Part shown: in pieces, positions 1-64,000 of the stretch | How positions within the stretch are numbered: position 1 is the stretch's first letter | Layout of the letters: each line of letters starts with the position of its first letter | Origin: Escherichia coli | GTDB lineage: Bacteria > Pseudomonadota > Gammaproteobacteria > Enterobacterales > Enterobacteriaceae | DNA: 64,000 bases | Assembly (NCBI RefSeq): GCF_030013595.1 | Contig: NZ_CP122770.1 | Strand: one strand, 5' to 3' | Translations under genes and position numbers: made by a program | The notes under the pieces: model-generated | Database searches by the model: none | What the model was told of the DNA's origin: nothing | The model's input: the letters and a program-made list of their open reading frames with translations, nothing else

Positions 1-89
1 CGCCCCTGAATGGCAAATGAAACGGGAAATGTTGAGTCAGTGTTATACAACTAAATGGCGAGATATTCCCCTGGCCAGGCTGGGTTAGT

Positions 90-506
90 TCAGTCATCTC
101 CGAACATATTTTCAGCGTTTCTTCTGGTCTGGTCTTCACCGTCATTTCTCGACAGACTCTGCTCTGTAAGAGGAGTACTGCAATCCACAGACGTATGGAG
201 ACCAGATTGTTTTTCCAGTAATTCAAGCAATTTCTTTTCAACCGAAAAAGCACCTGGTATCACGCTGGAAATCACCTTATTAATATCATCCAGAGTCGTA
301 TTTTCTGTCAGTAACTCCGATATCAGCAAAGGAAGACGTTTATCTATAGCTGCAAACGCCGCACCAGTAACTAACATCGCGCGCATGAAACGTCCCCGCT
401 CCTTCAGTTTTTCATTTGCAATGAGCTCATCTGCTATCTTATCTCCTGTCCGTTCATCCGGGAAAAGTTCAAATGAGCAGCGTCTGGATTTATTTTCATC
501 ACTCAT
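90..506 (-). CDS. parR: ParR/StbB-like centromere-binding adaptor of a type II (ParMR) partition system
   Basis: 138-aa ORF directly downstream of the ParM-like gene with a short start/stop overlap (499-506); N-terminal region follows the ParR(R1)/StbB(R100) pattern (..DKI..ERGR..RA.L..G...ELLT..TT..DI..). Confidence 0.6.
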   Translation of the reverse strand: MSDENKSRRCSFELFPDERTGDKIADELIANEKLKERGRFMRAMLVTGAAFAAIDKRLPLLISELLTENTTLDDINKVISSVIPGAFSVEKKLLELLEKQSGLHTSVDCSTPLTEQSLSRNDGEDQTRRNAENMFGDD

Positions 507-1478
507 TAGTCACACCACCTTTCATTTTTATCATTCCCATGACTAAATCAAACTGCGGGGATGAGCTCAGATAAAAGCGCTCATCAGGAACCTTAGTCAG
601 GTTCTTCACAGCCTCGGCCACAATTTCAGCCCCACCACCAACACACATTACATGTGTATAGTCGGTGAAACGGCTGATGACATCATTAACTCGTTTAATA
701 AGCAACTTCTGCCGTTCATTGATAACATTAATGATAGACTCACGCTGTTCAGCATTATAAATGCGACGGGAAAGGTAGTCAGGTTCATTACGGTGCACAA
801 TGATATTGTCAGCCTGGAATGAGCTCACTCTTGTATTAGCATGTACAGCCATCTGTTCCTTAACCCCGGATGTAATCAGGGACACGCCGATATTTGGATC
901 ACACCAGGTTTTTGTAATCCCTGTCATTTTGCTACGAACATGCGACACATCAAGAGTTGTACCACCGAGATCTACGATCAAAAGGGATTCATCATCCTCA
1001 AGCCCCGCAAGAACACTGAAACCAGCGGGAATACTTTCAGGAAGAACGGAAACACTGCGAATAACAAATGCATCACTCCCCTGCACCCGTACTTCACGCA
1101 TCACATTTTTTTCTTTCTTTCAATGTTTTGCTTATTTTTCTGATTGTTGGCGTCAAGGTATTCAGAGATCGGCAATGTGACGATGACATCAACAGGCTGC
1201 GCTTTCAGGCCGGTCTGCTGTAGCGCATGCTGAATGGCCACAACATTCACATCACTGTACTGATAGCGTGTTTCAGTCGTTACGACAGCATCAGCACTTA
1301 ATGGATCAAATGAAAACTTCTCGCCGTCGATCTCGTAATTAGCCGGGGCAGCATCATCCAGTAAACTAAAAGACCATTCCGGTTTAAAGCTGTTAGGGCT
1401 GATTAACGTTTTCACGTCACCATCCTCCAACCAGGCAAGTTTAATGTTGGTAGAACCATCATCAATAAAGATTTTCAT
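499..1478 (-). pseudogene. parM: ParM/StbA actin-like segregation ATPase, reading frame broken by a -1 shift in an A7 homopolymer
   Basis: N-terminal ORF ([16 protein letters not shown]..., start 1478 after GGAG RBS) ends ..NIERKKKM* at 1101; the C-terminal ORF continues in another frame (REVRVQGSDAF..LPESIPAGF..DLGGTTLD..). Both halves match ParM of R1 in order; adding one A to the run at 1106-1112 restores a roughly 326-aa protein. Confidence 0.75.
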
Positions 1479-1559
1479 AACCAGTCTCCGTTGCTCATAA
1501 ACAAATAGAAAAAACAAACATGCTTCATACATGCAATGTATATTCAATTATAATGAAAA

Positions 1560-1720
1560 AACGGTCTTTCTGAAAGGACAAATGCAACATAAAAACACGA
1601 TAAATTGCATGTACATTGTACACACAACTTTAAGACCAGAGGAAATCATAGATACAAAAACATTATGAAGGTTATATGTGATACATAAATGCAATATAAA
1701 AACATCGTGGACATCATGGT
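1560..1720. promoter_or_regulatory. parC-like centromere/promoter region upstream of parM with direct and inverted AATGCAAYATAAAAACA repeats
   Basis: Repeats AAATGCAACATAAAAACACGA (about 1580) and AAATGCAATATAAAAACATCG (about 1688) plus inverted ATTGCAT copies, in the position where ParMR systems carry parC. Confidence 0.4.
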
Positions 1721-1891
1721 TCAGGTTAGGGGAAAAGGAATGAAATGGTGAAACTGAGAGGAAAGGAAAGCGGTGACGAATCATGTCACCATAAACAGAA
1801 AGATGTCTAATGGGGACTCTTTAGGTACGTGAAGAATCCCCATAACGCATTTAAAAGACACACATCAGATACCCTTAAGGTATCCGATAGT

Positions 1892-2200
1892 TTATTGACC
1901 TATTGCACCATCACGTTCAAGCTTCTCTCTTATAGCCTCAATAATATATGAGCTAAAATCCAGAGATGTTTTACTGGTCGCTTTAAGTTCCGCATGAGCT
2001 TCAAAATACGACAGCGGTATGGCCTTAAGATTCTTAGCCTTCGTCCTGGCAGCCACGGGACGACCTGAAACTTCCTCTGCACCTTCATTTGGCTGAGACG
2101 GGGCTGTTGCTGTTACGGCAGAAGAAGAAGTTTGTAATCTGGCAGAATCCACCAGGTTTTTCAGTTTTTCAGCCTGTGCACTAAATTTCGCTTTGCTCAT
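1892..2200 (-). CDS. ParG-like small ribbon-helix-helix centromere-binding protein (partner of the ParA-type ATPase)
   Basis: 102-aa ORF immediately downstream of the ParA-like gene; C-terminal KAIPLSYFEAHAELKA..IIEAIREKL resembles an RHH fold; layout matches type Ib parFG/parAB operons. Confidence 0.5.
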   Translation of the reverse strand: MSKAKFSAQAEKLKNLVDSARLQTSSSAVTATAPSQPNEGAEEVSGRPVAARTKAKNLKAIPLSYFEAHAELKATSKTSLDFSSYIIEAIREKLERDGAIGQ

Positions 2201-2286
2201 GAGATAACCCAGGATGTTTGTTAGATACTTAAAAGATATCCATTAAAAGCCCAAAGGATACTATATGGATACCCAATAGACACACC

Positions 2287-2931
2287 TTACTGTTTGTTAT
2301 TTTCAATCAGATGATTGATTTCTTCGATCAGGGCAATAACTTCCTTACCTCCTGCCGAATAGCGCCCATGAACAGACTCAGTGATTCCCATCCCAGTCTC
2401 AATGACATCCTCAAATTCTGCACGAGCAGAAATGCGGCTCTTCATCAGCTTCAGATGTTTGAACGATGGCAGGATTGCATCAAGCTTAGGGAATTTCTTC
2501 TTGTTAGGATTAACTTTACAGAGATACAGGTGAGCAGTTATATCGGTCCCCATGATAGAGCTGATTTCGTCCAGTACTCCATCAAAATGCATCAAACCAA
2601 TACGTTCAGTCAGGGAGTCTTTTGAAGGGACAATAACGCAGTCTGCAAAGGCAATCGCAGTACGGGTAAGATCTGAGTCAAATCCCCCACAGTCAATAAG
2701 TAACGTCTTATCGCTGTTCTTGTAGGGAGTCATAATTTCGATTAACTCATCCACTGTTTTGGGTACTTTCACGGAAATTTCTTTTCCTTCAGGTCTCAGC
2801 CCCAGAATGATAGAAAGCCCGGTATGAGTATCCAGATCAACTGTATCAGACTTCATTTCACCAACAATGTTTACGGATGAAGTTGTCTTACCCACACCAC
2901 CTTTGGGATGCGTATTAGCAATAACAGGCAT
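2287..2931 (-). CDS. parA: ParA/ParF-family partition ATPase (small type Ib Walker-type ATPase)
   Basis: Deviant Walker A box KGGVGKTT near the N-terminus (MPVIANTHPKGGVGKTT), about 214 aa, GGAG RBS 9 nt upstream of the ATG at 2931. Confidence 0.85.
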   Translation of the reverse strand: MPVIANTHPKGGVGKTTSSVNIVGEMKSDTVDLDTHTGLSIILGLRPEGKEISVKVPKTVDELIEIMTPYKNSDKTLLIDCGGFDSDLTRTAIAFADCVIVPSKDSLTERIGLMHFDGVLDEISSIMGTDITAHLYLCKVNPNKKKFPKLDAILPSFKHLKLMKSRISARAEFEDVIETGMGITESVHGRYSAGGKEVIALIEEINHLIENNKQ

Positions 2932-2983
2932 AGTGTATCTCCAGAATCCACATGTAATACCCATAAAGCCCCCATAAGACACC

Positions 2984-3100
2984 TTTCGGATATCCAAGAG
3001 GTACTCAATAGATGTTTTTTTACTCTATACCGGTCCTGCATGTCAACAGAATATGAAATACCGATAATATATCCATGAGATATCCGAAAGGGATTTAAAA
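2984..3100. promoter_or_regulatory. GGATAYC-type repeats upstream of the ParA-like operon (candidate type Ib centromere/operator)
   Basis: CGGATATCCAAG (2990), ATATATCCATGAGATATCCGAAAG (3068-3090); related copies at 2232-2275 (AAGATATCC, GGATACTATATGGATACC) and 1879 (GGTATCCGATAG). Confidence 0.35.
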
Positions 3101-3110
3101 AAGTCAGAGC

Positions 3111-3890
3111 TTATGGAATTCTTTTGAGCATAGACACCGCATCGGACTCAGGCATCGAAAACTGCACCCGGTGCCGTGCAGCCACATCCAGTGCAAACAC
3201 CTTCGTGTAGACCTCCGTTGAGCTGATGGACTTATGCCCCATCAGACTCTGCAGGACCTTCAGCGGTATACCGGCATACAGCATATGCATCGCATAGGAA
3301 TGGCGGAACGTATGTGGCGTGACCGGGACAGAGAACGTCACACCATCAGCGGCAGCGGCGGCAACCGCCTCCCCAATCCAGGTCCTGACCGTTCTGTCCG
3401 TCACTTCCCAGATCCGCGCTTTCTCTGTCCTGCCTGTTCGTTTATTACGCCGTTCCATGGGGATTTTCAGTGTGGCCACCATCGTCTGCAGCTGGCTGAC
3501 GTACCAGGCGTCGGAGAGCGGAACCAGCCGGTGAGTCTGCTGACCGGCGGGCATTCTTCCTGCCGTCCTGGCGGCTTTTTCGGTCCGCTGCTTCAGAGTG
3601 GCCAGCTGCACAAACGGATACGGAGGCGTGAGCGAAAAATCCCCCCGCGTCAGCGCCAGTGCTTCATTAATGCGCGCACCGGTGTTCCACAGTGTGGCCA
3701 GCAGCATCTTGCGGCGCAGATCCGGGACGTAATGGAGCAGGGCGCTCACTTCAGGGGCCAGCAGGTATTTTGGCAGTTCATCATGAACCATCGACATCTG
3801 GCGGAGTGCCAGCGCTGCCGGATAATCGATGGCAACAGGAAGCTGAGCGGCATCCCGGGCATGGTGGATCGGTGCCGGCAGGTGCTGCAT
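3111..3890 (-). CDS. resD: Tyrosine site-specific recombinase, ResD-like plasmid multimer resolvase (phage integrase family)
   Basis: C-terminal catalytic region HTFRHSYAMHML...LMGHKSISSTEVYT (R..HxxR..Y signature); likely start MQHLPAPIHH at 3890; the close resemblance to F-plasmid ResD is from memory. Confidence 0.75.
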   Translation of the reverse strand: MQHLPAPIHHARDAAQLPVAIDYPAALALRQMSMVHDELPKYLLAPEVSALLHYVPDLRRKMLLATLWNTGARINEALALTRGDFSLTPPYPFVQLATLKQRTEKAARTAGRMPAGQQTHRLVPLSDAWYVSQLQTMVATLKIPMERRNKRTGRTEKARIWEVTDRTVRTWIGEAVAAAAADGVTFSVPVTPHTFRHSYAMHMLYAGIPLKVLQSLMGHKSISSTEVYTKVFALDVAARHRVQFSMPESDAVSMLKRIP

Positions 3891-3891
3891 A

Positions 3892-4305
3892 TCAGTGTTC
3901 ACTCCACGGGGAAACGTCGGGCAGTTTTTCCACAACCCGGTACTTTCCCGGATAACGGAGCTGGTTACCGCCACGCGTCCAGACGGTGACAACAAAACCC
4001 CCGCCCTGGTTGTTTTCGGGGAGCAGGCGATCGCACTGCTCACTCAGCATGTGGATCACGAACGGCGCATCGCTGCCGTCTTCAAATACCAGTTCCAGCG
4101 CATCGCGGCCATCCAGCGTTCCCTTACTGATGATGACGTACTCAGCCCCCCGCATCTCCCTGAGTAAATGTTTTGCCGCATCCGGGACAAGCAGCCTGGC
4201 TGCGCCGGCATTCCAGCTTAGGTAGACATATCCGGCCTGCGCCTGTACAGACTGCCAGTAATCCGTTCCGGCGACAGCCTGACCTTCATTCTCAATAAAA
4301 AACAT
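3892..4305 (-). CDS. Hypothetical protein, translationally coupled upstream partner of the tyrosine recombinase
   Basis: 137-aa ORF starting MFFIENEGQAVAG with AAGGAG RBS; its stop (3892-3894) lies 1 nt before the recombinase ATG; no family recognised. Confidence 0.5.
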   Translation of the reverse strand: MFFIENEGQAVAGTDYWQSVQAQAGYVYLSWNAGAARLLVPDAAKHLLREMRGAEYVIISKGTLDGRDALELVFEDGSDAPFVIHMLSEQCDRLLPENNQGGGFVVTVWTRGGNQLRYPGKYRVVEKLPDVSPWSEH

Positions 4306-4388
4306 GGGTGACTCCTTTTTTCTTTTCCGGGCAGGGACGGTCATGCGATAACGTCATCCGTCATCACTGCCCTTACCGTCACGCCGTC

Positions 4389-4411
4389 TGATAACATCAT
4401 GCCGTTATCAT
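4389..4411. promoter_or_regulatory. Inverted repeat TGATAAC-N8-GTTATCA, candidate recombination (res/rfs-like) site or operator
   Basis: Perfect 7-bp arms with an 8-bp spacer in the intergenic region upstream of the recombinase operon; a further GATAAC copy follows at about 4421. Confidence 0.25.
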
Positions 4412-4746
4412 CATCACCATGATAACAAGCATCCATATAACCACGCCGTTAAATTACCGGAGAGCCGCTTCCGTCAGATCCGACTTTCCTGAATATCACA
4501 ACTTTCCGGAAGTGTATCACGCTGAGGAAATAATCATATCGCTGTTTTCCGCCCCTGCGCGGCGCATCACAGGTCAGGGAGATGACACAACATATAGTGT
4601 CATCAGCAGCTGAATCAGGCACCACATGTTGTGCTGACGGGAGGTGGCGTTGTGTGGGGGGAGTGGGAGATCCGTCTCCGCCGGAAACCGGATCTGCGCG
4701 GCGGGAAACGGGCAAACGATATGATAATTAAGCAACACACATAAAA

Positions 4747-4795
4747 TCATATCAGATATGATTTTCATCGTTAAAAATTAAACAATATCTGATAT
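4747..4795. promoter_or_regulatory. Pair of palindromic ATATCWGATAT operator-like sites upstream of the 4874 operon
   Basis: ATCATATCAGATATGAT (4747-4763) and AATATCTGATATT (4783-4795), with further TCAGATA half-sites up to 4865. Confidence 0.3.
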
Positions 4796-4873
4796 TATCA
4801 GAAATCAGGAGCACACAAATCATGCAGGATATGATTTTTACCTGTCAGAACATTATCAGATGGAGCGTGCAGG

Positions 4874-5131
4874 ATGGATCAGGAAATGACGTTTTCACTC
4901 AGCTATGAACAACTGACCCGGTTTGCGGAAAAACGCATCCGGGAATGCAATCTGGACAGCCAGGGCGCGATTTATCTCTGCGAGTCAGCCAAAGCCGGAG
5001 CCGTGCTGATCTTCTGGCATGAACTGGCCATAAATGGCTATGCCTCAATGAATGCCATAAAGAGACAGGAGCTCATTGACGCCGACTTTCAGCGCCTCAG
5101 AAACCTCATCTGGCCGGAGGATGACAGGTAA
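4874..5131 (+). CDS. Hypothetical 85-aa protein, first gene of a two-gene module
   Basis: ORF with GGAG RBS; its stop overlaps the start of the next gene (TAATGA at 5128-5133), suggesting translational coupling. Confidence 0.45.
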   Translation: MDQEMTFSLSYEQLTRFAEKRIRECNLDSQGAIYLCESAKAGAVLIFWHELAINGYASMNAIKRQELIDADFQRLRNLIWPEDDR

Positions 5132-5721
5132 TGACCCAGAGCCGCCGACCGTCGCCACTGCAGCGGAGAGTGCTGATTGTGCTGGCTGCCCTTGACGAAA
5201 AACGGCCGGGTCCCGTGCTGACGCGGGACCTGGAACGGGTGCTGGAGCGAAGCGGGGAAGCCCCGGTCTACGGGCCAAACCTGCGCGCCTCCTGCCGTCG
5301 TCTGGAGAATGCCGGCTGGCTGCGTACCCTGCGCGCTCCGAACCTGCAGCTGGCAGTGGAGCTGACGGACGCCGGCCGGGCCGTGGCACAGCCTCTGCTG
5401 CTGGCAGAACAGGACCGCCTCCGGGCAGAACAGCGTGCGGCAGAAGTCGTCGTACTGCCGCTGGTCCCGGCAGCAGGTCTGCCCGCAGACGGCACTTCTG
5501 CCACTGATCTGGCGGTGGAGCTGAACGGCATGACGTATCAGGCCTGCCGTGGGGATTTTGTGGTACGTCTCGACGGCAGCACCTGTCTGCAGTTATGGAA
5601 TAAAGAAGGCAGGGTGGTACGCCTGGAGGGCGATCCGCTGGAAGTGGCGCAGTGGCTGCAGGCCTGTCACGATGCCGGAATGGAGGTTCGTGTACAGGTT
5701 AATGAAAGCGTCACCCCGTAA
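5131..5721 (+). CDS. Hypothetical 196-aa protein with an N-terminal winged-helix-like DNA-binding region; markedly GC-rich
   Basis: N-terminal LQRRVLIVLAALDEKRPGPVLTRDLERVLERSG..RRLENAGWLRT resembles MarR/wHTH domains; GC content visibly higher than neighbouring genes. Confidence 0.5.
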   Translation: MTQSRRPSPLQRRVLIVLAALDEKRPGPVLTRDLERVLERSGEAPVYGPNLRASCRRLENAGWLRTLRAPNLQLAVELTDAGRAVAQPLLLAEQDRLRAEQRAAEVVVLPLVPAAGLPADGTSATDLAVELNGMTYQACRGDFVVRLDGSTCLQLWNKEGRVVRLEGDPLEVAQWLQACHDAGMEVRVQVNESVTP

Positions 5722-5738
5722 AAACATACCAGCACGGT

Positions 5739-5954
5739 TTACACGTTATCCCATGGTGGCAGCAGGTTAACTTTCCTGCGCCACCAGTGGAAAGAGGCCA
5801 TGAGCAGTCCGAACAAAAAACCACCCGTGATACTTATAATAATGGCCTCACCTGCCACCATTCCTGACGGCCCCCAGTAGATAAACCACATTGCACATCC
5901 CCAGGAAATGCCCCATAAGCTCCCCATCAACAGCGTGACCTGCCAGAACGGCAT
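5739..5954 (-). pseudogene. 3' portion of a small inner-membrane protein gene split by the IS66-family insertion
   Basis: 71-aa hydrophobic ORF abutting the IS end; after removing the IS and one copy of the target duplication, the minus-strand frame joins in phase with an upstream segment (..MDSKKMWRSNYA, ATG at 8759) to give a roughly 100-aa two-TM protein. Confidence 0.5.
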
Positions 5955-6048
5955 AAAGGGTAATGGCGGAAGCCGGATACCCAGCCGCCAGAGAATACGC
6001 AGAAGAGGAGGGGCATAAGTAAGCGGCTCGCCAGAACCGTATTGATAT

Positions 6049-7620
6049 TTACTGAGAGGTCAGATCAACTTTCCAGGGCAACAGATCGCGTACCCGGTTT
6101 GCCGGCCAATCCTGGATATGCTCAATGACGTAACGCAGCCATTTTTCTGGTTCCACATTGTTCAGACGGCATGTGCCGATCAGCGAGTACAACACCGCCG
6201 CATGTTCGCCACCGCTGTCGGAACCCGCGAAGAGCCAGTTTTTCCGGCCTACGGCCACTCCCCGTAAGGCGTTCTCTGCGATGTTGTTGTCGATTTCCAC
6301 CCAGCCATTACTGCAGTACACGTTCAGGGCCTCCCACTGTTTCAGCAGGTATGCGAACGCTTTTGCCGTATCCGAGTGACGCGACAGTGTTTTCATCTGT
6401 TCCTGTATCCAGTCATACAGTGACTGCATCAGTGGAGCCGCTCTGGCTTTTCTTGCTGCCAGACGCTGTTCTGCTGAACATCCCCGGACTTCTGCCTCGA
6501 TGACATACAGTTCACCGATACGCTGCAGGGCTTCCGTGGTGATGTCGGTTGGCACTCTTGCATGCACATCGTGGATTTTTCTCCGGGCATGGGCCATACA
6601 CGCGGCTTCCGTTATTCTGCCGGATTCGTATAACGCCCGGTAACCACCGTAAGCATCTGCCTGAAGCACACCGCTGTAACCGGCCAGGTGATTCTGTGGA
6701 TGGATACCTTTCCGGTCCGGGCTGTACGCGAACCAGACCGCCGGGGGCATCTGTGAACCGGCGTTACGGTCATCACGGACATAGACCCACAGCCGGGCAG
6801 TTCTTGTTTTACCACTGCCCGGCTCCTGGACCGGAACGGGGATATCATCCGCATGGACTTTACCGGGCATCAGCACATACTGGCGCAGCACGTCATACAG
6901 CGGCTCCAGCAGTTCAGCAACGGCACCGGTCCAGCGCCCCAGCGTGGCGCGGCTCAGTTCCACGCCCTGACGAAGGTATATTTCTGACTGGCGGTATAAC
7001 GGCAGATGGTCTGCATACTTCCCGGTGACGATATGAGCCAGAAGCCCCGCTCCGGCATAACTGCGTGCAATGGGTTTTGAAGGTACTGGTGCCTGCACGA
7101 TATGGTCGCACCGGCAACAGGCCAGTTTCGGACGTTGTGTTTCGATAACCTTAAAAGCGCTGCTGATAAGCTCCAGTTGCTCTGACACATCACACCCCAG
7201 AGGACTGAGGTCACCACCACAGGCCGGGCAGCATTCCTCTTCCGGCCGGATGACCCGGGTTTCACGGGGAAGTGAGGCCGGTAACGGCTTACGGGCTGAA
7301 GACTGGCGCAGGGCGGATGGCAGTACCGGGTCATATTGCTCATCCAGCGTTTCCGCCATTTCTTCCTGAAGTGCGCTGATTCGCTCCTGGGCTTCCTGTA
7401 TCTGCCGTTCGGTTTTAGCGCGAAGTTTTTCTGAGCTTTTACCGAACTGCATGCGCTGCAGTTTCGCAACCAGCGCCTTCAGCCGGTTGATTTCGGAAGC
7501 ATAAGCCGCCACCCGCTGTGAGAGCAGGCGGTTGTATTTCGCCATCTGGCGGATGGTGTCCTGTTGCGTCTGCAACAGTGCCCGCAGGCGGGCATTCTCA
7601 TGAGCAAGTGAGGTGTCCAT
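6049..7620 (-). CDS. tnpC: IS66-family transposase TnpC
   Basis: 523-aa protein with the zinc-finger-like CCPACGG..CCRCDH segment and conserved central and C-terminal regions typical of IS66 TnpC. Confidence 0.9.
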
Positions 7621-7639
7621 ATCCTCACTTTACAACGGG

Positions 7640-7987
7640 TTATATGCGGATGCCAGCGCGTTCCGTTCGTTTCGGGTGCTTCCAGTCGATGCCTTCGAGA
7701 AGCATGGACAACTGAGCCGGAGTAAGGTGAACCTTTCCATCGCGGGTGACCGGCCAGACGAAGCGGCCCCGCTCCAGGCGTTTGGTGAAGAGGCACAGTC
7801 CGTCACTGTCAGCCCACAGCACTTTTATCTGGTCACCCCGGCGTCCGCGGAAGATGAACAGATGCCCGGAGAACGGGTCATCCTTCAGGACGTTCTGAAC
7901 TTTTGAGGCCAGGCCGTTAAAGCCATTTCGCATATCGGTGATACCGGCAACCAGCCAGATACGCGAACCGGCAGGGAGAGATATCAT
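7640..7987 (-). CDS. tnpB: IS66-family accessory protein TnpB
   Basis: 115-aa ORF (MISLPAGSRIWLVAGITDMRNGFNGLA...) in the conserved middle position of IS66 elements. Confidence 0.85.
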   Translation of the reverse strand: MISLPAGSRIWLVAGITDMRNGFNGLASKVQNVLKDDPFSGHLFIFRGRRGDQIKVLWADSDGLCLFTKRLERGRFVWPVTRDGKVHLTPAQLSMLLEGIDWKHPKRTERAGIRI

Positions 7988-8637
7988 CAGTGGCTGCTCC
8001 CTTTCATTTCGCGGATAAGTGTCTGTAATAACGCCGGTGTCAGTTCACCTTTCAGCCTGAGAGTTCCGGCCGGCAGAACCAGCTCGCAGCACAGACTGTC
8101 TGGCAGTGTATTTATCTGTTCAGGTATCTGCACTGGTGCCGGGATTTTATTATCCGGCTCCGGAGTTAACGTCACGGGAAGTAGCGATGTTTCATGTTCG
8201 CCGGGCGGTTGCAGGCCACCGTTACGCCAGAGATGCCGCCAGTTAAAGAGCAGGTTATCGTTAATTCCATTCTCTCGAGCTATTTGTGCGACACAAGCAC
8301 CGGGTAAAAGAGTTTGCTGAACCAGTCTCCATTTAAACTCCGGTGAAAATCGGTTCCGGCGGGGTTTCTCTGCTTTCACAGGCTGAGTCACGGTCGGGGC
8401 TGAAGGGTATCGCCCCGGGAAAAGAGCCCGGGCCAGTTGCCCGCAGGAATATTCACCGGAAAGAGGCCAGTCAGTGAATACCTGGTGAAATCGCCTCACC
8501 AGAGAAAAAATGGCGGTTTTGCTGACACCGGTCTGCGCAGAAATGCGCGGGTACGACAGTGACTCGTCAAATCTCAGCTGTAGCACACGCAGGATCAATT
8601 CCGGATTGTCTGCCAGTACCGCTTTTCGTGCATTCAT
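7987..8637 (-). CDS. tnpA: IS66-family accessory protein TnpA (orf1)
   Basis: 216-aa ORF first in the IS66 operon; its stop overlaps the tnpB start; HTH-like N-terminus. Confidence 0.7.
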   Translation of the reverse strand: MNARKAVLADNPELILRVLQLRFDESLSYPRISAQTGVSKTAIFSLVRRFHQVFTDWPLSGEYSCGQLARALFPGRYPSAPTVTQPVKAEKPRRNRFSPEFKWRLVQQTLLPGACVAQIARENGINDNLLFNWRHLWRNGGLQPPGEHETSLLPVTLTPEPDNKIPAPVQIPEQINTLPDSLCCELVLPAGTLRLKGELTPALLQTLIREMKGSSH

Positions 8638-8926
8638 CTTAAATGTCCCTTTACTGCGAAAATGGACATTAGTATCGGAAACAGGAAAGGGAGGCGAAAG
8701 ACGGTTTAAATGAGACGGTTACGGGCATAATTGCTCCGCCACATCTTTTTGCTGTCCATCAGGGCAATGGCCCGGGCTTTTTTCTGCTCAAAGGTCACAG
8801 GAGCACCTCCGTTCCATGATGTAAACGTGACACAGCTTATTGTTATTGATTATTATTATCATGCTGTGGTTGTGTTGTCATGCATCAGTACACTGACAAA
8901 AGTGCAAAAGAAAGGAAAACAGGCAG

Positions 8927-9262
8927 ATGAACAGAAAATATTATTTTAATAATATGTGGTGGGGATGGGTGACGGGGGGATATATGCTGTATATGTCATG
9001 GGATTATGATTTTAAATACAGATTACTGTTCTGGTGTATTTCTCTCTGCGGAATGGTTTTGTATCCGGTTGCAAAATGGTATATTGAAGATACAGCTCTG
9101 AAATTTACCCGGCCTGATTTCTGGAACAGCGGTTTTTTTGCTGATACACCTGGGAAAATGGGATTGCTTGCTGTTTATACGGGTACTGTTTTCATATTAT
9201 CTCTTCCGTTAAGTATGATATATATTCTTTCTGTTATTATAAAAAGGCTGTCTGTAAGATAG
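8927..9262 (+). CDS. iia: Colicin Ia-type immunity protein (inner-membrane protein)
   Basis: 111-aa hydrophobic protein (MNRKYYFNNMWWGWVTGGYMLYMSWDY...) convergent with and immediately 3' of the colicin gene; the 111-aa length fits Ia rather than Ib immunity (from memory). Confidence 0.85.
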   Translation: MNRKYYFNNMWWGWVTGGYMLYMSWDYDFKYRLLFWCISLCGMVLYPVAKWYIEDTALKFTRPDFWNSGFFADTPGKMGLLAVYTGTVFILSLPLSMIYILSVIIKRLSVR

Positions 9263-9283
9263 ACAGCCTGTCTTATATTTTAT

Positions 9284-11164
9284 TTAAATACCCCAGAACT
9301 TATTCGCTTTTTCCACAAGCGATTCATCAATCAGCGCACCGGTGACAGCCATCAGTAAACCATACCCGATAATGCCTAAAGCGCTTCCGGTAAGAATACT
9401 GAAGACCAGTGCAACAAGAGCCGTTGCGGCATTGCCTGCTATAATGGCTTCTGTTTTAACAAAAAGAGGACGCCAGTTCTCTGTCCGGACAGCCTTACCA
9501 AACTCAGTGATCCAGTCAGCAAGACTTGTAAATTTTCCTGCATATCCCAGTCCCCGACTGAATCTGTTCAGATTAGACGATATATCAGACAGCTTCACAG
9601 ACTCAAGGGCTGCGGCAATCGCTGCACGATCTTTTGCATTAATTTTTTTGTTAATGTCAGCCCGGTACTTTTCATACGTTTTTAATGCCTCTTCAACATT
9701 ACGTATTTTCTTCCCTTTAGCCTGCCCGGCCATCTCTCTGGCTAACTGCTCAGCTTTTGCACCATATTTTTCTGAAACTGATTTCAGGAACTCTGTTGTG
9801 AAATTAATTGCGTCTTTCGTTGCCTTCAGTTCATCCTGTTTTCTTTTCTCTTCCGCTATCTTCTGATTGATGCCGGCAAGCTGGTTACGGATATTCTCTT
9901 TTTCCTTCAACAGGGCATTAAGAGCGTCATTTGCATGCTTTTGCTCATTTGTTCTGGCACTGAGGTTATTTCTCGCCGAATTTACCGCAGATTCAGCAGA
10001 GGTGATTTTATTTCTGGCATCAAGCAATCGTTGCCGTAACTTATCCCATTCAGCAACTTCAGCATTATAAATTTTCTTGTCACCTTCCACATCCTCTGTC
10101 ACCACCGGATTCCGGTCATTCAGAATATTGCGTTTATAATCCAGACCGGAATGGGTCAGAAGATAATTCAGGTTTGCACGGTTATCGATGACTGCGCTGG
10201 TTGTGATTTTTATCGTACCGGCAAATCTCGGATCACCGCTCACAACAATAGAATGATTTGTTGATGAACGCCCCGGGAATTTTTCAGGGGAAACTATCGT
10301 TTTGCCGTCAGGCGTGTTTTTCTGTTGCGTCAGCTGTTGTTCAGCTCTGGTTAATGCATTACGGGCCGTGTTAAGCGATTCCGTCACTGAACTGAGTTTA
10401 TTCCGGGCCTCTGAAATGGCCCTGTCATTCCGTGTCTGCTGCCCGAGCAGACGGGCCTGTTGTGCATCAAGAACGGCAAGGGCTGCCCCGCCATTTTTTT
10501 CCAGCTCTGACAACCGCGTGTCCAGAATACCTTTTCTGCGCTCGTATTCAGCAAGCATATCAGCGGCCTTCTTGTCTGCGTTCTGCGCATCCTTCTGCCG
10601 TTTTTCAGCCTGTTCGATTAACGACCTGGCCTCCCGGGGAGATATACGAAGAGAATCAGCATCAGCAAACAGCATCCGGCTCTCTGTATGCAGCCGGAGG
10701 GCATCATATCCGGCGATTTCAGTACGGAATCCGTATTCTCTCAGCTCTGCCTGCAGGAGTCTGAACTCCTGTCGTGTAATATCAGCGGCATCTGCGTTTC
10801 CGGCACGGAGTGTTTTCAGTGTGTTTTCATCTTTTTCCCTTGCAGCAATCGCCGCAGAGAGGCGTTTTCCGGCTTCAGTACGCTTATTCTCATTCTCTTT
10901 CTGCTGCGCGCTGAGCGTGTTTTTGTACGCTGTGATTTCCTTGTCCCTTTTTTCGATATCACTTCGGGTTGGGGAATCATCAACCCACTCGTTTCCGCCC
11001 CAGATGGTTTTGTTCCCGAAGGAACTCCATGCAGGCGGGGTACCATGAAAGACATCGACACGTGGAGGGTTTACATAAATATCAACGGCCATAATTTCAT
11101 GGCCATCTGAATCATACCCCAGCGATTCTGCACCGGGATTTGTAATACGTACAGGGTCAGACAT
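9284..11164 (-). CDS. cia: Colicin Ia (or Ib) pore-forming bacteriocin, 626 aa
   Basis: Full-length match by recollection to colicin Ia/Ib: N-terminus MSDPVRITNPGAESLGYDSDGHEIMAVDIYVNPPRVDVFHG, long coiled-coil central region, C-terminal channel domain with hydrophobic hairpin ..AGNAATALVALVFSILTGSALGIIGYGLLMAVTGALIDESLVEKANKFWGI. Confidence 0.95.
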   Translation of the reverse strand: MSDPVRITNPGAESLGYDSDGHEIMAVDIYVNPPRVDVFHGTPPAWSSFGNKTIWGGNEWVDDSPTRSDIEKRDKEITAYKNTLSAQQKENENKRTEAGKRLSAAIAAREKDENTLKTLRAGNADAADITRQEFRLLQAELREYGFRTEIAGYDALRLHTESRMLFADADSLRISPREARSLIEQAEKRQKDAQNADKKAADMLAEYERRKGILDTRLSELEKNGGAALAVLDAQQARLLGQQTRNDRAISEARNKLSSVTESLNTARNALTRAEQQLTQQKNTPDGKTIVSPEKFPGRSSTNHSIVVSGDPRFAGTIKITTSAVIDNRANLNYLLTHSGLDYKRNILNDRNPVVTEDVEGDKKIYNAEVAEWDKLRQRLLDARNKITSAESAVNSARNNLSARTNEQKHANDALNALLKEKENIRNQLAGINQKIAEEKRKQDELKATKDAINFTTEFLKSVSEKYGAKAEQLAREMAGQAKGKKIRNVEEALKTYEKYRADINKKINAKDRAAIAAALESVKLSDISSNLNRFSRGLGYAGKFTSLADWITEFGKAVRTENWRPLFVKTEAIIAGNAATALVALVFSILTGSALGIIGYGLLMAVTGALIDESLVEKANKFWGI

Positions 11165-11205
11165 TCGGTATCTCCTTCATCCTCTGAGGAAAACAAATGA
11201 ATTAA

Positions 11206-11270
11206 CTGCTTACGCATATGGATACATATACAGTATTAATTTATTAAGGAGAAAATGGCATGTCAAGATT
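11206..11270 (-). promoter_or_regulatory. Colicin promoter with overlapping LexA (SOS) operator
   Basis: Minus strand reads TTGACA (-35, 11261-11266) ...TAATAAATTAATA... then TACTGTATATGTATCCATATGCGTAAGCAG (11206-11236), containing the CTGT-N8 LexA half-sites typical of colicin operators, followed by GAAGGAG RBS and the ATG. Confidence 0.6.
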
Positions 11271-11442
11271 TGATGATAGTGATTATCATTAACATGAAGT
11301 GATGTTACACCGTTCAGAAAGCCTGCTGACGCTGTGGCAGCATCACAGTCTGGGTATTCTCTGGTGCAATACAAAAACCGGACTTTCCCGTAACAACAGA
11401 CAATGTTACGGGAAAAGTTACAGAACTGAGCCACAAAATATC

Positions 11443-12789
11443 TCAGTACCTGAGATGCATAAAAACACCGTACATATGTTTCTTAAAAGGGGGATGATCG
11501 TTATCCAGCCATTTCGGTGGATCGGTATGCAGAACACCAATCTGCTTCATGCCGGTATGCTGCCTGGATTTTCTCGCGCAGTAATCACTGTCTTCATATC
11601 CCATCGTTTCGATGACCACTCTGGCCGTCTTTCCGTCAGGAGCCCTTGCTGTGACAATGAAATCCGGCAGTACATATTTCTTTTCACCATTAACATAAAC
11701 TTCTGTATCAAACAGGGGCCTTTCCAGACTTAATTCCGGCGTACCTGGCTTTCTTTTAAGCCAGCTGGCCACATTCAGAAGAGCAGTGAGCGTGTTTCGT
11801 TCCAGTTTGCTGTCCACAGGCACCGGACATGTCAGTTGATAAAGAGCATGAGCATACCCTTCACTGCAGATGATTCTGCCATCGGCACTCCGGCAAAAAG
11901 CAAGAATAACCCAGTAAGGGGGACGTATTCCGCCCTGCGCTTCACCATTAATACTGATCCCCCGCACAGGTCTGATGACCTGAATATTACCGTTCGCCCA
12001 GTGAATTTCCACAGCATCACGACAGATGTGCTGCGCCATAAAAATCTGAAAGAACATATGCTTTCTTCTGGCAGGCCAGTGTCGTTCTGAATTCTCCAGC
12101 GTTTCCATTAACCGCTCCTGAGACCTTTCAGACATTCCTGGCCGGAAATGGATAATTTCAGATAAGGCTCTTCCCCGAATATACTCCTGCTGTAGTGTAA
12201 CCTGCCGTATGGCATCAAGACACTCACGATAATTAGTCCGGATACGGGGATTAGCCAGGGAATCCAGTTTATTCAGCCCTGCATCTTCAATAAGCGACAG
12301 GAGTAAACGGCCAAGGCGCGGACGTTTCTTGCGAACGGAGGAGCGCTCACCATTATGGTAAGCAGAGCGGGCCTGCAGTCTGATAACAGAATTACTGTCA
12401 TCAGGTGGTAAAAAGTTTCTGTAATTTATACGGGTGCTAACGGGATGCCGGCTTGCTCCGAAGGATGTTTCCTCTTCATTTCCGGATAACTGACGATACA
12501 TGGGGCATTCAGGTGCATGCTCATGATTAAAACTGGACAGATAAAGAGTACCCGTATTGTTTTTAAGAGCAGCAAAATTCATGGCCGGCGAATCTCCCGG
12601 AATACAGTCACACTGTAACCATGCATCATACTCACGCATTTCCCGGAGAAGAGCATTGGCCAGGTTATGTTGTGCCATGGTTGCTGGCCTTTTCAGTCCA
12701 CAGACCGTCTTTACTGCAGTCTCTTCCTCACTGCTAAGCTCCCGAATCACTTTGCCCCGGGGATTCTTCTTTACAAGTATCATTGGCAT
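11443..12789 (-). CDS. Hypothetical 448-aa protein with a Cys/His cluster and a possible nuclease-like C-terminal region
   Basis: Long ORF with GGAG RBS before ATG at 12789 (MPMILVKK..); motifs CDCIPGD and HEHAPECP; C-terminal YVLPDFIVTARAPDGKTARVVIETMGYE loosely resembles a restriction-endonuclease-like core; no family assigned. Confidence 0.6.
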   Translation of the reverse strand: MPMILVKKNPRGKVIRELSSEEETAVKTVCGLKRPATMAQHNLANALLREMREYDAWLQCDCIPGDSPAMNFAALKNNTGTLYLSSFNHEHAPECPMYRQLSGNEEETSFGASRHPVSTRINYRNFLPPDDSNSVIRLQARSAYHNGERSSVRKKRPRLGRLLLSLIEDAGLNKLDSLANPRIRTNYRECLDAIRQVTLQQEYIRGRALSEIIHFRPGMSERSQERLMETLENSERHWPARRKHMFFQIFMAQHICRDAVEIHWANGNIQVIRPVRGISINGEAQGGIRPPYWVILAFCRSADGRIICSEGYAHALYQLTCPVPVDSKLERNTLTALLNVASWLKRKPGTPELSLERPLFDTEVYVNGEKKYVLPDFIVTARAPDGKTARVVIETMGYEDSDYCARKSRQHTGMKQIGVLHTDPPKWLDNDHPPFKKHMYGVFMHLRY

Positions 12790-13142
12790 AATGAAAGCAC
12801 TCCTTATGTACATGCTTAAACAGTAAGTAAAATATACAAAGAACCCCCCATGAAACAAAGGCAGAGATGAACTGTGCGCCCCGATATCTTCTTCTGATAT
12901 CCTTTCAAATGAATTGTTTTTATTTATATCATGACAACATTAAAGTGAGAGAATATATCAACCATGTTTCTGTCAGGGTTCAGTAGAATATCAATTCGAC
13001 TGTCACGCCATAACTGTAACTACCTCGAGTATAAATATTCAGAGAATGGACTTATTAGCCATGAAAAATCACCTGATGGGAAATTTACTAATTTATGGAT
13101 TGTGATATTATTAAAGAGTAAAACCAGCCAGCCGAGGTATTT

Positions 13143-13736
13143 ATGGGAAAAAATCAGGAAGAAAGGAAAACTCCCGTCATTGTGGTGAAAAAACGTCGTA
13201 CTTTTTCGCCACCGTCCTTATCCGAAAAAACAGATATTATCGCACCTGTATTTACTGAACAGACGGCAGAATCAGCCCCCGCCGGAATAAATTCATCTGC
13301 CGTCGAAACACATATCCCCGAAGCGCCAGCCAGGAAGAAGAAAAAGAAAAGACACCGTTTTCCACGTCCCTCCCACTGGACCCGTGAGTATACTCACGAG
13401 TGCGTGGAAAAAATAAAGGCCCTGTTTCCTCATCTTCGTGCTGAAGGTGGTGGATTTATTCCCCTGAAAATTGGCATAAGCAATGATATTTCGGCATTTC
13501 TGGCAGAAAGCCCGGATACAGAACTGTCCATGGACGAATGGTTCTGTGCAGTGTCCTGCATCACCTCCCGCCGCGTATATCTGCAGCGGACCTCTGTCGC
13601 CGGCGTCCCTCGTTATGGGCTGGATGGTCATCCCGATGGGCAGGTCTCAGAAACTGAAGCACAGAGTGCTGTTCAAAGACTGGCGATAATAGAACAACGG
13701 TGGCTCAGGATGAAGGAACGGCAGACTGAGCAATAA
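13143..13736 (+). CDS. FinO/ProQ-domain RNA-binding protein (FopA-like)
   Basis: Basic N-terminal half (KKKKKRHRFPRP) followed by a FinO-like domain pattern (..EKIKALFP..GGFIPLKIGISNDI..RRVYLQRTSVAGVPRYGLDGHPDGQVSE..); a hairpin GAGTCTGcttaCAGACTC follows the stop. Confidence 0.65.
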   Translation: MGKNQEERKTPVIVVKKRRTFSPPSLSEKTDIIAPVFTEQTAESAPAGINSSAVETHIPEAPARKKKKKRHRFPRPSHWTREYTHECVEKIKALFPHLRAEGGGFIPLKIGISNDISAFLAESPDTELSMDEWFCAVSCITSRRVYLQRTSVAGVPRYGLDGHPDGQVSETEAQSAVQRLAIIEQRWLRMKERQTEQ

Positions 13737-14017
13737 ACATTTCAGATAACATCATGACATTGTGTATCAGAGTCTGCTTACAGACTCATGGATGCCACCA
13801 AAGGCTCATCAGATGTAAGGCAGAAGCGACGTAACTGCCTTTTGAAAGGAAAAAAGCGACCGCAAGGATGCAATGGATATCTGCCGCATACTGAAATAAA
13901 GTAACAAAAAAATCACCACAATCACGGGGGCTTCCTTCCTGTACTCAGGCCATACCCCCCGCACGTATAAATTTCTCAATCAACAATACAATAAAACTGT
14001 GAATAATATCATCATGA

Positions 14018-14884
14018 TTAACGCATAATTACCCGTGATTCTTTCCTGGTAACGTAAGTACAGTTATCCGGAACCTCCTCCATAATAAAAGACATGGCTC
14101 CAATTTTTACATTACTGCCTATTTTTACGTTAAGCCCGATAATACACGTATGGGCACCGATATCGACATTATCACCAATAACGATATAATTCTCTCTGCT
14201 GTCAGATTCCTTTTCGCCAATGGTCGTATTCTGCCGTATAATCACATTCTCACCGATTTTTACATTTCCGTGAATGACGACGCCTGAATGGTGGGGCAGC
14301 ACGAGGCCTTTACCAATCTGCGCCCCCAGACCAATATCACATCCATACTTTGCCATAAGCGCATTTTTTATCTTGATCGCACATTTTCGTTGTTTTTTAT
14401 TCCCCGATATATACATTTCATTAGCCAGGCGCCACCACAGAAGAAAACCTCTCTGCCTCTGCATACCGTTCCTGATAAGCCGGTGAAAAACAAACTTATC
14501 CCGCATGATAACTTCTGCTTTCCAGTATTCCAGAAGATGACGTTTTTTTCCTGAAAATAAAAACGTGCCAATATGGAAATAAGAAATCGGATTTTTTATC
14601 AACATACGCAAATTTTTAGAAAACAATGAATACAGATGTATTTTATATACACAGATAAAACCGCGCAACAGACATAAATATGACAGTAGCAATGAAAAAG
14701 CAGAGAGTGTGGGTGATACAGAAAAGTAACTGTCAGACATTAAATCTGATGCATCGATAAACAGACGCCCCAGCAGATGCACCTGTAATGCAACGATTTT
14801 GCCGTGTCTGCTACAGAAGTAATACACAAATTTCCGGGGATTCTGCCTTAGCATTTTGATATATTCAGATACGGTAAATCTCAC
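14018..14884 (-). CDS. CysE/WcaB-like hexapeptide-repeat O-acetyltransferase (serine acetyltransferase family)
   Basis: C-terminal left-handed beta-helix repeats GCDIGLGAQIGKGLVLPHHSGVVIHGNVKIGENVIIRQNTTIG...VIGDNVDIGAHTCIIGLNVKIGSNVKIG align with the CysE catalytic domain; the gene is strongly AT-rich; N-terminal start uncertain. Confidence 0.6.
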   Translation of the reverse strand: MRFTVSEYIKMLRQNPRKFVYYFCSRHGKIVALQVHLLGRLFIDASDLMSDSYFSVSPTLSAFSLLLSYLCLLRGFICVYKIHLYSLFSKNLRMLIKNPISYFHIGTFLFSGKKRHLLEYWKAEVIMRDKFVFHRLIRNGMQRQRGFLLWWRLANEMYISGNKKQRKCAIKIKNALMAKYGCDIGLGAQIGKGLVLPHHSGVVIHGNVKIGENVIIRQNTTIGEKESDSRENYIVIGDNVDIGAHTCIIGLNVKIGSNVKIGAMSFIMEEVPDNCTYVTRKESRVIMR

Positions 14885-14904
14885 TTTAGATGGACTAAGG
14901 ACTT

Positions 14905-15246
14905 ATGATATTTACAAAATTTCAATCTCTGACCCACAAGATAGATACAATGATTATTCATGATATTAAACGGGAGATGCCATTGAAATACGGGTTATAC
15001 AGGGTGGCCAAATGGTTTGCCTGGCTCGCCCACACAGGAATTTTTTGTACCTTTATTATATATATAGGGTTTTCCATCATCACTCAGCACGCCGGCCAGG
15101 AACTACCGGAGACGTTTAAACATGGATTCGCCTTGACTTTCTGTTCATTTGCAACAGCAGCTCTGGTCAGCCAGTGGATCGGAGGCGGATTGCATAGCAA
15201 ACTGGAAGAAAGAATTCGGATGAAGTGGCAGAACCACGCTCACTGA
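14905..15246 (+). CDS. Hypothetical small membrane protein, divergent from the acetyltransferase gene
   Basis: 113-aa ORF with two predicted hydrophobic helices; its stop sits inside a hairpin CACTGAC-N11-GTCAGTG (15241-15265). Confidence 0.35.
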   Translation: MIFTKFQSLTHKIDTMIIHDIKREMPLKYGLYRVAKWFAWLAHTGIFCTFIIYIGFSIITQHAGQELPETFKHGFALTFCSFATAALVSQWIGGGLHSKLEERIRMKWQNHAH

Positions 15247-15441
15247 CAGGATCACCCGGTCAGTGCACAGAGGGCGGGTGGCGAAGACTCCGGTGACTGC
15301 TCCCCGCCCGCATTGGGCGAGGATTCTCGGCGGTTCTTCGCTGACTGCACCATACCTCCCAGACAAGACTGTTCGGAATATATCGCTCTTACTGGGGGAG
15401 CAGTAAACTAAAAATGAAAAGTATTATTCCTGACTGGAATT

Positions 15442-15723
15442 TTATGGCCACTTCTGTGCGGTATGCAACACGCGCAGGACATACACTTTTCCCCACTGGC
15501 TGTCGACCTCATAAACCAGAACAAAATGGGGGTGAATAACCAGTTCCCGGGTTCCTTCCACACGACCGTTGCGACCTTTATACGGCTGCCCGGCCAGGCT
15601 GCTGGCTGAATAACCAATCCGTTCGTCCAGTTCAATGGCGGCCATCAGGTTCTGCTCCGCAATGTACTCACGAATGCGCTTCCTGTCCTGGCTGGCCAGC
15701 ATGGTCCAGAATATCTCCATCAT
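15442..15723 (-). CDS. ParE/RelE-family type II toxin
   Basis: 93-aa protein ending ..GTRELVIHPHFVLVYEVDSQWGKVYVLRVLHTAQ, typical of ParE/RelE toxins; 4-bp overlap with the upstream antitoxin gene. Confidence 0.8.
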   Translation of the reverse strand: MMEIFWTMLASQDRKRIREYIAEQNLMAAIELDERIGYSASSLAGQPYKGRNGRVEGTRELVIHPHFVLVYEVDSQWGKVYVLRVLHTAQKWP

Positions 15724-15989
15724 TTATCGGAAACCTTCCTGCTCATTTCATCCCGCCATGCAGCGGCAGAAGATTCGACCATGTCATGGGGAAGCACATC
15801 GCCGCGCTCGAGTTGCTGACGTCCTGCCGCAACCTGGTCACGGAACCAGGTATTATGCTGCCGTTCAACGGTCTGGCGCATAAAATCCCGAATTAACTGA
15901 GAGCCATTACGGTCCATGCTTTTTGCAGCGGCCATAAAAGCATCCTTCAGTTCAGCGTCGATTCTTAAACTCATATTAACCTGTGCCAT
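15720..15989 (-). CDS. RHH-type antitoxin (ParD/RelB-like) of the ParE/RelE pair
   Basis: 89-aa protein with N-terminal MSLRIDAELKDAF RHH-like segment, directly upstream of and overlapping the toxin gene. Confidence 0.75.
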   Translation of the reverse strand: MAQVNMSLRIDAELKDAFMAAAKSMDRNGSQLIRDFMRQTVERQHNTWFRDQVAAGRQQLERGDVLPHDMVESSAAAWRDEMSRKVSDK

Positions 15990-16599
15990 TTATCACCTCG
16001 TCATTACTACGTATATACACAGTATATAACGATTCAGATATCGTCACCAGGATATGCCGCGCCAGCGGCATGGAAGGCGGCACGCTGTGGTTACATGTGA
16101 TACCGGAGTAAAACCGCCGAAGCCCGGCGTCAGCCGGTACTGATTGATAGATTTCACCTTACCCATCCCCAGCCCTGCTAAGCCATACCCGCTTTCAGCC
16201 ATGAGACAGTTTCTGTGCGCGGTCGGAGTGGTCCCGACGAGGGTTTACCCGAAGTCGGGGCGTATCTCCGCGTTAGCGGGCCGTGAGGGCCGCTTACGAG
16301 CGTGTACTGAGGACTTCCAGCCAGAAGACTGGCAGCGATGACAATGTAGTTACAACATTCATAATTAAAAGCGATGTTGTTCCCGCCCTTCGGGCGGGGG
16401 CGGCCTCGCTTTTCAGTTATGAGGGGTGGGCACGGTGCTGCGTTTGTGTGGTGTTTTTTATTCCTGATGTTTTCGCGGTGGTTTCAGAACGGTGAGGTTC
16501 GGGGCCCGCGCGTTAGCGTGGGAGGTGCTTTTAGATTCTGAGCGGCGCGGCCTTGGCCGCTGCAAGCGAAGGCCTCTTTGTGTTTGTTCACGGTGGTTT

Positions 16600-16896
16600 C
16601 AGAGATAAAGACTTTCCCTGCGGCGAAGCAACGCAGGGGATTAAATAATGGGGTTAAGACTATATTGCAGGTTTGCTGTTTCAGGTTTGCAGCTTCTTAA
16701 AGTTTTTTGTTTGCGGATTTATGTGGATAACTGAAACAACGTGGCCACGTTCTGATGACTGATGCGTGGTTTTATGGGCAGATATGCCCCTCTGAGGGGA
16801 TTTAAGGTGATTACTGCGGATTTTGGGCTGAGCGGAACCAGCGCCGAAAGCCCCGGAGGGGCTGGTGATGATTCAGTGCTGAGGGAATGGTGCTGT
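16600..16896 (-). other. IncI1-type replication origin region (CIS/oriV) downstream of repZ, with a DnaA box
   Basis: DnaA box TGTGGATAA at 16721-16729 (complement of TTATCCACA); GC-rich hairpins (AGCCCCTCCGGGGCT, CCCCTCAGAGGGG) directly after the repZ stop; position matches ori location in IncI1/IncB replicons. Confidence 0.5.
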
Positions 16897-17928
16897 CTAG
16901 TGCGGCGGTGGGGCAGCCAGCGTCAGTTCAAGCTGACGCAACTCCCTGATGGCCAGTCGCTTCAGATGGTCATCGGAACAAAAATAGGCTTCATCCGGCG
17001 GCAGACGCTTCCTGAGATATTCTGCCATCTCATGAATCTGCTGGTCGGCAGGCAGTTTCTTCAGGCGTCTGGCGCGCTTACTGGCTGCTGCTTTCGCACG
17101 ACGGTGTTTCAGCGCATCCTGACTGCGCTGCAGATACCAGCGTTTTCTGGCCGCATGTACGGAGATATCTTCATCCTCACGCAGAACACCTTCCCGAATG
17201 AGCTGCTGGCGGATTTCACTTTCACGCAGTCGTTTCTGCTGCTGTTCGTGAAGTTTTACCATGTCGACGCCCAGCATCTGCCAGCCTGCCGGTGTTATCC
17301 AGACGTAACGAGGCAGACGCTGGCGGGTTTCACGGTCCCACAGGGTTTCATCTGAAACACCCAGCACACCAAAACGTACCTGTTCGGCCAGCAAACGGGA
17401 AAGGCGGGAGACCGTCACTTCCAGTTCCGGAATAACCTTCCCCTTGCTGTCTTTCGGGCTGATTTCTCTGGCCAGACGGGAAACACTCATGCCTACGGTA
17501 TGTGTGCCCGCATCACTGAAGCTGACCAGAACCGGCCAGACGGCATCGAGGAGGCGTTGTTTTTCCGGACGGAAAGCATATTTGCGACCGGCATACGTTC
17601 GTTTCTGCACGTAAAAAGGATGCAGAGACATGTGCATGCGCAGGCTCTGCTCGCCGGTCACCGGGTCCTTTTTCACCAGACGGTTGTAGGCGTGCCCGAG
17701 CTGCCCGCTCAGCGCCTTATAGCGCTCAGGACGATACCAGGACGGATTTTCGCATTTGGGTTTGGTGGAGTGCTCACCACGACGACGCTTCGTGCGCTTC
17801 CTTTCCGGTTCAACCAGGAAAGTGGTCGCCCTTCCCGCTTCATAGTCTTCCCAGAAACGGATCTGCTCTTCGGGTGCTAACTGACTCCAGTGTACTGCGT
17901 TATATGGAGTATTCTTCAGACCTGCCAC
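16897..17928 (-). CDS. repZ: RepZ replication initiator (IncI1/IncFII RepA1 family)
   Basis: Characteristic RepZ sequence (..GLKNTPYNAVHWSQLAPEEQIRFWEDYEAGRATTFLVEP...); no in-frame ATG near the 5' end, so the start is placed at the GTG at 17928 next to the repY stop; exact start uncertain. Confidence 0.9.
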   Translation of the reverse strand: MAGLKNTPYNAVHWSQLAPEEQIRFWEDYEAGRATTFLVEPERKRTKRRRGEHSTKPKCENPSWYRPERYKALSGQLGHAYNRLVKKDPVTGEQSLRMHMSLHPFYVQKRTYAGRKYAFRPEKQRLLDAVWPVLVSFSDAGTHTVGMSVSRLAREISPKDSKGKVIPELEVTVSRLSRLLAEQVRFGVLGVSDETLWDRETRQRLPRYVWITPAGWQMLGVDMVKLHEQQQKRLRESEIRQQLIREGVLREDEDISVHAARKRWYLQRSQDALKHRRAKAAASKRARRLKKLPADQQIHEMAEYLRKRLPPDEAYFCSDDHLKRLAIRELRQLELTLAAPPPH

Positions 17929-18005
17929 AAGCTGTCGCTTATGGCGGAGCGATTGTGCCGTGTATTTATACACTGCACAGGGTTGAATCTCTGGTACGGT
18001 TTCAT
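17916..18005 (-). CDS. repY: RepY leader peptide (29 aa), translationally coupled to repZ
   Basis: ATG at 18005, MKPYQRFNPVQCINTRHNRSAISDSLWQV, stop TGA at 17916-17918 overlapping the repZ 5' region, as expected for the IncI1 repY-repZ arrangement. Confidence 0.7.
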   Translation of the reverse strand: MKPYQRFNPVQCINTRHNRSAISDSLWQV

Positions 18006-18019
18006 TATACTTTACCCGT

Positions 18020-18091
18020 ATTCTGTGAGGCCCCCACTATCTTTCGTCGTTCCGCCAAGTTCGTAAGAAAGATAGTGGGGGTTTTCCTTTT
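18020..18091 (+). ncRNA. inc: Inc antisense RNA (replication-control countertranscript) with terminator hairpin
   Basis: Perfect 15-bp stem CCCCCACTATCTTTC / GAAAGATAGTGGGGG (18031-18081) with loop containing CCGCCAA (complement of the rep-mRNA rUUGGCG loop), followed by TTTTCCTTTT, on the strand opposite the rep mRNA leader. Confidence 0.55.
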
Positions 18092-18378
18092 ATGGCTTCC
18101 GGAACATCTTCAGTCTTCTGACTTACTGCCCGTACATGCCATCTCTCCTGAATGCCTTATGGCGCATTCTGCCGTCCGGCTTTCGCCGGTTTGCTCCACA
18201 GAGTGCCACTCTCTGCACAGCTAATAACAGCCGAAATATACCCGCTTTACGTTAATTTGAAAAGCATTACAACGATCTCTTCTCTTCCAGTGCCTCCTCA
18301 CTGATACCTCTAATAAGTTAATCTTGACCTACGTCAAAAAAATAAAATCTATTTTTAAAAGCAGATTTTTCTGCTTTA

Positions 18379-18527
18379 GATCTTTCTTTTGGATTAAAAG
18401 ATCGACTTTTGTCCTACTCACGATCATTTATCTTACAACCGATCTACCTAACAGAATAATATTCTGTTTTAATGCAATTAAACGATCTAAATAACCTTTA
18501 AAAAATCATTTTGTAGATCATTCGATC
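18379..18527. promoter_or_regulatory. Cluster of seven GATC (Dam) sites upstream of the rep promoter
   Basis: GATC at about 18379, 18400, 18422, 18441, 18484, 18517 and 18524 within 150 bp; near-palindrome AACAGAATAATATTCTGTT at 18451-18469. Confidence 0.3.
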
Positions 18528-18624
18528 GTAAATAGAATAATTCTTAGATGATAAAACCATTTGTTACACAACCCGCCAATTGTGTAACAACAGCCTCTAC
18601 AAGAGCATATTTGTTCATATGTTC

Positions 18625-18745
18625 GTCAGAACTGCGGATTGTCTGGACGAGGGTCAGACACCGTTTCGTGCATATGGACCAGCATGTTCGAACGCCACAA
18701 AGCAGAAGCATCATGCCTGGATCGCTTCGGCGCGGAGCGTTAAGT
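18625..18745 (+). repeat. Conserved leader element, copy A (hairpin plus GGCGCGGAGCGTT 3' motif)
   Basis: Roughly 120 nt alignable with the copies at 19690 and 39418; preceded by the palindrome TTGTTACACAA-N8-TTGTGTAACAA (18561-18590). Confidence 0.5.
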
Positions 18746-19081
18746 TTTGACGCTTTTTTGTATGTTTTTTAAGCTGTTAGTTGACTCGGTGCGTTATACT
18801 AAGTACCCTTTACTGGTCACAGGCAAAACTGTGATCGGGCGTAGGAACCCGCGTAGTCATCGTCGGCGCAGAAGTTAATTTCTTCATTTGGCGTCGTTTT
18901 TTGCCATACCATAAAGACAGGAACTTGTATTTCTTGTCGTCATCTATGGTAGCTCAGGCGGGGCAGGCATTAGCCTGGCCGGTTTCCGATGACGCCGGTA
19001 TTCCTACCCCCGTCTGGGCTATCACCAATGAGCGTAGGAACTCGGTGATAGCGTTTTTAGTTGTCATCGGAGACCTTTGCT

Positions 19082-19369
19082 ATGTCACCTCAACTGATAC
19101 AGAAACTCCCGGCCATCACTCTGTTGGAAGGCATGTTTCCCGAGCTATCAACAAACCAGCTTAAAGTCTGCGTTTTTTACGCAATGGGTGTTCCTTACGA
19201 CGCCATTGCTCAGAACTGTCGGCTTTCTCCCGAAACGGTACGAACCTACCTGAAGCGAAGCCTGAAGAATTTAAATCTGGAAGGATATGATGCACTTCGC
19301 TCTGCTGTGCTGATGCGAACTTTCGTTTTCATGATTAGCAATACAGCTAAAGAAAACGAAAAAATGTGA
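19082..19369 (+). CDS. traA: LuxR/GerE-type HTH transcriptional regulator (first of four genes in the traABCD position)
   Basis: 95-aa protein with C-terminal HTH pattern (..NQLKVCVFYAMGVPYDAIAQNCRLSPETVRTYLKRSLKNL..); GGAG RBS 9 nt upstream; name by synteny. Confidence 0.55.
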   Translation: MSPQLIQKLPAITLLEGMFPELSTNQLKVCVFYAMGVPYDAIAQNCRLSPETVRTYLKRSLKNLNLEGYDALRSAVLMRTFVFMISNTAKENEKM

Positions 19370-19689
19370 ACAGGTGTCCCCATTAAAGGGGACACTTTCA
19401 TGGAAATTGCATTTTGCACTTTACAGGCGATCCCAAATTGATAAACATAAACACCAAGCACAAGTTACTTTAATAAAGCAAATCACTTCAGACGGTGTCC
19501 CAGTTATTTGTATCTGGCTCATGCCCGATATATGGCGATCTTACTCTGAACTGACGTGCTGATGTTTTATTTCGCGTATCACAATACTGTGCCACTGTAT
19601 TGCTGATATTAGTGCTTAGCCGTTCTTTATCTGTGAGTTCGCCAAATCACCGATACAGAACGTACTAGAGTCTGCTGGTTATATGCCTG

Positions 19690-19806
19690 TCAGAACTGCA
19701 GTTTATCCAGATACGGGCTGGATACTGCTTCAGACATATGATTTAGCATATTCGCCTGACATCGCAAAATCGTCCATCATGGATCGGTTTTGCGCGGAGC
19801 GTTGAA
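19690..19806 (+). repeat. Conserved leader element, copy B, immediately upstream of the NusG-like gene
   Basis: Alignable with copies A and C; ends ..CATCATGGATCGGTTTTGCGCGGAGCGTTGAA directly before the GTG start at 19811. Confidence 0.5.
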
Positions 19807-19810
19807 CTTC

Positions 19811-20344
19811 GTGAATATAGAACACCTGAATAACCGGAACTGGTATCTTGCGCAATATAATACAGCCGGCAAAAACAGAGAATCTTTATTCTCATGGCTG
19901 AATGAGCAAAACGTCGTACCATGGACTCCATTAATAACAAGAAAGATAAGACGGGCAGACTCCAGGTGCTGTTACCGTGAAAGAATATTCGCTATTTTTC
20001 CAGGGTACTTTTTTATTCTGGCTAATTTTGACATTCAACCAGTATCGGCATTACGTCGCCATAGCGCCTTCATTGATTTCGTGAAGTTTGGCGGTGAAAT
20101 AAAACCCGTCAATAAAGATATTGTTGATGGATTAATGAAGATTTACCCGGACCCTGTGCTAAATCCGGGAGCCAAGGAAGAGCTGAATGCGGCTTCCAGC
20201 ATATGGCTGACAAAAGCACAATATCAGTATCTCCTCAGAATGGAAAATACTCTCCAGCCTGAGTCGAGGATATCCCTGCTCCTGGAACTGGTATCAAATG
20301 CCGAACATCACGGCTTTATGGAGCGCCTTGTAAACATCCCATAG
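19811..20344 (+). CDS. traB: NusG/RfaH-like transcription antitermination paralogue (TraB-like positive regulator)
   Basis: N-terminal NGN-like segment NWYLAQYNTAGKNRESLFSWLNEQNVVPWTPLI...RERIFAIFPGYFFILANFDI; start codon uncertain (GTG at 19811 or the TTG used by the ORF track at 19790). Confidence 0.6.
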   Translation: MNIEHLNNRNWYLAQYNTAGKNRESLFSWLNEQNVVPWTPLITRKIRRADSRCCYRERIFAIFPGYFFILANFDIQPVSALRRHSAFIDFVKFGGEIKPVNKDIVDGLMKIYPDPVLNPGAKEELNAASSIWLTKAQYQYLLRMENTLQPESRISLLLELVSNAEHHGFMERLVNIP

Positions 20345-20353
20345 CCAGTATTT

Positions 20354-20379
20354 CCCGGCCTTCGGGCCGGGCTTTTTTC
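20354..20379 (+). terminator. Rho-independent terminator after the NusG-like gene
   Basis: CCCGGCCttcgGGCCGGG stem-loop followed by CTTTTTT, 10 nt after the stop codon. Confidence 0.75.
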
Positions 20380-20597
20380 AATTCAAGAGAATATTCTGGA
20401 GTGAAGCCTGCACGGAGCCATCCCCACCATGGACTCCCCCTGTCTTTTGATGGAACCGTGTATTTCTTAATGGCGAAAGAAATAAAAGGCTTCACCCCAG
20501 AGTATTGATTCGTTTTATCAAAGGCCGGCCCGTGCCATCACGTGTGGCGGAGAGAACGGATACCGGTCTTCTTTTCATCTCACAGTAGGACATTCGC

Positions 20598-21281
20598 ATG
20601 ACCACGACAGAACATCCCGTGCGCCAGTTGCTCTGGTGTGCACTGAATGCCCTGAAAACGGCACAGGAAAACCACAATATAACCAGTGAAACCGGATTAC
20701 GGCATTACCTGCTTGAATGGCTTTCTGGTGCCAGCAGACATCCTGAGTTCCGTAGTCTCCCTGGCGAAATCATGGCGTTAAAAGCATTGACCGAAAAAGA
20801 TCGCAATATTCCCATCATCGGAACGCTGAATACGCTCTTTCTCAGCTCTGCCACTGTCGGGGAATGTCCGTTGTTTCGTTTTCGGGCTGCACTGGGTAAA
20901 TTACAGAAAGCAGGCTGGCGCACATATGTCTGCCCATGGCCTGAGAGGGTGTTCAATGAATCCATTGAACGGGCCTGTTCCGGGAAACGTCATCTGCTAC
21001 AACTAAGTCGCACCGAAGAGTGTTTTCTACCGACAGGCGATATGAGGGCACCAGTTACGTTGCAGCTGATCACTCCACTACACCGCAAAACTATGCAGCT
21101 TCTGGAAACGGCAGAGTTAATATTCTCCGACGAAGGATTTCAGGTGGTGAGAGGATACGAACATCAATTCGGGATCGAACGCAGAGAAACCCTCTTTCAC
21201 ACCCTATTTATCGGGCTGCCCAGCTTGCCAGAAGATGTCTGGGGTGCAACACAGGAGCAGACGACTATCACATTACACTGA
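20598..21281 (+). CDS. traC: TraC-like transfer regulator (hypothetical, 227 aa)
   Basis: ORF in the third position of the four-gene block between rep and pil; name by synteny only. Confidence 0.45.
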   Translation: MTTTEHPVRQLLWCALNALKTAQENHNITSETGLRHYLLEWLSGASRHPEFRSLPGEIMALKALTEKDRNIPIIGTLNTLFLSSATVGECPLFRFRAALGKLQKAGWRTYVCPWPERVFNESIERACSGKRHLLQLSRTEECFLPTGDMRAPVTLQLITPLHRKTMQLLETAELIFSDEGFQVVRGYEHQFGIERRETLFHTLFIGLPSLPEDVWGATQEQTTITLH

Positions 21282-21452
21282 GGATGTGTAATCCCCGGCA
21301 TACCCCGTTTCCAGTCTTCGCAGCCTGTACCGCCCTTCCTGCCGTTTCCGACATTCTTTCTGTCACTACTCGCTTGTGCCGTTTTTTCGCAACCGGTACG
21401 TGCAGTTATGACGGTACAGCTGCTTCTTTTCCCGTTCCGGAAGGAGTCTTTG

Positions 21453-21827
21453 ATGCCACAGCAACATCCCGGACGACTGCAAATACTGGTCGTCGACGCA
21501 CACTGCAAACGCAGGCTGTTTTCAACGAAAACACCGACAGACCCCGATGAACTTGCCCGACGTTTCTGCACGCCGGATAACTGTCTCGTGGTGGTACTAC
21601 GCGACAACCGCTTTCTGTTCCGACTGGAGCGTGCTCCCGGCAGCCACTGCCGCTGGCACAAGGGCAGCAGCTCCCGCCATCAGTATCTACAGGACTGGCT
21701 ATTTAAAAGTAAAAACAACTGCAAATCATTTGAAACTAACACCAATTTACTGGATAAAAATGGTAAGCCTGTGGAAATAATGGTGTGTGATGATCAGGAA
21801 CTGCATTTTTTTGTTCCAAAGAATTAA
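21453..21827 (+). CDS. TraD-position hypothetical protein (about 124 aa)
   Basis: ORF with internal ATG (MPQQHPGRLQILVVD) in the fourth position of the traABCD block; cysteine-rich C-terminal half. Confidence 0.35.
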   Translation: MPQQHPGRLQILVVDAHCKRRLFSTKTPTDPDELARRFCTPDNCLVVVLRDNRFLFRLERAPGSHCRWHKGSSSRHQYLQDWLFKSKNNCKSFETNTNLLDKNGKPVEIMVCDDQELHFFVPKN

Positions 21828-21876
21828 ACAGTTAATCCTCCTTAGTCTGTTATTTTAGTCGCCTGCCTCAGCCAAC

Positions 21877-22470
21877 ATGAAAAATAATAACGCGCCATTA
21901 TATCTCTGGTTGCTTTGGTGTACGCTTTGTCTGTACATCACTACCCCATGGCAATACTTACGTTATCCATACACTGACAACTTATCATTGCCTTATATGT
22001 TATATTTCTGTGTGGTGGTTGTGATTTGCATTTTCCCACTACTTTTCAGATGTGTACTTCTTATTGTAAGGTCTGCATCTAAATACGACTTCACATTCTT
22101 TGTGAAGAAGAAAAAGGGAAGCAAGAAATCAACTATACATCTTAGCCCCTATGCTGACACACGTTGCCCGAAGTCAATGAGGAAACACTGGGATGTATTG
22201 CTTTCTCTGATATCAAAAGCAATTAATAATGATGAAATCATTGTCATGCATTCACATCTCTTTACTCCAGCAAGAATAAATAAACTTATAAAGAGACTGG
22301 AATCTTATGATTTGAGTTTTTCAGTTATTACATACCCACGGAAAACAAGTCTGTACGAAAAATTATCAATTCCTTTTATATATCTCTTGTTTCAGTGGTC
22401 TTTCCCGCATTTGCATTCGGACGGAATGACAGTCGTCATTCGTCCTCTCCAGACCCACCACACCAATTAA
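21877..22470 (+). CDS. Hypothetical membrane protein encoded upstream of the pil operon (PilI/J/K region)
   Basis: 197-aa AT-rich ORF with two N-terminal hydrophobic helices, immediately upstream of the thin-pilus operon. Confidence 0.45.
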   Translation: MKNNNAPLYLWLLWCTLCLYITTPWQYLRYPYTDNLSLPYMLYFCVVVVICIFPLLFRCVLLIVRSASKYDFTFFVKKKKGSKKSTIHLSPYADTRCPKSMRKHWDVLLSLISKAINNDEIIVMHSHLFTPARINKLIKRLESYDLSFSVITYPRKTSLYEKLSIPFIYLLFQWSFPHLHSDGMTVVIRPLQTHHTN

Positions 22471-22610
22471 AAAATACATTTAGATATAAAAAGAATGCTC
22501 ATAAACAGGATTTTTATTTTCACAAAAAATCCCAAAACACTGGCTTAATTGGCTATCCACAACCTCACCTTTAAAATAACATGCAACATTAAAATTCAAA
22601 AGATAGAATA

Positions 22611-22802
22611 ATGAAAATACTAATCAACAATATTAAAGACCCAAGCAGACTTCTGAATGCGACTAAAACGGGACATTCAGGAGTAATTCTCTCAATACCG
22701 GTATACATTACCAATCCAATTGCACATAAAATAATGAACCCTTACTTAAAGTCCGCATTAACTAACAAACACGTATATACGAACACGGAGTCTCCGTTAT
22801 GA
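22611..22802 (+). CDS. Hypothetical small protein whose stop overlaps the pilL start
   Basis: 63-aa ORF ending at the pilL ATG (22799). Confidence 0.3.
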   Translation: MKILINNIKDPSRLLNATKTGHSGVILSIPVYITNPIAHKIMNPYLKSALTNKHVYTNTESPL

Positions 22803-23866
22803 AAAAAAACTATCTGACACTTATACTGCCGTCATTATTGTCCGGCTGTGCCGGAATTTCCGGCGGCAATAACGTGGCACCATCAGATACGCCTGCTCTG
22901 GTTTTTGTTGACGGACAAATCAGTGAGAGTGCTGGCGTCCTGGCACTTACGCAACAACGACTTTCTCCACCTAAAATAACTCCGCCCCCGAGAGTCAGCG
23001 TGCCAGAGACAGTAAAAACAGCACAGCCAGTAAGCGAATCCCGACCGTTACCTTCACCAACAATAAGTCAGAATTTCTCCCGGTTAATCATTACAGGCAA
23101 GCCTGGTAGCACCTCTGTAACACTATCGCCGACGGCCCGTAACCGGACCGTCAGTCAGTGGATAAAAACATTACTACCGGAAGGATGGAAATTCAGACAA
23201 GAGAATGCAGCCACGCCCAAACTGAATACCAAACTGGTTTCATGGTCTGCCAATGATCAGTGGACCCGTTCTCTGAACCGGTTGCTGGAAGAACAACACC
23301 TCTGGGGCCATCTGGACTGGGATAATAAAACGTTGACCGTCACAACATCGGCTGCTGCACCGGCACAGGACACGGCAACCACTATCTCGCCAGCAGCCAT
23401 GGTAACCACATCCACTTCCCCGGAGTCTTCAACGACAGCAAATAGCCAGAACAAACCACGAAACCCATTCAGGGGAAACAGCGTATCTCCGTCTACGCCC
23501 GCAGCAATCCCGACTCCGACCGGCTCTACAGTCAAGTCTATCCCACTCATGACCGGGACACCTGTCAAACCGGTATCTCAGGGTAAAGAGTGGCGTGCGC
23601 CGGCAGGCACTACATTAAGGGAAAACATTATTAAGTGGGCAGAAGAAACAAAATGCGAAAGCATGGCATCAACGCACTGGATGGTCATATGGCCACTTTC
23701 TGTAACCGATTACCGTCTTGATGCGCCTTTGATGTTCCGGGGATCATTTGAATCAGCCATGGAGCAGGTATTTGAGTTATATCGGACTGCGCAAAAACCT
23801 TTATACGCACAGGCTTCTCGCATGCAGTGCATCATTACAGTTTCTGATACAAGGGATGGTCGCTAA
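22799..23866 (+). CDS. pilL: PilL, thin-pilus lipoprotein
   Basis: 355-aa protein with lipoprotein signal (LLSGCAG); first large gene of a conserved pilL-pilV block. Confidence 0.85.
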   Translation: MKKNYLTLILPSLLSGCAGISGGNNVAPSDTPALVFVDGQISESAGVLALTQQRLSPPKITPPPRVSVPETVKTAQPVSESRPLPSPTISQNFSRLIITGKPGSTSVTLSPTARNRTVSQWIKTLLPEGWKFRQENAATPKLNTKLVSWSANDQWTRSLNRLLEEQHLWGHLDWDNKTLTVTTSAAAPAQDTATTISPAAMVTTSTSPESSTTANSQNKPRNPFRGNSVSPSTPAAIPTPTGSTVKSIPLMTGTPVKPVSQGKEWRAPAGTTLRENIIKWAEETKCESMASTHWMVIWPLSVTDYRLDAPLMFRGSFESAMEQVFELYRTAQKPLYAQASRMQCIITVSDTRDGR

Positions 23867-24303
23867 TGGGATGGCTGGTCATGGCCGTCGGCCTGACCAT
23901 TCTGATTATCACTGGTAGCTACCAGAATCAGAAGATGTCTGAAACCACAAACGCCCAGCAATATGCAAGTGCGTCTGTATGGGCAAGTCAGATACTAATG
24001 ATTGCTAATAGAATCAATGATATCAGATACGTATCAGGCCAGCAGGACGGAGTAATTTCCTCAGATAAACTGGCTCTCCCTGTCACTCCGGACTCCCGAA
24101 TTAAACATCAGTTACAACAGGGGCGTCTGTGGGTATGGATGCCTGAACAACCAGGACTTGTTGAAACTTTGCGTTCAAAAAGTCGTGGTTCTGCACTAAT
24201 AGGGATCTTCCAAAACGGGCAACTCACCTGGCTATCAGGAACTGCAACCGGTCTGACACCCCCGGCAGGCATTACTGCTGGTTCTGTCGTCTACGTTAAC
24301 TAA
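23866..24303 (+). CDS. pilM: PilM, thin-pilus biogenesis protein
   Basis: 145-aa ORF with N-terminal TM segment, coupled to pilL (overlapping start/stop). Confidence 0.8.
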   Translation: MGWLVMAVGLTILIITGSYQNQKMSETTNAQQYASASVWASQILMIANRINDIRYVSGQQDGVISSDKLALPVTPDSRIKHQLQQGRLWVWMPEQPGLVETLRSKSRGSALIGIFQNGQLTWLSGTATGLTPPAGITAGSVVYVN

Positions 24304-24316
24304 TCTGGATATATTC

Positions 24317-25999
24317 ATGAAAAAATCACACCAGCGTTCAATGAAGCTGGCGGTGCTCCCCTGCATGATCGCCGTCGCTCTTTCCATCTCCGGATGTACT
24401 TTCAGCGAAATCAACAAAATGCAGAAAAAAGCACAGGAAGACTCAGCACATGCACGGGAAAAGGTATCAGCCCTTTCGGCCCGTAAATCGCAGGCTCTTA
24501 CCTGGCTCGATAATCAATGGATAAACCCTGTTCCGGTCGCTCAGGTATCAAGAGAGAAAAAACAAACAGCTCCAGCCTGCTACATCACGCAGGCAAGAAA
24601 AGGAGAGATCACTCTGCAGGAACTGGGGCAACGTATTACTGCCGTATGCGGCATCCCTGTGATCATCACGCCTGACGCAGCCAATTCAACTCTTGAAGGA
24701 GGCGCTACCCGCCAGATGACAGGAACACTACCAGCACCAGATGAAAATGGACGTCTACCGTTAAGCAGCCTGGGCAGCACAACAATGACTACCTCCACTC
24801 AGCCATTAACGCTGAATAACCTCATGTGGCAGGGAGATATCAATGGTCTTCTGGATCTGATGGCCAGCCGGAGTGGTCTGTACTGGCGCATGGATAATGG
24901 TCGGATTGTATTCTATCTGACTGAAACCAGAACGTATCCACTTCATATGCTGAACACCAAAACCAGCAGCAGTTCCAGTGTCAGCTCTGGCTCAACAAGC
25001 ACAATGGGGGCAACAGGAGGCCAGGATAACTCAGCATCCGGTGATGCAACGTCCTCTCAGAGCACAACCGTTGGTCAGGAATACGATCTGTATGAAGATA
25101 TCCGGAAAACTATTGAAGCAATGCTGACACCAGAAAAAGGCCGTTACTGGTTATCTGCATCGAGCTCAACGCTGACAGTCACTGATACTCCAGCTGTCCA
25201 GGAAGCCGTCGCACGATATGTAGACGAACAAAACAGTATTATGAACCGCCAGGTAGCCCTGAACGTACAGGTTCTGAGCGTCAGCAATACCAGAAACGAA
25301 CAGTTCGGTCTGGACTGGAACCTTGTTTATAAATCGCTACATTCCGCCGGAGCAACGTTGAACAATGCAAGCGGAGATTTTACAGGCGCTACATCTGCAG
25401 GCGTATCAATTCTGGATACGGCAACAGGGAATGCCGCCAAATTCAGCGGTTCCAGCCTTCTGATTAAAGCACTGAGTGAACAAGGCGATGTCAGCGTTGT
25501 AACTTCACAAGAAAGCACTGTCACAAACCTGACGCCGGTACCTATCCAGATGGCAGATCAGACAGTTTACGTCGCCCAGTCAGCAACAACTACGACTACG
25601 GATGTAGGAGCAACAACAACATTAACACCGGGCATGATCACCACTGGATTCAATATGACCCTGCTGCCTTTAATTCAGAAAACAGGCAATCTCCAGTTGC
25701 AGATGAACTTTAATCTGTCTGATCCCCCAACTATCCGTAGCTTTACGTCAAAAGACGGAAACAGTTACATCGAAATGCCATATACCAAACTGCGTTCACT
25801 GAGCCAGAAGGTCAATCTGAAAGAAGGGCAATCACTTGTCGTTACTGGTTTCGATCAGAACAATACGACGACAAGTAAAGCCGGTACATTTACGCCAGCA
25901 AATCCATTATTTGGTGGTTCACAAACCGGGAAAAATGAACGCAGCACGCTTGTGATCATCATTACCCCGACTTTCCCGTCAGGAGGCAATAATGGCTGA
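24317..25999 (+). CDS. pilN: PilN, outer-membrane secretin lipoprotein of the type IV pilus
   Basis: 560-aa protein with lipoprotein signal (ISGCTF) and a secretin-like C-terminal domain. Confidence 0.85.
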   Translation: MKKSHQRSMKLAVLPCMIAVALSISGCTFSEINKMQKKAQEDSAHAREKVSALSARKSQALTWLDNQWINPVPVAQVSREKKQTAPACYITQARKGEITLQELGQRITAVCGIPVIITPDAANSTLEGGATRQMTGTLPAPDENGRLPLSSLGSTTMTTSTQPLTLNNLMWQGDINGLLDLMASRSGLYWRMDNGRIVFYLTETRTYPLHMLNTKTSSSSSVSSGSTSTMGATGGQDNSASGDATSSQSTTVGQEYDLYEDIRKTIEAMLTPEKGRYWLSASSSTLTVTDTPAVQEAVARYVDEQNSIMNRQVALNVQVLSVSNTRNEQFGLDWNLVYKSLHSAGATLNNASGDFTGATSAGVSILDTATGNAAKFSGSSLLIKALSEQGDVSVVTSQESTVTNLTPVPIQMADQTVYVAQSATTTTTDVGATTTLTPGMITTGFNMTLLPLIQKTGNLQLQMNFNLSDPPTIRSFTSKDGNSYIEMPYTKLRSLSQKVNLKEGQSLVVTGFDQNNTTTSKAGTFTPANPLFGGSQTGKNERSTLVIIITPTFPSGGNNG

Positions 26000-27287
26000 T
26001 GAAGATATCAACCCGGTAGTGCTTCTCGCAGATCCTAAAGTAAATCATCGCGTGTGGGCTGCCTGTCTTAAATGGACTCCTGTCGTAAAAAAACAGCGCG
26101 TCCCCTCACATCATAAACACAAGTCTCATGTAAAACCCAGACGGCTTACCTCCCTGAAAGTGACTGTAGGCAGCAGAAATTCCCGTGGAAAGATCAGCCG
26201 CCTTACCGGCACAGGAATACTGACCAGGCCAGAACGCAATCATTATTTTTCCCTGGCACTGGCTTTCTGCTCATGGGTCAGAAATGGATACGGTGTCTTC
26301 CGGTACAGCGATAAGGAGCTCTTATTCCTTGCTTCCATTAATGGCCAGCCTGCCGTTATGGCTGACTTATCAGGAAATGATGCCGATGTTGCCCAAAAGG
26401 TCAGCCTTTTTCTGGCGATGAACGAAGAGCCCCCCGAAAAATGGCAGGTTGTATCGTCTCTGGAACATCCTGATAACTGGGAAAGTATTATTACCCGGTT
26501 ATCATCAGCAGACCTCCGCCGTTGCAAACTTACTGTCGGCAATCGCAGCAAATTCACACTGCCTGCCGTACTGTTTTTAGTAGCAGCCGGCGCAGGCACA
26601 GTATTCTGGATGACTCAGCCAGAGCCTGATGTCGGACCGACCGCCGAGGAGATAGCTGCACGGGCAAGATTACAGTTTAAAAAGCCCGAACCACCACCGG
26701 AGCTCCCGCATCCATGGGCGTCACAACCTGTAATCAGTGATTTTCTGAAAGCCTGCGCGGACCTTCGAAAACCATCACCGGTCGCGCTAGAAGGCTGGAA
26801 ACTTACCGGTGGAACATGTACTCCCGAGACATTCACACTGATTTACGAACGACAGCCAGGAGGAACTATTGAAGGCTTTCTGGCAAGAAGCAAAGAAATC
26901 TTTAATGTTATTCCTGACTTTAACCTTAAAGATGGTGCACGCCTGGCTTCTGTAACCCGGCTACTGCCTTCCCTGCCCCGCAGGGATGAGGCAGTCCCTG
27001 CCCCCTCAGAACAACTGATGCGGGTGTTCACGTGGTTTCAGAAAAAACAGTTAACGCCGGCCATTAATGAAATAGCCATACCGGAACCATTACCAGGTAA
27101 CGATGGTGAACCAGCCCCTGTTCAGAAATGGAAAGAATATCAGTTCAGTTTATCAACGCCTGTAAATCCTGATGAGTTGTTCCCTTTATTTCAGGATACC
27201 GGCGTTCGTCTGAGCAATATCCATTTTGAATTAAACGGCGGTACTTTCAGTTATTCCTCAGAAGGTCATATTTATGCGTCCAGGTAA
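25992..27287 (+). CDS. pilO: PilO, thin-pilus biogenesis protein
   Basis: 431-aa ORF in conserved position, overlapping the pilN stop. Confidence 0.8.
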   Translation: MADEDINPVVLLADPKVNHRVWAACLKWTPVVKKQRVPSHHKHKSHVKPRRLTSLKVTVGSRNSRGKISRLTGTGILTRPERNHYFSLALAFCSWVRNGYGVFRYSDKELLFLASINGQPAVMADLSGNDADVAQKVSLFLAMNEEPPEKWQVVSSLEHPDNWESIITRLSSADLRRCKLTVGNRSKFTLPAVLFLVAAGAGTVFWMTQPEPDVGPTAEEIAARARLQFKKPEPPPELPHPWASQPVISDFLKACADLRKPSPVALEGWKLTGGTCTPETFTLIYERQPGGTIEGFLARSKEIFNVIPDFNLKDGARLASVTRLLPSLPRRDEAVPAPSEQLMRVFTWFQKKQLTPAINEIAIPEPLPGNDGEPAPVQKWKEYQFSLSTPVNPDELFPLFQDTGVRLSNIHFELNGGTFSYSSEGHIYASR

Positions 27288-27726
27288 ATCACTCATTATT
27301 CCATCCATATTTTTCTTCTCCGGTTTTTCATTTGCAACAACACAACCTCTTGTCACAATAGGAGAACTTGAAGCACAACAAAACCGGAATATTCTTTTAC
27401 AGGCAAAAGTTCAGGGCGCACAGCTACAGAAACAACTCGAAGAATCAGATGTTAATCTGTCATCTGAAACTGTTTCAGGTTTCTCTGGTATGACTGCCTC
27501 TTTGCCATCAGTTTCAGAGCAGCCGACATCTAAAAACAGAAAGGAATTGCCCGTTATTATGGAAATAAACGGCAAAGATAAACGTCTTCATGCCGTTCTT
27601 CGCATGGCTGATGGACGTCAGACAAGCGTCACCACTGGTAGCCAGCTTCCGGGTACATCCGTCACGGTGAAGTCGATCTCATTGTCTGGCGTCACGTTAA
27701 GTGATGGCACCACCCTTACTTTCTGA
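27274..27726 (+). CDS. pilP: PilP, thin-pilus biogenesis protein
   Basis: 150-aa ORF with signal peptide in conserved position. Confidence 0.8.
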   Translation: MRPGKSLIIPSIFFFSGFSFATTQPLVTIGELEAQQNRNILLQAKVQGAQLQKQLEESDVNLSSETVSGFSGMTASLPSVSEQPTSKNRKELPVIMEINGKDKRLHAVLRMADGRQTSVTTGSQLPGTSVTVKSISLSGVTLSDGTTLTF

Positions 27727-27736
27727 GTGATGTGAT

Positions 27737-29290
27737 ATGGACAAATATAATTTGAAGGATGCTCTCCTTTTTATATCCCGGGGAGACACCCATGAAATTC
27801 TCATCGAAACAAATCAGCGAACAAGACCTGACGTACAGAGTAATCTCCAGGAACTGCTAAACTTATACCCTGACATCATCCCAAAAGTAGTCTCGCTGTC
27901 TGAGTTACAGGAAGCCGGTCAGGATGATGAAAATAAAGGTCCGAAAGAACGGATTATTCATCTGAAAGATCTTGCAGATGTCAGTGAAAGTGAGAAGAAA
28001 GTTCTCTCCTATTTTGAAACGGCCAGAAAACTTGGTGCTTCAGATATTCATTTTTTAATTTCAGAGTCTATTTTCAAAGTTCGCATGAGAATATTCGGTG
28101 AACTACAAACTGTAGATGAAGATCAACCTGCGTTGGGTTATTCACTTTGCGCAACAGCCATTCTGTCAATGGCTGATGTGACTGAAACCAGTTTCTTCCC
28201 TCAAAGGGAACAGGATGCGCGCCTGTCCCCACAATTAATGCGAAAAATAGGAATATTTGGTGCACGATACAGTCACAGACCTACGGGAGATGGTCTGATT
28301 GCAGTTATGCGCCTGATACCCGATGACGGAGACAAAGTTCCCACGTTTAAGCAACTGGGCTTTATACCGGAGCAAATCCGGTTGCTGAACGTCATGCTGC
28401 GCCGCCCGGAAGGGAAAATAGTTCTGTCTGGTCCAACAGGTTCAGGTAAATCAACAACGTTACGCAGTGCCTGCCGTGTATATCTTGACGATAATCAGGG
28501 GCGACACCTGCTGACGATCGAAGATCCGCTGGAAGGACAGATTCTGGGGGCAACACAAACCCCGATTATCTGTGACAAATCCGACGAAGAGGCCGTCAAA
28601 CTGGCATGGAGTCGTGCTATTTCATCGGCAATGCGACTTGACCCCGATGCCATCATGGAAGGGGAAATGCGCGATCTTGTCTCGATGATGTCAACAACCT
28701 ACGCGGCTCAGACCGGTCACATCGTTCTGACGACATTACATACAAACTCAGCTCTGGGTATACCGGAGCGGATGATTACGATGGGTATGAATGCCGATCT
28801 TATTTGCGATGCGCAATTACTGATTGGGATGATCAGCCAGCGTCTTGTACCAACTCTGTGTCCCTCCTGCCGTATTCCATGGGAAAAGCGAGTACCTGAA
28901 CTTAGCGAAGACGACCGCGCTTACCTTGAGCGGCACTGCAATAAAGATTCACTCTGCAGTACAGATAATATCTGGTTCCGAAATCCTCACGGATGCTCCG
29001 ACTGTAATCACGACGTAATTATTAACGGCAGAAAGCGCGGTGAAATAGGTAAAGGCCTCACCGGCAGGACCGTAATTGCTGAAGTGATAGAACCTGATAA
29101 TCGCTTATTTCAGATTCTGAAAACACGCGGCAAAGTTGCAGCACGTAAATACTGGCTTGAAAACATGCATGGCATCAGTCGTGTGGAGCATCTGCTTCGC
29201 CGTATCAATGAAGGCCTGGTGGACCCTCTTGAAGCCGACAGAATCATCCCTCTGGACGAAGACGAACGCCTCAGCATCGATGATGCCTAA
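27737..29290 (+). CDS. pilQ: PilQ, type IV pilus assembly ATPase (GspE/PilB family)
   Basis: 517-aa protein with Walker A SGPTGSGKST, Asp/His boxes and a C-terminal tetracysteine motif. Confidence 0.9.
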   Translation: MDKYNLKDALLFISRGDTHEILIETNQRTRPDVQSNLQELLNLYPDIIPKVVSLSELQEAGQDDENKGPKERIIHLKDLADVSESEKKVLSYFETARKLGASDIHFLISESIFKVRMRIFGELQTVDEDQPALGYSLCATAILSMADVTETSFFPQREQDARLSPQLMRKIGIFGARYSHRPTGDGLIAVMRLIPDDGDKVPTFKQLGFIPEQIRLLNVMLRRPEGKIVLSGPTGSGKSTTLRSACRVYLDDNQGRHLLTIEDPLEGQILGATQTPIICDKSDEEAVKLAWSRAISSAMRLDPDAIMEGEMRDLVSMMSTTYAAQTGHIVLTTLHTNSALGIPERMITMGMNADLICDAQLLIGMISQRLVPTLCPSCRIPWEKRVPELSEDDRAYLERHCNKDSLCSTDNIWFRNPHGCSDCNHDVIINGRKRGEIGKGLTGRTVIAEVIEPDNRLFQILKTRGKVAARKYWLENMHGISRVEHLLRRINEGLVDPLEADRIIPLDEDERLSIDDA

Positions 29291-29302
29291 CAGGAGAACA
29301 AC

Positions 29303-30388
29303 ATGCGTGAAATGAATTTCAGTCAACGGCTGAGACGTTTCATTGTCAGAAAAACGTTCAGCGCCCCCTACAGGGTGCAGTTTTACGAAGCTCTGCGTTT
29401 TCTGCTGGAAAATAAACAGCCATTAAAGACCGCACTGGAACAGATGCGGGATGCCTGGACAGACTTTGGACGAAAATGGCATCCCTTTGCTGAACTGGCC
29501 ACAGACTGTATTGAGTCTCTTCGTGAAAACAGTGGCGAAAACTCTCTGGAATATACTCTTGGTTTATGGGTTCCCCAGGAAGAGGCTGCAGTAATCAGTG
29601 CCGGAATAAGAAGTGGTTCCATTGTGGATGCATTACAATTTGCCACCACACTTACAGATGCCAAAAAGCAACTCCATCAGGCCATATGGCAAATGGCTAT
29701 TTACCCGGTGGGGTTGTTAATCATGATGACGGGGACATTATATGTTCTTAATACAGAGCTAATACCTGTACTGAGCAAAATAAGCTCCCCTGATTCATGG
29801 AGTGGTGCTCTTGGTTTTCTCTATGGATTATCTTTGTTTGTCGATAATTACGGCGCTATATGTGCCGTTCTTTTTGCAGTGGTCACAGGTGTAATATCAT
29901 GGTCTCTGAAAAACTGGAAAAGCCGCTCTTTGGCTGACAATATAATGCCATGGAGTATTTATAAGGATATACAGGGGGCAGCATTCCTCCTGAATATGGC
30001 TGCACTTCTGAAAGCCAAAATGACAACGCTCAACTCACTGAACGTTCTTCAGGACTTTGCATCACCATGGTTAAGCACACGCCTTGACAGCATTATTTAC
30101 CGCGTACGCCAGGGGGATCACCTTGGGCTGGCTTTGCGTCAGTGCGGTTATCAGTTCCCATCCAGGGAAGCAGCCAACTTCCTGTCTTTATTACAGGGAG
30201 ATGGCGCAACGGAGCTAATCGGCAATTATGGCCAACGGTGGCTTGTACAAACGCTGGAGCGAGTAAAAAAACGAGCAGCTGTTGTGCGTTTAATTATGCT
30301 GATATTTCTTGTCATGTCACTCCTGTTACTGGTCATGGCCGTTGTAGACATTCAGTCTATTGGCGACAACAGTATGGGTAATCTTTAA
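29303..30388 (+). CDS. pilR: PilR, inner-membrane platform protein (GspF/PilC family)
   Basis: 361-aa polytopic membrane protein following the assembly ATPase. Confidence 0.85.
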   Translation: MREMNFSQRLRRFIVRKTFSAPYRVQFYEALRFLLENKQPLKTALEQMRDAWTDFGRKWHPFAELATDCIESLRENSGENSLEYTLGLWVPQEEAAVISAGIRSGSIVDALQFATTLTDAKKQLHQAIWQMAIYPVGLLIMMTGTLYVLNTELIPVLSKISSPDSWSGALGFLYGLSLFVDNYGAICAVLFAVVTGVISWSLKNWKSRSLADNIMPWSIYKDIQGAAFLLNMAALLKAKMTTLNSLNVLQDFASPWLSTRLDSIIYRVRQGDHLGLALRQCGYQFPSREAANFLSLLQGDGATELIGNYGQRWLVQTLERVKKRAAVVRLIMLIFLVMSLLLLVMAVVDIQSIGDNSMGNL

Positions 30389-30404
30389 ATAAAACGAGGT
30401 ATTT

Positions 30405-31019
30405 ATGTTAATCCAAAATATTGATGTTAACGCTCTGAAGAAAAATGAGAAAGAAACGTCTCATGACAAAGGCTGGGGTATTATGGAACAGGGTGCAATA
30501 GCACTTGTTGTAATTATCGTACTTGCCCTTGTTTTTGGTGGATTGTATATGTTGCGTTCACGAACCGGTGTGGCAAATGAAAGTTCGAACATACAGACAA
30601 TCATCACAAGTACTCAGGGGCTGCTAAAAGGTAGCGATGGATATACGTTTACCAGTGGAGCCAAAATGACGGGTGCTCTCATTCAGATGGGTGGCGTACC
30701 CAAGACCATGACAGTGCGTGGTACTCCATCATCAGGTACAGCAACGCTCTATAACTCATGGGGCGGTGCCGTAACTGTTGCTCCGGCTTCAACATCAGGT
30801 TTCAACAATGGTTTTACCGTCACCTATGAAAAAGTCCCACAGGATGCCTGTATCCAGATTGCCACACAAATCAGTCGTACTGGTTTAACTAACGGTATTA
30901 CCCTGAACAGTACGACTCACAATGATGGAAAAGTCACTACTGAAGAAGCCAGTGCGCAATGCACAGCTGATAATGGCAGCACCGGTACAAACAAACTAAT
31001 CTTCACCATCAATGGCTAA
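30405..31019 (+). CDS. pilS: PilS, type IV prepilin (major thin-pilus subunit)
   Basis: Prepilin-like leader followed by hydrophobic helix (GWGIMEQGAIALVVIIVLALVFGG) and a C-terminal disulfide-type domain. Confidence 0.85.
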   Translation: MLIQNIDVNALKKNEKETSHDKGWGIMEQGAIALVVIIVLALVFGGLYMLRSRTGVANESSNIQTIITSTQGLLKGSDGYTFTSGAKMTGALIQMGGVPKTMTVRGTPSSGTATLYNSWGGAVTVAPASTSGFNNGFTVTYEKVPQDACIQIATQISRTGLTNGITLNSTTHNDGKVTTEEASAQCTADNGSTGTNKLIFTING

Positions 31020-31028
31020 GGAGTTTTA

Positions 31029-31589
31029 ATGTCCGGGGGTAAAGTGCCCCTCAGACTTATTTCATTAATCCTGCTTTGTTCTCTTATTTATCCCGCCCGA
31101 GCTTCATACATCGCCCCCAAACAAATCTGGACTAACAAGTGGGACAATTGCTTTGCCGCCGCCGGCGCACGCTATCAAATTGAACCATTATTGTTGAAGG
31201 CCATTTCTGCCGGGGAATCTTCATTGAAGCCGGGCGCAATTAACATAAATAAGGACAGAAAAACAGGCAAAGCCAGTAGTACGGATTATGGGTTGATGCA
31301 AATAAACTCAACCCATATTCCAAAGCTTATAAAGATGGGCGTAATCAAAAAGTCTGAGGATTTAATTACCAAACCATGTCTTAATATCCATATAGGAAGC
31401 TGGATACTGGCAAGACATTTTCAGATATGTGGCGTCAGCTGGAATTGCCTTGGATCATACAATGCCGGATTCCGTAAGGACAGACATGAAACAAGAGAGC
31501 AATATGCTAATAAAGTATGGAGAATTTATCGTGACATGAAAGGGATATGCCTTCCCGGGCAGGGAGGCAGACAATGCAGACAATCGTAG
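31029..31589 (+). CDS. pilT: PilT, lytic transglycosylase (SLT domain)
   Basis: 186-aa protein with signal peptide and SLT motifs (ES...GLMQINS...Y). Confidence 0.8.
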   Translation: MSGGKVPLRLISLILLCSLIYPARASYIAPKQIWTNKWDNCFAAAGARYQIEPLLLKAISAGESSLKPGAININKDRKTGKASSTDYGLMQINSTHIPKLIKMGVIKKSEDLITKPCLNIHIGSWILARHFQICGVSWNCLGSYNAGFRKDRHETREQYANKVWRIYRDMKGICLPGQGGRQCRQS

Positions 31590-32230
31590 GCATAAGTCTC
31601 TCCCCTGTTTATATCCTCCCATTGATGTTCATATTTTCCATTATTGGACGAACTCTGTTATTCAGAGTTCGTTATTTTTTATCTGATACAGAACATCTCT
31701 GGTATAAGACACACACTGCAGTTCTGTCAGGAATATGGCTATATAGTATAGCTGTGGCATTAATTATTTTATCGCCATCCCAACTTCTCTACCGTATTCA
31801 TGCTGTTCTTATTCTTTCGTTCATGCTGCAAATGGCAGTAACGGATGCACTAACAGGCCTCTTACCGGGTACATTCACCAGGCGTTTTTTAATCGCTGGA
31901 ATATTATCACAAATCACAACTGATATATGGTGGCTCCGTGCAACAGAAATTGTCTCTGCCGCAATTGTCTTATTCTGTCTGCATAAACTGGTTAACCGCC
32001 ATCGTCTTAATATTGGCACAGGAGACCTGTGGCTTATTGCAGGTATTACCGCATGGTCAGGGCTATATAACGCCATATGGAGTGTGTTGCTGGGCGCAGG
32101 AGGATTTGTCTTATGGCATTCAACATGGTGCATAAAAGGACATAAAGAAGGCCCACTGGGTCCATGGCTGTGTCTTGGCCATGTCCTTTTGCTACTGGAT
32201 AATCTTTATCAACCACTATGGGTAATCTGA
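31574..32230 (+). CDS. pilU: PilU, prepilin peptidase
   Basis: Polytopic membrane protein; start at ATG 31574 after GGGAGG RBS gives 218 aa; conserved position before pilV. Confidence 0.8.
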
Positions 32231-33654
32231 TGAAAAAATATGACCGAGGCTGGGCATCGCTGGAAATTGGCGCGGCTTTATTGATTGTTATGATCATAGT
32301 TGCCTGGGGAGCAGGCATATGGCAGGACTATTTAAAAACCAAAGGTTGGCAGGCTGAAGCTCGTCTTGTCAGCAACTGGGCCAGTGCAGCCCGCTCTTAT
32401 ATAGGGAAAAACTACACAACTCTCCAGGCAAGTAGTACCACATCAACCCCTGCCGTTATCACGACAACCATGCTGAAAAATACCGGCTTTTTGTCCAGCG
32501 GCTTTATTGAGACAAACAGCGAGGGGCAGCGGTTACAGGCATATGTAGTTCGAAACGCCCAAAACCCGGAATTACTACAGGCAATGGTTGTATCCAGTGG
32601 TGGCACCCCTTATCCAGTGAAAGCACTTATCCAGATGGCTAAGGATATTACCACTGGTCTTGGTGGATATATCCAGGACGGCAAAACAGCCACAGGTGCA
32701 TTACGTTCCTGGTCAGTAGCTTTAAGTAATTATGGTGCCAAAAGCGGTAACGGGCATATTGCCGTACTGTTATCGACAGATGAACTTAGTGGTGCAGCAG
32801 AGGACACTGATCGTCTTTACAGATTCCAGGTCAATGGTCGCCCTGACTTAAACAAAATGCACACGGCCATTGATATGGGATCAAATAACCTGAATAACAT
32901 TGGGGCAGTAAATGCCCAGACTGGTAATTTCAGCGGCAATGTGAATGGTGTAAATGGCACTTTCAGCGGTCAGGTAAAAGGCAATAGCGGAAACTTTGAC
33001 GTAAATGTCACCGCTGGCGGTGATATCAGAAGTAATAATGGTTGGTTAATTACTCGTAACAGCAAAGGCTGGCTCAATGAAACTCACGGTGGCGGATTTT
33101 ATATGTCCGACGGATCATGGGTTCGAAGTGTAAACAACAAGGGCATCTATACCGGCGGTCAGGTGAAAGGCGGTACTGTTCGGGCTGATGGTCGCCTTTA
33201 TACTGGTGAATACTTACAACTGGAAAGAACTGCCGTTGCTGGCGCATCATGTTCGCCTAACGGCCTTGTAGGCCGCGATAATACAGGGGCAATACTTTCG
33301 TGCCAATCCGGTACGTGGAAGACTTCTGGTTCGCTCAATGGTTCTTACACAAACTTAGGTTCACATAGAGGTTCATTCTCAGGGCGGAATTCAGGGGGCA
33401 GTACATTGTTTATTTATGCATCTGGAGGTAATGGAGGATCTGCCGGAGGTGCATGTGCAAATACATCCCGACTGCAGGGATATGTTGGTGGGACGCTAAT
33501 TAGCGTGAATGCCAGTAATAACCCTGCATATGGAAAAACAGCCTTTATCAGCTTTGCTGTACCTGCAGGTACTTCCTATCAGATAACATCCTATCCAACA
33601 GAAAATACATCATGTGGTGCCGGGGTATTTTCAGTATTTGGATATCAAACTTAA
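32218..33654 (+). CDS. pilV: PilV, shufflon-variable thin-pilus tip adhesin (current C-terminal segment)
   Basis: Prepilin-like N-terminus; constant region ends at the first sfx repeat (33300-33318, encoding CQSGTW), followed by the variable C-terminus. Confidence 0.9.
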
Positions 33655-35236
33655 TTGAGCGTTACACACGACGCAATACAACCTGTCTTATGCTCGTATT
33701 TGTACCATTTGCGTGAACCTGCTGGGCTCTCAACTACCTGGCAGTAGTGGGCATCCTCTGCGTTGCCCACTCTGGCAATGGCACAGAAGTCGAATTGCCC
33801 CAGATAACCTGTGGTGGAAAGCTGAGTAACTTTGAGTTTTCCACCTATTGTCCCCACGTACCGGATTGGCACGTAGGCCAGTGCCAATCCGGTCGGTGGT
33901 CAGGGGGTAATAAAATTAATTACTCAGCATGTAATTGGTACAAATCATCCGTAGCAATGAATCACTTTATCGGCGGTAAGAGTGGTGGTTCGATCTATTA
34001 CAAGCCGATTCAATGTCCGACTGGATACATTATGACTGGAACACGCATGTACGGTATTGGTGATGGTGTTGATGAGGAACATGTCGATGCCTACTGTTGC
34101 CCCTTTAATTAAGCTCCAGCACCAGGAAGATTGAGGCATGTGACTGATATGGTCCCACCAGACTCATAATTTCCCCAAGCATAATTACTCACATACCAAA
34201 CGTTGTTTTGGTCGGAATATACCTGTTGAAAACCACCAAAGGGTGAGCCATTCAGGTAAGTCCATGAGCAATATGCATGGACCCCGAGCCTTAAATTACG
34301 AGTGTTTTTAGCTATGTTGTAGGTCTGCGTTGTGAATTGAATTTTAGGAGCGCCCCAGGTACCGGATTGGCACGTAGGCCAGCAGCGCCAGCAATTTAAT
34401 CTCAGTTCTGACACGCGACGACATAACTACATTTTCCGGTTAAATCAGCTCTAAATGTCCCTTTATGGAAATTGTATTCATCATAAAAACCACATTTAAC
34501 AATTCGATTTGCATCATAAGTTGCAACTGATCCTGCAAAGTAATTCGGCTTCCAACCTTGAGGGTTTTCTGCATTGCTCACACTCCATGAGCACTGACTG
34601 GCAGAAAACCCTGTTGGCAGCGGTATTTGCTGACCATTTGCTATACGACCAGTTATCACCGTACTACCAGAATTGCTTTTACGCCAAGTACCGGATTGGC
34701 ACTGGCCTACGTGCCAATCCGGTACCTGGAGAAAGGTAGGATCTGGTGAGCTTCAAATTGCTACAGCACAGGCCACAGGTTGGCGCTTTCCTGGAGCAAC
34801 AGCTACCTGTCCAACTGGAAAACGTGTTACAGGTGGCGGCGGAATATGCACCTCACGAACTGGTTACATATGGCTTACCAGGTCATTCCCATCAGCCAAT
34901 AACTCATGGTCGGCTGCGTGCGATACAACCGAAGATCAGAATGGTTCAATAACTGTATATGCCATTTGCCAATAAGCTATTTCAAGCAAGTAATCTTCAT
35001 AAAGTAGGACGAATACTGTGTGTAGTTTTTGGCTTGCCAAGTCATCTCGCCGTTAGAGTCAGGCATGTCAATAGGAACGACTTCTGTTTCTGCCATTTCA
35101 CGCCCGTCAATACGATAGGTGTTAATACACAGTTTAAACCTCCCTAAGACCTGTGTGTTTTTGGGATATAACGTAAATGTTTTTATATTCGTCCATATCG
35201 ACGCTGATGATGATTTCCAGGTACCGGATTGGCACG
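33300..35236. other. Shufflon: multiple-inversion region with seven 19-bp sfx repeats carrying alternative pilV 3' segments
   Basis: 19-bp repeats GTGCCAATCCGGTNNNTGG at 33300(+), 33854(-), 33880(+), 34356(-), 34684(-), 34711(+), 35218(-); every ORF in the region begins in-frame at a repeat (CQSG(T/R)W...) and so represents an alternative PilV C-terminus. Confidence 0.9.
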
Positions 35237-35286
35237 CTTGCAGAGAATGATTGTTGGCATTATTTTTTGCCTCTTTTGAGGTTAGC

Positions 35287-36441
35287 ATGCCGTCTCCACG
35301 CATCCGTAAAATGTCCCTGTCACGCGCACTGGATAAGTACCTGAAAACAGTTTCTGTTCACAAGAAAGGGCATCAACAGGAGTTTTACCGGAGCAATGTT
35401 ATCAAGCGATATCCCATTGCCCTTCGGAATATGGACGAAATAACAACCGTTGATATTGCTACATACAGAGACGTTCGTTTAGCAGAAATCAACCCCCGAA
35501 CGGGTAAACCCATTACAGGTAATACTGTACGTCTTGAACTCGCCCTTCTGTCATCTCTGTTCAATATTGCTCGTGTTGAATGGGGAACCTGTCGTACTAA
35601 CCCGGTTGAACTGGTTCGCAAGCCGAAAGTATCCTCCGGACGAGATCGCCGGCTAACGTCTTCAGAAGAACGTCGCCTTTCTCGCTATTTCCGCGAAAAA
35701 AATCTGATGTTGTATGTCATTTTCCATCTTGCCCTTGAGACAGCCATGCGGCAGGGCGAAATACTGGCCTTACGTTGGGAGCACATTGATTTGCGCCACG
35801 GTGTGGCTCATTTACCTGAAACCAAAAACGGTCACTCACGGGATGTTCCTCTGTCCAGACGTGCCCGTAACTTTCTTCAGATGATGCCCGTTAATCTCCA
35901 CGGCAATGTTTTTGATTACACCGCATCCGGCTTTAAAAATGCCTGGAGAATAGCCACACAACGACTTCGCATCGAGGACCTGCATTTTCACGATCTACGG
36001 CATGAAGCAATAAGCCGCTTCTTCGAACTGGGTAGCCTGAATGTAATGGAGATTGCTGCAATATCAGGACATCGTTCCATGAATATGCTGAAACGGTATA
36101 CTCATCTTCGTGCATGGCAACTGGTCAGTAAACTTGATGCCCGCCGGCGGCAGACACAAAAAGTGGCAGCATGGTTTGTGCCGTATCCTGCCCATATCAC
36201 GACCATCAATGAAGAAAATGGGCAGAAAGCGCATCGTATTGAGATCGGTGATTTTGATAACCTTCACGTCACTGCCACAACGAAAGAGGAAGCAGTTCAC
36301 CGCGCCAGTGAGGTTTTGTTGCGTACACTGGCCATTGCAGCACAGAAAGGCGAACGTGTCCCATCTCCCGGAGCGTTACCTGTTAACGACCCTGACTACA
36401 TTATGATTTGCCCTCTGAACCCGGGCAGCACCCCGCTGTAA
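35287..36441 (+). CDS. rci: Rci, shufflon-specific tyrosine recombinase
   Basis: Tyrosine recombinase catalytic residues (R..HDLRHE..H..Y); start MPSPRIRK gives 384 aa; directly adjacent to the shufflon. Confidence 0.9.
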
Positions 36442-36591
36442 ACATCATTCAAAACACATACAGAAAGGCGAGTTGCAACAACTCGCCAAACACATTCGAT
36501 CTGCATGATCGAAATTATTCGTTTCACCAGAAAAAACACCGAAGATACAATAACCACATGAGCTGAAAAGACTTTTTCAGTCGGAGGAACA

Positions 36592-37416
36592 ATGAGACTG
36601 AATACGACCGGTATTGCGGCCCGAATGATGCTCTCGCTGGACAAAAAAGCAATCGGCGAAAAACTCATCAACGGTCGTCAGATAAACCCGACACCTCTGC
36701 AGGTCCGTTACCCCCAAGGGGTAAGAGAAGTTCTGGGGATAATGAGCGAACAATTAGCCATATCCACCGCTGATTTAACCCGAATCCTGCTTGAGGATGC
36801 TCTTCATAATATGTTTATGCCTGCGGATAACACCACAGGGAACATAATAAGCAGAATTGAATACATCATGCTGTCGCATGATATAAATGCGCCATTACTG
36901 GCAACATTGCTGTCGCCATGGAATATCCGCTCCACGGTTATACAGGACCCGGCCAGACTTGCAGACTATCTTTCAGCTGACGCTCTCGAACATCTTGCTG
37001 AATGTTTTAATCTCAATCCGGACTGGCTGAATGGCCATGAAAACTATCCGATAGCGTTGTCCGGTGAATGGCCAGATACTGCTGATAATTTCAGAATGCT
37101 TATTAATGATAGCAGCAACACTGAAGTTATTTTCTGGCATAGTTTCCCCTTCGCAGGAAACACGAAAAGAGAATATTACGGGGTAATATTGAGACAGAAA
37201 AAAGAAATAAATGGTTCTGTAATATATCCGGCACTATCATTATCACCAACAATTCTGAACGATGAAAAAAGAAAATGGTTAACTGAATATACAACCAGGC
37301 AGAATACAACAATGTCTTTGCGACGCGTCACGTTGAGACCTGGCCTTGCCGGGAACCTTATTACAGGGCAAATACTACCTGTTAGCTTATTTAATACGTC
37401 TTTATTACCCTGGTAA
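36592..37416 (+). CDS. traE: TraE, transfer protein of unknown function
   Basis: 274-aa ORF, first gene after rci; name by synteny. Confidence 0.65.
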   Translation: MRLNTTGIAARMMLSLDKKAIGEKLINGRQINPTPLQVRYPQGVREVLGIMSEQLAISTADLTRILLEDALHNMFMPADNTTGNIISRIEYIMLSHDINAPLLATLLSPWNIRSTVIQDPARLADYLSADALEHLAECFNLNPDWLNGHENYPIALSGEWPDTADNFRMLINDSSNTEVIFWHSFPFAGNTKREYYGVILRQKKEINGSVIYPALSLSPTILNDEKRKWLTEYTTRQNTTMSLRRVTLRPGLAGNLITGQILPVSLFNTSLLPW

Positions 37417-37501
37417 ATACCAGATAGTACCAAAGTAAAAAATTACGGCACATCCGTGTCATAGCGTTGTTTTGTCTAAATTCTGATAAACAGGAAATTA
37501 A

Positions 37502-38704
37502 ATGATGAAGAAAAATCATATTACCCGCACCATCATTGCATCTGCTGTATTATTTTCCTTTAACGCTGCAGCAGCGACGTCATATTTTGAAGCACGTAAC
37601 GATGCAATGGGGGGCACCGGGGTAGCATCTTCCCATTATGGTGTGGCACCTCTGGCAAACCCGGCTTTACTGACAAAGCACAACAGCAATGATGATTTCA
37701 GCCTTCTTCTGCCGTCTGTTGGGGCACAAGTTGCTGATCCTGATGATGTATCAAATAAAGCTGATGATGTTAAAGATGACTGGGATTTGTTTGATAGTGC
37801 TGTTGATAACCAGCATGGCGTACAACAGGCAGCAGCAAATCTTAAACATCGTCTGCAGGAATTCCGCAATATCAATGCAGATGCTCAGGTAGGTGTATCA
37901 GCTGTAGCAGCCATGGCAAATGACACTCTGCCGTTTGCCCTTATGGTCAAGTCTTACGGAACTGTCAGCGTAAACGGAAAAGTAAACGATGCAGACCTGG
38001 ATTATCTGGACAAAGTTGCCAATGGAACAATTACCGACGTCGATAAGAATGCCCTGACCTCACGCGCATTCGGGCGTGCAGCTGTAATTACCGACGTCGG
38101 AATTTCATTTGCCAAAGAACTGGAAACGGCCGGACAAAAATGGTCTCTTGGCGTCACACCAAAATATCAGCGTGTGGACCTGTTTAACTACAACGTAACG
38201 GTTCGTGATTACGACAAAGACGATTTTGACGGTGACAAGTACCACAACACGAAAAACGGATTCAACGCCGATATTGGTGCTTATACAGACCTGAATGACA
38301 ACTGGACTGTCGGTCTTGTTGCCCAGAACATCATTCCACGCAGTATTGATACTAAAGTCGTCAATGGCTTTAAAGAAACCTTCAAAGTTCGTCCACAGGC
38401 AACCGCCGGTGTATCCTGGCATAATGACCTGTTTACCACTGCTCTTGACGTTGATCTGACTCCTGCCAGTGGCTTCACTTCTGACAGCAAACGTCAGTTT
38501 GCAAGTGTTGGTGCTGAATTTAACGCATGGAAATGGGCGCAATTGCGTGCCGGTTATCGTCAGAACATGGCATCAAACTCTGGAAGCGCCTTCACCGCTG
38601 GCGTTGGTATCTCTCCATTTGACGTCGTACATATCGATGTTTCCGGCCTGGTAGGAACTGACCACGATTACGGTGCAATGGCACAACTTCAGTTCACTTT
38701 CTGA
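37502..38704 (+). CDS. traF: TraF, putative outer-membrane beta-barrel protein
   Basis: 400-aa protein with signal peptide (..FSFNAAAATS) and C-terminal ..QLQFTF ending in aromatic residue. Confidence 0.7.
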   Translation: MMKKNHITRTIIASAVLFSFNAAAATSYFEARNDAMGGTGVASSHYGVAPLANPALLTKHNSNDDFSLLLPSVGAQVADPDDVSNKADDVKDDWDLFDSAVDNQHGVQQAAANLKHRLQEFRNINADAQVGVSAVAAMANDTLPFALMVKSYGTVSVNGKVNDADLDYLDKVANGTITDVDKNALTSRAFGRAAVITDVGISFAKELETAGQKWSLGVTPKYQRVDLFNYNVTVRDYDKDDFDGDKYHNTKNGFNADIGAYTDLNDNWTVGLVAQNIIPRSIDTKVVNGFKETFKVRPQATAGVSWHNDLFTTALDVDLTPASGFTSDSKRQFASVGAEFNAWKWAQLRAGYRQNMASNSGSAFTAGVGISPFDVVHIDVSGLVGTDHDYGAMAQLQFTF

Positions 38705-38763
38705 TTACTGTCCCCGCCCCCGGCACTAAACCCGGGGGTATTTTTATATTCAGTTTAAATAAC

Positions 38764-39348
38764 ATGATGAAACCACGTTCTTCTTATTCAAAAACAGCAT
38801 TCATTCTTTTATTTTCTGTTTTCCTGGTAGCGGCAGTGACAAAAGCAAAAAGCTCGCTTCCCGATATCACCCTGGAACAGGCAAAAGAAATTAATGCTGA
38901 TAACACCGTTATTTTCCTTTTCCGCCATGGAGAACGTTGCGACCGTTCAGATATGCCATGCTATTCGGATAAAAGCGGAATCACTATTACCGGTACAGAG
39001 AAAGCACAGCAGGAAGGTATTAAGTTCGCAACAATCTTCAGTGAATATGATATTTACTCCAGCAATGCGGTAAGAACCATACAAACTGCAAAATTCTTCT
39101 CCGGTAAAGAACCCGTCGTTATGGACAGTTTATCAGACTGCAATAATGATCTTTATAAGACGCTTGAATCAATCGCAAGAGAATCTCATAAAAGGAACAT
39201 AGTAATAATGACACATAATCATTGTTTATCATTTCTGGCCAGAGATAGGCTCGGCAAGAAATTCAAACCGGCGTACCTTGATGCCCTGATCATGCATTAC
39301 GATGGTACCCGACTCATACTTGACGGAAAATACAACAAAGAGGCATAG
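38764..39348 (+). CDS. traG: TraG, exported protein with a histidine-phosphatase-like RHGE motif
   Basis: Signal peptide then IFLFRHGERCDRSD (RHG catalytic signature of the histidine phosphatase superfamily); name by synteny. Confidence 0.6.
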   Translation: MMKPRSSYSKTAFILLFSVFLVAAVTKAKSSLPDITLEQAKEINADNTVIFLFRHGERCDRSDMPCYSDKSGITITGTEKAQQEGIKFATIFSEYDIYSSNAVRTIQTAKFFSGKEPVVMDSLSDCNNDLYKTLESIARESHKRNIVIMTHNHCLSFLARDRLGKKFKPAYLDALIMHYDGTRLILDGKYNKEA

Positions 39349-39417
39349 AGGATATTTGAATTTACATAAATTCTGATATACTCAGTAAGATACAAGAGTG
39401 TACGGGCACATGTGCCT

Positions 39418-39538
39418 GTCTGAATTGCAGGTTATCCGGACGAGGGCCGGGAACTGTTTCAGGGACAAGCGCCGGTACGTTCGATTCATAAATCGTCGAG
39501 TCATCCATCATGGATCGATTCGGCGCGGAGCGTTAAAG
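39418..39538 (+). repeat. Conserved leader element, copy C, upstream of traH
   Basis: Alignable with copies A and B; preceded by palindrome GGCACATGTGCC (about 39404-39416). Confidence 0.5.
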
Positions 39539-39742
39539 ATTACGCTCATATTCGTTTTATGTCTGACGACACATCAACCAGCCAGTATCAGGAATAATCA
39601 CCTTCAGTAAACTATGAGGCTATTTACCTGGCCACACTGGCATTTATTTCCGGTAACGCAAGTATAGCCGGAAACAAACATCATCCTGTCTGTACCGGAG
39701 CACCGGTATATCCCATTCTGATTTAACTGCTCAGGAATTATT

Positions 39743-40201
39743 ATGAACCGTATTATACCTGCGGGGTGTCTTGCCGCCCTTTTTCTGGCTGGCTGCAACT
39801 CCCCTTCTCAGCATACTCCTGTTCCGCGTAACTACGGTGCTGCCTCTGATGTGGCGGTTACCCGGCACACTCAGTACACATTATGGGACAAAGGTGTGTT
39901 TTCCGGCCAACTTCCGGTTTCAACGGGGTCTCATCTTCTGACAGCTAACAGCGATCGCCTTTCCTTTGACTGGGAAGGTGATGCAATTGAATTACTGAAC
40001 GAACTGGCCAGAGTCAGGGGGATGCAGTTTAACTACAATGGTGTCCGCCTGCCGTTACCAGTCAACCTTCACGTCCGGGATATGACGTTTTCCAATACGT
40101 TGAGACTTATTGAAGCCCAGACAGCCTGGAGAGCAACAATCCATCAATATCCGGGCTTGTTACAGGTCAGCTTCATGCAGCCGGAGAACCGGAAAAAATG
40201 A
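39743..40201 (+). CDS. traH: TraH, lipoprotein (DotD-like)
   Basis: 152-aa protein with lipobox LAGCNSP. Confidence 0.75.
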   Translation: MNRIIPAGCLAALFLAGCNSPSQHTPVPRNYGAASDVAVTRHTQYTLWDKGVFSGQLPVSTGSHLLTANSDRLSFDWEGDAIELLNELARVRGMQFNYNGVRLPLPVNLHVRDMTFSNTLRLIEAQTAWRATIHQYPGLLQVSFMQPENRKK

Positions 40202-41016
40202 AAGCACTCACCTCTCTCATTTTGCCAGTAATACTGCTTACTGGTTGTTCTTCTTCCCCTACCATCTCGCCAGGTGGTGTCAATACGCCACCACCTGACA
40301 TTAATGCATGGCTTAAACCACGAAGTGAAAAGCCGGATAGTCTGTCAGAAACACGCTGGAAAATGCTGACCGACGCAGGTAAAACGCTTGGATTTCGTGG
40401 TGGCAAGGCTCAGCGTTCATGGGAGCTGATTCAGGCACTCAACGCCCGGGAAAGCACACTTAATGCCTTATACGATTTCCGGCCACTGATTAGCCCGGAA
40501 GGCTGGCTACCTCCGGTTATTGATGAAGCACAGGACGTAGCTCATATCACGCCAGATCAAATCCGGACCTCTTCCCGGGTCTGGACCATCATTCGCCCTG
40601 AACGCTTTGTCAGCAATCCACCGGGCTGGCGTGACTGGCTTCTCCGGGGGCTTTCAACAACAGCCACTCCGGGTACAGAAGGCAGCGTCGTTCCAGAAGA
40701 CAGCTTGCAACGAAAAGTGTGGGAAACCGCATTACGGCAGGGATGGCAGGAAGGAAGACAAAACGCCGACCTGACGCTTGAAGCCAACCAGAAAACCCTC
40801 ACCCGTGATTACCGGGGCATGATGCTGTACTCACTTCTCTGGCGTCAGGGCATGATCACCCGTCCGGATGTTTCTGATCAAATGCAAACCGTTACAGGTG
40901 ACGGGAAAAAACTGGTTACTGGAGATCGTGTTCGTCGCCTTAAAAATCATGCGGAATTCAATCTTCAGAAATCTCACTGGCGTCCGCTTACAGGCACTGA
41001 AGGAGGCTCCCGATGA
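40198..41016 (+). CDS. traI: TraI, lipoprotein (DotC-like)
   Basis: 272-aa protein with lipobox LTGCSSS; coupled to traH. Confidence 0.75.
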   Translation: MKALTSLILPVILLTGCSSSPTISPGGVNTPPPDINAWLKPRSEKPDSLSETRWKMLTDAGKTLGFRGGKAQRSWELIQALNARESTLNALYDFRPLISPEGWLPPVIDEAQDVAHITPDQIRTSSRVWTIIRPERFVSNPPGWRDWLLRGLSTTATPGTEGSVVPEDSLQRKVWETALRQGWQEGRQNADLTLEANQKTLTRDYRGMMLYSLLWRQGMITRPDVSDQMQTVTGDGKKLVTGDRVRRLKNHAEFNLQKSHWRPLTGTEGGSR

Positions 41017-42161
41017 ATATTCCTGATGAGTTTGGTCTTTTTCCATTTCAGCGTTTCACAGCAGATGAACTACGGCATTTCTTTGTCTGGTGTGCCGCAC
41101 ATAAAGTCAGTGATGTGGATCTGACCGGTGGGTCACCAGTTTCTGTCAGTCGCTTTGGCCGACGGGTGCGTTGTTCCAGTGCAACGTTACCAACCACACT
41201 CATGTCCTCCCTGATTGATGAACTGTTCGGTCGGGAAGTCATTCCCCGTGTTCTGGCAGGCAATCCGGTTGACAGGACGATACAGATTAACGGGGATGCA
41301 TCCGGTCGCTATGGTCTTAAACGCGGAGAACGCATCCGGTTACGCTCTCACCTCATTCAGGGCACATCTGGTGCGGAGGAGAAAGCAATATCAATAACCA
41401 TGCGTGTCATCCCGACAGAAATACCGGACATCCTCTCCATGAACATTGAACCAAACCTGCTTGAAGCAATGGTCTGCAAAAGCGGTCTGGGATTTGTATG
41501 TGGTGAAACAGGGTCAGGAAAATCAACGCTGTGTGCAGCACTGTACTGTTACATTAAGAAGAATTATCCCAACGCCAAAATCGTGACATATGAAGACCCG
41601 GTGGAATATATCCTGGGAAATGAAAACGATCTGCTCCCACCGCATCAGGCAGAAATCGGGCGTGATGTGGCCAGTTTTGCTGCCGGACTGCGTTCTGCTG
41701 TACGACGTAATCCCGAAATTATCGGTGTCGGTGAAATCAGGGATAACGAAACCGCCGACGCAGCGGTACAGGCAGGCAACACCGGGCATTACTGCCTGAG
41801 CACCATGCATACGAAATCTCCTGGTGAAACGCTGGCACGTCTTCTTGGGCTGTTTCCCCCTGTCATCAGGGATTCGATGGCCTGGGCTGTCCTGTCACTG
41901 TTGCAGTTCATTCTGGTTCAGGTTCTGGTCAGAACAAATGACGGTGGTCGTAAAGCCGTCCGGGAATATATCGTCATTAACGATGAGCTTCGCGACAATC
42001 TTTCCGGAATGCCACATGCAGAGTGGGGGCATCACATTGATGCCATAATCCGGCAGGAGAAGCGCCGTATCCGGGACCAGATTCTGGAAATGTATATCCG
42101 GAATGAAGTTGACCGAAGAGAAGCGATTCTTTTTATCCCGCCAGGGGAGTTACGGTCATGA
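41013..42161 (+). CDS. traJ: TraJ, PilT/DotB-like secretion ATPase
   Basis: 382-aa protein with Walker A GETGSGKST and PilT-family architecture. Confidence 0.85.
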   Translation: MNIPDEFGLFPFQRFTADELRHFFVWCAAHKVSDVDLTGGSPVSVSRFGRRVRCSSATLPTTLMSSLIDELFGREVIPRVLAGNPVDRTIQINGDASGRYGLKRGERIRLRSHLIQGTSGAEEKAISITMRVIPTEIPDILSMNIEPNLLEAMVCKSGLGFVCGETGSGKSTLCAALYCYIKKNYPNAKIVTYEDPVEYILGNENDLLPPHQAEIGRDVASFAAGLRSAVRRNPEIIGVGEIRDNETADAAVQAGNTGHYCLSTMHTKSPGETLARLLGLFPPVIRDSMAWAVLSLLQFILVQVLVRTNDGGRKAVREYIVINDELRDNLSGMPHAEWGHHIDAIIRQEKRRIRDQILEMYIRNEVDRREAILFIPPGELRS

Positions 42162-42448
42162 AAAGAGAAGGTTTCTGGCGATATGCAACACCGCCAGTCA
42201 ACATCCAGGGCGTACCTCTGCCGTTCACCATGATTTATCTGTTTATATGCCCCTTTCCCTCCAAAACAACCTTCTGGATTTGCACCGGCATCATTTTATT
42301 TTTCGTTATTCTCGACCGTTCAGGCTGGACTGTCAGGACGATCTGTACTCGCATTTTCAGCATTCTGAGAGGGGCCATCGCCTCCGGTCGTCCATGGTGG
42401 TATCGCCACCATACGGAATCACCACGAGACTGGACTGGCCTCGATTAA
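42158..42448 (+). CDS. traK: TraK, small inner-membrane protein (IcmT-like)
   Basis: 96-aa hydrophobic protein coupled to traJ. Confidence 0.65.
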   Translation: MKREGFWRYATPPVNIQGVPLPFTMIYLFICPFPSKTTFWICTGIILFFVILDRSGWTVRTICTRIFSILRGAIASGRPWWYRHHTESPRDWTGLD

Positions 42449-42462
42449 ATTCTGGAGTCTTT

Positions 42463-43014
42463 ATGTCAGGTAAAAAAACTATCGTTACTCTGCTCCGGGT
42501 ATCGCTACTGGCATGCCCGTTACTGTTCACGACACCATCGTTTGCAATGATCGACACGCCATCCGTGAAGGTCGGCTTTTCTCCTGAAGGAAGCGCATCC
42601 GCTCTGGTGCTTGACACAATCAACAGTGCGGAAAGCTCCATCAGGATGATGGCATATTCCTTCACCGACCCGGATGTAATGCATGCGCTGGCAAAAGCGA
42701 AAAAACGCGGAGTGGACGTCCGTATTGTTGTTGATGACAAGGGGAATACGAACCGGGCAAGTCAGGAAGCGATGAAATATATCAACCTGCTGGACATTCC
42801 TCTCCGGACTGTAGATGCCTTCCCCATCCATCACGACAAAGTCATCATTGTTGACGGAAACACGGTTGAAACTGGCTCCTATAACTTCTCTCGTGCTGCT
42901 GCACGCAAGAATTCAGAGAATGTCGTTGTGCTCAAGAATATGCCGGATGTAGCCGCACAATATCTTGAACACTGGCAGGATCGCTGGAATAAGGGTACAG
43001 ACTGGAGACCCTGA
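42463..43014 (+). CDS. nuc: Nuc-like periplasmic endonuclease of the phospholipase D (HKD) family
   Basis: Signal peptide then HKD motif HHDKVIIVDGNTVETGSYNFS (HxK-x4-D-x6-GSxN); GGAG RBS 7 nt upstream of ATG 42463. Confidence 0.8.
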   Translation: MSGKKTIVTLLRVSLLACPLLFTTPSFAMIDTPSVKVGFSPEGSASALVLDTINSAESSIRMMAYSFTDPDVMHALAKAKKRGVDVRIVVDDKGNTNRASQEAMKYINLLDIPLRTVDAFPIHHDKVIIVDGNTVETGSYNFSRAAARKNSENVVVLKNMPDVAAQYLEHWQDRWNKGTDWRP

Positions 43015-43103
43015 CAAACATTTCTCCCCCGATTTTCTATCCCCCCAGCCACCCCCGGCTTCCGGCGGTGGTTTTTTTCCGTCTTTTTTCAGGAGAAGCA
43101 CTC

Positions 43104-46100
43104 ATGCCGTCTGTATCCCGCTACCGCACCTGGCTTGCCGTGCCTGCAGATGAAATAGAAGATCTCAAAAAAGCACATCCCCCGATGAACGGGCACACGC
43201 CCGTCATCTGGGACAAGGAGCACAAACTCTGGTTCGCCCGCCCGGGGGCGGACCTGTCCAGGCTGGACCGCTGGCTGCCCCGGCCACAGGACGTCTCCAT
43301 GAACGGCAGTGATCCGGTCACCGAGTTTGCCCAGGTTCTGGAGAATGCCGGACTGGTTCTGAAAGAACTGCCGGTCATGGACGGGAAAATCCACCGTGTC
43401 CCGACCGCCGATGACAAAAAAGGACAAAAAAGTGGCGCATATCGCGGATTCCTGGACGGCAGACCTGCCGGCTGGTACAGGGATTATCGCAGCGCGGATA
43501 ATTCGCCGATCACCTGGACCTTCTCCGGCGGAGAACAGACAGATCCCCGCGCAAGACTCCACCTGAAAGCGCATTCAATGCAACGCAGGGAGGACGCGGA
43601 GCGGGAACTGAAAGCACAGTACAACCGACAGGCCGCGTATGCCCGCCGCTATATCAACAAATGGCCGCAGGCCACAGCACATGAATACCTGACCCGGAAA
43701 GGCATTCAGGCTGCACCGGGGGTGCGGGTAAACAACAAAAATGAACTGGTTATTCCCTTCAGTAACCGTAACGGCGCGATACGCTCTTACCAGCGTATTC
43801 CGGTCACCGGGGGGAAAGATGCCCGCATCCTGATAGATTCGGAGAAAACCGGTAACTGGTTTGCGCTGGGCACACCGCGCAACGGTCAGCCGGTACTGTT
43901 TGCCGAGGGCTATGCCACTGCGGCCTCCCTGCACGAAGCCACGGGCCTTCCGGTACTGATGACGGTGGATGGAGGCAACATGATTGCCGTTGCCGAAAAT
44001 GCCCGGCAAAAGTGGACGCAAAGCCCCTTTATCTTCTGTGCCGACAACGATCATGCAATCCGGGTTAACAAAGGTATCGTCAGTGCAACAAAAGCCGCAG
44101 AACTGACAGGAGGATCGGTCATCTTTCCTGCGTTCACCGATGCCGAAAAAGCGCAGGGGCTGACCGATTTCAATGACCTGGACGCAAGCCGGGGACGGGC
44201 CGCTTTTCAGCATGTCATCAACGCCCAGTTAGAACACATCGGGGTTTCCACCCCCAACAGTAACACCCCGGAAATGCGCGAGGCACTGGTGATAGGCAAC
44301 CTCGTTTTTACACCGGTCCACAGTGAGGAAAAAACCATGACTCCGACAGAATATCCTGAAACATCACCCGATACAGGGCACAGCCATGACCAGGGACCTT
44401 CTCTGCCGTCCGCCACACAGCAGGAACAACCAGCTGCTTCCAGCAGTAACATTGCTGATGAAACACAGTCATTTACCAGTCACGCCACTGAAAATAACGG
44501 CAAAGATGAGCGGCACGCTGATAACGTTCAGGCGCAAACGGAAAGCTCTGTAGTTCAGGACTCCCCTGCAGAATCACCGGCGTCCCCGGAAAGTACAACG
44601 GCGTCTGCCCCTGATGAACCCGCTCATCCGGCGGAACCTCCGGAAAAAGTTGTCTCGGTGGCCACAGATAAAGACTGGCGTGAATTTGAAGCTGAACTGT
44701 CACAACCGGAAAAAAACGAGTCACAACAGGAATCCGGCACTTCACCTGAAATACCGGCCCCTGCTGCCACCACCGCATCCCCTGAAGACAGTCCCTCATC
44801 TGAAACCATGAATGAATCAGCCGAGCCATCACCTTCCCCTGATGCAGTCAAAGAGGAAATGACCGTGATGACGGAACCTGATGACAAACAAAGCACCGGA
44901 ATATCCCCGGATACTCCCCGGGAAGAGGCGGTCAACCATGTAACTGAAGACATTCCCCTTCAGCCAGAGCCGTTCCTTCCTGAGTCAGATGGCCCCGAAG
45001 AATACGAAAACTACAGCGCATATCAGGAGCTGATGAACAATGAAAATCCTGAGCATCTGCAGGAAAACAGTGATATGCCGTCGCAACCGGACACAGGCCA
45101 CGTTCAGGCTGATGAGTCAGAACTTCAGGCCACAACAGATACAGTAGAACCGGCTGTCCGGGATGCCCCCACTCCACAGCAACCTGTTCAGAGCACATCA
45201 TCTTCTGATAATACTTCATCGTTTCTCGACAAAGCGCGTGGCTTTTTTACGCGTAAAAAAACGGATTCACAGGCGCATGAGAACAGTGATCCCACACCCT
45301 CACCGGAAACCACGACGACCACACCGGCACCTGACAGTATTGTCTACGCCCCGGAACGCCCTGATGCACCGATATCGCTCAATCTGGACGAAATCATTAA
45401 ATCGCTGGAAGGTGAAGAACGAGCAGACAGAACCGTCCTGTACAAACTGGATGGCAAACCTGCCTTCATTGACCGGGTAAACCGGCTGGAAATGGTCAAC
45501 GGTGCCAGCAATGACGATCGCAGTGTTCTGGCTGCACTTGCTGTGGCCACTGATTTTTATGGTGGTGTCATTGAGCTGACGGGCAGTGATGCCTTTAAGC
45601 AAAAAGCGATGCAGTTGATCATCGAGCACAACATCAAAGTGCGCATGAAATTCCCGGATCAGCGAGCGGCGCTCGAAAAATTACGCAAGGAAATGGCTGT
45701 CGGTAAAGATACTGTTGTCACCCATAAGCCAACACCGGAACTTAACCGGAATACCCCTGAACAACCAGCAGTCCCAGACCCTGTTCAGGAAAAAGAAGCC
45801 ACACAATCCCCGGCGTCCCCAGTAGCCCCTGAAGCATCAACCGTCAGCACCGTCCCTGCATCATCACCGGCTGAACCTGGCAAAACGGCAGATGCGGCAC
45901 AAGGTGAAGAACCACCAGGAAAACTTCGCCCGGGAGAGAGCGTGACTGCCGTACTGCACAATTTTGGTCGTGCTGAATATGCACCCGGCAAAGGAGAGAG
46001 TTTCTTTGTTGAGCTTAAAAACCGCAGTGGCAGCAAACTCTACTGGGGGGAACAACTGGAAAGTCTGGTCAAAAACCATCAGAAAGGTGACGTGGTGACA

Positions 46101-46871
46101 CTGACACTTCAGAACCGCGAACAATTCATCCTCCCGGGAGAGCAAAAAGCACGTTTCCGGAATAAGTGGTCCATGGAGTCAGTTACCAACGGGATCTCGG
46201 TATCACATGATAATCCGGATAAAGGTCAGCGTATTCAAGCGATTCCGGTCGAAACCTTTATGAAAGTGGCTGCGCAAATCAGCCAGGGGTGGCCCGAAGA
46301 GATGAAAGCGTTACGTATGCCAGAAAACGTCGGCTCACATCTGTTTATCGGTGAAGACCGACATCCGGTCTCCGCGCCACAGAACGCAAATCAGGTAACA
46401 GAAATAACCAGCGCAGCCCCTGACAAGCTGACACCTGTTCTGGGATCAGTGGATAAGGATACGCGTGAACTCAACCTGCTACTTGTCCAGAGTGCCGATG
46501 AACATCTGCAGGGTGTGGTCCGGCTGAACGGCACATTGTATCCGGCACTGGCCACCCCATCAGCCGACAACAGTCAGCTGGTTATCAATGCGCTGACCGA
46601 CAAAGGTTTACGCTTTGCAGGTTATGGTGAAGCGGTAAACCACGATGCTGACAGCACGAATCGCCCCGCACCGGAGCTTATGCAGTTTCATCTGAAAACC
46701 CGGGAAGAACCGCTTTTTGCTGCTGTCTACACGCCGGAAAAACAACCTGATGCGTTGTACCGGAACCTGGGCTTCGAGCAGTCATGGCAGCAGTGGTCCA
46801 ACAGCCAAAAGCCGGAGGACAGGCAGGAAAAAACTCTGCATCAGGATCTCTCCCACAGCCCCGGCCGATGA
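43104..46871 (+). CDS. sogL: Sog DNA primase (SogL; the in-frame short form SogS is not delimited)
   Basis: About 1255-aa protein with N-terminal primase region and a long acidic Pro/Glu/Ser/Thr-rich linker; AGGAG RBS before ATG 43104; conserved position between traK/nuc and traL. Confidence 0.85.
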   Translation: MPSVSRYRTWLAVPADEIEDLKKAHPPMNGHTPVIWDKEHKLWFARPGADLSRLDRWLPRPQDVSMNGSDPVTEFAQVLENAGLVLKELPVMDGKIHRVPTADDKKGQKSGAYRGFLDGRPAGWYRDYRSADNSPITWTFSGGEQTDPRARLHLKAHSMQRREDAERELKAQYNRQAAYARRYINKWPQATAHEYLTRKGIQAAPGVRVNNKNELVIPFSNRNGAIRSYQRIPVTGGKDARILIDSEKTGNWFALGTPRNGQPVLFAEGYATAASLHEATGLPVLMTVDGGNMIAVAENARQKWTQSPFIFCADNDHAIRVNKGIVSATKAAELTGGSVIFPAFTDAEKAQGLTDFNDLDASRGRAAFQHVINAQLEHIGVSTPNSNTPEMREALVIGNLVFTPVHSEEKTMTPTEYPETSPDTGHSHDQGPSLPSATQQEQPAASSSNIADETQSFTSHATENNGKDERHADNVQAQTESSVVQDSPAESPASPESTTASAPDEPAHPAEPPEKVVSVATDKDWREFEAELSQPEKNESQQESGTSPEIPAPAATTASPEDSPSSETMNESAEPSPSPDAVKEEMTVMTEPDDKQSTGISPDTPREEAVNHVTEDIPLQPEPFLPESDGPEEYENYSAYQELMNNENPEHLQENSDMPSQPDTGHVQADESELQATTDTVEPAVRDAPTPQQPVQSTSSSDNTSSFLDKARGFFTRKKTDSQAHENSDPTPSPETTTTTPAPDSIVYAPERPDAPISLNLDEIIKSLEGEERADRTVLYKLDGKPAFIDRVNRLEMVNGASNDDRSVLAALAVATDFYGGVIELTGSDAFKQKAMQLIIEHNIKVRMKFPDQRAALEKLRKEMAVGKDTVVTHKPTPELNRNTPEQPAVPDPVQEKEATQSPASPVAPEASTVSTVPASSPAEPGKTADAAQGEEPPGKLRPGESVTAVLHNFGRAEYAPGKGESFFVELKNRSGSKLYWGEQLESLVKNHQKGDVVTLTLQNREQFILPGEQKARFRNKWSMESVTNGISVSHDNPDKGQRIQAIPVETFMKVAAQISQGWPEEMKALRMPENVGSHLFIGEDRHPVSAPQNANQVTEITSAAPDKLTPVLGSVDKDTRELNLLLVQSADEHLQGVVRLNGTLYPALATPSADNSQLVINALTDKGLRFAGYGEAVNHDADSTNRPAPELMQFHLKTREEPLFAAVYTPEKQPDALYRNLGFEQSWQQWSNSQKPEDRQEKTLHQDLSHSPGR

Positions 46872-46888
46872 GCCGGTAAGGAAGCCAT

Positions 46889-47236
46889 ATGAACATGCAT
46901 AAGTCTCTGGTTGCCGTGCTCGGCCTTATCCTGATTTCATCCACGGCAAGTGCTGCAACCTGTCGTGCGGGTAGCGCGGCACAGGCCGGTAGTAATACAG
47001 GATATGAGCGAGCACGTGCAGCTGCGGATGCATGGTCACAACGTGAAAACGATGTTTCCTCATCCCTGCAGTCCTGTCTGTCACGAATCAAAAAAATCAG
47101 CATAAACCTCCCCCAGTTCCCCAGCCTTGACGACATTCTGTCGCAGCTGGAAAACCAGGTCTGCGACGCGGTCGTGGACAAGGTGAATGAAAAGCTGCCG
47201 GGGAATATTGATCCCTGGAAGGACTACAACCTATGA
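46889..47236 (+). CDS. traL: TraL, exported transfer protein
   Basis: 115-aa protein with signal peptide; name by synteny. Confidence 0.7.
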   Translation: MNMHKSLVAVLGLILISSTASAATCRAGSAAQAGSNTGYERARAAADAWSQRENDVSSSLQSCLSRIKKISINLPQFPSLDDILSQLENQVCDAVVDKVNEKLPGNIDPWKDYNL

Positions 47237-47925
47237 CCGAAAATACCGAGCCATCCTCGCCATCACATCCGGCACCTGACCCGGAAATACTGAAGAGCAC
47301 AATCAGGGCTATGAAGCAGTCAGAACAGCGGGCAAATAATGTCCCTGCGCTGATAAAAGCGCTTTTATGTACGGGCACATGTCTTCTTATCAGTATTACT
47401 GGTAACGCCATTCAGTACTGGCACTCAACGAATGTGGAGCGCGAATATTTCGCTACAGACAATGGTCGTCTGGTCAGGCTGGCACCAACAAGTCAGCCAG
47501 CATGGAGTCAGAATGATGCAATGGCCTTTGGCAGCCAGGCACTGGCGACCGCATTCAACCTGGATTTTGTGCACTATCGTTCACAGATCTCCTCCCTGTC
47601 TCCGCGTTTTTCTGACGAAGGTTTTGTCGGATATGTGAATGCATTACAGGCATCTAACATTCTGGAGACGATCAAGAAAGAGAAGATGAATCTGACCGCC
47701 ACGACAGGTGCTGGCGTTCTGGTACGACAGGGACAAATGTCCGACGGCGTATGGTTCTGGACATTCCAGTATCCTGTCCGTATGCGTCTGGTCGGCCAGA
47801 CAACCAGCAAGCCAGAACAGTCTTTTGTTTTCGAAATCACCATCCAGCGTGTTGACCCCAGACTGAAACCATCCGGTATGGAAATCCGGCAGATGATCTC
47901 CCGTAACGCCGGACCGAACTCCTGA
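47233..47925 (+). CDS. traM: TraM (DotI-like) membrane protein
   Basis: 230 aa with one N-terminal TM segment; coupled to traL. Confidence 0.7.
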   Translation: MTENTEPSSPSHPAPDPEILKSTIRAMKQSEQRANNVPALIKALLCTGTCLLISITGNAIQYWHSTNVEREYFATDNGRLVRLAPTSQPAWSQNDAMAFGSQALATAFNLDFVHYRSQISSLSPRFSDEGFVGYVNALQASNILETIKKEKMNLTATTGAGVLVRQGQMSDGVWFWTFQYPVRMRLVGQTTSKPEQSFVFEITIQRVDPRLKPSGMEIRQMISRNAGPNS

Positions 47926-47935
47926 GATAAGTAAT

Positions 47936-48919
47936 ATGCAATCACGTTATTTACTGAGCACACTGCTCCTGGTGTGCAGCGCCGCCACGTCTGCAGATAA
48001 CGCAGGATGGCAGAACGCACGCACACCACAAACGACAAATTCTGCCAGCGATCACGTTCAGAACGCCTCCCAAAACACCGGAGGTGTTCCGGCAACACTG
48101 GTAAAAGGTGAGCTGCCTGCCCCCGGGCAGGCCAGCCCGCTGGTACAGGATGCGGCAAGGCTTGATTCTGAGCTCTCCGCCGATGAGATTCGCTCACTAC
48201 GCAGTCTCATGGCGGATAACGAGCGGGCCATCAATGCGCCCATCACCAGTGTTGTACCCCGTATCAGCTCTCTGACAGTTAATCTGTCCCCCGGTGCCAG
48301 CCTTCCTCTTGTTCGCACAGCCATGAACAACCTGAGCGTGGTGACATTTACCGATATCAACGGTTCACCATGGCCACAATCCGATCCTCCTTATAACGCG
48401 GCACCAAAACTCTTTGATGTGCAGTACAACGAGAACATGGTGACAATCACACCATTGCGGCCATGGGCATCCGGAAATATTTCTGTCTACCTGAAAGGTC
48501 TGTCGGTACCGGTCATCCTGAACGTAACCAGTGGCGAAACAGATACGCCGTCATCCAGTCAGGAAATGGACAGTCGTCTGGATCTGCGAATACCACGGCA
48601 GGGACCAACCAGCCCAGTTGTCTCCATCCCGACGGATAAGATCGCCCTGCATGATGCAACATTACAGGCATTTCTGGATGGTATTCCTCCCCGGGACCCT
48701 TCAGTTAAGAGGCTGAAATTCACAGGTAATGTCCCGGATACAACGATCTGGCAACACGGCGATGACCTTCTGGTTCGTTCCCGGGCGATGTTGCGCGATG
48801 AATTTGAACAGACCTTGTCCTCTGCCGACGGAACTCATCTCTGGAAACTTCCCGTCACCCCACTACTGACTTTCTCTGTGAATGGCCAGTCCGTTCACGT
48901 GACACCAGAACTGGAGTAA
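47936..48919 (+). CDS. traN: TraN (DotH-like) outer-membrane-associated core protein
   Basis: 327 aa with signal peptide; name by synteny. Confidence 0.7.
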   Translation: MQSRYLLSTLLLVCSAATSADNAGWQNARTPQTTNSASDHVQNASQNTGGVPATLVKGELPAPGQASPLVQDAARLDSELSADEIRSLRSLMADNERAINAPITSVVPRISSLTVNLSPGASLPLVRTAMNNLSVVTFTDINGSPWPQSDPPYNAAPKLFDVQYNENMVTITPLRPWASGNISVYLKGLSVPVILNVTSGETDTPSSSQEMDSRLDLRIPRQGPTSPVVSIPTDKIALHDATLQAFLDGIPPRDPSVKRLKFTGNVPDTTIWQHGDDLLVRSRAMLRDEFEQTLSSADGTHLWKLPVTPLLTFSVNGQSVHVTPELE

Positions 48920-48921
48920 TC

Positions 48922-50211
48922 ATGAGTGCTGAACAGGATGCCGGTAAATCCGGAAAGAAACTGGCTGCCCTGCTTGGACTGGGCAGCATCATCTTATTTG
49001 GCGGCGGCTATATCGCGTTTTCCAAACTATCAGGGAGTAACAGCGATATGCAGTCAGCCGTGAACATTAACAGTGCAGCAAGCGGCGGAACGCGCAGCGT
49101 TACCGAAACGCCTCACTATCGTGAACTGTTAAGAGCGGATAATGAACGAGGGGCCGCAGCTGCAGCCCGCAATAATCAGACGTTCATTGCCAGTCTTCCA
49201 CAGGGGCTTGATATTCCGGACACTCCGGAAAAGCAACAACAGCCTGCAGCAAAACCGGAAAACTATGCTCATCGCCAGGCTTCCGGCACACCACAGGAGG
49301 ATCGAGCAGCCAGTGAAAAACGTATGGAGCGGCTGCAAAAGCTGATTGTAAGAATAAAAGATCAGCATCCTGCCGGTAGTACACCAACCATAGCAACGGC
49401 TATGTGGAATAAATCTCCGGCAGAAACAACAGGGCAGAATGGTACGCAGCAATTCGCATTACAGAATGCCAGCCTGTCCACGCCGGTAGCAGAAAAAGGG
49501 ATACAACTGATACCTGCTCTGACCCGTATACCGGCATATATTGATACTGCAGTGGATTCTGATAACCCATCATCCAAGGTTATCGCAACCATTCCCGCTG
49601 GCCCCTGGGCAGGGGCAACGCTGTTCAGTCCGGGAGTCAAACTGGTGGGTAACGGCGTGGAGATCCATTTCGACCGGATGAGCTGGAACGGCATGGACCT
49701 TAAGGTCAATGCATATGCTCAACGGGAAGACAACCTGATGTCATCCGTGGCCAGCAATGTGAATACACGCTGGTTTAAACATATCATTCTGCCGTCAGTG
49801 TTAGGAGGTGTGGGCAGTATTGGCACACTTTATAAAGATGCCAACACGCAGGTTATTCAGGGTAACTATGGCACGGTTACCGGACGCGTGGGAATGCCCA
49901 GTGGTGAAGCTGTTGCGGGCGTTATTGCCGGTGGTATGGCGGAAAGAGGAAGTCAGATATTAACCCGCCAGGCAGAAAGTGAGCCCTATAAACAGGTAGA
50001 AGTGTATCAGCATGAAGTCGTATCAATTCTGTTTGTTGACCCGGTAATGACAAACGACGCCAGGTCATCTTCCCTTTCCAGTGGCATTTCCCCTTCAGTT
50101 AATCGTACATCACAGGCGGAACAACGCTCGCAGGCACGAATGCAGACAGCCATGGAGCAAAGAAAAGCTGTGATGCAACGTCGGTATGATGAACAACCGG
50201 AGACACCATAA
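48922..50211 (+). CDS. traO: TraO (DotG-like) core complex protein
   Basis: 429 aa with N-terminal TM segment; name by synteny. Confidence 0.7.
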   Translation: MSAEQDAGKSGKKLAALLGLGSIILFGGGYIAFSKLSGSNSDMQSAVNINSAASGGTRSVTETPHYRELLRADNERGAAAAARNNQTFIASLPQGLDIPDTPEKQQQPAAKPENYAHRQASGTPQEDRAASEKRMERLQKLIVRIKDQHPAGSTPTIATAMWNKSPAETTGQNGTQQFALQNASLSTPVAEKGIQLIPALTRIPAYIDTAVDSDNPSSKVIATIPAGPWAGATLFSPGVKLVGNGVEIHFDRMSWNGMDLKVNAYAQREDNLMSSVASNVNTRWFKHIILPSVLGGVGSIGTLYKDANTQVIQGNYGTVTGRVGMPSGEAVAGVIAGGMAERGSQILTRQAESEPYKQVEVYQHEVVSILFVDPVMTNDARSSSLSSGISPSVNRTSQAEQRSQARMQTAMEQRKAVMQRRYDEQPETP

Positions 50212-50915
50212 TGAAACCTGAAACAGAAATAGATGAAACCGGCAGCTTCGGTGAACCCGAAGAGAAACCCGCCCCCTTCTGGAAACGTTCCGTCTGGGGG
50301 ATATCTGTAGCAACATGGGGGCTATGTGCAGTCGTGTTGCTCGCAGCCATATGGTATCTGTTCCTGAGAGCGCCATCGGAAACAGGCATGCCTCCGTTTA
50401 ATGATGCGGATGCTGGCGTACAGACCTGGCAAACCACACAAGAATCATCACCTTCCGTTCAGTCCACTGATACCATGACTGTCCGGACAGGAGAAGATAT
50501 GAGCCAGCTTGCCCGGGATGTAAAAACAGAGCTGGATAACCGCGATGAAAAAATTCAGGCAACACTGAATATGCTTCACGACAGCATTAACAAGCTGGGC
50601 GAAGCTATAAAAAAGGATGAAGAATACGCACAGGAAACGCGCCGTCAGCTGGATGATATCCGGAGCCACCTGAACGGAATGATGACACAGAAAAGCGTCA
50701 CCGAATCCTCTTCCACACCGCATCCAGCAAAGAAAAAAACGTCGTCTGTACTTAACGGAATGAAAATCATGTCGATGGAAACTGGCATGGCCTGGATTCG
50801 CTGGCAGGGTAGTACCTGGGCTGTCAGAGAAGGTCAGACTCTGGGCAATGTGGTGATCCAGCGGATTGATCCGACGACCCGGACCATCATCACCAGTGCA
50901 GGGACGTTACGCTGA
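50211..50915 (+). CDS. traP: TraP (DotF-like)
   Basis: 234 aa with one TM segment and coiled-coil region; coupled start/stop. Confidence 0.7.
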   Translation: MKPETEIDETGSFGEPEEKPAPFWKRSVWGISVATWGLCAVVLLAAIWYLFLRAPSETGMPPFNDADAGVQTWQTTQESSPSVQSTDTMTVRTGEDMSQLARDVKTELDNRDEKIQATLNMLHDSINKLGEAIKKDEEYAQETRRQLDDIRSHLNGMMTQKSVTESSSTPHPAKKKTSSVLNGMKIMSMETGMAWIRWQGSTWAVREGQTLGNVVIQRIDPTTRTIITSAGTLR

Positions 50916-51442
50916 TGAACATGGATGCCCTGACCGCCATTGAGAACTTTGCCAGCAGTATTTTCAGTGCCGGAATGGATTTCCTGTTTACCTGGGGAGA
51001 ATTCATCGGGGTGATCAGCATGATTACCCTGTTTGCCCGCGCCCGTTCAGCCGGTCCGGTAAAAATGTCTCCCGGAAAATTTATTGCGGGGATGTTAACC
51101 AGCTGCATGCTCGTATCACTCCCGGCAATGATTAACGCCGGAGGCGTACAAATGGGATTCAGGGCTGACTCATTTGGCCCGATTGCATATGTACAACCTC
51201 AGACGTTTGGCGCTGCTGCTGGCGCAGCAAATGCAGTTCTGTCGCTGGCCAAGCTGGCCGGTGTTGGATTTGTAATGAACGGGATATCCATCTGGCGCAA
51301 GGCCGGACTCGATGGACATACCGCACTGAGTGCCAGTGAATCCGTCAGTAAGGGAAACGTCAAATTTATTGCCGGCGTCCTGCTGGTCTTTATCGATCGT
51401 GTCCTCAATGCCCTGCTGGCAAGCATTGGAATCGTCTTCTGA
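50915..51442 (+). CDS. traQ: TraQ (DotE-like) polytopic membrane protein
   Basis: 175-aa hydrophobic protein; coupled start/stop. Confidence 0.7.
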   Translation: MNMDALTAIENFASSIFSAGMDFLFTWGEFIGVISMITLFARARSAGPVKMSPGKFIAGMLTSCMLVSLPAMINAGGVQMGFRADSFGPIAYVQPQTFGAAAGAANAVLSLAKLAGVGFVMNGISIWRKAGLDGHTALSASESVSKGNVKFIAGVLLVFIDRVLNALLASIGIVF

Positions 51443-51492
51443 TTTTTTTCACCTTCATATAAACCACTGATATATCCATTTAAGGAGAAACT

Positions 51493-51897
51493 ATGTCACG
51501 TATTCGTGTCGTAGCGGCCCGTCTGTACGCCGCATTTATCCACGCACAACTGTTTGTAATGTCATGCCGGAGCAAACTGACTAAGTTCCTGCTGCTCATT
51601 CCCATGATGTTGCTGCCCAAAGCCGTTCTTGCCGATGGAGATCTTGCCGATATGGTTCGCAATGTCGAACAAGGTGCCAAAACAGCACAGTCATCATCAC
51701 TGACTATTGCGCAGTTCATCGGCGTAATTCTGTTTCTCGGGGGCCTGATTGGCCTGAAAAAAGTTGGGAAACAAGGGGGGATGGGACTGGCTAGTTGCAT
51801 TGTATCTATCGTCATTGGGGCGGTACTTGTCGCCGGACCTGAAATGATGAGTCGCAGCCAGAAACAGTTGGGGATTTCCTCAATTTCCATTGGCTAA
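51493..51897 (+). CDS. traR: TraR (DotP-like) membrane protein
   Basis: 134-aa hydrophobic protein; name by synteny. Confidence 0.65.
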   Translation: MSRIRVVAARLYAAFIHAQLFVMSCRSKLTKFLLLIPMMLLPKAVLADGDLADMVRNVEQGAKTAQSSSLTIAQFIGVILFLGGLIGLKKVGKQGGMGLASCIVSIVIGAVLVAGPEMMSRSQKQLGISSISIG

Positions 51898-51960
51898 TCT
51901 TGTCCAGGGCACTGGCATTTATCCGGTGCCCTTCCTGTTCGGCAATACAAGGAGGCACAT

Positions 51961-52149
51961 ATGTCTGCCTGGAGCCCGGAGCACATAACGTTACGACGAA
52001 CAGAAAACGGCAATGTGATTGCCCACGACAGTCGGGACGATCAGGAATTCATTTTTGCAGAATGCTGTTCCGATGAAATCGCAAACATCATTCTGGAAGC
52101 CGTGAAACGTTACACCAGTACGGAGCCTGCTCATGCAACACAGCATTAA
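51961..52149 (+). CDS. traS: TraS, small transfer protein
   Basis: 62-aa ORF overlapping the traT start; name by synteny. Confidence 0.55.
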   Translation: MSAWSPEHITLRRTENGNVIAHDSRDDQEFIFAECCSDEIANIILEAVKRYTSTEPAHATQH

Positions 52150-52933
52150 AGACTTGTGGTTGTATCCCTTTCCAGAAATTGATGTGGTTCATACACAGGA
52201 GCCACTGTTACCGGAACCGGAATTAACAACGCCCGGTCGATGTATCTGCTGCCGGCAAAACGTCAGGCACCGTTTCAGACTGGATGACTCATGGCCACTC
52301 AGACAGCTTACCGACACAATCAGTGACACACGAGTTCGTCTTAATAAGGCCACAGAACATCTGGATAAGTTAAAAAAGCGTGGTGAACCAGTCGCAACCG
52401 GCGAAAAGGAAAAGTACAACACGGCAGTAAAAGCCGCTGAACGGGCGCTTGAGCAGGCCCGTCTGTCTGCCAGACGTCTTTCACTCCGCCATGTACAGAA
52501 AGCTGAAATCACCAGTACAGAGTCGTTGTCAGAGAAAGAGCAGGAACTGTTTCATGAAGACGGCCCGCCTTACAGCTTATGTGCTTTCTGCCACGCCTGG
52601 CATTCACTGAATGGTTATGCCGCAGCACAGGGCGTTATGGTGTGGCTACCCGACCTTCATCCATCCACGGTCGTGGCCCTTAACCGTCGTTCATTACAGG
52701 AAGTTTTCAGTAATGATAAGTTCCGGGTCCGGCGGGGACGGGAAGCGCTCTCTGCACTGATGCAAAACAGACTGGCGGTTGAGGATAAATTCCGCAGTTT
52801 CCGCCCGGCCGATTTCGCTGACGTTTTTCGTCGCTATCCACCTTCCGGTCGTTCGCCCCTGCGTGAAAAAATGAACGGGATTGCCCTGATTCTGACACCA
52901 GATTCATTCATCAAAAAAGAATACGTTGATTGA
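52133..52933 (+). CDS. traT: TraT (DotN-like) cysteine-rich protein
   Basis: 266 aa with CICC..H and C..CHAWH motifs suggesting zinc binding. Confidence 0.7.
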   Translation: MQHSIKDLWLYPFPEIDVVHTQEPLLPEPELTTPGRCICCRQNVRHRFRLDDSWPLRQLTDTISDTRVRLNKATEHLDKLKKRGEPVATGEKEKYNTAVKAAERALEQARLSARRLSLRHVQKAEITSTESLSEKEQELFHEDGPPYSLCAFCHAWHSLNGYAAAQGVMVWLPDLHPSTVVALNRRSLQEVFSNDKFRVRRGREALSALMQNRLAVEDKFRSFRPADFADVFRRYPPSGRSPLREKMNGIALILTPDSFIKKEYVD

Positions 52934-53022
52934 TTTTTCTTCATGCCACTCCAGCGCGGGGTGGCATTAAAAAAATCAAACTGCACAAACCTCCCTCCTG
53001 TAAGTCCGGAGTTCCCTCACCT

Positions 53023-56000
53023 ATGAACATAAACCGTTTAATCTTCACTATCGAAGACTGTCTGAACACGCTATCCCGTTTCTCTGTCGCAAGCAGTTTT
53101 GTTGAGTATTGCGATTTACGTACTGTAATTGGTCTGGACAGACAGGATCGTGAACGTCGCCCATGGCTGAATTCGCCCTATATTGCAGCCACAAAGCGTG
53201 GAGAATATCTCTCTGTCTTTGAAGTCAGCGGTGCTTTCAGGGAAATGGATGAAGCATCCGACCAGACTGGCCCAGGTTCACTGGAATCGCTGATCACCAG
53301 CATGAGTGACAGCCTGAATACGGCATATAAAAACAGCGGTCATAAAATCAGCTTCGTTTTTGAGCGTGATCCTGACATGGGGAAAGAAGAAATCGAAGAC
53401 ATGGTCGCCCCACAAAAGCGCTCACTGGCTAATACAGGTATCCAGTTACAGGATGTGGTCGATGAGAAAGTCACAACACTGTCCCCATGGCTGGTCCGGG
53501 AGCGTTGCTGGCTGGCGATCTGGAGTGGACCCGACCTTATCAGCAACAGCGATCGCACCGCCCATGATGAGCTTGTCAGAAGACTGGCTGAACGGGTACC
53601 GAAAGCACGCTTTGCCCAGTCCCCCTGGCAGTGGGCCTTATCTGCACTGAAAATCCGCCACGAAGCTTTTCTTGATAATGTGGAACAGGCACTGAGACAT
53701 TCATCTGATGGCCTGATTATCCGGCTACTGGATATACACGAGGTCGGGCGTGAAATACGTCGTCAGACAGAACGGCACAGCACACCGCGTAACTGGCAAC
53801 CCCACCTGCCTGAAGATGCCCAGCCAGCGGGATATCGCTGGACTGACGATGAATCCGTACTACATGCTCCTTCATTGCATTTGCAGTTATTCAACACTCA
53901 GGTGACCACACAGGGCAACCTGGTTCAGGCGGGCGGACTCTGGCACGGAATGGTATCGATTACTTTACCTCCGCAAAATCTGCAGACGTTTAACGAACTG
54001 GTCCGTGCCGTCCCCCGCGCAGTCCCCTGGCGCATCAGAATGGATCTGATGCCCGGCGGGATGAAGGCTCTTAATCTGAAGAAAACGCTTCTGACTTACA
54101 GCAGCTTCATTTCTGCCGTTCGTCCAATGTATGAATCCGTTATGACCCTGGCGGCAACGGATGAAAAAGAACCTGTCTGCATAATGACCATCATGGCCTC
54201 CACGTGGGGAAAAACACGTGAAATATGCACACGAAACCAGGCCATTCTGAAATCGGCCATTGAAGGCTGGGGCGTATGTGGCACCACGACAACATTTGGC
54301 GATCCCCGACGCGCCTGGGTGAATACCATTCTCGCGGCATCCGGAGGCTCCGGCCCGGTTCCCCTGTATCCCCCGTTGTCACATGCCATCTCGCTTTTCC
54401 CGCTTAACAGGGCAGGCTCTGTCTGGCGAGGTAAAGGGAATCTTATGTTACATACAGAAGACGGTTCCGCATTTGAGGTTGGTCTGGCGTCATCCCAACA
54501 AAATAAACATACAGAACTGGCACCAGGCGATCCGGGACTGGGTAAATCAGTTCTGATTAATACGTTGTCGGAAATACAGATATCATCTGCTCAGAAAAAC
54601 CTGCCCTTCATTGCCTATATCGATAAGGGATACAGTGCTCAGGGACTGGTTCAGCTTATTCGCGACAGTCTTCCTCCGGAAAGAAAAGACGAAGCTGTCG
54701 GTATTATTCTGAGCAATGATCCGGAATACACCCGTAACCTTTTTGACGTGATGTACGGCGCTAAAAAGCCTATTACGCCGGAAAAGAATTTCATGTCATC
54801 TGTGCTGTGTGCTCTCTGTGTCGATACCGGTACCGGTCAACCCTGTAACCCCGGAGACACCCGACAAATTATCAACCAGCTTATCGAGCTGGCTTTTAAA
54901 GAGTACGGTGAAAATAATCCGCGACTTTATCGCGCCTCAACGGAAGAACTGGTGGATTCAGCACTGCAGGACTCGGGACTGTATGAAAAACATGATGCAA
55001 CCTGGTGGGCCAGATCAACCTGGTTCGAAGTCCGGGATATGCTCCACAATGCCGGGTATATCATGGCGGCTCAGCGGGCACATTATCAGGCAATGCCCCA
55101 GCTTCCCGAAGTGTCCTCGATGCTGGGCCATACCAGTCTCAGGGATGTTTTCGGTACTGTTCAGCGTGATGGTTCAAACGAACTTCTGCTGGACTACATC
55201 CGCCGCGCTCTCGAGCAGGGACATAACGACTACCCCATGATATCCGGGTATACCCGGTTTATGATCAACCCGGAAACCCGGGTCATCGCTGTCGATCTGA
55301 ATAATGTTGCCGGTGACAAAACGCCTGCAGGCAGGCTTAAAACCGGCATCATGTACCTGCTTGCAGGTCAGATCGCCGGTGGTGACTTCACCCTGCCACA
55401 ATACAGGGATGAAGTGTTAAAGCAGCTTCCACGGGAATACCATGAAATCGCTCTTAAACGTATTAACCAACTTGATCAGGAGGTTAAGACAAAAGTTTAT
55501 GATGAACTGCATAACGCCCGGGGCATTGACTTCATCTGGGAAAATCTGGATACCCAGGAGCGTGAGCAACGCAAGTTTGCTATCCGCACGGTTCTGAGTA
55601 CGCAGTATCTGAGGGACTACCCGGAAAGCGTTCTTAAGTCAGCAAATACTCTCTGGTTACTGCGCTACAAACCCGAAGATATCCCCGTACTGAGGGATAA
55701 CTTCAACGTGCCTGAATTTATGCTGAAACGCTTCCTGAAAATGCCGGAAGGCCCGGCACCAGATGGTAGTGGTGTTCCTGTTCTGGGAGTATTCAGGGTA
55801 AAAAGTGGCACGCTTGCGAGAATACTCAAATTTACCGTCGGTCCACTGGAGCTATGGGCGCTGAACTCATCGCCAAAAGACAGTGCCCTGCGTAAAACAC
55901 TGACAAATAAGTTAGGTTCAGTTCGGGCACGTAAGATTCTGGCCGAAAACTTCCCCAGAGGTTCTGCAACGTCATTAATTGAGCACCGGGCGGGCCAACA

Positions 56001-56067
56001 TAACAGTGACAATGTTATTGAAGAACTGGCCTCGGAGCTCATCCGAAAACAGGGATACAATCTCTGA
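53023..56067 (+). CDS. traU: TraU (DotO/IcmB-like) large secretion NTPase
   Basis: Walker A GDPGLGKSV; starting at ATG 53023 gives 1014 aa; the ORF-track start at 52930 is a TTG. Confidence 0.85.
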   Translation: MNINRLIFTIEDCLNTLSRFSVASSFVEYCDLRTVIGLDRQDRERRPWLNSPYIAATKRGEYLSVFEVSGAFREMDEASDQTGPGSLESLITSMSDSLNTAYKNSGHKISFVFERDPDMGKEEIEDMVAPQKRSLANTGIQLQDVVDEKVTTLSPWLVRERCWLAIWSGPDLISNSDRTAHDELVRRLAERVPKARFAQSPWQWALSALKIRHEAFLDNVEQALRHSSDGLIIRLLDIHEVGREIRRQTERHSTPRNWQPHLPEDAQPAGYRWTDDESVLHAPSLHLQLFNTQVTTQGNLVQAGGLWHGMVSITLPPQNLQTFNELVRAVPRAVPWRIRMDLMPGGMKALNLKKTLLTYSSFISAVRPMYESVMTLAATDEKEPVCIMTIMASTWGKTREICTRNQAILKSAIEGWGVCGTTTTFGDPRRAWVNTILAASGGSGPVPLYPPLSHAISLFPLNRAGSVWRGKGNLMLHTEDGSAFEVGLASSQQNKHTELAPGDPGLGKSVLINTLSEIQISSAQKNLPFIAYIDKGYSAQGLVQLIRDSLPPERKDEAVGIILSNDPEYTRNLFDVMYGAKKPITPEKNFMSSVLCALCVDTGTGQPCNPGDTRQIINQLIELAFKEYGENNPRLYRASTEELVDSALQDSGLYEKHDATWWARSTWFEVRDMLHNAGYIMAAQRAHYQAMPQLPEVSSMLGHTSLRDVFGTVQRDGSNELLLDYIRRALEQGHNDYPMISGYTRFMINPETRVIAVDLNNVAGDKTPAGRLKTGIMYLLAGQIAGGDFTLPQYRDEVLKQLPREYHEIALKRINQLDQEVKTKVYDELHNARGIDFIWENLDTQEREQRKFAIRTVLSTQYLRDYPESVLKSANTLWLLRYKPEDIPVLRDNFNVPEFMLKRFLKMPEGPAPDGSGVPVLGVFRVKSGTLARILKFTVGPLELWALNSSPKDSALRKTLTNKLGSVRARKILAENFPRGSATSLIEHRAGQHNSDNVIEELASELIRKQGYNL

Positions 56068-56681
56068 TGTGTACAATTCATATCACCCCACGCTGCCGGA
56101 GACCTGCCAGAGGGCAGGTATTTCTTAAAAAACTTGAGGTAAAAGGTGACAGTTTCTCATTCACTCTGCCGTCACGTGTCTTCAGGTTACATCCGGCCCC
56201 CAATCCCAGAGTGATATACGCCTCGGATGCCAGAACACAGGGAAAGGTTACAGGCATGCGGCTGTTGTTGCCGTCCAGCACAGATGAGCTGATAACAACG
56301 GCAATATGGCAGGTTTCTGTCCCGGATGAAGCACCATTCGACGTTCAGCATGTCATCCAGTGGATACTCCCTTCACCGCTGGCTTCGCTGATGTCCGATG
56401 ACACCTGGTTATGGCCATCTGTTCCCGGAACGCCGGCACTGAGTGCCGGTGACTGGCCTGTTATGGATACTGACCCTTCCACCTTACGGCGCGTCAGACG
56501 TCGTTCTTTCAGCATCATCGATAACCGGAACAGGAAAGGTTATATCACCAGGCGATATCAGTGTTTCCCACTGGCCCCACTACCTGAAGACAGAAAATAC
56601 GACAGCCTTCCTGACCTTGTGCTCCACCCCGAGCAGGAGACAATAAAATGCAAAGAAAAACATTACTCGCAGCCCTTATAG
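56067..56681 (+). CDS. traV: TraV transfer protein
   Basis: 204-aa ORF coupled to the traU stop; name by synteny. Confidence 0.6.
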   Translation: MCTIHITPRCRRPARGQVFLKKLEVKGDSFSFTLPSRVFRLHPAPNPRVIYASDARTQGKVTGMRLLLPSSTDELITTAIWQVSVPDEAPFDVQHVIQWILPSPLASLMSDDTWLWPSVPGTPALSAGDWPVMDTDPSTLRRVRRRSFSIIDNRNRKGYITRRYQCFPLAPLPEDRKYDSLPDLVLHPEQETIKCKEKHYSQPL

Positions 56682-57850
56682 CTATCCTGAATGGAACGGC
56701 ATACCAGGCTCATGCTTATTCAGTCACCGTCGTCGCCAGCCGTCCCGTTGAACAGCAGGTCGTCCCCAGAATGGAGGCCATCAAAGGTGTGCTGAGTGAC
56801 ATACTGAGTACCCAGACAGCCACGGGTACCGCTATCAATCAGAACTCTGAAAAGCTGGCAAGTGTCATTGCCCAGAACGGACAGGCGACACGTCAGCAGA
56901 TGATTTTCAGTAATGAAACTCAGCGCCTCGAGGAGGCACGGAAAAGCTTCACCGTGCCAGACTCCATCTGCAGTGAATCCGCATCAGGGATTGCAACAGA
57001 AAGCAAAAGTGCCTCAGCATCCGCAGCCTCAAAACTCAGTAAAGGTGGCGGTGTGAGCAACCGTAGCATCCGCGACCGTCTGGCCAGCGCAGCAAACTCT
57101 CCCGTGCGGGAAGCTTATGATGGCGCGGCCATACACGCCAGTTACTGTACAGAAGCAGAATATGCACGTTTTGGAGGAACCGCCGTTTGTCCTTCTGTGG
57201 GCGAAATACCAGGTGGAGACAGTCAGGTACGCTCGATTTACCACGGCGCAGGTACAGCGGACACACCTGCGGCACTGACATGGGATCAGAAGCAAATAGA
57301 TGCAGCGACTGCTTACATGAAAAACACTTCCCGCCCCTCTGCCGGTCGTGCTCTGGGTAAAGGAGAAGTGAATACCCAGAGTGGGCGAACCTACGTCGGA
57401 CTCCAGAACGAATACAACGGCATCATTGATTCTGCGTCGAATCCCCAACTGACGTTGATTGCTGACAGCACGCCTAATGAAAGCACACGTAAAGCACTGG
57501 CTGAAACACTGCAGTCAGACTCAGCGGCCGCTTACTTCGACCAGGTGGCTTCACCAGAAGCAAAAGCACGGGGATATATGAGTACCCGTGAGTTTGAAGC
57601 TTTTGAGGCTGGCCGGCGCTACGCCAACACAGCATACCTGGTGGATTTACAGGAAATGCAGGGGGATAACCTGCTCCGTGAACTGGTAAGAATCACTGCG
57701 CAAATGAACTGGCAGCTGAACGATCTGAAAGAACAGATCCGCCAGGGTAATGTTATCTCTGGCCAGCAACTGGCTCTGACTGCCCGCCAGTATTATGAAA
57801 AACAACTCGGTAGCCTTGAGAAAACAATCAATCAGGCAAACGCACGTTGA
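56648..57850 (+). CDS. traW: TraW exported transfer protein
   Basis: 400 aa with signal peptide; name by synteny. Confidence 0.65.
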   Translation: MQRKTLLAALIAILNGTAYQAHAYSVTVVASRPVEQQVVPRMEAIKGVLSDILSTQTATGTAINQNSEKLASVIAQNGQATRQQMIFSNETQRLEEARKSFTVPDSICSESASGIATESKSASASAASKLSKGGGVSNRSIRDRLASAANSPVREAYDGAAIHASYCTEAEYARFGGTAVCPSVGEIPGGDSQVRSIYHGAGTADTPAALTWDQKQIDAATAYMKNTSRPSAGRALGKGEVNTQSGRTYVGLQNEYNGIIDSASNPQLTLIADSTPNESTRKALAETLQSDSAAAYFDQVASPEAKARGYMSTREFEAFEAGRRYANTAYLVDLQEMQGDNLLRELVRITAQMNWQLNDLKEQIRQGNVISGQQLALTARQYYEKQLGSLEKTINQANAR

Positions 57851-57878
57851 AAGCTGACGTCAGAACAGGACTGAAACA

Positions 57879-58463
57879 ATGAATAAGTTACCGGAAAATT
57901 CAGACCAGACGAAAAACGTCAAAAAATCACTATCCATAACCCGCATAGCCACCCGGAGGATTATTAACATTTTTGTTCCTCTGATGGAGACTCGCCTGAT
58001 AACGAATTCTGTACAGCATATGCTGAAGCAACAAAAAAGCAGGCTGGAAAAATTTCGTCAGGTAAATAATAAAAAGGCGCAACTCTGCCTCTCGTGGGAA
58101 GAAGCTCTGCAGGCCAGCCATATGTCAGTAGACGACCTGGATCGTCGTTTCCGCCGGCGCAGAACAGTATGGCGGTTATGCTGCTGGAGTCTGCTGGCCA
58201 TCGCTTTATTCCTCAGCGGTATGCTCTTTGCCGCCTCCTCATTACCTTTGATGACACAGGTACGCGCCATCAGCACTCTTGTGTTGATTCTGTCAGGCGT
58301 CGCTCTTTGTGCTTCCAGAGCTCTGATAGTTACATACCGCCTCTGGCAGTTGCATGAACGAAAAGTCAGCGAACCCGAGCAGGGGACTTTCCGTGATTTT
58401 CTGAACGACCGCAATGGCTGGCGCAATGCCACATTAATTGCCGTAACCAGTAAACAATACTGA
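57879..58463 (+). CDS. traX: TraX membrane protein
   Basis: 194 aa with two hydrophobic segments; name by synteny. Confidence 0.6.
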   Translation: MNKLPENSDQTKNVKKSLSITRIATRRIINIFVPLMETRLITNSVQHMLKQQKSRLEKFRQVNNKKAQLCLSWEEALQASHMSVDDLDRRFRRRRTVWRLCCWSLLAIALFLSGMLFAASSLPLMTQVRAISTLVLILSGVALCASRALIVTYRLWQLHERKVSEPEQGTFRDFLNDRNGWRNATLIAVTSKQY

Positions 58464-58490
58464 TCACGTCCAGATGCCAGTACCACTGGC

Positions 58491-60728
58491 ATGTCGCCAT
58501 CCCCCTTAATTAAATCCTGTGTGGCCTTTGCCCATACGCAATTCTATTCCGGAGTTACTGTGAAAATTTTACTTCGCGCACTCTGTGCAGGCCTTGCTAT
58601 ATCCTCACTGCCGGCAATGGCTTCAGTGACCTATCAGGATATTGTGTCTGCCGCCACCAATCCTGACGATCTGTCCCGCCAGGCGCTGGTCACGATATTC
58701 GGTGATGTGGTCACCAATCCACTGTCAACCAGCGACCCCACCCTGATCGGAAGCATGTTCTGGGTGTTCAACAATATCATTGCCGTACTTGCTATCGTCT
58801 GGTGTATCTTCATTAGTATCCGCCATGTTGTGCGTTCGGGGCATCAGGGACAGGTATTCAGCGTCGGGCGCGATATTGTCGGCATACTGAGTTTCGTCGC
58901 AGGCTTTCTGATGATCGTTCCTACCGGAAATGGCTGGAGTCTCGCTCAGCTCATTATGTTATGGGGCGCATCGATAATGGGGGTTGGGTCCGCCAATGTG
59001 ATGGTGCAAGTTGCCGCTGATAATATCGCAAATGGTTATTCAATGACTGTACAGCCAGTTCAGGCATCCACACGAACAGCTGCGCGTGGCATTTTTGAAA
59101 TGGAACTATGTAAGTATGCGGTTAACGCAGGACTAAATGATTTTAATCAGACCGCCAAATCCTCGACTTCACTGATGACAGAATCAGCTAAAACCGCCAG
59201 TGGTAATTACACTGTCACGGTATCCAATGGCAGCGGTATCTGTGGTACAGCCAGCCTGTCAGTAGAAGGAAACGGAACAACAGATCAGTCGACGATTGGA
59301 AAATTCTTTAATCCCTTCAGTAAAAACGAGTACAGCGGTGTTATCTCAGCACAACGTGCAGCCATGGATAATATGATTAGCGACATGGACAACGCTGCCA
59401 GTGAGTTTGTGACAACATTTCTGGAAAAAAGAAATTCTGGCAACGGAACACTGCCGGATATCGAGACACGAATTCAGAAAGCAGCCGACGAATACGAACG
59501 TGCTGTGCAAAAATCGCTACCCACTGATAACGGAGAGCAATCCAGAAAAGAGGCTCTTAAATCTTATCTCACAACCTACGGGTGGGTAACGCTTGGCGCA
59601 TGGTATCAGACCTTTGCCACTGCTAACCAGCGTCTGGCAGAGCTGGCTGACAGAGCTCCAGCTGTAACTTCAATGTCATCACTGGGAGAAGTTGGTGATA
59701 CTGACTTATTCAGTGCGGTCATGAGTGCCTATAGGACGCAACTGCAGAATTCCTCCTATACGCCACCGCTGGGCACAGTAGTATCATCCAGTGAACAACG
59801 CATGGCAAATGCACAAGATCCGAAATCTGCCTTGTCTGAAATTATGGGCCCCCTTGTTAGTCTCACTAACAGGATTGCAACGGAAACAAGTGGCACAGGC
59901 ACAACCAGTGCTCAAATTAATCCTCTGATAAAAATGAAAAATATCGGAGATATAACAATGGTAAGTGCAGAAGGAATCTGGACTATATATACAACGGCCA
60001 GAGTTGTCGTTGCCGGTGGCAAAGATTCAATTCTTGTAAAATTCTTTAACTCACTAACAGGTGCCGCTTCGATGCTTACCGCGCTGTTTGAAGCACTTGC
60101 ACCACCTGTTTATTTTCTTTTGTTCCTGATGTTCTGTGCTGGATTTTCCTTATCAATTTACCTGCCATTCATTCCGTTTATTTTCTGGATGACAGGCATC
60201 GGGAACTGGATAGTCAGCGTATTAATAGGATGTACCGCCGGGCCGCTGTGGGCTGCAACACATCTCGGGACATCAGAAGACAGAGGAAGTCGGGCAGCCT
60301 ACGGTTATATATACTTAATTGATAGTATGATAAGGCCGCCCATCATGGTCTTTGGTTTTTTCTTTGCTTCTGTAGCCATCATCGCCGTAGGCACAATACT
60401 GAATGCATTATTTGGCGCTGCCCTGGTTAACGTACAGTTCAATTCGCTGACCGGTATTTTCAGTCTTGCTGGTTTCTTGCTGATATACGCCAGAATTTGT
60501 ACAACCACTGTAGCTGCCATATTTGCCCTTCAGGCCTACCTACCTGATCATGTTATTAACTTCCTAGGGGGACGTGATGGAGCCAACACGCTTGGCAGCA
60601 TGGCAAATTCTGTTAAAGAAATATTTATTGGAGGAAGTCGCAATATCCGACATACTCCTGGAATGAAAACAGATCGTCTTAAAGATAATACAAAAGGAAG
60701 TGACGACAAGGACGGAATAAAAGGATAA
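58491..60728 (+). CDS. traY: TraY (DotA-like) large polytopic inner-membrane protein
   Basis: 745 aa with signal sequence, large periplasmic domain and multiple C-terminal TM helices. Confidence 0.8.
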   Translation: MSPSPLIKSCVAFAHTQFYSGVTVKILLRALCAGLAISSLPAMASVTYQDIVSAATNPDDLSRQALVTIFGDVVTNPLSTSDPTLIGSMFWVFNNIIAVLAIVWCIFISIRHVVRSGHQGQVFSVGRDIVGILSFVAGFLMIVPTGNGWSLAQLIMLWGASIMGVGSANVMVQVAADNIANGYSMTVQPVQASTRTAARGIFEMELCKYAVNAGLNDFNQTAKSSTSLMTESAKTASGNYTVTVSNGSGICGTASLSVEGNGTTDQSTIGKFFNPFSKNEYSGVISAQRAAMDNMISDMDNAASEFVTTFLEKRNSGNGTLPDIETRIQKAADEYERAVQKSLPTDNGEQSRKEALKSYLTTYGWVTLGAWYQTFATANQRLAELADRAPAVTSMSSLGEVGDTDLFSAVMSAYRTQLQNSSYTPPLGTVVSSSEQRMANAQDPKSALSEIMGPLVSLTNRIATETSGTGTTSAQINPLIKMKNIGDITMVSAEGIWTIYTTARVVVAGGKDSILVKFFNSLTGAASMLTALFEALAPPVYFLLFLMFCAGFSLSIYLPFIPFIFWMTGIGNWIVSVLIGCTAGPLWAATHLGTSEDRGSRAAYGYIYLIDSMIRPPIMVFGFFFASVAIIAVGTILNALFGAALVNVQFNSLTGIFSLAGFLLIYARICTTTVAAIFALQAYLPDHVINFLGGRDGANTLGSMANSVKEIFIGGSRNIRHTPGMKTDRLKDNTKGSDDKDGIKG

Positions 60729-60798
60729 TATCAATATAAATATTGCACAACCTCCCCATCGGCATTAAAATAATAGATAGTACGAGGGGAGGCATTAT

Positions 60799-61461
60799 AT
60801 GAAAGCTAAAAAAGAAACAACAGACAGATTTCCAACCTGGTGGCTATTTTATTATGTATTAAGAAAAGCTTATTTCTTTCTTGGAATACCTTTTTTTCTG
60901 TTCTGCGCATTAGGCTTTACCGAAATGCTATGTTCTGATCGTTATTTCGGAAATAAGGTCGAAGATTATGTTGTCACTTTCGGTAGTTGGTTCTTATTAC
61001 TTGCGCCAGGCATATGGATGTACTCACGTGCAAAAACAAGGAGAGAAAAAATAAGAAAAGTTGTACAAACAATAAAAGAGTCAGGCTTCTACTCTCCAGA
61101 GAAGGGGTATGAGGGATTATCTTTAACCCAGGGAGCTTATTTCGGCATTGACCTTAAAAATGGCACAATGTTGTATGTCCGTATCTATCCAGGCAACATT
61201 ATGGATGTTATCGGTTTTGACATTCATAATTTCACTCGTACTGTAACAGACGACAAAAAACTGGAAATTCATACGAAATACATCAATCTGCCAATGGTTC
61301 CTGTTCCATCATGGTGTGCTCATCCAGAAACAGCATCAAACACCATGCACGCAATGGCAAGTCGAGGATATGATTACCCAGTCGACTTTCCTCGCCTGAT
61401 TCAGGAAAAGCGTAAGGAGTGGGAGCAGATTGCAGGCATGCCTGTAGCCGAAGTATTTTAA
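60799..61461 (+). CDS. excA: ExcA entry-exclusion protein
   Basis: 220-aa protein with N-terminal TM helices, located directly after traY. Confidence 0.7.
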
Positions 61462-61532
61462 GATAAGCTCCCTCCATAACAGCCGGTTCAAATGAGCCGG
61501 CTTTTGTTCATTACAACAGATAACTTATGCCG

Positions 61533-61748
61533 TTACCGATAAATTCGACCAAGTGCTTTAATCGCAGCAATTTTTATTTCCATATCATCACTTTGACTCA
61601 ATCTATGTAATTCACGAGTAATGTTCTCCGCCTGACACCGGCCTTCACCTAATGCATAGATCGCAGCAAGTGTAACGTCTTTTGATTTACTCTTCATCAT
61701 TTCAAACAAGAAAGTATTAGCTATCGCAGGAGGCATGCTCATAATCAA
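61533..61748 (-). CDS. Hypothetical small protein convergent with excA
   Basis: 71-aa ORF with two helical-repeat-like segments (AIYALGEG / AAIKALGRI); weak support. Confidence 0.25.
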   Translation of the reverse strand: MIMSMPPAIANTFLFEMMKSKSKDVTLAAIYALGEGRCQAENITRELHRLSQSDDMEIKIAAIKALGRIYR

Positions 61749-61976
61749 TCCTCTTCATGAAATAAACAATGGCACTCACTTACAAACAGGAGTCCACTAT
61801 CGCAAGCGACTCAACTTAGCAATATCTCTCAATTTGAATGAAAAAACCAGATGGCATGTGACAGGGAACCGTCCGCATGATGTCCGTGACCATTTAACCC
61901 CATAAGCTAACCTTGTCACAAACGGGCGCAGAACAGCCTGCCAGACAGACAACAAAACAAAAGTCCAAGATAAAAC

Positions 61977-62105
61977 ATGAATACCGGTATCTCAATGCGA
62001 AGAAATAATCTCCGTAGAAACCCCCATGAGAAAAATATCATATGGGAGAAAATCGCAATTATCACAGCCAGCGCATTCATTATTTTCGCTGTGCTCTGGC
62101 ATTAA
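61977..62105 (+). CDS. Candidate small membrane peptide (42 aa from ATG 61977; 36 aa from ATG 61995)
   Basis: Charged N-terminus (RRNNLRRNPHEKN) followed by one hydrophobic helix (IAIITASAFIIFAVLW); below the ORF-track size cut-off; weak RBS. Confidence 0.25.
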   Translation: MNTGISMRRNNLRRNPHEKNIIWEKIAIITASAFIIFAVLWH

Positions 62106-62133
62106 TTATTTTCAACACAAAAAGGAAAAAACA

Positions 62134-62310
62134 ATGAATCTGGTAGACGCCTTTGTCAAAAAAGTAATATCCGGGCCATATGAAGAATATGGAAAATGGT
62201 GGATAGATGTTGAATACATTTCATGGGGTGTTCCCGGGAAAACAAGACTGATGTTTGAGTCAAAGGAGCAGGCACTGGAAGTTAAAGAAGGGTACAAATT
62301 TTTAACGTGA
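62134..62310 (+). CDS. Hypothetical 58-aa protein
   Basis: ATG 62134 preceded by AAAAGGAAAAAACA RBS; MNLVDAFVKKVISGPYEEYGKWWIDVEY... Confidence 0.4.
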   Translation: MNLVDAFVKKVISGPYEEYGKWWIDVEYISWGVPGKTRLMFESKEQALEVKEGYKFLT

Positions 62311-62371
62311 GATCTCTTTTTTGATTAGCAGGATTTTTGACATAGTGTGGGACAAAGCATAGAATTGATTA

Positions 62372-62459
62372 TGTTAGATACAGACTGTCTTTTCCCGCCC
62401 AGAGCAACCAACTCTGTAGCGGAACAGTAAAAAAGCCGACCTCACCAGTCGGTTTTTTT
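62372..62459 (+). ncRNA. Candidate small RNA unit 1 (promoter to intrinsic terminator, about 88 nt)
   Basis: Sigma70-like promoter TTGACA (62337-62342), 17-nt spacer, TAGAAT (62360-62365); hairpin CAGAG-caaccaa-CTCTG; terminator GCCGAC-ctcacca-GTCGG plus T7 (62435-62459). Confidence 0.35.
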
Positions 62460-62618
62460 ACATCTGTTGTTTCTGCAAATCCGCCCCACCATGCCTGTTA
62501 TACCGGGAAGACTCATGTTCTGGTTACCGTCATCACGACAGAAGTGTCGCCAGACAGTGCTAACCTGCGGATTACAAGGGTGGTTGTTATCAAATGAACA
62601 GAACACTATTATAAGAAC

Positions 62619-62705
62619 GTTAGCTGAAAAGAGATTTCCTCCAGTCAGGGCCACCAACTCTGTAACGGAACAGTAAGAAAACCGACCTCATCAGTCGGTT
62701 TTTTT
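62619..62705 (+). ncRNA. Candidate small RNA unit 2 (paralogue of unit 1)
   Basis: Promoter TTGTTA (62584-62589), 17-nt spacer, TATTAT (62607-62612); conserved 3' block CCACCAACTCTGTAACGGAACAGTAA and terminator (62681-62705). Confidence 0.3.
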
Positions 62706-62771
62706 ACATTTATTACTTCTGAGTAACGACAAGCTGTACGTAGCAAGCTCCCTCTGGCGTGGAGGACGTCA

Positions 62772-62915
62772 GCGGGCTACTATAATGTTGTCTAGGCATT
62801 ACAGTAGAGCCCTTGGTTGATTGATAGAACAATCTCCCGGGGCTTTCACAAACGCTTTCAGCTTACAGCCTCAAGCTCCCCACCGCGATTTTGACGACTT
62901 TCGTATTTTGCAACA
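62772..62915 (+). ncRNA. Toxin-less duplicate of the pnd antisense/leader region (putative orphan Sok/PndB-like antisense RNA)
   Basis: About 85 percent identical over roughly 150 bp to 63735-63900, including the promoter-in-hairpin GGGCTACTATAATG...CATTACAGTAGAGCCC; the minus strand has only a truncated 28-codon mok-like ORF and no hok-like ORF. Confidence 0.4.
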
Positions 62916-62990
62916 ATATCAGGTGGTCAGCCTTTCCCGTAAACTTATGGCATGTTGCATTAATCAGGTAGAACAAATTATCATTTTTAG

Positions 62991-63078
62991 CGTCAGTTAT
63001 AGACAGCTCTTTTCTGGTCAGAGTCATCAACTTTGTAGCGTAACAGTAAAAAAGCCGGCCTCACCAGTCGGTTTTTTT
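62991..63078 (+). ncRNA. Candidate small RNA unit 3 (paralogue of units 1 and 2)
   Basis: Promoter TTGCAT (62955-62960), 18-nt spacer, TATCAT (62979-62984); hairpin CAGAG-tcatcaa-CTTTG; terminator GCCGGCctcaccaGTCGG plus T7 (63053-63078). Confidence 0.35.
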
Positions 63079-63233
63079 ACGTCTTTTGTATCTGCAAAAT
63101 CCGCCCCGCCATGCCCGTCACACCGGGGAAACTCATGCTCTGAACCTGAACCAGCCATCTCAACTTTGCCGTCTTCTGAAAAAACTGGCACATTCAGTTC
63201 GATAACTACCCATAAATACAGAGAGAAAATCCG

Positions 63234-63485
63234 ATGTCAGAAAAGTGGAGTAAAGAATTCGACTCTTGCTTTCAGGTGGGGAGCATAGAAGAAATTGCCG
63301 ATGCTCTCGAGAAACGCAGCGGAAGCGAGGAAAACGCGTTAGCCATGCTGGCAATGACAGCCTTCACACTCATGACCCGACGTGGTATCTGCGAAATGCA
63401 GAACGTGGCCCCCGATGGCAAAGGCATTCGGCTGGAGCTAATCGGCTTCAGGGGAAATGAAACAATACCGGATACGCTTCATTGA
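63234..63485 (+). CDS. Hypothetical 83-aa protein
   Basis: ORF followed by hairpin GCGGCGGCAG-aaaacc-CTGCCGCCG (63523-63548) that could also terminate the convergent pnd transcript; RBS weak. Confidence 0.3.
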   Translation: MSEKWSKEFDSCFQVGSIEEIADALEKRSGSEENALAMLAMTAFTLMTRRGICEMQNVAPDGKGIRLELIGFRGNETIPDTLH

Positions 63486-63556
63486 AGAAGAAAGGGCGCA
63501 ATGAGGTCAGCCTTCGCAACAAAGCGGCGGCAGAAAACCTGCCGCCGTGTTGCCCG

Positions 63557-63709
63557 TTAACGTTTAACTTCGTAGGCTAACGTTGCCACAAGCACTGTGT
63601 TTCCCTGCTGGAGCCGGAGTACGCAAAGCGAATCCCTCACCATCCAGACAAAACACAGAATCGTCACACAGATGACGATTAACATCATTAAAAACGTTCG
63701 CTGTGGCAT
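63557..63709 (-). CDS. pndA: PndA, Hok/Gef-family type I toxin (50 aa)
   Basis: MPQRTFLMMLIVICVTILCFVWMVRDSLCVLRLQQGNTVLVATLAYEVKR, matching the Hok family TM helix, SLC motif and LAYE C-terminus; found by manual translation (below the ORF-track cut-off). Confidence 0.9.
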   Translation of the reverse strand: MPQRTFLMMLIVICVTILCFVWMVRDSLCVLRLQQGNTVLVATLAYEVKR

Positions 63710-63767
63710 CATAGCCCCTCCATTGCCTTACGGCGGTTATCGGGCTACTATAATGTTGTCGAAGCAT
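63564..63767 (-). CDS. pndC: PndC, Mok-like overlapping reading frame needed for pndA translation
   Basis: ORF in another frame overlapping nearly all of pndA and ending 7 nt before its stop; start taken at the internal ATG (63767) within the antisense target region; start uncertain (ORF-track ATG at 63848). Confidence 0.45.
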   Translation of the reverse strand: MLRQHYSSPITAVRQWRGYDATANVFNDVNRHLCDDSVFCLDGEGFALRTPAPAGKHSACGNVSLRS

Positions 63768-63815
63768 TACAGTAGAGCCCTTGGTTGATTGATAAAAAAA
63801 TCTCCAGGGGCTTTC
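63748..63815 (+). ncRNA. pndB: PndB/Sok-like antisense RNA with promoter embedded in a hairpin
   Basis: TATAAT at 63748-63753 on the strand opposite pndCA; predicted transcript overlaps the pndC start region and ends at stem CCCTTGG...CCAGGGG followed by CTTTCT. Confidence 0.45.
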
Positions 63816-64000
63816 TGCTGTATACCGTCCACAAAACGCTTTCGGCATACAGCCTCAAGCGCCCGCAGCTATTCTAACGACTTTCGTATCTGCAACAATC
63901 CTTTTATCACACGGCTAATTCCTCTGGTTAGCTCTTATCGCCTGCAAATAAATTTTTAACCTTTCCGTTTGATTTAAATTCCAGAAATGGAGACTTTGTC

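Follow-up and report, generated by a model that had tools for sequence, protein, structure and literature searches.

A GTG start for repZ in a probable inc-repY-repZ copy-number control module of the IncI1 type

Where does translation of a plasmid replication initiator begin if the 5' end of its reading frame offers no ATG? This question is raised by a locus on the Escherichia coli contig NZ_CP122770.1 (RefSeq assembly GCF_030013595.1), of which we analyzed a stretch of 64,000 nucleotides, here called the window; all positions refer to its numbering. A first-pass annotation of this DNA had proposed that the initiator gene, repZ, is read from a GTG that is coupled to the leader peptide RepY and controlled by the antisense RNA Inc, as in IncI1 plasmids, with the exact RepZ start to be confirmed. 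We put the probability that copy number is controlled here by the inc-repY-repZ module of a plasmid of the IncI1 type at roughly 95%. The elements and their coordinates (Table 1), the identity to reference plasmids, the predicted folds and the patterns of conservation and covariation described below are direct observations.

Table 1 Features of the repZ control region and associated elements in the window
Feature	Position	Strand	Remarks
repZ, replication initiator, 343 aa	16897..17928	-	GTG start, TAG stop; PGAP CDS of 100%-identical records begins at the same base
repY, rep leader peptide	17916..18005	-	29 codons, ATG-TGA; named repY in HG428759
Structure III hairpin, predicted to hide the CGCC arm, weak SD and repZ GUG	17921..17947	-	MFE and centroid folds
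Putative distal pseudoknot arm CCGCCA (core CGCC)	17942..17947	-	Complementary to UGGCGG in the loop of stem-loop I; within the invariant block CCGCCATAAGCGACAGCTTGTGGC
Stem-loop I of rep mRNA, Inc RNA target	18031..18081	-	Perfect 15-bp lower stem, 21-nt upper part
Apical UUGGCGG (UUGGCG kissing motif and GGCG proximal pseudoknot arm)	18052..18058	-	Plus strand CCGCCAA = Inc RNA loop
Inc antisense RNA gene (putative), ~70 nt	18019..18088	+	Both ends inferred; 5' tail, long hairpin with CCGCCAA apex, run GGGGGTTTTCCTTTT
Candidate Inc RNA promoter: TTGAAT, 17 nt, TATACT	17983..18011	+	Within repY, opposite strand; consensus scan only
Candidate rep mRNA promoter, Prep-like: TTTTCA, 17 nt, TATATT	18235..18263	-	Consensus scan only
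Rfam RF01087 PK-repZ, repZ regulatory leader	17941..18089	-	Stem-loop I to distal pseudoknot arm; Rfam search
fopA (yafB) homologue, FinO-domain RNA chaperone, trans-acting accessory	13143..13724	+	tblastn alignment boundaries
Perfect DnaA box TTATCCACA	16722..16730	-	Exact pattern match; 167 nt 3' of the repZ stop, expected CIS/oriV region

As read from the sequence and the ORF listing, the RepZ frame on the minus strand extends over 343 codons from GTG 17928-17926 to TAG 16899-16897. The leader repY on the same strand has 29 codons (MKPYQRFNPVQCINTRHNRSAISDSLWQV), from ATG 18005-18003 to TGA 17918-17916, and a direct check of these coordinates bore out the earlier description of a 29-codon leader whose TGA overlaps the RepZ frame. 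The first base of GTG 17928 lies 10 nt 5' of the T in this TGA, and the overlap between the two genes amounts to 13 nt. The earlier claim that repZ is without an in-frame ATG holds for its 5' end, but not for the frame as a whole, which has ATGs at codons 98 and 100 (17637 and 17631), codon 98 being the first. Likewise, the GTG 10 nt before the repY stop is located where it had been placed, but is not the only candidate start: a second in-frame GTG occurs at 17973, 15 codons 5' of GTG 17928 and within repY, and the frame is open up to TAG 18039. CTG 17919 is also in the RepZ frame. The predicted protein matched the NCBIfam profile NF040977 (RepA_IncFII_LM) with 315.3 bits (cut-off 70) over residues 58-335, and Pfam IncFII_repA with 22.7 bits, slightly below the cut-off of 22.9. 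By the NCBIfam match, which resolved the borderline Pfam score, RepZ is assigned to the IncFII/IncL-M/IncI family of initiators.

Of the two GTG codons, the mechanical ORF lister chooses GTG 17973 and reports a product of 358 aa (16897-17973). If this were the start, RepZ would be initiated inside repY and translated independently of repY termination, and the frame, being open to TAG 18039, would allow it. Existing annotations are on 17928 instead. In 100%-identical records, the 'plasmid replication initiator RepA' called by PGAP is 1,032 nt long and starts precisely at window position 17928; R64 and ColIb-P9 are laid out alike in RefSeq, with rep at 455-1486, and in pSTM709 (HG428759), which was annotated by hand, repY at 378-467 and repZ at 455-1486 lead to the same GTG. 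We also aligned the window with five more divergent I-complex leaders, which MOB-suite types as IncI-gamma/K1 or IncK2/Z. The block CCGCCATAAGCGACAGCTTGTGGC, the TGA 10 nt 3' of the GTG and the TTGGCGG loop were invariant among the six I-complex leaders. Three I-complex relatives (L008, L009 and L010) carry an in-frame TAA 13 codons 5' of the conserved GTG, between the two GTG positions, with no ATG, GTG or TTG between this TAA and the conserved GTG, which is thus the first possible start in these leaders; the upstream GTG of IncI1 can therefore not be the start of the family. In leaders of IncI1 and I-gamma the frame of GTG 17973 stays open, and in B/O/K/Z-type relatives a TAA closes it, so that the N-terminal extension is not conserved, whereas GTG 17928 and its block are invariant. 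As the NF040977 profile covers nothing before residue 58, it neither fixes the N-terminus of RepZ nor lends support to added N-terminal residues, and the literature puts the GUG in a hairpin beside the leader stop (PMC4705826). A start at GTG 17973 was rejected because of the in-frame TAA in the relatives, and we consider it very improbable. These comparisons indicate that RepZ should be annotated from GTG 17928, with 343 aa, and not from the start of the longer mechanical ORF. It is an equally long shot that GTG 17973 might yield a minor RepZ isoform, longer by 15 residues, which would escape the coupling to repY and the pseudoknot; if true, such an isoform would provide IncI1-type replicons with a low, Inc-insensitive basal supply of initiator.

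The first-pass annotation had also considered that an ATG start may have been displaced by a sequencing error, and had suggested an alignment with the ColIb-P9 and R64 leaders. The window is 100% identical to both plasmids over positions 18182-17850, which take in the Inc target and repY as well as the junction and the initial repZ codons; three substitutions relative to R64 and ColIb-P9 occur further upstream (18331, 18210 and 18189). A megablast search with positions 16850-18300 returned 1,858 plasmid records, mainly conjugative plasmids of Escherichia and Salmonella, 641 of them at an identity of at least 99%, and the 241-nt leader was found in 1,150 plasmid records at this level of identity. 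That a normal ATG was destroyed or shifted by an error in sequencing or assembly is suggested only by the odd look of a GTG start overlapping an upstream ORF, and is contradicted by the base-for-base identity with R64 and ColIb-P9, whose records start on the same GTG, by the 1,150 records and by the invariance of the GTG in the aligned IncI-gamma, K, B/O and Z-type leaders. On the grounds of the reference identity and of more than 1,000 records, we rejected a sequencing error masking an ATG, the odds of which appear negligible. Instead, the absence of a 5' ATG is a designed feature, since in the published work on ColIb-P9 the rep GUG is masked by a hairpin and activated by repY and the pseudoknot.

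Each of the eight leaders compared has a 29-codon leader ORF with its TGA at an identical position, and the length, start and stop position of this ORF are kept even where the leader sequence varies. No family was assigned to the 29-aa RepY in a Pfam search. In Tn-seq experiments on the related plasmid pESBL-EA11, insertions were rare in repY and repZ, and both were required for maintenance of the plasmid (PMC4288162). The conserved length and positions of repY and the rarity of insertions in it argue against the reading, to which we give practically no credence, that repY is an unrelated small ORF and that repZ uses an internal or non-canonical start: CTG 17919 and ATG 17637 (codon 98) are in frame, but initiation at codon 98 would cut about 40 residues from the RepA-profile region (residues 58-335). 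The CTG 17919 and internal ATG starts were rejected.

Upstream of repZ, the arm CCCCCACTATCTTTC (18081-18067) is the exact reverse complement of the arm GAAAGATAGTGGGGG (18045-18031) over 15 bp, and the two form the lower part of stem-loop I. They are separated by 21 nt (TTACGAACTTGGCGGAACGAC on the mRNA strand), the center of which is TTGGCGG, or CCGCCAA on the plus strand. Hence, the perfect 15-bp stem reported by the first-pass annotation was recovered, but CCGCCAA is the apex of the 21-nt stretch and not a 7-nt loop. On the mRNA strand, stem-loop I folds with -27.6 kcal/mol (z = -5.3), and the Inc strand with -32.9 kcal/mol (z = -6.6); in both cases, none of 200 shuffled sequences folded as well. 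Among the six I-complex leaders, compensatory changes were present in 7 of the 19 predicted pairs of stem I, and the UUGGCGG apex was invariant (6/6). Within this apex, GGCG would serve as the proximal arm of a pseudoknot (PMC4705826).

On the plus strand, the Inc hairpin is followed by the U-run TTTTCCTTTT, and a size of about 70 nt has been reported for Inc RNA (PMC7491321). A putative Inc RNA gene with a promoter-like site, a hairpin and a U-run is therewith present on the strand opposite to the leader. The position of the candidate rep promoter (18263-18235, minus strand) is consistent with an mRNA that starts 5' of the Inc target. In an Rfam search, the leader matched PK-repZ (RF01087) with 194.5 bits (gathering score 44) and an E-value of 7e-46, covering model positions 1-150 of 150. 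Given this E-value and the 100% identity with the reference plasmids, the assignment to PK-repZ is far beyond chance.

The junction between repY and repZ was predicted to form a second hairpin, structure III, in which positions 17947-17937 (CCGCCAUAAGC) pair with 17932-17924 (GCUUGUGGC) and 17922-17921, so that the CGCC tract and the GUG would be buried in one hairpin. The z-score of this fold is modest (-2.2); the fold agrees with the 'inhibitory secondary structure' depicted in Fig. 1B of PMC4705826. The prediction suggests that the repZ GUG is sequestered together with its Shine-Dalgarno (SD) sequence in an inhibitory hairpin. CCGCCA (17947-17942) and UGGCGG (18057-18052) in the loop of stem-loop I are complementary at six bases, and CGCC is the distal pseudoknot arm according to PMC4705826. 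Both arms are invariant in the six leaders, and covariation thus gives the pseudoknot no support here.

For the function of these elements we drew on the review by Asano (2014; K. Asano is an author of the primary papers on ColIb-P9 and pMU720). In ColIb-P9, rep initiates at a GUG, and a stable structure masks this GUG together with a weak SD; a ribosome that terminates at the leader-peptide stop uncovers CGCC, which then pairs with GGCG of the Inc-target loop, and the resulting pseudoknot keeps the start accessible for re-initiation. Inc RNA makes its kissing contact with that loop too, in competition with the pseudoknot, and a fuller duplex subsequently blocks the SD of the leader. Changing the GUG to AUG weakened both the dependence on the pseudoknot and the repression by Inc (PMC4705826). 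FopA, a FinO-domain protein, is reported to have Inc RNA as its main ligand and to accelerate the pairing between Inc and repZ RNA (PMC7491321).

We infer coupling, activation by the pseudoknot and use of the GUG in the window from these published experiments on ColIb-P9 and IncB, which were carried out on identical or near-identical sequence. The rep mRNA would be transcribed from the minus strand and comprise stem-loop I with its UUGGCGG apex, the 29-codon repY and repZ, with the repZ GUG (17928), the weak SD and the CGCC tract buried in hairpin III. A ribosome translating repY and terminating at the TGA 10 nt beyond the GUG would melt hairpin III. The freed CGCC may then pair with the loop GGCG of stem-loop I to form the pseudoknot, which would keep the site open and allow re-initiation at the GUG to produce RepZ, and RepZ would in turn fire the downstream origin. 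Inc RNA of about 70 nt, transcribed from the plus strand, would kiss the loop of stem-loop I in competition with the pseudoknot and block repZ at once, before extending the duplex and thereby also blocking translation of repY. The plasmid-encoded FinO-domain protein FopA probably speeds this pairing; the fopA homologue of the window shares 91% identity over 194 aa with the ProQ/FinO protein of ColIb-P9 (tblastn) and matches Pfam ProQ with an E-value of 8e-13. An iteron search 3' of repZ with a repeat finder returned only short two-copy repeats.

All sequence-level features that define a ColIb-P9-type control region thus appear to be present, and no sequence was seen that contradicts the inc-repY-repZ control model. 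The IncI1 logic put forward by the first-pass annotation, that is, a GTG-initiated repZ coupled to repY and an Inc RNA on the opposite strand, is in line with the identity to ColIb-P9 and R64, the full-length RF01087 match and the annotated start, and the confirmation of the RepZ start is in effect already available in the literature (PMC4705826). The control switch has already been worked out in detail, including what the GUG does, and represents the ordinary, textbook copy-number switch of IncI1 plasmids: GUG start, leader coupling, pseudoknot and Inc RNA were dissected in the 1990s, and a curated Rfam family exists. The value of the present assignment lies in annotation, as repY and the inc gene are absent from most automatic annotations.

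The body of repZ adds a second aspect to the typing of the replicon. A repZ-based scheme groups plasmids into subgroups with more than 95% identity within a subgroup (PMC6361801). The repZ coding body of the window is 92.9% identical to R64 and ColIb-P9, which is below this value for IncI1 (I-alpha), and 97.6% identical to p92-9000, which is typed IncI-gamma/K1. The differences from R64 cluster at nt 300-600 and 800-900 of repZ, and the first 200 nt are nearly identical. Vice versa, the Inc RNA and its target, the determinant of incompatibility, are identical to the IncI1 references. MOB-suite types identical records as 'IncI-gamma/K1'. Since the Inc RNA is identical to that of IncI1 and the repZ body is closer to p92-9000 than to R64, the replicon is, as judged from these identities, IncI1 by its control RNA and a member of the IncI-gamma/K1 cluster by its repZ body. 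This mosaic is not new, being common to pESBL-EA11, pSTM709 and hundreds of further records; the combination of an IncI1 control module with an IncI-gamma/K1-type repZ body accounts for conflicting replicon typing.

A separate observation concerns DNA that lies 5' of repZ, about 0.9-1.1 kb from its start at GTG 17928. Here, positions 18942-19029 of the plus strand matched the Rfam family of C4 antisense RNAs (RF01695) with 77.5 bits against a cut-off of 45; the c4-a1b1 and isrK matches at 18803-18901 were sub-threshold. Positions 18943-19058 are 82% identical to the cI (immunity RNA) region of phage P4. pESBL-EA11 aligns to the window without gaps (pESBL coordinate = 54453 minus window coordinate). 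By this alignment, 'Hft', a 270-bp region described by Yamaichi et al. (pESBL 35394-35663), corresponds to window positions 18790-19059 and thus contains the C4-type RNA. Transposon insertions in Hft increased transfer about 20-fold and traA::lacZ expression about 50-fold, and deletion of Hft abolished traA expression; the authors did not settle on a mechanism and named small RNAs as future work (PMC4288162, PMC5801416).

Two elements of the C4-like RNA that are unpaired in the Rfam consensus structure, TCCGATGAC (18985-18993) and TTCCTAC (19001-19007), have complements upstream (GTAGGAA 18841-18847 and GTCATCG 18856-18862) as well as downstream (GTAGGAA 19034-19040 and GTCATCGGA 19063-19071). 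The downstream GTCATCGGA overlaps the traA SD (GGAG 19069-19072; ATG 19082). The observed number of complementary 8-mers was attained by only 0.55% of shuffled flanks. The arrangement corresponds to the a1/b1, c4, a2/b2 layout of the immI region of phages P1 and P7. Of three substitutions specific to R64-drd11, 18953 falls into the outer stem of the C4-like RNA, 19043 lies 3 nt beyond the downstream GTAGGAA, and 19256 creates a stop in traA. A limited literature search found no published link between Hft and a C4-type RNA. A C4-type RNA inside this unexplained 'superspreader' locus, with its control over traA and the frequency of conjugation, may matter more than the replication switch.

Among known systems, the copA-tap-repA region of the IncFII plasmid R1 shares with the window an antisense RNA directed against a leader, a leader peptide and, as initiator, a member of the RepA_IncFII_LM family. 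The leader peptide of R1 is tap, the translation of which is coupled to that of repA. R1 is not known to need an activating pseudoknot, and its antisense RNA works by blocking translation of tap. The CopA-like RNA model (Rfam RF00042) matched positions 17996-18089 with 38.2 bits only, below the cut-off of 60, which sets the window apart from the IncFII type.

Closer to the window is the repB-repA-RNAI region of the IncB plasmid pMU720 with its IncK, IncZ and IncB/O relatives. In these plasmids, too, an antisense RNA is directed against a UUGGCG stem-loop, the leader has 29 codons, rep initiates at a GUG located 10 nt ahead of the stop of the leader, and the distal arm is CGCC; coupling by re-initiation in pMU720 is cited in PMC4705826. 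These plasmids differ from the window in stem I and in the codons of the leader, and in K2/Z-type relatives the N-terminus of Rep diverges directly after the leader stop. The IncB-type family PK-repBA (RF01089) reached only 41 bits here, under its cut-off of 45.

The closest likeness is to ColIb-P9 and R64 (IncI1, I-alpha). Not a single base separates the window from these plasmids in the Inc gene, stem-loop I, repY with its stop, structure III, the GUG and the two arms of the pseudoknot. Differences exist in the repZ coding body, with only 92.9% nucleotide and 95% protein identity, so that about 5% of the RepZ residues are not those of ColIb-P9, and in the DNA 3' of repZ, where an ungapped comparison with R64 gives an identity of about 86%. 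The gene order is the same, and the gene for FopA is present in the window as well.

Part of the window corresponds without gaps to 'Hft', the superspreader locus of the IncI1 plasmid pESBL-EA11 in which transposon insertions raise transfer, and it bears a C4-type antisense RNA. Two elements of this RNA, TCCGATGAC and TTCCTAC, are predicted to be unpaired, and complements to them occur upstream (18841-18862) as well as downstream (19034-19071), where one of them, GTCATCGGA, overlaps the Shine-Dalgarno sequence of the adjoining traA gene. Two SNPs specific to R64-drd11 lie inside the C4 stem (18953) and next to a candidate target site of the RNA (19043). Taken together, the C4-type RNA, its complements, including that over the traA Shine-Dalgarno sequence, and the two SNPs suggest that Hft insertions would destroy a repressor RNA, derepressing traA and therefore conjugation. 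Among the papers in the library searched, none connects Hft with a C4-type RNA.

Near the window end (62374-63864), the sok and AgrB matches taken together point to type I toxin-antitoxin loci, of the hok/sok kind and related ones, arranged in tandem.

Features located in the window
Feature	Position	Strand	Basis
FopA (YafB) homologue, FinO/ProQ-domain RNA chaperone	13143-13724	+	sequence identity and domain
Perfect DnaA box TTATCCACA	16722-16730	-	167 nt downstream of repZ stop
C4 antisense RNA, phage P1/P4-type	core 18942-19029 within 18790-19084	+	Rfam RF01695 (77.5 bits, cut-off 45)
AgrB antisense RNA	62374-62461	+	Rfam, gathering level
AgrB antisense RNA	62620-62707	+	Rfam, gathering level
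sok antitoxin RNA	62739-62880	-	Rfam, gathering level
sok antitoxin RNA	63707-63864	-	Rfam, gathering level

The rep mRNA leader differs from those of R64 and ColIb-P9 by three substitutions. One of these, C instead of G at 18189 (minus strand), changes GCGGCGAAAGCCGG into a perfect small hairpin, CCGGC-GAAA-GCCGG, 5' of the Inc target. FopA, reported to bind Inc RNA and to speed up Inc-repZ pairing (PMC7491321), has a homologue here with 91% identity to the ColIb-P9 protein. Downstream of the initiator gene repZ, the DnaA box is positioned in the expected CIS/oriV region, where a repeat finder gave short two-copy families but no clear iterons.

By sequence comparison, the replicon is a mosaic. 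Inc RNA, the leader peptide repY and the junction (17850-18182, minus strand) are 100% identical to R64 and ColIb-P9, while the repZ body (16897-17928, minus strand) shares only 92.9% identity with these IncI1 references and is closer to p92-9000 (97.6%), typed IncI-gamma/K1. MOB-suite likewise types plasmids identical to this one as 'IncI-gamma/K1'. An IncI1 control region joined to an IncI-gamma/K1-type repZ can thus result in conflicting replicon typing.

Follow-up and report, generated by a model that had tools for sequence, protein, structure and literature searches.

A phased GATC cluster around a conserved Lrp consensus upstream of the transfer regulators of IncI1-type plasmids: a possible Dam-sensitive control region

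What is a dense cluster of Dam methylation sites doing between the replication and transfer functions of a conjugative plasmid? The window (the whole 64,000-nucleotide stretch of DNA that was analysed) is an IncI1-type conjugative plasmid in which seven GATCs are crowded together between repZ, on the minus strand, and the transfer regulators traA, traB and traC (Table 1). The original prediction saw in this crowding a switch, dependent on SeqA or Dam, that would couple replication or tra expression to methylation state. The region is widespread: a 531-bp query across it matched 1,439 plasmids in PLSDB at 90-100% identity, mostly conjugative ones from Escherichia and Salmonella. The questions raised by the locus are whether the cluster exceeds chance, whether it serves the rep or the tra side, and which protein would read its methylation state.

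Table 1. Coordinates of the GATC cluster and of features around it. Positions are those of the window; signed offsets, in bp, are relative to the centre of the 19-bp palindrome.
Feature	Position	Strand	Sequence, offset or detail	Basis
Perfect DnaA box	16722-16730		Far side of repZ from cluster	Motif scan
repZ ORF	16897-17973	minus		ORF list
PK-repZ (repZ regulatory pseudoknot)	17941-18089	minus	194.5 bits	Rfam
Candidate repZ promoter	18263-18235	minus	TTTTCA-17-TATATT; adjoins the module, outside it	Promoter scan
CRP/FNR-family palindrome	18324-18337		TTGACCTACGTCAA; 128.5 bp left of Lrp palindrome; sole TTGA-N6-TCAA in window	
Second Lrp-like site	18358-18377		AAAGCAGATTTTTCTGCTTT; centred at -93 (3 x 31 bp); 8-bp hairpin possible	13/15 to Lrp consensus
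Seven Dam (GATC) sites	18379, 18400, 18422, 18441, 18484, 18516, 18524 (span 18379-18527)	no strand	GATC centres -78.5, -57.5, -35.5, -16.5, +26.5, +58.5, +66.5	Motif count
pap-proximal-type box	18394-18404		TTAAAAGATCG; GATC at -57.5	11/11 to CFT073 pap
ACGATC box	18420-18425		GATC at -35.5; kept in four lineages, shifted to -27.5 in two Citrobacter, both in L006	
Lrp consensus match, core of 19-bp palindrome 18451-18469	18452-18466	minus-strand reading	CAGAATATTATTCTG	15/15 to E. coli SELEX consensus YAGHAWATTWTDCTR
pap-type box	18478-18488		TTAAACGATCT; GATC (18484) at +26.5	11/11 to CFT073 pap
Predicted sigma-70 promoter	18511-18538	plus, toward tra regulators	TTGTAG-16-TAGAAT; start near 18545	Read by eye
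11-bp inverted repeat	18561-18590		TTGTTACACAA-N8-TTGTGTAACAA; would lie in 5' leader of predicted rightward transcript	
traB-type leader, first copy	18600-18760	plus		Alignment A4
traA, NusG-like traB, traC	Starts ~19082, 19790, 20598	plus		ORF list
GATC centres in L006			-57.5, -35.5, -27.5, -14.5, +26.5, +66.5	
GATC centres in L017			-66.5, -57.5, -27.5, -14.5, +36.5, +67.5	
GATC centres in L018			-66.5, -57.5, -27.5, -14.5, +36.5, +59.5, +67.5	
GATC centres in L002, L003			-96.5, -56.5, -35.5, +25.5	

The claim that seven GATCs in about 150 bp lie far above chance was borne out, as was the location of the cluster, with the rep control region on one side and the transfer regulators on the other. 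The seven sites span 149 bp, and the next-richest 150-bp stretch anywhere in the 64 kb holds three. When the 166 GATCs of the window were scattered at random, seven fell within 150 bp in 1 of 5,000 trials; shuffling of the local segment (18340-18600, 29% GC) produced at least six GATCs in 0 of 20,000. The window as a whole is poor in GATC, with its 166 sites set against 260 ± 13 expected from dinucleotide shuffles, and the stretch 15250-17860 contains none at all. The plasmid otherwise tends to avoid GATC, so the cluster stands out against the general trend.

The sites are also ordered. Their successive spacings are 21, 22, 19, 43, 32 and 8 bp, and at a 10.5-bp period they are helically phased with a resultant length of 0.86, compared with 0.15-0.63 at three other periods tried. 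The cluster DNA is AT-rich and carries phased A/T tracts. The sequences flanking the GATCs form no single repeated unit, and no GATC-containing heptamer or hexamer is repeated. A search of the cluster against Rfam (E ≤ 1) found no structured RNA, and no signal resembling a tandem repeat was seen. Two short ORFs, at 18324-18494 on the plus strand and 18544-18714 on the minus strand, are not credible as coding sequences, given 1-bp indels between lineages across the cluster. Homology of the cluster to phage DNA was likewise rejected, as phage matches were confined to the C4-like RNA at 18943-19058.

The palindromes noticed at the outset are real. One, AACAGAATAATATTCTGTT, sits in the middle of the cluster, and the other is the inverted repeat beyond its right end. 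The core of the first matches the Escherichia coli SELEX consensus for Lrp at every position and also fits AGAATwwwATTCT; both consensus forms are confirmed in PMC5554404. It is the sole perfect match to the consensus in 64 kb, where 0.02 would be expected, and a perfect match arose in 2 of 100 shuffles. The palindrome is invariant among 15 distinct IncI1-type copies, and between lineages it has changed nowhere but at consensus positions 4, 12 and 15, the very positions at which the consensus is degenerate. When other flanking offsets were scored against the Lrp consensus, none was good except -93, where the window, L006, L017 and L018 all score 12-13 of 15. The flanking sites, if real, would be pap-like rather than consensus-like. 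It counts against the assignment that AT-rich palindromes can mimic Lrp sites.

Relatives of the locus were gathered through TraB and not through the motif, by tblastn against plasmids and by a TraB-profile scan of species-representative genomes. The cluster is shared by six lineages, including that of the window, with TraB proteins 50-64% identical and DNA about 65% identical. In the five relatives it lies 140-320 bp upstream of traB and holds four to seven GATCs. These relatives are two IncK2/Z plasmids (L002 and L003), a 54-kb E. coli plasmid (L006) and contigs of Citrobacter werkmanii (L017) and C. amalonaticus (L018). A single perfect Lrp consensus is present in each of L001-L003, L006-L009, L017 and L018, always within the GATC cluster. 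Nine TraB loci without the cluster (L004, L005 and L010-L016) are also without the Lrp site; they come from Yersinia, Pectobacterium, Erwinia, Pluralibacter, Enterobacter, other Citrobacter and an unclassified Enterobacterales bacterium.

Sequence constraint within the cluster falls on the motifs. Alignments A1 and A3 (mean identity, about 65%) show no change in AGATC (18399-18403) or in the palindrome among the six lineages; in A1, the four sequences from outside Citrobacter also agree throughout the ACGATC box and AACGATC (18482-18488). Among 15 IncI1-type variants, 1 of 43 motif positions varies, as opposed to 18 of 106 other positions in the cluster span (Fisher p = 0.0095), and the GATC tetramers are kept while neighbouring bases vary. 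Natural variants that lack the GATC at 18516 or at 18422 do exist, so single sites are dispensable.

The spacing of the GATCs relative to the palindrome is conserved in outline. A GATC at -56.5 or -57.5 is universal across the six lineages, and others recur at -35.5 or -27.5, at +26.5 or +36.5 and from +58.5 to +67.5. Individual GATCs turn over between lineages, yet their distance from the ±31 and ±62 positions remains about 4-5 bp, and the arrangement is roughly symmetric on either side of the palindrome. A metagenome scan that demanded only the -57 GATC and the palindrome yielded chance matches with one to three GATCs within ±110 bp (92 loci); family members have four to seven, in a few fixed layouts. 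Matches L025, L049, L059, L060 and L064, with four or five GATCs, were considered as further modules and rejected as chance occurrences in GC-rich, coding-like DNA.

Several of the GATC boxes resemble those of the pap fimbrial switch. For this comparison the papI-papB intergenic region of strain CFT073 was retrieved with a probe, at 99.4% identity. Its GATC boxes are GACGATCTTTTATGCTGT and GGTTAAAAGATCGTTTAAA, with GATCs at 608 and 710, 102 bp apart. Beyond the two exact 11-bp matches listed in Table 1, the longer sequence around GATC 18400, GGaTTAAAAGATCG, agrees with the CFT073 proximal box, GGgTTAAAAGATCG, at 13 of 14 positions. The Citrobacter counterpart of the 18484 GATC lies at +36.5, one helical turn farther out. 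L002 and L003 carry a pap-distal-type box, ACGATCTTTTATGCTG, about 3 bp beyond the -93 position and with its GATC at -96.5; in L002 this box, ACGATCTTTTATGCTGT, is identical to the genuine pap distal box over 17 of 17 positions. The outer invariant pap-like boxes are 84 bp apart in the window and 82-84 bp apart in the other lineages. A tblastn search of the 64-kb window with the CFT073 PapI and PapB proteins detected no homologue (best E-values, 0.25 and 0.05). Given this absence of PapI and PapB from the window, the different spacing and the presence of seven sites, the locus is not a member of the pap family.

We considered which of the two flanking functions the cluster is likely to serve. 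pESI-type megaplasmids match the window only from 18284 rightward: they have kept the cluster together with traA, traB and traC, without an adjoining I-type rep. The Rep proteins encoded beside the cluster differ in type, RepZ being 22% identical to the IncFII-type RepA of L018, and the Rep of L002 is likewise of the IncFII type. This evidence points to the tra side rather than to rep. The proposal of a Dam-dependent switch for rep or tra is best kept in part: a role for Dam is plausible in view of the dense, conserved cluster, and of its two suggested targets the tra side is favoured, since the cluster stays with tra in pESI types and the Rep types next to it vary. As for SeqA, which had been suggested as the reader of methylation state, we favour Lrp in its place because the cluster surrounds a perfect, conserved Lrp consensus with pap-like GATC boxes.

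A candidate for the controlled promoter lies at the right end of the cluster. GATCs 18516 and 18524 fall in the -35/spacer region of a predicted sigma-70 promoter directed toward the tra regulators. It is weak (8/12 to consensus, below the threshold of the promoter scan), and within the IncI1 family its -10 element is invariant and its -35 element polymorphic. In five of the six lineages a promoter-like element stands in register to the right of the cluster; outside the window it reads TTGCCA-16-TAATAT in L002 and L003, TTCATA-17-TAATAT in L017 and, 20 bp farther on, TTGACT-16-TAAACT in L006. Downstream of the predicted start, the 11-bp inverted repeat would fold with -13.5 kcal/mol (z = -4.2) in plus-strand RNA. 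In minus-strand RNA it reaches -20.3 kcal/mol and is followed by a U-run, resembling a terminator. Changes in its closing pair within the family are not compensatory.

Beyond this repeat comes the first copy of a traB-type leader. In IncK2/Z plasmids the cluster and traB are joined by one such leader, which is homologous to this copy; the window has a further homologous copy at about 19630-19790, just upstream of traB. From these homologies we conclude that the ancestral order was cluster, promoter, leader and traB, and that a C4-RNA/traA module was later inserted in the leader in the IncI1 lineage.

To the left of the cluster, the rep promoter of the original prediction (TTGACG...TATTAG, 18300-18337) is doubtful, as it is polymorphic in the family even in its -10 element. 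TTTTCA-17-TATATT is the better candidate: it has one variable column in the IncI1 family (18244, in the spacer), and its -10 element (AATATACCC on the plus strand) is invariant in A1 and kept in distant relatives. The TTGACG of the doubtful promoter belongs to a conserved TTGAC-N4-GTCAA palindrome, whose right half it forms, and the element is probably a CRP/FNR-type operator. This palindrome keeps an offset of -127.5 or -128.5 in the window, L006, L002 and L003, and inspection of the corresponding stretch in L017 and L018 revealed TGTGA-N6-TCAA. It is upstream of both transcription starts, by about 214 bp for the predicted rightward one and by about 100 bp for the likely rep one.

Published experiments with related plasmids touch on this region. 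In a TnSeq study of pESBL, transposon insertions in the 270-bp element Hft (35394-35663) raised transfer about 20-fold. Hft corresponds in gapless alignment to window positions 18790-19059 and the cluster to pESBL 35926-36074, and the idea that Hft is the GATC cluster was rejected on that basis. The cluster stretch was not singled out in the study, the strong phenotypes lying about 260 bp away, in Hft, which weighs against a role for Lrp. Hft insertions also raised copy number about 2-fold with repZ mRNA unchanged. On pESI, which has the same cluster, TraB and FNR act as activators of transfer and of the pil genes (PMC5013300). Deletion of lrp led to no significant change in pilV mRNA, a result described there as data not shown (PMC5013300). 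This is the main evidence against a role for Lrp; the pilV assay was a bulk measurement in one condition and would miss a switch confined to a subpopulation. A search for literature linking Lrp, Dam or SeqA to I-complex plasmids found nothing, and the papers that could be searched yielded no methylome, footprint or single-cell results bearing on reciprocal methylation patterns or mutually exclusive Lrp occupancy.

On balance, we regard it as an even bet that the transfer regulators are expressed from a promoter governed by a Dam-sensitive Lrp complex. We infer the binding of Lrp, its sensitivity to methylation, the promoter controlled and the sign of the effect from the sequence. The cluster would be the upstream regulatory region of a promoter for the transfer activators traB and traC, reached in IncI1 by way of the C4-like RNA/traA module. 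The central high-affinity site would nucleate an Lrp oligomer that contacts weaker flanking sites every ~31 bp, at -93, -62, -31, +31 and +62. Each of the positions -62, -31, +31 and +62 has one or two GATCs, several of them in boxes of the type bound by Lrp in the pap switch. Methylation of the GATCs by Dam would weaken Lrp binding, and bound Lrp would shield the GATCs from Dam. Promoter occupancy would then follow methylation state and could be reset during the hemimethylated phase that comes after replication or conjugative entry. If the sign is guessed from pap, Lrp on unmethylated proximal sites would repress, and Lrp confined to upstream sites would activate.

In a stronger version of this model, the contest between an Lrp oligomer and Dam over four to seven GATCs upstream of the traB/traC activator promoter would make a heritable, pap-like ON/OFF switch for conjugation competence in IncI-complex plasmids, operating without a PapI-type co-factor. 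The state would be set while the DNA is hemimethylated, at replication or on entry into a new host. We put this version forward tentatively, as one that may well be wrong.

Among other explanations, the foremost is that SeqA multimers bind the phased hemimethylated GATCs, transiently silence the rep and/or tra promoters and delay remethylation. SeqA recognises hemimethylated GATC pairs, and the cluster would suit it: no other part of the window comes near its GATC density, its phasing puts at least two same-face GATCs within about 31 bp, and the pair 18400/18422 is conserved at 21-22 bp in four lineages. The unexpectedly low repZ mRNA of fresh pESBL transconjugants would also fit. SeqA nevertheless leaves unexplained the central Lrp consensus, the pap-type flanks, the rough symmetry of the GATCs and the co-occurrence of cluster and Lrp site, and we consider it unlikely as the sole reader. 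It is compatible with the Lrp model, in which it could prolong the hemimethylated window. Still less likely, in our judgment, is that the cluster acts on the divergent repZ promoter and so modulates copy number by methylation state. Apart from pESI, all plasmid-borne lineages examined have, to the left of the cluster, a rep gene with a homologous antisense-RNA leader; the CRP/FNR-type site is some 100 bp from the likely rep start, and the nearby Hft insertions raised copy number. The first GATC, however, is about 115 bp upstream of the rep -35 element, the DNA that follows the cluster in homologous form is the traB leader, and copy number rose in Hft mutants while repZ mRNA did not change. The retention of the cluster by pESI-type plasmids and the mixture of Rep types beside it likewise count against control of rep. 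The origin, moreover, is probably on the opposite side of repZ, where the perfect DnaA box is found and where GATC is absent from 15250-17860.

The cluster might instead be an operator array for another protein, such as plasmid TraC, or a target for H-NS-type silencing of AT-rich curved DNA, with the GATCs belonging to that protein's repeat or being incidental. The base composition and phased A/T tracts of the region agree with this, and H-NS also acts at pap. Such an array is nonetheless improbable given that the GATC flanks make no single repeated unit, that palindrome variation follows the degenerate positions of the Lrp consensus exactly, and that the GATC tetramers are kept amid varying neighbours. 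Origins and priming or packaging-type sites characteristically contain GATC clusters, and a secondary site of this kind, comparable to the GATC repeats of P1 oriR or pac or of oriC, was also considered. There is, however, no TTWTNCACA DnaA box within 1.5 kb, the nearest being the one beyond repZ; the repeats, Rfam matches and tandem-repeat-like signals sought in the cluster were absent; and the cluster is conserved beside traB, not beside any replication function. An origin or priming function, for which a nearby DnaA box was sought in vain, was rejected, and we hold it to be extremely unlikely.

Control of the transfer regulators by a Dam-sensitive Lrp complex would matter beyond this plasmid. 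In E. coli and Salmonella, ESBL and other resistance genes have some of their chief carriers in IncI1 and related I-complex plasmids. These plasmids hold transfer largely in check and still move rapidly into new hosts; Hft is the only mapped cis-regulator. By way of Lrp, a methylation-sensitive switch would make transfer responsive to nutrient state, and by way of the FNR/CRP-type site to oxygen or carbon status. It would also make transfer depend on how each plasmid copy had replicated or entered its host. A heritable switch, if true, would give rise to a transfer-competent subpopulation and to transient high-frequency transfer by new transconjugants. Experimental confirmation would add a new way of controlling plasmid spread, and pap-type epigenetic control would extend from fimbriae to a second, unrelated conjugation system.

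Among known systems, the SeqA clusters of oriC and the dnaA promoter share with this locus dense, phased GATCs and pairs within 31 bp. The present cluster differs in that it is not at an origin and has a central Lrp consensus and pap-type boxes, which SeqA does not need. At agn43, as proposed here, a regulator contends with Dam over several GATCs at a promoter, and heritable ON and OFF states result in agn43; there the regulator is OxyR, with three GATCs in one operator and no Lrp.

At pap, Lrp and Dam compete at GATC sites. GATCs in pap occupy Lrp positions about three helical turns apart, and the geometry of the cluster is similar. The box sequences are nearly identical (TTAAAAGATCG and AAACGATCT, with ACGATCTTTTATGCTGT in IncK2/Z), and the promoter-proximal GATCs overlap the -35/spacer. 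Both loci have divergent flanking genes and AT-rich DNA. If the predicted start is right, the distance from it to the CRP-family site would be close to the -215 at which CAP acts in pap, according to the title of Weyand 2001. There are also differences. There are seven GATCs here (four to seven across lineages) and two in pap; the outer pap-like boxes are 84 bp apart here and 102 bp apart in pap; the central Lrp consensus is perfect here, whereas no site in pap exceeds 12/15; neither PapI nor PapB has a homologue within the window; and the output predicted here from sequence is a set of conjugation regulators, not fimbriae.

Another parallel is the traJ system of pSLT, the F-like virulence plasmid of Salmonella, where Lrp and Dam compete upstream of the conjugation activator. 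The plasmid families differ: the present one belongs to MPF_I and the I-complex, its activators (NusG-like TraB, and TraC) are unrelated to those of pSLT, it has four to seven GATCs instead of one, and it shares no DNA homology with pSLT. Dependence on Lrp is predicted here, and the single test, on pESI, was negative. Camacho and Casadesus reportedly described traJ control in 2005 as having no PapI-type co-factor. What the two systems have in common, at the level of sequence, is an Lrp site with GATC upstream of a conjugation activator: in five lineages a perfect Lrp consensus with four to seven GATCs precedes traB, and in IncI1 it precedes the C4-traA-traB unit. On pSLT, Dam methylation of the GATC in the Lrp site competes with Lrp binding, and transfer gene expression is thereby linked to hemimethylation after replication.

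The sequence TTTTCA-17-TATATT upstream of repZ is likely to be the repZ promoter. Among IncI1-type variants, this candidate has a single variable column (18244, in the spacer), and its -10 element is kept in distant relatives. In contrast, the intergenic region is most polymorphic at 18290-18333. The -35 element TTGACG of the rep promoter in the original prediction is the right half of a CRP/FNR-family palindrome. In four lineages, this palindrome lies at a constant offset from the Lrp palindrome, whose core is the perfect Lrp consensus match (18452-18466) at the center of the GATC cluster, and Citrobacter lineages carry TGTGA-N6-TCAA in the corresponding stretch. The CRP/FNR-family palindrome may be where FNR acts in pESI, a plasmid that carries the same cluster with the tra module and whose transfer depends on FNR through an unmapped site. 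A perfect DnaA box lies beyond the other end of repZ, which fits the arrangement of this replicon family, where the origin is found downstream of rep. For pESBL, fresh transconjugants were reported to contain less repZ mRNA than donors, contrary to expectation (PMC12672017).

Features of the rep-tra region and of the corresponding stretch in relatives lacking the GATC cluster
Feature	Position	Strand	Sequence or basis
Perfect DnaA box	16722-16730	minus	TTATCCACA; ~170 bp past the repZ stop codon
Candidate repZ promoter	18235-18263	minus	TTTTCA-17-TATATT; pattern and conservation
CRP/FNR-family palindrome	18324-18337		TTGACCTACGTCAA
11-bp inverted repeat	18561-18590		
10-nt repeat	copies at 18839 and 19032		GCGTAGGAAC
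C4/P4-CI-type antisense RNA	18942-19029		Rfam match, 77.5 bits
rep-traB gene stretch, cluster-less relatives	L004, 3116-4712; L005, 3360-4022		

GATC is rarer than expected plasmid-wide: the whole window contains 166 sites versus 260 ± 13 expected, and the count was higher in 100 of 100 shuffles. The segment 15250-17860, comprising repZ and the origin side, contains none. Single GATCs within the cluster are dispensable, since three natural IncI1-type variants each lack one, the site at 18422 being abolished by a 1-bp insertion (CGAATC) in L089 and the site at 18516 by a change to GACC in L140 and L141.

The inverted repeat between the cluster and the tra genes could be a terminator that stops leftward transcription ahead of the cluster and rep. 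The minus strand folds at -20.3 kcal/mol and is followed by a U-run, and the plus-strand fold is weaker (-13.5 kcal/mol). Alternatively, the repeat could form a 5'-leader stem-loop. The family's substitutions at its closing pair include no compensatory changes.

The traB leader is present in two homologous copies, 18600-18760 and 19630-19790, on either side of the C4-RNA/traA module. The presence of two flanking copies here versus only one in IncK2/Z plasmids, between the cluster and traB, suggests that the leader took up the module through an insertion accompanied by duplication of ~150 bp. Both copies retain CTGTCAGAACTGC and the motif GGATCGnTT...CGCGGAGC, which includes a GATC (18720 and 19782) and lies near the traB start. 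Two cluster-less TraB relatives were inspected, L004 from Yersinia ruckeri and L005 from Pectobacterium, and both have a gene for a PAS-domain protein between rep and traB; L004 has an additional helix-turn-helix regulator gene there and a 28-bp palindrome with two GATCs immediately upstream of traB. This gene stretch looks like an alternative regulatory module at the same position as the cluster.

Within the C4-RNA/traA module, the antisense RNA words TTCCTAC and CGATGAC are complementary to GTAGGAA and GTCATCG, which form a first target set at 18841/18856 and a second at 19034/19063, beside the traA Shine-Dalgarno sequence. An annotated "ash family protein" coding sequence overlaps the C4-type RNA gene and is probably a spurious annotation. 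The published high-frequency transfer (Hft) region of pESBL maps within positions 18790-19069 of the window. It coincides with the C4/P4-CI-type antisense RNA and its a1b1-type targets. The pESBL TnSeq paper did not recognize an antisense RNA system in Hft.

Follow-up and report, generated by a model that had tools for sequence, protein, structure and literature searches.

A sequence-predicted R64-type pilV shufflon in an IncI1-complex conjugative plasmid, with segment order A-C-D-B and an A' end frameshifted as assembled

How many functional PilV tips does this shufflon encode, and does the order in which the assembly presents them say anything lasting about the isolate? Here, based on the entire 64-kb window (the whole stretch of Escherichia coli DNA that was analysed), the locus is almost certainly a canonical R64-type shufflon of an IncI1-complex conjugative plasmid, with its segments in the order A-C-D-B, PilVA as the expressed form and the A' end frameshifted as written.

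The shufflon closes the pil operon, which encodes the thin (type IVb) pilus of this I-complex conjugative plasmid and has pilV as its last gene. As assembled, pilV (32230-33654, + strand) encodes 474 aa in the PilVA form, its ORF passing through the first sfx repeat; the constant part occupies 32230-33299 (+ strand) and the variable part starts inside sfx1. The constant region was assigned to Pfam Shufflon_N (E=4e-185, residues 33-361). Downstream, rci (35287-36441, + strand) is intact and codes for a shufflon-specific tyrosine recombinase of 384 aa, which matches Pfam Phage_integrase (E=6e-24), aligns with the HP1 integrase across its HDLRH (HxxR) and GH...RY motif regions, and is identical to the Rci of R64 at 383 of 384 residues (N308 here, D in R64). 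Together with the R64-like segments described below, the Shufflon_N domain and this near-identical Rci bear out the original prediction that the locus is a known system, a pilV shufflon operated by Rci on sfx sites. Upstream of pilV we found an A24 prepilin peptidase (pilU), pilT (a small ORF, 31029-31589, occupying the position of the R64 lytic transglycosylase gene) and pilS (PilS domain, PilS-type major pilin), as well as other long, intact ORFs placed like the pil genes of R64. The ORFs downstream of rci lie at the positions of R64 traE and traF, the second being classified as Pfam TraF_2. The whole window matched IncI1-complex conjugative plasmids from E. coli, Salmonella and Shigella at 98-99.8%, with a matched backbone comprising colicin Ia, yagA, repA, the pil genes and the tra genes. 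At the level of sequence, the locus confirms that the window represents an IncI1-complex conjugative plasmid in which the thin-pilus and shufflon module is complete; given that completeness, the plasmid can probably mate efficiently in liquid with a range of recipients.

In R64, an sfx site has a 7-bp core with a variable arm to its left and, to its right, a conserved arm of 12 bp (PMC11852207, PMC5430464, PMC9045228). A search of the entire 64-kb window on both strands with the 19-bp pattern GTGCCAATCCGGTNNNTGG, allowing up to two mismatches, recovered seven sites, all seven of them perfect and all within 33300-35235, with none elsewhere in the window. By chance 0.03 sites would be expected, and seven were reached in none of 100 shuffles (0/100). 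A general repeat finder and a separate scan returned a concordant set. Seven repeats had been predicted at 33300-35236, which is correct in number and, to within one base, in its limits. Each site is built of the 12-bp conserved arm GTGCCAATCCGG and a 7-bp core, and the array, placed between the pilV constant region and the intact rci, contains both orientations (three sites on the + strand, four on the - strand). The first site, sfx1 (33300-33318, +; GTGCCAATCCGGTACGTGG), is the fixed site that ends the pilV constant region and encodes CQSGTW. It is followed by sfx2 (33854-33872, -; core ACGTGG), which leads into A', by an 8-bp spacer (33873-33880; GTAGGCCA), and by sfx3 (33881-33899, +; core CGGTGG), which encodes CQSGRW and leads into the forward ORF of segment C. 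The other, reverse ORF of this segment is entered from sfx4 (34355-34373, -; core ACCTGG) and D' from sfx5 (34684-34702, -; core ACTTGG). A second 8-bp spacer (34703-34710; TGGCCTAC), the reverse complement of the first, separates sfx5 from sfx6 (34711-34729, +; core ACCTGG), which leads into the forward ORF of segment B, and the final site, sfx7 (35217-35235, -; core ACCTGG), lies 51 bp upstream of rci. From sfx1 to sfx7 the orientations therefore read + - + - - + -, and the alternation that had been predicted does not hold, because sfx4 and sfx5 are direct repeats. Two further pairs, sfx2/sfx3 and sfx5/sfx6, stand back to back across the same 8-bp spacer in one or the other orientation. All seven sites are in frame with a downstream reading frame starting CQSG(T/R)W, although after sfx2 the A' frame breaks.

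The seven sites delimit four invertible segments with seven ORF ends, in the order A-C-D-B. Segment A (33319-33853, 535 bp) carries the expressed forward ORF A (stop 33652-33654) and, read through sfx2, the reverse ORF A'. The prediction that the current pilV ends with the piece at 33319-33654 is in line with this, since the ORF runs through sfx1 to its stop at 33654 and yields PilVA. Segment C (33900-34354, 455 bp) contains a silent forward ORF of 76 aa from its sfx (stop 34110-34112) and a silent reverse ORF of 87 aa from sfx4 (- strand, stop 34109-34111). Segment D (34374-34683, - strand, 310 bp) holds a single silent ORF, D', of 99 aa from sfx5 (stop 34402-34404). The other end of segment D is without an sfx of its own, opens with the spacer-like GTAGGCCAG, and has its tail adjoining the outer side of sfx4. 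Because sfx4 and sfx5 form a direct pair, the D tail is tied to the outer side of an sfx arm, and the occurrence of CTGCTGGCCTAC 5' of sfx4 here and 5' of the A' site in R64 matches such a tie. Segment B (34730-35216, 487 bp) carries a silent forward ORF of 87 aa (putatively B', stop 34973-34975) and a silent reverse ORF of 85 aa (putatively B, - strand, stop 34977-34979). Six silent ends are thus present, as had been predicted, but they belong to four segments rather than to six separate ones, and five of them are intact, A' being out of frame.

Letters were given to the segments from several kinds of evidence. The first segment is A because R64 expresses an identical form and LC567066 carries a label for the flanking A', and the one-ORF segment is D because identical DNA is labelled as the PilVD' C-terminal segment in LC567051; these two annotations name A' and D' only. 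In R721, both homologues of the 455-bp segment ORFs sit together in one segment, so that this segment is not B and becomes C by elimination. The homologue of the 487-bp forward ORF is paired in R721 with D' in a single segment, and the fused BD segment of R721 is described as carrying B' and D' without B (PMC5430464, PMC9045228). In addition, an ISEcp1-blaCTX-M-1 unit in pHV114 (KM377238) interrupts the ORF starting CQSGTWKSSSASIWTNIKT, and an ISEcp1-blaCTX-M-1 unit disrupts pilVB in the ESBL plasmid p1ESBL (bioRxiv preprint 10.1101/2022.07.06.498992), the two insertions being likened by description. From the R721 BD segment and the ISEcp1 insertion, we infer that the 487-bp segment is B, with B' running forward from sfx6 and B backward from sfx7. 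A translated search with the forward ORF of this segment led to a single PGAP annotation, that of a 54% homologue from an IncK2/Z plasmid as "shufflon protein B". The annotation supports the letter B but disagrees about the prime with what R721 and ISEcp1 indicate; for this conflict, the literature-linked evidence was adopted. When the six silent peptides were concatenated and searched against a protein collection, every match bore the generic PilV name only.

What the array would do follows from published work on R64. Rci of R64 is reported to recombine inverted sfx pairs and not direct ones (Gyohda 2006, cited in PMC11852207; PMC11850598), and the PilV tip adhesins of R64 bind differing recipient lipopolysaccharide structures, which sets recipient specificity in liquid mating (PMC5430464, PMC11852207, PMC9045228). 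In the present plasmid, Rci would be expected to act on inverted sfx pairs and to flip one or several segments, an inversion would join the pilV constant region in frame to another 3' end that has no promoter of its own, and the cell would then make one of several PilV tip adhesins, each for a different recipient lipopolysaccharide. A promoter and terminator scan of the shufflon region yielded promoter-like sites no more often than in shuffles, and no feature that would alter this account. Inversion in this isolate, and recipient specificity set by the selected PilV, are what the R64 studies lead us to infer, given the near-identity of the locus to R64 and the many arrangements of the same segments in related plasmid records. 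An inactive or frozen shufflon was considered and rejected, given the intact rci and the many arrangements found in related records.

To describe the reachable states, we used a token model in which recombination takes place between every inverted sfx pair, whatever the core type, and all resulting states are enumerated. The model reached 288 segment arrangements, in which all seven ends can occupy the expression site (40 to 48 arrangements each), while the ORF-less end of segment D never does so. Starting from the assembled arrangement, the model predicts that a single inversion would bring A', the reverse C ORF, D' or B to the expression site, and that the forward C ORF and B' would each take two. 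The original prediction that inversions can fuse any of several segments to the constant region is therefore sound for the full set of modelled arrangements, but a single inversion gives access to four silent ends only. Excision of segment D through the direct pair sfx4/sfx5 was also rejected as a candidate event, because direct sfx sites are reportedly unused by Rci (Gyohda 2006, cited in PMC11852207; PMC11850598), and because D is kept in related plasmids.

The one departure that would change the repertoire lies in A'. At the A' frameshift site (33845-33855, - strand), the C-run at 33852-33855 counts four bases (C4), one fewer than in R64 (C5). Reading TGG GGA CAA TAG on its coding strand, a pilV-A' fusion would meet a stop at 33845-33847, so that the fusion PilV would end ...CQSGTW-GQ-stop, two codons past the sfx, and the 67-residue A' tail would be lost. 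The change from C5 to C4 is a -1 frameshift, and five silent ends are therefore intact instead of six; if the base call is correct, the repertoire would be six functional tips rather than seven. We surveyed the allele with a 93-nt query across the site against PLSDB, in which a C5 allele is expected to span 94 nt. The query matched 1217 plasmid records, and the C4 allele was present at 100% identity in 20 of them (20 of about 1208 comparable records, ~1.7%); the great majority of the remaining records span 94 nt, as C5 predicts (~98% of related plasmids). Carriers of C4 come from five species, i.e., E. coli, Salmonella, Shigella, Klebsiella and E. albertii. Four of the six records inspected (CP009566, CP010831, KM377238 and CP090862) have the C4 end in the expression site, and their feature tables list no PilV CDS; in pHV114 (KM377238), C4 yields a 369-aa ORF with the end ...CQSGTWGQ. 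A literature search for a frameshift in pilV or A' returned no relevant report.

We consider it probable, with appreciable room for doubt, that the missing base beside sfx2 is a sequencing or assembly artefact, and that all seven ends are intact as they are in R64. Such a loss could arise from homopolymer under-calling, or from polishing across differently arranged molecules at the inversion junction, either of which would drop a base. What has been lost is one base of a five-base homopolymer that sits right on that junction, and the C4 records are scattered across species and over at least two alleles of the pilV constant region. Within one series of canine E. coli with consecutive accessions, CP023376 (92420 bp) has C4 and CP023365 (92421 bp) has C5. 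In CP090862, which also carries C4, a further homopolymer loss lies 40 nt away, in the constant region, and shufflon heterogeneity has been reported to defeat assembly and polishing (PMC5430464). Against an artefact, the other long backbone ORFs in the window appear intact, and a 25-kb tra stretch aligns with relatives colinearly, in one piece and at equal length; indels are therefore not a general feature of the assembly.

This lack of indel-error signs in the rest of the window speaks for a real mutation instead, by which this plasmid and about 2% of its relatives would be without the A' adhesin. We regard this as a possibility to be held tentatively. It is favoured by the recurrence of C4 in independent records, and by its presence at the expression site in four of the six inspected records, where the 369-aa ORF stands without a listed PilV CDS. 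The artefact-like features (a homopolymer at the junction and a scattered distribution), the literature search without a report of C4, and a G5/C5 tract that is short for frequent slippage argue against it. If C4 is real, a flip of segment A would cut PilV right after CQSGTW, giving a null state for liquid mating. The lost base belongs to the variable left arm of the sfx site from which A' is read. We think it very improbable that C4 is a genuine and recurrent null position; if this were true, about 2% of IncI1-type plasmids would hold a tip-less PilV position, an "off" setting for liquid mating atop the inversion switch. Returning to the artefact that we favour, the homopolymer at the A' junction bears on whether an annotator calls pilV a pseudogene or counts seven functional adhesin tips.

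A similar concern applies to the segment order, which might be an assembly chimera, i.e., a consensus of coexisting arrangements to which no molecule corresponds. Shufflons are a documented source of misassembly, with many arrangements per clone (PMC5430464). However, the order written here is a legal state, two inversions from that of R64, the spacers are intact, as is the unit formed by the D tail and the adjoining sfx arm, and the same order recurs, as a single colinear match, in several other complete plasmids (e.g., CP060965 and AP019190). We thus judge a chimera unlikely, and take A-C-D-B to be an order that a molecule can adopt. According to PMC5430464, and to Brouwer 2019 as cited in PMC9045228, a clone holds many shufflon arrangements and the region rearranges constantly, so that the segment order is without lasting meaning. 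The original prediction had recorded the locus for the readable order of this isolate, which has little value, the assembly order being a snapshot or a consensus of a mixed population; in the assemblies of such plasmids, segment order should not be taken as a stable property of the strain. The importance of the present locus beyond correct annotation is slight.

The closest relative among described systems is the R64 shufflon (IncI1; Komano and co-workers), with whose region in NC_005014 / AP005147 we compared the locus piece by piece. Both have seven sfx sites with the same cores (ACGTGG twice, CGGTGG once, ACCTGG three times, ACTTGG once), the segments A, B, C and D, the 8-bp spacers, and a location between pilU/pilV and traE. 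Over 1787 bp, four SNPs and one indel separate the four segments from those of R64, made up of two SNPs and the 1-bp deletion in segment A (536 bp in R64), one SNP in segment D, whose protein is 100% identical, and one SNP in segment B, whose proteins are likewise 100% identical; segment C shows 100% nucleotide and amino acid identity. When the C-terminal peptides were translated from each sfx, six of seven (117, 76, 87, 99, 87 and 85 aa) were 100% identical to those of R64. PilV as a whole is identical to the PilV of the R64 record at 462 of 474 residues, its C-terminal 117 aa being 100% identical to R64 A and all 12 differences falling within the N-terminal 224 residues. What sets the window apart from R64 is the 1-bp deletion in A', the 12 amino acid changes in the N-terminal part of the PilV constant region, and the order of segments, which is A-D-C(inverted)-B in the R64 record versus A-C-D-B here, exactly two Rci-type inversions away in the token model. 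Of the seven ends of R64 (A, A', B, B', C, C' and D'), the window has six in frame, and A' is shifted by -1.

ColIb-P9 (IncI1), compared by description, has the same system in the same pil/rci context but reportedly contains segments A, B and C only (PMC5430464), whereas the window also has D and therefore belongs to the R64 type. The IncI2 plasmids R721 and TP114 share the sfx core TGCCAATCCGG, an adjacent rci homologue, and counterparts of the A, A', C, C', B' and D' ends that are about 70-90% identical, although their backbone and pilV constant region are unlike those of the window. The R721 shufflon consists of three segments, one of them a BD segment that fuses B' and D', with six sfx sites (PMC5430464), and TP114 has eight ends including a D ORF (PMC9045228), which is absent from both R64 and the window. 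The R64-type shufflon is a system already known in detail, and the copy described here is nearly identical to its type example.

The frameshifted A' end, in which a run of four C residues stands beside sfx2 where R64 has five, was found directly behind the pilV constant region in four public plasmid records (CP009566, CP010831, KM377238 and CP090862). In each of them pilV ends ...CQSGTWGQ-stop, as at positions 2566-3675 (minus strand) of KM377238, and none of the four records lists a PilV CDS. CP090862 carries a further loss in the pilV constant region, from G4 to G3, approximately 40 nt upstream of the A' frameshift.

Shufflon ORF B of pHV114 (KM377238) is broken by an ISEcp1 transposase (11-1515 of that record), 13 codons past the sfx-encoded CQSGTW. 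We assume that this transposase belongs to an ISEcp1-blaCTX-M-1 unit and that the inserted unit carries blaCTX-M-1. Since the unit lies inside ORF B, it belongs to an invertible segment; an insertion of this kind within an invertible shufflon segment has been described in a preprint for p1ESBL (10.1101/2022.07.06.498992).

Among database proteins, a 344-aa Shigella sonnei entry (P0045) named "phage integrase family site-specific recombinase" matched one shufflon C-terminal segment at 100% identity across 17% of the concatenated query of six silent peptides, and looks like a gene call extending from a shufflon segment into rci. Besides Rci, the window holds at 2287-4043 (minus strand) a second tyrosine recombinase of 310 aa with a Phage_integrase domain, which is unrelated to Rci and which, together with an adjoining ParA/MipZ-like ATPase, presumably forms the plasmid's multimer-resolution and partition module. 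Immediately upstream of the gene for colicin Ia (9284-11164, minus strand) is an IS66-family element (6049-8637, minus strand) made up of two ORFs, a transposase (DDE_Tnp_IS66, 523 aa) and an accessory ORF (HTH_Tnp_1). The element is missing from several of the closest plasmid relatives, whose coverage of that part of the window is only 80-89%.

The sfx-less end of segment D opens with GTAGGCCAG (34374-34382), which matches in sequence the 8-bp spacer between the back-to-back sfx pairs (33873-33880 and 34703-34710). Judged by this shared spacer, D looks like a segment that has lost its second sfx and its ORF; a "D" ORF is reportedly retained in TP114, an IncI2 plasmid (PMC9045228).

Where arm and core meet, the B-end sfx of pN441 (LC567071, 4190-4208; GTGCCAATCCGGGACGTGG) has G in place of T. 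This variant hints that sfx cores are sometimes swapped or mutated: the B-end core is A-type in pN441, whereas it reads TACCTGG in both the window and R64.

Follow-up and report, generated by a model that had tools for sequence, protein, structure and literature searches.

TraG of IncI1 plasmids: a predicted exported histidine phosphatase of the Ais/PmrG subfamily in a variable slot of the type IVB transfer region

Introduction

Why should a conjugation cluster contain a gene for what appears to be an exported phosphatase? The question arises at the traG position of the type IVB transfer region carried on a 64,000-nucleotide stretch of Escherichia coli DNA (hereafter the window; contig NZ_CP122770.1 of RefSeq assembly GCF_030013595.1). 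An initial annotation of this stretch treated traG as a conjugation-apparatus gene, remarked on a signal peptide and an RHGE catalytic signature in its product, and suggested an enzymatic accessory function such as removing phosphate from a substrate in the periplasm or at the surface. The phosphatase homology of IncI1 TraG is already known from RefSeq, GenBank and a 2014 TnSeq paper (PMC4288162), and existing labels for the protein include “histidine phosphatase family protein” (RefSeq), “predicted phosphatase” and “LPS core heptose(II)-phosphate phosphatase”. Here we ask which kind of phosphatase TraG is, where in the cell it would act, and whether it belongs to the transfer machine at all; our small additions to what is on record are the cassette-like variability of the gene, a second paralogue in the slot between traF and traH, and a deletion allele that removes Cys66.

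Results

The window carries the known IncI1 traG locus

Just where the initial annotation had placed it, the open reading frame sits where traG is expected in the type IVB transfer region of an IncI1 plasmid, between traF and the DotD-like traH in the co-oriented series traE, traF, traG, traH, traI and traJ (Table 1). The product of traJ is a DotB/PilT-like ATPase (TIGR02525, 581 bits), and the replicon is of IncI type, as marked by a PK-repZ element at 17941–18089 (Rfam; pseudoknot score 194 bits). Further Rfam matches in the window, at 18942–19029 and 62374–63864, comprise a C4 antisense RNA, two sok antitoxin RNAs and two AgrB antisense RNAs; no Rfam family was found in or near traG. On the upstream side, TraF is recognized by Pfam TraF_2 at 246 bits and bears similarities to the PorV/PorQ family and to Omp85 that both stay below cut-off, while profile searches with TraE matched no family. 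In base composition traG (GC ~0.38–0.40) is more AT-rich than traH–traJ (~0.50).

The gene is a familiar one. Its DNA is 100% identical at the nucleotide level to traG of ColIb-P9 (NC_002122.1; protein WP_000977522.1), R64 matched perfectly over the 44-nt traG segment tested, and ColIb-P9, R64 and pESBL carry the same gene in the same traE–traF–traG–traH order as the window, with no difference. Across PLSDB we found traG in 1373 plasmids, mainly from Escherichia and Salmonella, 1343 of which are typed conjugative, and at least 80% of the traG length is intact in 1359 of these records. Among complete E. coli genomes, 780 of 5426 (~14%) carry the gene, and 827 of the 831 places where it occurs are plasmid-borne.

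Table 1 Features of the traG locus, in window coordinates
Feature	Position	Strand	Description
traE (context)	36592..37416	+	without family match; dispensable
traF (context)	37502..38704	+	predicted outer-membrane beta-barrel; dispensable for transfer
Terminator-like GC-rich hairpin	38716..38739	+	between traF stop and traG start; 8 pairs, 7 of them G-C, then a T-run
traG CDS	38764..39348	+	intact ORF with ATG start, 194 aa plus stop; Ais/PmrG-subfamily histidine phosphatase
Predicted Sec signal sequence	38764..38847	+	residues 1 to ~28; candidate cleavage after VAA24 or TKA28
RHGER motif, R54-H55-G56-E57-R58	38923..38937	+	H55 is the predicted phospho-accepting nucleophile
Deletable segment SDMPCY, residues 62–67	38947..38964	+	18 bp, includes near-invariant Cys66; a common natural allele lacks it through an in-frame deletion
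THNHC motif, T150-H151-N152-H153-C154	39211..39225	+	holds the predicted second active-site His of the superfamily
traG–traH spacer	39349..39742	+	394 bp, non-coding; in the cassette-like allele, divergent along with traG
traH (context)	39743..40201	+	DotD-like lipoprotein; opens the essential traH-to-trbC block

TraG belongs to the Ais/PmrG subfamily of histidine phosphatases

Profile searches place TraG in a single enzyme family along its whole length. It scores 295.1 bits against NCBIfam NF011945 (Ais/PmrG, LPS core heptose(II)-phosphate phosphatase), compared with a cut-off of 142 (E = 2.2e-88), in an alignment that spans TraG residues 1–192 and profile positions 4–200; by comparison, the same model gives K-12 Ais 392 bits and Citrobacter Ais 342. 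The histidine phosphatases at large are also recovered, Pfam PF00300 (His_Phos_1) reaching 35.1 bits against a gathering score of 21.7 (E = 1.4e-08) over residues 50–123 only. A second NCBIfam model, the “PmrG” equivalog NF052369, has a cut-off of 170 bits that TraG (123.7) does not reach. We rejected this model as a discriminator: K-12 Ais (145.8) and Citrobacter Ais (144.8) likewise fall short, so it cannot separate TraG from the enterobacterial enzymes. In pairwise comparison, the E. coli K-12 Ais protein (reference taken from the canonical ais place beside arnBCA) matches TraG at 43% identity across the entire mature domain (164 residues; E = 2e-51), the alignment needing a gap of just one residue; the Citrobacter homologue likewise sits in a canonical ais–arnBCA locus (P0030 in our protein set).

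The RHGE signature that had been noticed proved to be part of RHGER, in which R54, H55 and R58 are invariant. Across the 13-sequence alignment of homologues, C59, D60, T150, H151, H153 and C154 are invariant as well, and R104 is almost so; from its position and the fold, the THNHC motif is predicted to hold the counterpart of the second catalytic His of branch-1 enzymes. Cysteines 59, 66, 126 and 154 are conserved in the same alignment, and this set of four fits a protein of an oxidizing compartment such as the periplasm. With Salmonella PmrG and E. coli Ais, TraG shares not only NF011945 and its length but also the layout of a signal sequence followed by a catalytic domain of ~165 residues, together with the motifs RH[GA]ERCDRS and THNHC and the four cysteines.

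Structure prediction leads to the same family. The AF2 model of TraG (pLDDT 89, pTM 0.81) has an alpha/beta, phosphoglycerate-mutase-like fold that matches histidine phosphatases only, every top PDB match returned by Foldseek being a histidine phosphatase with probability 1.0. Among these relatives, PhoE (1h2e), SixA (1ujc), CobC (6e4b) and RosC (8s6q) differ from TraG in being cytoplasmic, are 12–22% identical to it, and are without the signal sequence and the conserved cysteines. Sequence searches of the PDB, both with TraG and with the 13-sequence profile, gave no meaningful match; no structure of the Ais/PmrG subfamily has been solved, and the fold comparison therefore relied on the predicted model. 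On its own, a motif of four residues would carry little weight, and the initial annotation had allowed that the resemblance might extend no further; with the full-length profile match at E = 2.2e-88, the RHGER match is not due to chance. From the profile matches, the 43% identity to K-12 Ais and the fold matches, we assign TraG to branch 1 of the histidine phosphatases, Ais/PmrG subfamily, with high confidence.

Within this subfamily, TraG is a paralogue and not an orthologue of chromosomal Ais/PmrG. Profile, signal and motifs agree with those enzymes, whereas locus and regulon do not: PmrG/Ais is chromosomal, lies beside arnBCADTEF and belongs to the PmrA regulon, while TraG is plasmid-borne between traF and traH and has no PmrA box. 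The immediate neighbours of chromosomal ais are arnB and nudI, those of TraG are traF and traH, and a simple tree keeps the TraG clade apart from that of the ais locus.

TraG is predicted to face the periplasm

The signal peptide claimed for the protein is borne out by the features expected of a Sec signal. The N-terminus reads MMKPRSSYSK-TAFILLFSVFLVAAV-TKA, then KSS, in the three-part layout of such signals, with three positive charges in the n-region, a hydrophobic core of 15 residues (11-mer Kyte–Doolittle mean up to 3.06) and small residues at the possible −3/−1 positions (VAA or TKA). In the AlphaFold model, residues 7–29 form a lone helix. A hydropathy scan revealed no second hydrophobic segment, the next best 19-mer scoring 0.49. 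The signal region contains neither a Cys nor a lipobox, which ruled out TraG as a lipoprotein. All TraG homologues compared keep a hydrophobic N-terminus and the NF011945 alignment begins at TraG residue 1, for which reasons we prefer the long ATG start at 38764 and set aside the GTG start at 38836 given in one GenBank record. On these sequence features, the catalytic domain is predicted to face the periplasm whether the signal is cleaved or is kept as a signal-anchor.

traG is dispensable for conjugation

The one claim of the initial annotation that did not survive is that traG is a conjugation-apparatus gene. A structural or assembly role, in which a phosphatase-like fold would serve the type IVB machine, is suggested by the historical gene name, by the position in the tra cluster and by co-orientation with traE–traF and traH–traJ, but it is contradicted by genetics. 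In TnSeq of the IncI1 plasmid pESBL, TraG received scores of 0.79 as non-essential, 0.21 for maintenance and 0.00 as required for transfer, insertions in traG leaving transfer unreduced; TraE and TraF were also non-essential (TraF score 1.00), whereas traH–traK were required (PMC4288162). A passage of PMC6112013 that cites Komano et al. 2000 states that R64 transfer does not require traEFG and that homologues of the three genes are absent from the IncM plasmid pCTX-M3. IncL/M plasmids are without traEFG.

Comparative evidence points the same way. A search in distant mode for traF, traG and traH returned hundreds of plasmids in which the traF and traH matches lie much closer together than here, and in four that we inspected the traF-to-traH gap measured 103 bp (IncI-gamma/K1), 358 and 547 bp (IncK2/Z) and 520 bp (untyped replicon), with no TraG remnant in three (L013, L014 and L016, all typed conjugative) and a short remnant in the fourth (L015). 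Many conjugative MPF_I plasmids lack the gene. Furthermore, profile searches with TraG matched phosphatase families only and no T4SS family. The apparatus role is already contradicted for standard matings, and we regard it as very improbable overall. traG is instead an accessory passenger of a variable traF–traH slot, outside the type IVB channel and not needed for laboratory transfer, and given this dispensability a point mutant in the RHG motif would be expected to show no effect in standard matings. As all three genes are dispensable, traE–traF–traG may constitute an envelope-related accessory unit.

Non-coding DNA on either side of traG

A terminator-like hairpin separates traF from traG. 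In each of the seven I-complex loci compared (the window, L003, L009 and L013–L016), such a hairpin comes after traF, with or without traG. The stem sequences of these hairpins vary while their complementarity is kept, and the T-run occurs only in the IncI1-type copies (the window and L015). Ahead of traE, a promoter-like site at 36523–36551 is accompanied by a strong ribosome-binding site; a sigma-70 scan of the interval from the traF hairpin to traG detected no promoter, and no obvious Shine–Dalgarno sequence lies upstream of traG. Without such signals, expression of traG must use read-through or an unrecognized promoter. Two regulators with known sites were also considered. With up to one mismatch allowed, no PmrA box (YTTAAK-N5-YTTAAK) occurs upstream of traG, and the six matches across the window are at chance level. 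An RfaH ops element has been reported for the IncI1 “tra promoter” (PMC6768964); in the window, a single site with one mismatch to this element (GGCGGTAGNNTG) lies on the opposite strand inside traF, again at chance level.

Downstream, the spacer between traG and traH holds no convincing ORF and no Rfam match. A spacer ~67% similar to it precedes traH in a plasmid without traG (L016), and the window spacer probably serves to regulate the essential traH-to-trbC block.

The content of the traF–traH slot varies

Comparison with an IncI1-like contig (L009) revealed a sharply bounded region of divergence. TraE, TraF, TraH, TraI and TraJ of this contig are 97–99.8% identical to their window counterparts (dS 0.03–0.15), whereas its TraG is only 72% identical at the amino-acid level (dS 1.05, dN 0.16, dN/dS 0.15). 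The divergent block, ~1.07 kb long (window 38705–39775 compared with L009:4945–6080), comprises traG and the traG–traH spacer; its left edge coincides with the traF stop and its right edge falls a short way into traH. It looks as though traG and its downstream spacer form an exchangeable cassette or have undergone recombinational allele exchange.

A different occupant of the slot was found in the IncK2/Z plasmid CP057134.1 (L003:6914–7492), where a 192-aa Ais-family gene, 41–44% identical to IncI1 TraG, lies among neighbours that are 57–86% identical to their window counterparts. At ≥99% identity this paralogue occurs in three PLSDB records only. It shares the slot with IncI1 TraG yet is no closer to it (44%) than to the other paralogues compared (39–45%), and it falls outside the IncI1 TraG clade in a simple distance tree of 10 sequences, computed without support values. 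Independent recruitment of Ais-family genes to the traF–traH slot in IncI1 and IncK2/Z is thus possible.

Copies were also found outside any tra cluster. On a contig of E. coli GCA_036611895.1, a 771-bp fragment (L018:2819–3587) in which 120 bp from the end of traF and the hairpin precede an intact traG, at 87% nucleotide identity, adjoins GspC-like, pseudopilin-like and ABC ATPase genes. Two further E. coli paralogues of the Ais family have other surroundings, the first (P0033; L004–L006; 817 blocks of the contig collection) having two hydrolase genes and a SPATE autotransporter gene as neighbours, and the second (P0020; L011–L012) in an island beside genes for AraC-, LuxR- and GrlA-type regulators. 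Together with the IncK2/Z protein, these mobile paralogues are 39–60% identical to IncI1 TraG, all exceed the NF011945 cut-off and all keep the catalytic residues; the Ais family is repeatedly mobilized in Enterobacteriaceae. One further variant, 86% identical (P0005), was put aside as a probable error-rich assembly, its backbone being 98% identical over 6.6 kb and its traF not called.

Within IncI1, a common allele has lost 18 bp in frame. The deletion, flanked by short TC(A/G)GAT repeats, yields a 188-aa protein without Cys66 (cluster P0002, 365 member sequences compared with 1403 in the full-length cluster). Of the 1373 traG-bearing PLSDB records, 1077 contain the 44-nt segment in intact form; the shortfall also counts SNPs within the segment and truncations, and the share of the deletion is therefore ~14–22% of plasmid copies. 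An allele lacking Cys66 in what appears to be about a fifth of natural copies suggests that TraG activity is not strongly selected everywhere.

These observations bear on whether traG does anything at all. A drifting or functionless gene, poorly expressed behind the traF terminator and contributing nothing to the fitness of plasmid or host, would accord with its dispensability for transfer, with its loss or reduction to a remnant in related plasmids, with the hairpin directly upstream and the lack of a recognizable promoter or ribosome-binding site, and with the frequency of the Cys66 deletion. Several features of the gene speak against this: the catalytic residues are all invariant, the match extends over 80% or more of the gene in 99% of the 1373 plasmids, the 87%-identical copy outside the tra context has been kept intact, and a second, unrelated paralogue fills the same slot in IncK2/Z. 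The dN/dS of 0.15, measured where synonymous divergence is at a saturating level (dS ~1), argues that IncI1 traG is under purifying selection. We consider a functionless gene unlikely.

Discussion

We think it probable, by analogy with Salmonella PmrG, that TraG is an exported phosphatase of the Ais/PmrG type that dephosphorylates heptose II (Hep II) of the host LPS inner core in the periplasm. The Sec pathway would export the protein and leave its catalytic domain in the periplasm; by homology, His55 of the RHG motif would attack the phosphomonoester to give a phospho-histidine intermediate, and Arg54, Arg58 and Arg104 with the His151/His153 pair would hold the phosphate and aid its release. 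The most likely substrate would be the heptose II phosphate in the LPS inner core of the plasmid-carrying cell itself, removal of which would make the LPS core less negatively charged. An accessory phosphatase acting in the periplasm or at the surface, as the initial annotation proposed, is supported to the extent that PmrG, the nearest characterized relative, does just this, removing phosphate from Hep II of the Salmonella LPS core according to a passage of PMC8129183 that cites Nishino 2006. The K-12 orthologue of PmrG still carries the label “putative”, and the literature we searched contains no report of Hep II phosphate removal by TraG. Nor did we find a role for traG in studies of IncI1 phage-type change (PMC8004404), I-complex TraDIS (PMC10286972), early-conjugation transcriptomics (PMC12672017) or cefotaxime proteomics (PMC5712592).

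At 43–47% identity to chromosomal Ais proteins, the substrate specificity of TraG could differ from theirs. With the same fold and chemistry, a periplasmic histidine phosphatase might act instead on another phosphorylated envelope substrate, for example the phosphate or pyrophosphoethanolamine on Hep I, the phosphates of lipid A, a carrier lipid in phosphorylated form, or a phosphoprotein or pilin that belongs to the transfer system. Besides the limited identity, the separation of the IncI1 TraG clade from the ais-locus clade, the absence of a PmrA box and the great diversity of substrates among minimal-fold histidine phosphatases (SixA, PhoE, CobC and RosC) are consistent with such a shift. 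On the other side, the NF011945 score of TraG tops those of the other mobile paralogues tested (257 down to 172 bits), its whole mature domain aligns to K-12 Ais with that one single-residue gap, and the subfamily-specific cysteine pattern and CDRS and THNHC motifs are retained. A different substrate is accordingly a possibility of lesser weight, and the Hep II phosphate of the LPS core is the one we favour.

What a plasmid might gain from LPS-core dephosphorylation is more speculative; candidate benefits are a host with altered surface charge or metal tolerance, or tuned contacts that depend on the LPS core. Regarding the latter, the PilV adhesins of I-complex thin pili bind LPS core structures, one IncI2 variant binding the HepII-HepI-4-phosphate unit (PMC10654706). 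In the IncI2 plasmid TP114, recognition by PilVA′ does not need the Hep II phosphate of the recipient (PMC10654706), which weakens a benefit exerted through the pilus receptor. In the IncI1 plasmid pTF2, cefotaxime-induced up-regulation of traF needs the host genes waaP and waaQ (PMC6768964). PilV binding and the dependence on waaP and waaQ together make a link between the LPS core and I-type conjugation plausible, without implicating TraG in it.

An extension of the favoured account would hold that the traF–traH slot has recruited Ais-family phosphatases more than once and swaps them as cassettes, remodelling of the donor's own LPS serving to tune an LPS-dependent step of conjugation. Possible steps are the keeping of PilV off donor cells, a change in the entry of competing plasmids or of phages that use the LPS core, and tra control that depends on waaP and waaQ. 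An effect on donor LPS would escape standard filter matings to K-12. We nevertheless consider this extension quite unlikely.

As for nomenclature, the label “transfer protein” would be better replaced by “LPS-core phosphatase paralogue”, the activity being putative. In E. coli and Salmonella, IncI1 plasmids rank among the main vehicles of ESBL and AmpC genes. If it is true that TraG strips the Hep II phosphate, these plasmids would impose a change in outer-membrane charge on every such host, with possible effects on tolerance to metals or cationic peptides, on phage or colicin receptors, and on the LPS structures seen by I-type thin pili.

Follow-up and report, generated by a model that had tools for sequence, protein, structure and literature searches.

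A predicted leader RNA with an ops-like box, linked to traB and present in three copies on an IncI1 plasmid

The traG-traH locus and three copies of the leader

The window, i.e., the whole stretch of 64,000 nucleotides that was analyzed, contains the following genes adjacent to the leader element described here.

19082-19369, plus strand: traA, encoding a small LuxR/sigma-70 region-4-type helix-turn-helix protein (profile matches)
19811-20344, plus strand: traB, encoding an RfaH-like NusG paralog (translation; profile matches)
38764-39348, plus strand: traG, encoding a histidine phosphatase family protein (open reading frame [ORF] list and NC_002122.1 annotation; traG of R64/pESBL)
39743-40201, plus strand: traH, encoding a DotD-type lipoprotein, the first gene of the type IV secretion system (T4SS) block required for transfer (ORF list, NC_002122.1 annotation, PMC4288162)

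As judged by its sequence, the window is an IncI1 plasmid: 1 kb around the leader copy located between traG and traH (copy C) showed 100% identity with ColIb-P9 (NC_002122.1), an IncI1 plasmid, and with many further plasmids of this type from E. coli, Salmonella, and Shigella, and an Rfam search of the window located the IncI1 repZ pseudoknot at 17941-18089. IncI1 plasmids and their relatives in the I complex rank among the major carriers of extended-spectrum β-lactamase (ESBL) genes and other resistance determinants.

That the transfer of these plasmids requires TraB has been known since 1993; Kim et al. 1993 reportedly described the traABCD genes of R64, including S1 mapping of the traA promoter, and may contain an early mention of repeated sequences. 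In the papers searched, TraB and TraC appear as positive regulators that are essential, TraA activates traB, and superspreader mutations are concentrated in the Hft region, upstream of traA (PMC4288162, PMC5801416, PMC5013300, PMC10286972); these papers contain no definition of a TraB target and no mention of a repeated leader. Both transfer and the transcription of pil depend on TraB (PMC5013300, PMC5801416), and the expression of a traB::lacZ fusion rises on overexpression of TraA (PMC5801416). Residues 10 to 107 of TraB correspond to the Pfam NusG N-terminal domain, and residues 11 to 167, nearly the full length, matched the NCBIfam RfaH model with an E value of 4.7e-11, a match that lies below the family cutoff. 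An RfaH/ops-type element is served by a cognate specialised NusG paralog, and TraB, going by these profile matches and by its role in pil transcription and transfer, is such a protein.

A covariance model (R1), built from ten homologs in an alignment that included copy C itself, returned exactly three strong matches in the window, all with E values of <0.01; the fourth-ranked match reached only 18.6 bits. The leader element is ~130 nt in length, and its copies are located as follows.

18615-18744, plus strand: leader copy A, before traA (R1, 120.7 bits; 3' box at 18730-18741)
19679-19806, plus strand: leader copy B, abutting traB (R1, 127 bits; 3' box at 19792-19803, 7 nt before the traB GTG)
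39409-39537, plus strand: leader copy C, between traG and traH (R1, 114.4 bits; E of ~1e-26)

A repeat search followed by alignment recovered three related stretches in the window, and the pairwise identity of copies A, B, and C was 67 to 70%. Within the window, exact matches to the 12-mer GCGCGGAGCGTT were restricted to positions 18730, 19792, and 39523. The original prediction that a third copy lies between traG and traH was thus borne out, both by the R1 match at 39409-39537 (114 bits) and by the shared 12-mer. The ORFs at 39398-39610 and 18548-18772 were rejected as coding sequences: no open frame is common to the copies, copy B contains stops in all three frames, and the indels between copies are not multiples of three.

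Structure and distribution of the leader

From ten sequences aligned with MAFFT, RNAalifold derived four predicted helices, namely, an outer P0 of 9 bp, a P1 of 4 bp, a P4 of 5 bp around a small hairpin (P5), and a mini-hairpin in the box. The variable hairpin P2 was added by inspection. P0 and P1 are separated by the conserved loop UCWGAAYU. Read against the alignments, copy C comprises the following elements.

39410-39418 with 39460-39468, plus strand: P0
39419-39426, plus strand: conserved internal loop TCTGAATT
39427-39430 with 39454-39457, plus strand: P1
39435-39451, plus strand: P2 hairpin
39480-39483, plus strand: conserved TTCG
39498-39502 with 39517-39521, plus strand: P4
39504-39514, plus strand: P5 hairpin
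39512-39516, plus strand: invariant GGATC
39523-39534, plus strand: 3' box GCGCGGAGCGTT, exact in the three copies, a candidate ops-like recruitment and pause site

Covariation was assessed on 27 model matches representing 24 distinct sequences from about ten plasmid lineages. Standard pairs occupied 85.7% of the cells, in comparison to 74.3% after column shuffling and 31 to 44% when the partners were slid by 1 to 3 columns, and double changes were observed in 95 cells versus 33 expected for the 24 distinct sequences, all of these pairing figures being somewhat inflated by the fitting of the alignment to the model; RNAalifold and MAFFT found P0, P1, P4, and the box hairpin independently. Changes on both sides (compensatory) occurred in 16 of the 29 pairs. 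The arms of P0, for example, read AUGAAGGCG/CGCCUUCAU in Enterobacter, AUGCCGCUG/CAGCGUUAU in Yersinia, and AUAUGCCUG/CAGACAUAU in IncI1 copy B. G-U pairs were frequent (AU 8, GU 7, and GC 6 in columns 22/67; UA 11 and UG 10 in columns 115/139), indicating that the structure points to an RNA of the sense strand. Since the nested helices covary over 24 distinct sequences, the element is best described as a structured sense-strand leader, and the compensatory substitutions assign it, at the sequence level, to a conserved class of structured cis-regulatory RNA. The internal-loop GAA, the UUCG, the GGAUC, and the box core GCG(R)RAGC are unpaired and invariant or nearly so. A candidate helix P3 (GTATTC/GAATAC, between UUCG and P4) was dropped, being paired in 62.5% of the cells versus 63.3% in shuffles. 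Rfam 15, including JUMPstart (RF01707), gave no match to the leader in the window at the gathering threshold, and a permissive Rfam search of 39300-39700 returned only chance-level matches with E values up to 5.

A tblastn search of 72,556 plasmids revealed TraB relatives with ~64% identity in IncB/O/K/Z-type plasmids and with ~52 to 55% identity in plasmids of Yersinia, Enterobacter, and Salmonella; Pectobacterium and other genera were added by a DNA match and by later searches for the element. In each lineage examined, the element was located directly upstream of traB, ending 0 to 22 nt before the start codon. These lineages comprise IncK2/Z, Yersinia pYR4, Enterobacter, Citrobacter, Leclercia, Lelliottia, Pectobacterium, Salmonella, Apirhabdus/Hafnia, Serratia, and Edwardsiella. 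Outside the IncI1 clade, the element was present in a single copy, at traB: model searches of the whole transfer regions of five such plasmids detected no second copy and none near traH, and BLAST of the IncK2/Z copy against 546 IncB/O/K/Z-type records placed it once per plasmid, four extra places excepted. A pattern scan of 100,044 genomes, one for each bacterial species, retrieved four real loci, in Citrobacter werkmanii, an Enterobacteriaceae metagenome-assembled genome, Escherichia sp., and Yersinia ruckeri; five other matches lacked the box and were attributed to chance. On these surveys, the element appears to be confined to plasmids of Enterobacterales.

The divergent IncI1-type plasmid pAVS0968-C carries a copy C that is 94% identical to that of the window, although its flanks have diverged and traG is missing. 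This plasmid keeps all three copies, one each upstream of traA and traB and the third ahead of a small ORF plus traH, indicating that the triplication is a feature of the IncI1 clade.

The 3' box and the sequences flanking the leader

The box begins 1 to 2 nt and ends 12 to 13 nt after P4. It may form a GC-GGA-GC mini-hairpin, the GC-GRA-GC form of which is conserved, and the core GCG(R)RAGC is kept in every lineage that was aligned. In comparison to ops (GGCGGTAGCGTG), the IncI1 box matches at 7 of 12 positions ungapped and at 10 of 12 if a 1-nt insertion is allowed (GGCG-C-GGAGCGT-T), and the pYR4 variant GGCGAGAGCATG matches at 9 of 12 ungapped, all counted by eye. The box departs from the 12-nt ops consensus GGCGGTAGnnTG (non-template strand), and a sequence search of the window did not detect canonical ops. 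The likeness to ops is modest and could be due to chance, at a rate estimated at roughly 1e-2. The residues of RfaH that contact ops are not conserved in TraB, as judged by comparison with an RfaH sequence. When the TraB residues at these positions were compared to the box variants, nearly all were invariant or nearly so, and the one that varied did not clearly track the box. In the full-text literature search, the box sequence was found only within a cloning primer.

The distance between the GGAG of the box and the traB start varies among lineages, from 1 to 22 nt, indicating that ribosome binding alone does not explain the box. In several lineages, the only Shine-Dalgarno-like sequence before traB overlaps the box. 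In each of the three IncI1 copies, a segment further downstream is able to pair with the GGAG, and the resulting hairpin takes in the GUG start in copy B. Terminator-like hairpins follow the box in the other two copies.

18734-18756, plus strand: terminator-like hairpin downstream of copy A, with a T-run behind it (scan; 9-bp stem, -9.6 kcal/mol, z of -1.3)
39528-39547, plus strand: terminator-like hairpin after copy C, GAGCGT-N8-ACGCTC, with the 5' arm inside the box and the tail ATATTCGTTTT as a weak U-tract

In the hairpin after copy C, the stem measures 6 bp and the T-run is interrupted, and the fold (-9.3 kcal/mol, z of -0.5) is not significant alone. Neither of the two hairpins is more stable than shuffles, and no post-box terminator-like hairpin was found in copy B or in any of the single-copy lineages.

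Upstream of the leader, alignment of the 75 nt before each copy revealed a common layout, consisting of an inverted repeat, ACAAGAG, a short variable stretch, and then P0. The inverted repeat is centred about 38 to 44 nt before P0, or about 52 nt in the Citrobacter/Salmonella type. The corresponding features of the window are as follows.

18561-18590, no strand: inverted repeat upstream of copy A, TTGTTACACAA-N8-TTGTGTAACAA, with 11-bp arms and centre CCCGCCAA (fold -11.7 kcal/mol, z of -4.7)
19621-19662, no strand: imperfect inverted repeat upstream of copy B, with centre GTTCGCCAAA (fold -14.1 kcal/mol, z of -2.9)
39358-39373, no strand: AT-rich inverted repeat upstream of copy C, GAATTTA-CA-TAAATTC, the positional counterpart of the copy A repeat
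39391-39398, plus strand: conserved motif TACAAGAG between the upstream repeat and P0, common to copies A, B (TACTAGAG), and C and to the IncK2/Z and Enterobacter-type traB copies
39405-39416, no strand: perfect 12-bp palindrome GGCACATGTGCC, overlapping P0

The palindrome GGCACATGTGCC, which the original prediction had set before copy C as a regulatory site, is indeed present and perfect, although it is not located before the element: CATGTGCC, its 3' half, supplies the 5' strand of P0 and can be aligned with copies A and B. Perfect 12-bp palindromes occur in the window at the level of chance (16, in comparison to 16.3 ± 4.3 in composition-preserving shuffles). The outer pair of GGCACATGTGCC is lost in pAVS0968-C, which reads AGCACATGTGCC, and the palindrome has no counterpart in copies A and B or in other lineages. 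As RNA, it could fold as ACGGGCA-CAUG-UGCCUGU (-8.6 kcal/mol, z of -3.2), in competition with P0. The strong palindrome announced ahead of copy A fared differently, TTGTTACACAA-N8-TTGTGTAACAA being non-random: perfect repeats with 11-bp arms and spacers of 0 to 20 nt are expected at ~0.29 per window and gave 13 overlapping matches at about six loci. The repeat before copy C is centred 43.5 nt from the start of the model, versus 39.5 nt for copy A. It lacks the CCGCC centre, a longer imperfect version of it folds at -9.6 kcal/mol (z of -3.0), and one base of an arm is changed in pAVS0968-C. The general proposal that each copy pairs a palindromic operator with a leader was not sustained for copy C, where GGCACATGTGCC is at chance level, inside the element, and not conserved.

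The arms of the upstream repeats are unrelated among copies A, B, and C and differ in each lineage.

IncI1 copy A: TTGTTACACAA
IncI1 copy B: GTGA / CGTTCT...
Enterobacter: CCTTAAGTA
IncK2/Z: CGGTTTT
Edwardsiella: GTCCTCAACT
Apirhabdus: AGAACAT

The centre of most repeats is an asymmetric CCGCC, or CCGGCC in some lineages, and two IncK2/Z plasmids that are 96% identical differ by a compensatory change of the arms (CGG/CCG to CAG/CTG). By these features, the copy A repeat is the IncI1 member of a conserved class in which the arms vary around a CCGCC centre. Unrelated arms combined with a shared asymmetric centre fit a hairpin with a conserved loop better than the operator of one dimeric regulator. 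On average, the upstream repeats fold better than shuffles (mean z of -2.1). Folding energies showed no strand preference among the upstream repeats, the plus strand being lower in 11 of 20 (mean z of -2.1 versus -1.7); G-T pairs counted by eye favored the plus strand, a biased count since the stem finder admitted G-T pairs only. Pairing of the CCGCC loop with the 3' box, judged by eye, was good in the Salmonella/Citrobacter type (CUCCGC:GCGGAG) and absent with the CCGGCC loop, and was rejected as a general feature.

A candidate promoter, read from the sequence, also lies before copy C.

39320-39349, plus strand: candidate promoter TTGACG-18 nt-CATAGA (TTGACG at 39320-39325), overlapping the last codons of traG

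A sigma-70 consensus scan near copy C passed no site, TTGACG-CATAGA included, and the promoter proposals thus have the standing of inference only. Downstream of traF, pAVS0968-C has a strong terminator-like hairpin, CCCCCGG-N-CCCGGGGG, with a T-run, and then the copy C module; homology to the window resumes about 90 nt past this hairpin, exactly at TTGACG. The hexamers TTGAAT (39356-39361) and TATACT (39377-39382) are conserved between the two plasmids, with a variable spacer between them. Transposon sequencing of pESBL revealed that traE, traF, and traG are dispensable and that traH and later genes are required for transfer (PMC4288162). The positions of the leader before traB-traC-pil and before the traH block fit the heads of long operons. 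An internal transcription unit starting before traH, with a promoter of its own, is plausible from these arrangements.

Possible roles of the leader and comparison with known systems

We tentatively favor the reading that copy C is an ops-like TraB loading site heading a TraB-dependent unit, while regarding it as somewhat short of an even chance. Under this proposal, three paralogous cis-acting leader modules would mark the heads of TraB-dependent units of IncI1 plasmids, namely, the traA unit, the traB-traC-pil unit, and the T4SS genes from traH. Each module would be composed, from 5' to 3', of the upstream hairpin or inverted repeat, ACAAGAG, the P0-P1-P2 domain with UCWGAAYU, P4-P5 with GGAUC, and the box GCGCGGAGCGUU. 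RNA polymerase would pause at the box, aided by the P4/P5 hairpin just upstream, and TraB would load there on the paused polymerase. The TraB-modified polymerase would then pass the weak terminator-like hairpins after copies A and C, as well as later termination signals, and the long transfer operons would be expressed full-length. In plasmids with one long operon running from traB into the tra genes, a single site at traB would be enough; in the IncI1 clade, the distal T4SS block apparently forms a separate unit and would need its own copy. What was observed is that the leader occurs three times, that its structure is conserved, that it is linked exclusively to traB, and that TraB is RfaH-like; we infer the transcription starts, the pausing, the binding of TraB, and the antitermination. 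Hairpin-dependent pauses are well established, and a box located 1 to 2 through 12 to 13 nt after P4 would suit, by analogy, a hairpin-assisted pause with the box exposed in the bubble. The ~110 nt of conserved structure exceeds what a DNA ops site needs and may therefore be where the actual function resides, for instance in binding a protein or ligand or in controlling translation.

The structured RNA might itself regulate, as a protein-, ligand-, or temperature-sensing leader of a riboswitch-like or thermosensor-like kind or as a site for TraC or another RNA-binding protein, a reading that we consider unlikely. Such a leader would act by attenuation in copies A and C and by way of translation initiation where copy B is concerned, and TraB would not take part directly. 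It would be in keeping with the strong covariation and the highly conserved unpaired UCWGAAYU, UUCG, and GGAUC, with the downstream pairing of the box GGAG in all three copies (GUG start included in copy B), and with the response of conjugation of the IncI-type plasmid pESI to temperature, bile, and oxygen (PMC5013300). However, the leader matched no Rfam family, the alignment contained no covarying alternative-pairing switch (P3, 62.5% versus 63.3% in shuffles), the expression platforms vary among copies and lineages whereas the box sequence is conserved, and the exclusive linkage to traB would be left unexplained. Copies A and C could instead be small-RNA genes or decoys, the short transcripts of which would end at the post-box hairpin, mimic the traB 5' untranslated region (5'UTR), and titrate or deliver a repressor protein or an antisense RNA that targets the traB leader. 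Terminator-like hairpins do follow these two copies, whereas copy B runs into traB, structure and box are kept despite 67 to 70% identity, and an involvement of Hfq-dependent small RNA has been hinted at for pESBL (PMC5801416). Yet the terminators are weak, with an interrupted U-tract in copy C, copy C occupies the very position at which traH needs a promoter and leader, a complementary antisense partner was not detected, and single-copy plasmids work without a decoy, making this explanation very improbable in our estimation.

We grant equally little likelihood to the palindromes being operator or activator sites for TraA, TraC, or TraB, with the element as the common leader of co-regulated promoters. 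TraA activates traB through upstream DNA (PMC5801416), the copy A repeat is non-random, and each copy has an inverted repeat ~38 to 44 nt before the first helix, a spacing that an activator site could have if transcription starts near P0; the lack of strand preference in folding energies (plus strand lower in 11 of 20) is likewise compatible with a double-stranded site. A LuxR-type operator would be recognized by shared dyad half-sites, but the copies have only the asymmetric CCGCC centre in common, and this centre is the conserved part of the repeat. The arms are unrelated among copies A, B, and C, which reside in one plasmid with one TraA, and change in a compensatory manner between 96%-identical IncK2/Z plasmids; GGCACATGTGCC is at chance level, within the RNA structure, and not conserved. 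IncK2/Z plasmids have the upstream repeat but no gene annotated between repA and traB in the PLSDB table, which is incomplete. Returning to TraB loading, an extension that we regard as quite a long shot combines this with sensing: the ~130-nt core and the upstream hairpin would form a new aptamer-like class of sensor or receptor RNA that gates the loading of TraB, the internal loop and the GGAUC junction binding a small molecule or TraC, and the three copies would constitute a positive-feedback switch. If so, TraB would read through into the C4-like RNA/traA unit, TraA would activate traB, and TraB would load at traH, and this switch would decide which cells become transfer-competent in the case of IncI1 resistance plasmids. 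The candidate C4-like RNA, of ~88 nt, would span 18942-19029, and its segment 18981-18993 may pair with 19063-19075 at the ribosome-binding site of traA.

The leader and its ops-like box, present wherever traB is, provide a precise candidate for the target of TraB, and the mechanism of this regulator becomes directly testable through them. Triplication at the heads of the traA, traB, and traH units in IncI1 would account for the copy located deep in the transfer cluster. The analysis also sets a real feature, the leader with its class of upstream hairpins, apart from a chance one, the GGCACATGTGCC palindrome.

The closest parallels are found among the leaders served by NusG paralogs. As in the ops/JUMPstart leaders of RfaH operons, a short conserved box lies within a larger conserved leader, the operons are long and encode machinery for the cell surface or for transfer, an RfaH-like NusG paralog acts as regulator, and the box has the layout GGCG-loop-AGCGT with a possible mini-hairpin of 2 to 4 bp. 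Unlike ops, the IncI1 box matches at 7 of 12 positions ungapped, below the ops consensus, and the leader has no Rfam JUMPstart match; TraB is plasmid encoded and lacks the ops-contact residues of RfaH, ~110 nt of covarying RNA precede the IncI box, and one copy abuts the start codon of the regulator itself. The closest precedent for the proposed mechanism is the IncX NusG paralog PrfaH (ActX), the binding site of which is an ops-like hairpin of the non-template strand within the 5'UTR of the gene encoding it (PMC11880322). That system is similar in that a plasmid-encoded NusG paralog is essential for conjugation and has its target, predicted to be a stem-loop of the non-template strand, in its own 5'UTR at the head of the T4SS operon (PMC11880322). 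The targets are unrelated in sequence, the names of the IncX mutants (C2, G3, G4, G5, G6, T7, C8, A9, T10, C11, C12, G13, A14, and G15) spelling ...CGGGGTCATCCGAG (PMC11880322). TraB is only ~33% identical to the IncX proteins, over about half its length, and IncI1 has three copies at three units. No large structured RNA has been reported for IncX. The leader hairpin of LoaP, put, and EAR are structured leader RNAs that head long operons and are associated with terminator read-through (compare PMC12691694), and LoaP is, like TraB, a NusG paralog; they have no sequence or Rfam relationship with the TraB element, which occurs in plasmids of Gram-negative bacteria. Lux-box operators resemble the upstream repeats in being inverted repeats ~40 nt upstream of the leader, in a system in which the LuxR/sigma region-4-type TraA activates traB, but here the half-sites differ between co-resident copies, the CCGCC centre is asymmetric, and the arms covary as in a hairpin. 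Set against these systems, the element is, on comparative grounds, an undescribed conserved leader RNA with an ops-like box that is specific to TraB-type NusG paralogs.

Conserved motifs of the leader

The pentanucleotide GGATC, which includes a Dam site (GATC), is located at the junction between helices P5 and P4 of the 3' domain of the leader. Alignment revealed that it is invariant in all 24 distinct leader copies (24/24), and it is present at all related loci in addition to the following positions in the window:
18719-18723, GGATC of copy A
19781-19785, GGATC of copy B
39512-39516, GGATC of copy C
This invariance may reflect either a constraint acting on the RNA or Dam methylation.

The end of rci, some 215 nt 5' of traE, carries a sequence (TCCCGGAGCGTT, 36366-36377, + strand) that differs by 2 mismatches from the 3' box, the 12-mer that ends each leader copy. 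This near-match is probably due to chance, since the window contains 9 matches to the 3' box with up to 2 mismatches versus 3.9 expected, three of the nine being the true copies.

The traF-traH interval in related plasmids

The traG gene is missing both in the divergent IncI1-type plasmid pAVS0968-C and in IncK2/Z. In pAVS0968-C (L016 1317-1500), traF is followed by a strong terminator-like hairpin, and an additional 87-aa open reading frame separates copy C from traH. In IncK2/Z, traF and traH are separated by only 103 bp (L002 7963-8065); this interval lacks the leader and carries a CCCCGGG/CCCGGGG hairpin.

Antisense RNA matches in a tandemly repeated region

Two matches to the sok antitoxin RNA and two to an AgrB-type antisense RNA were found in a tandemly repeated region (repeat family D1, three copies of 107 nt):
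62374-62461, 62620-62707, 62739-62880 and 63707-63864, sok and AgrB-type RNA matches
The location of these matches in tandem repeats suggests duplicated hok/sok-type modules.

TraA-type genes and a C4-type RNA upstream of traA

The lineages of Enterobacter, Citrobacter, Lelliottia and Leclercia (L018 to L024) carry a small TraA-type gene directly 5' of the leader and traB. Its product belongs to the LuxR/sigma-70 region-4 helix-turn-helix class and is labeled by the NCBI pipeline sometimes as a LuxR-type regulator and sometimes as a "sigma-70 family RNA polymerase sigma factor."

In the window, a C4-type antisense RNA is located between copy A and traA, within the equivalent of the Hft superspreader locus of plasmid pESBL:
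about 18790-19059, equivalent of the pESBL Hft locus
18942-19029, + strand, C4-type antisense RNA (Rfam RF01695, 77.5 bits)
The loop of hairpin 2 of this RNA (GGUUUCCGAUGAC, 18981-18993) can form 12 Watson-Crick pairs and 1 G-U pair with GUCAUCGGAGACC (19063-19075), a predicted target that covers the Shine-Dalgarno sequence of traA. Another segment of the RNA, UUCCUAC, is complementary to GUAGGAA at 19034-19040. No statement of such two-site pairing at traA was found in the literature searched. The pairing predicted from the sequence would account for the roughly 50-fold derepression of traA that Hft insertions cause. The two-site logic of the C4-type RNA and its predicted targets is the same as that of c4/icd-ant of phage P1.
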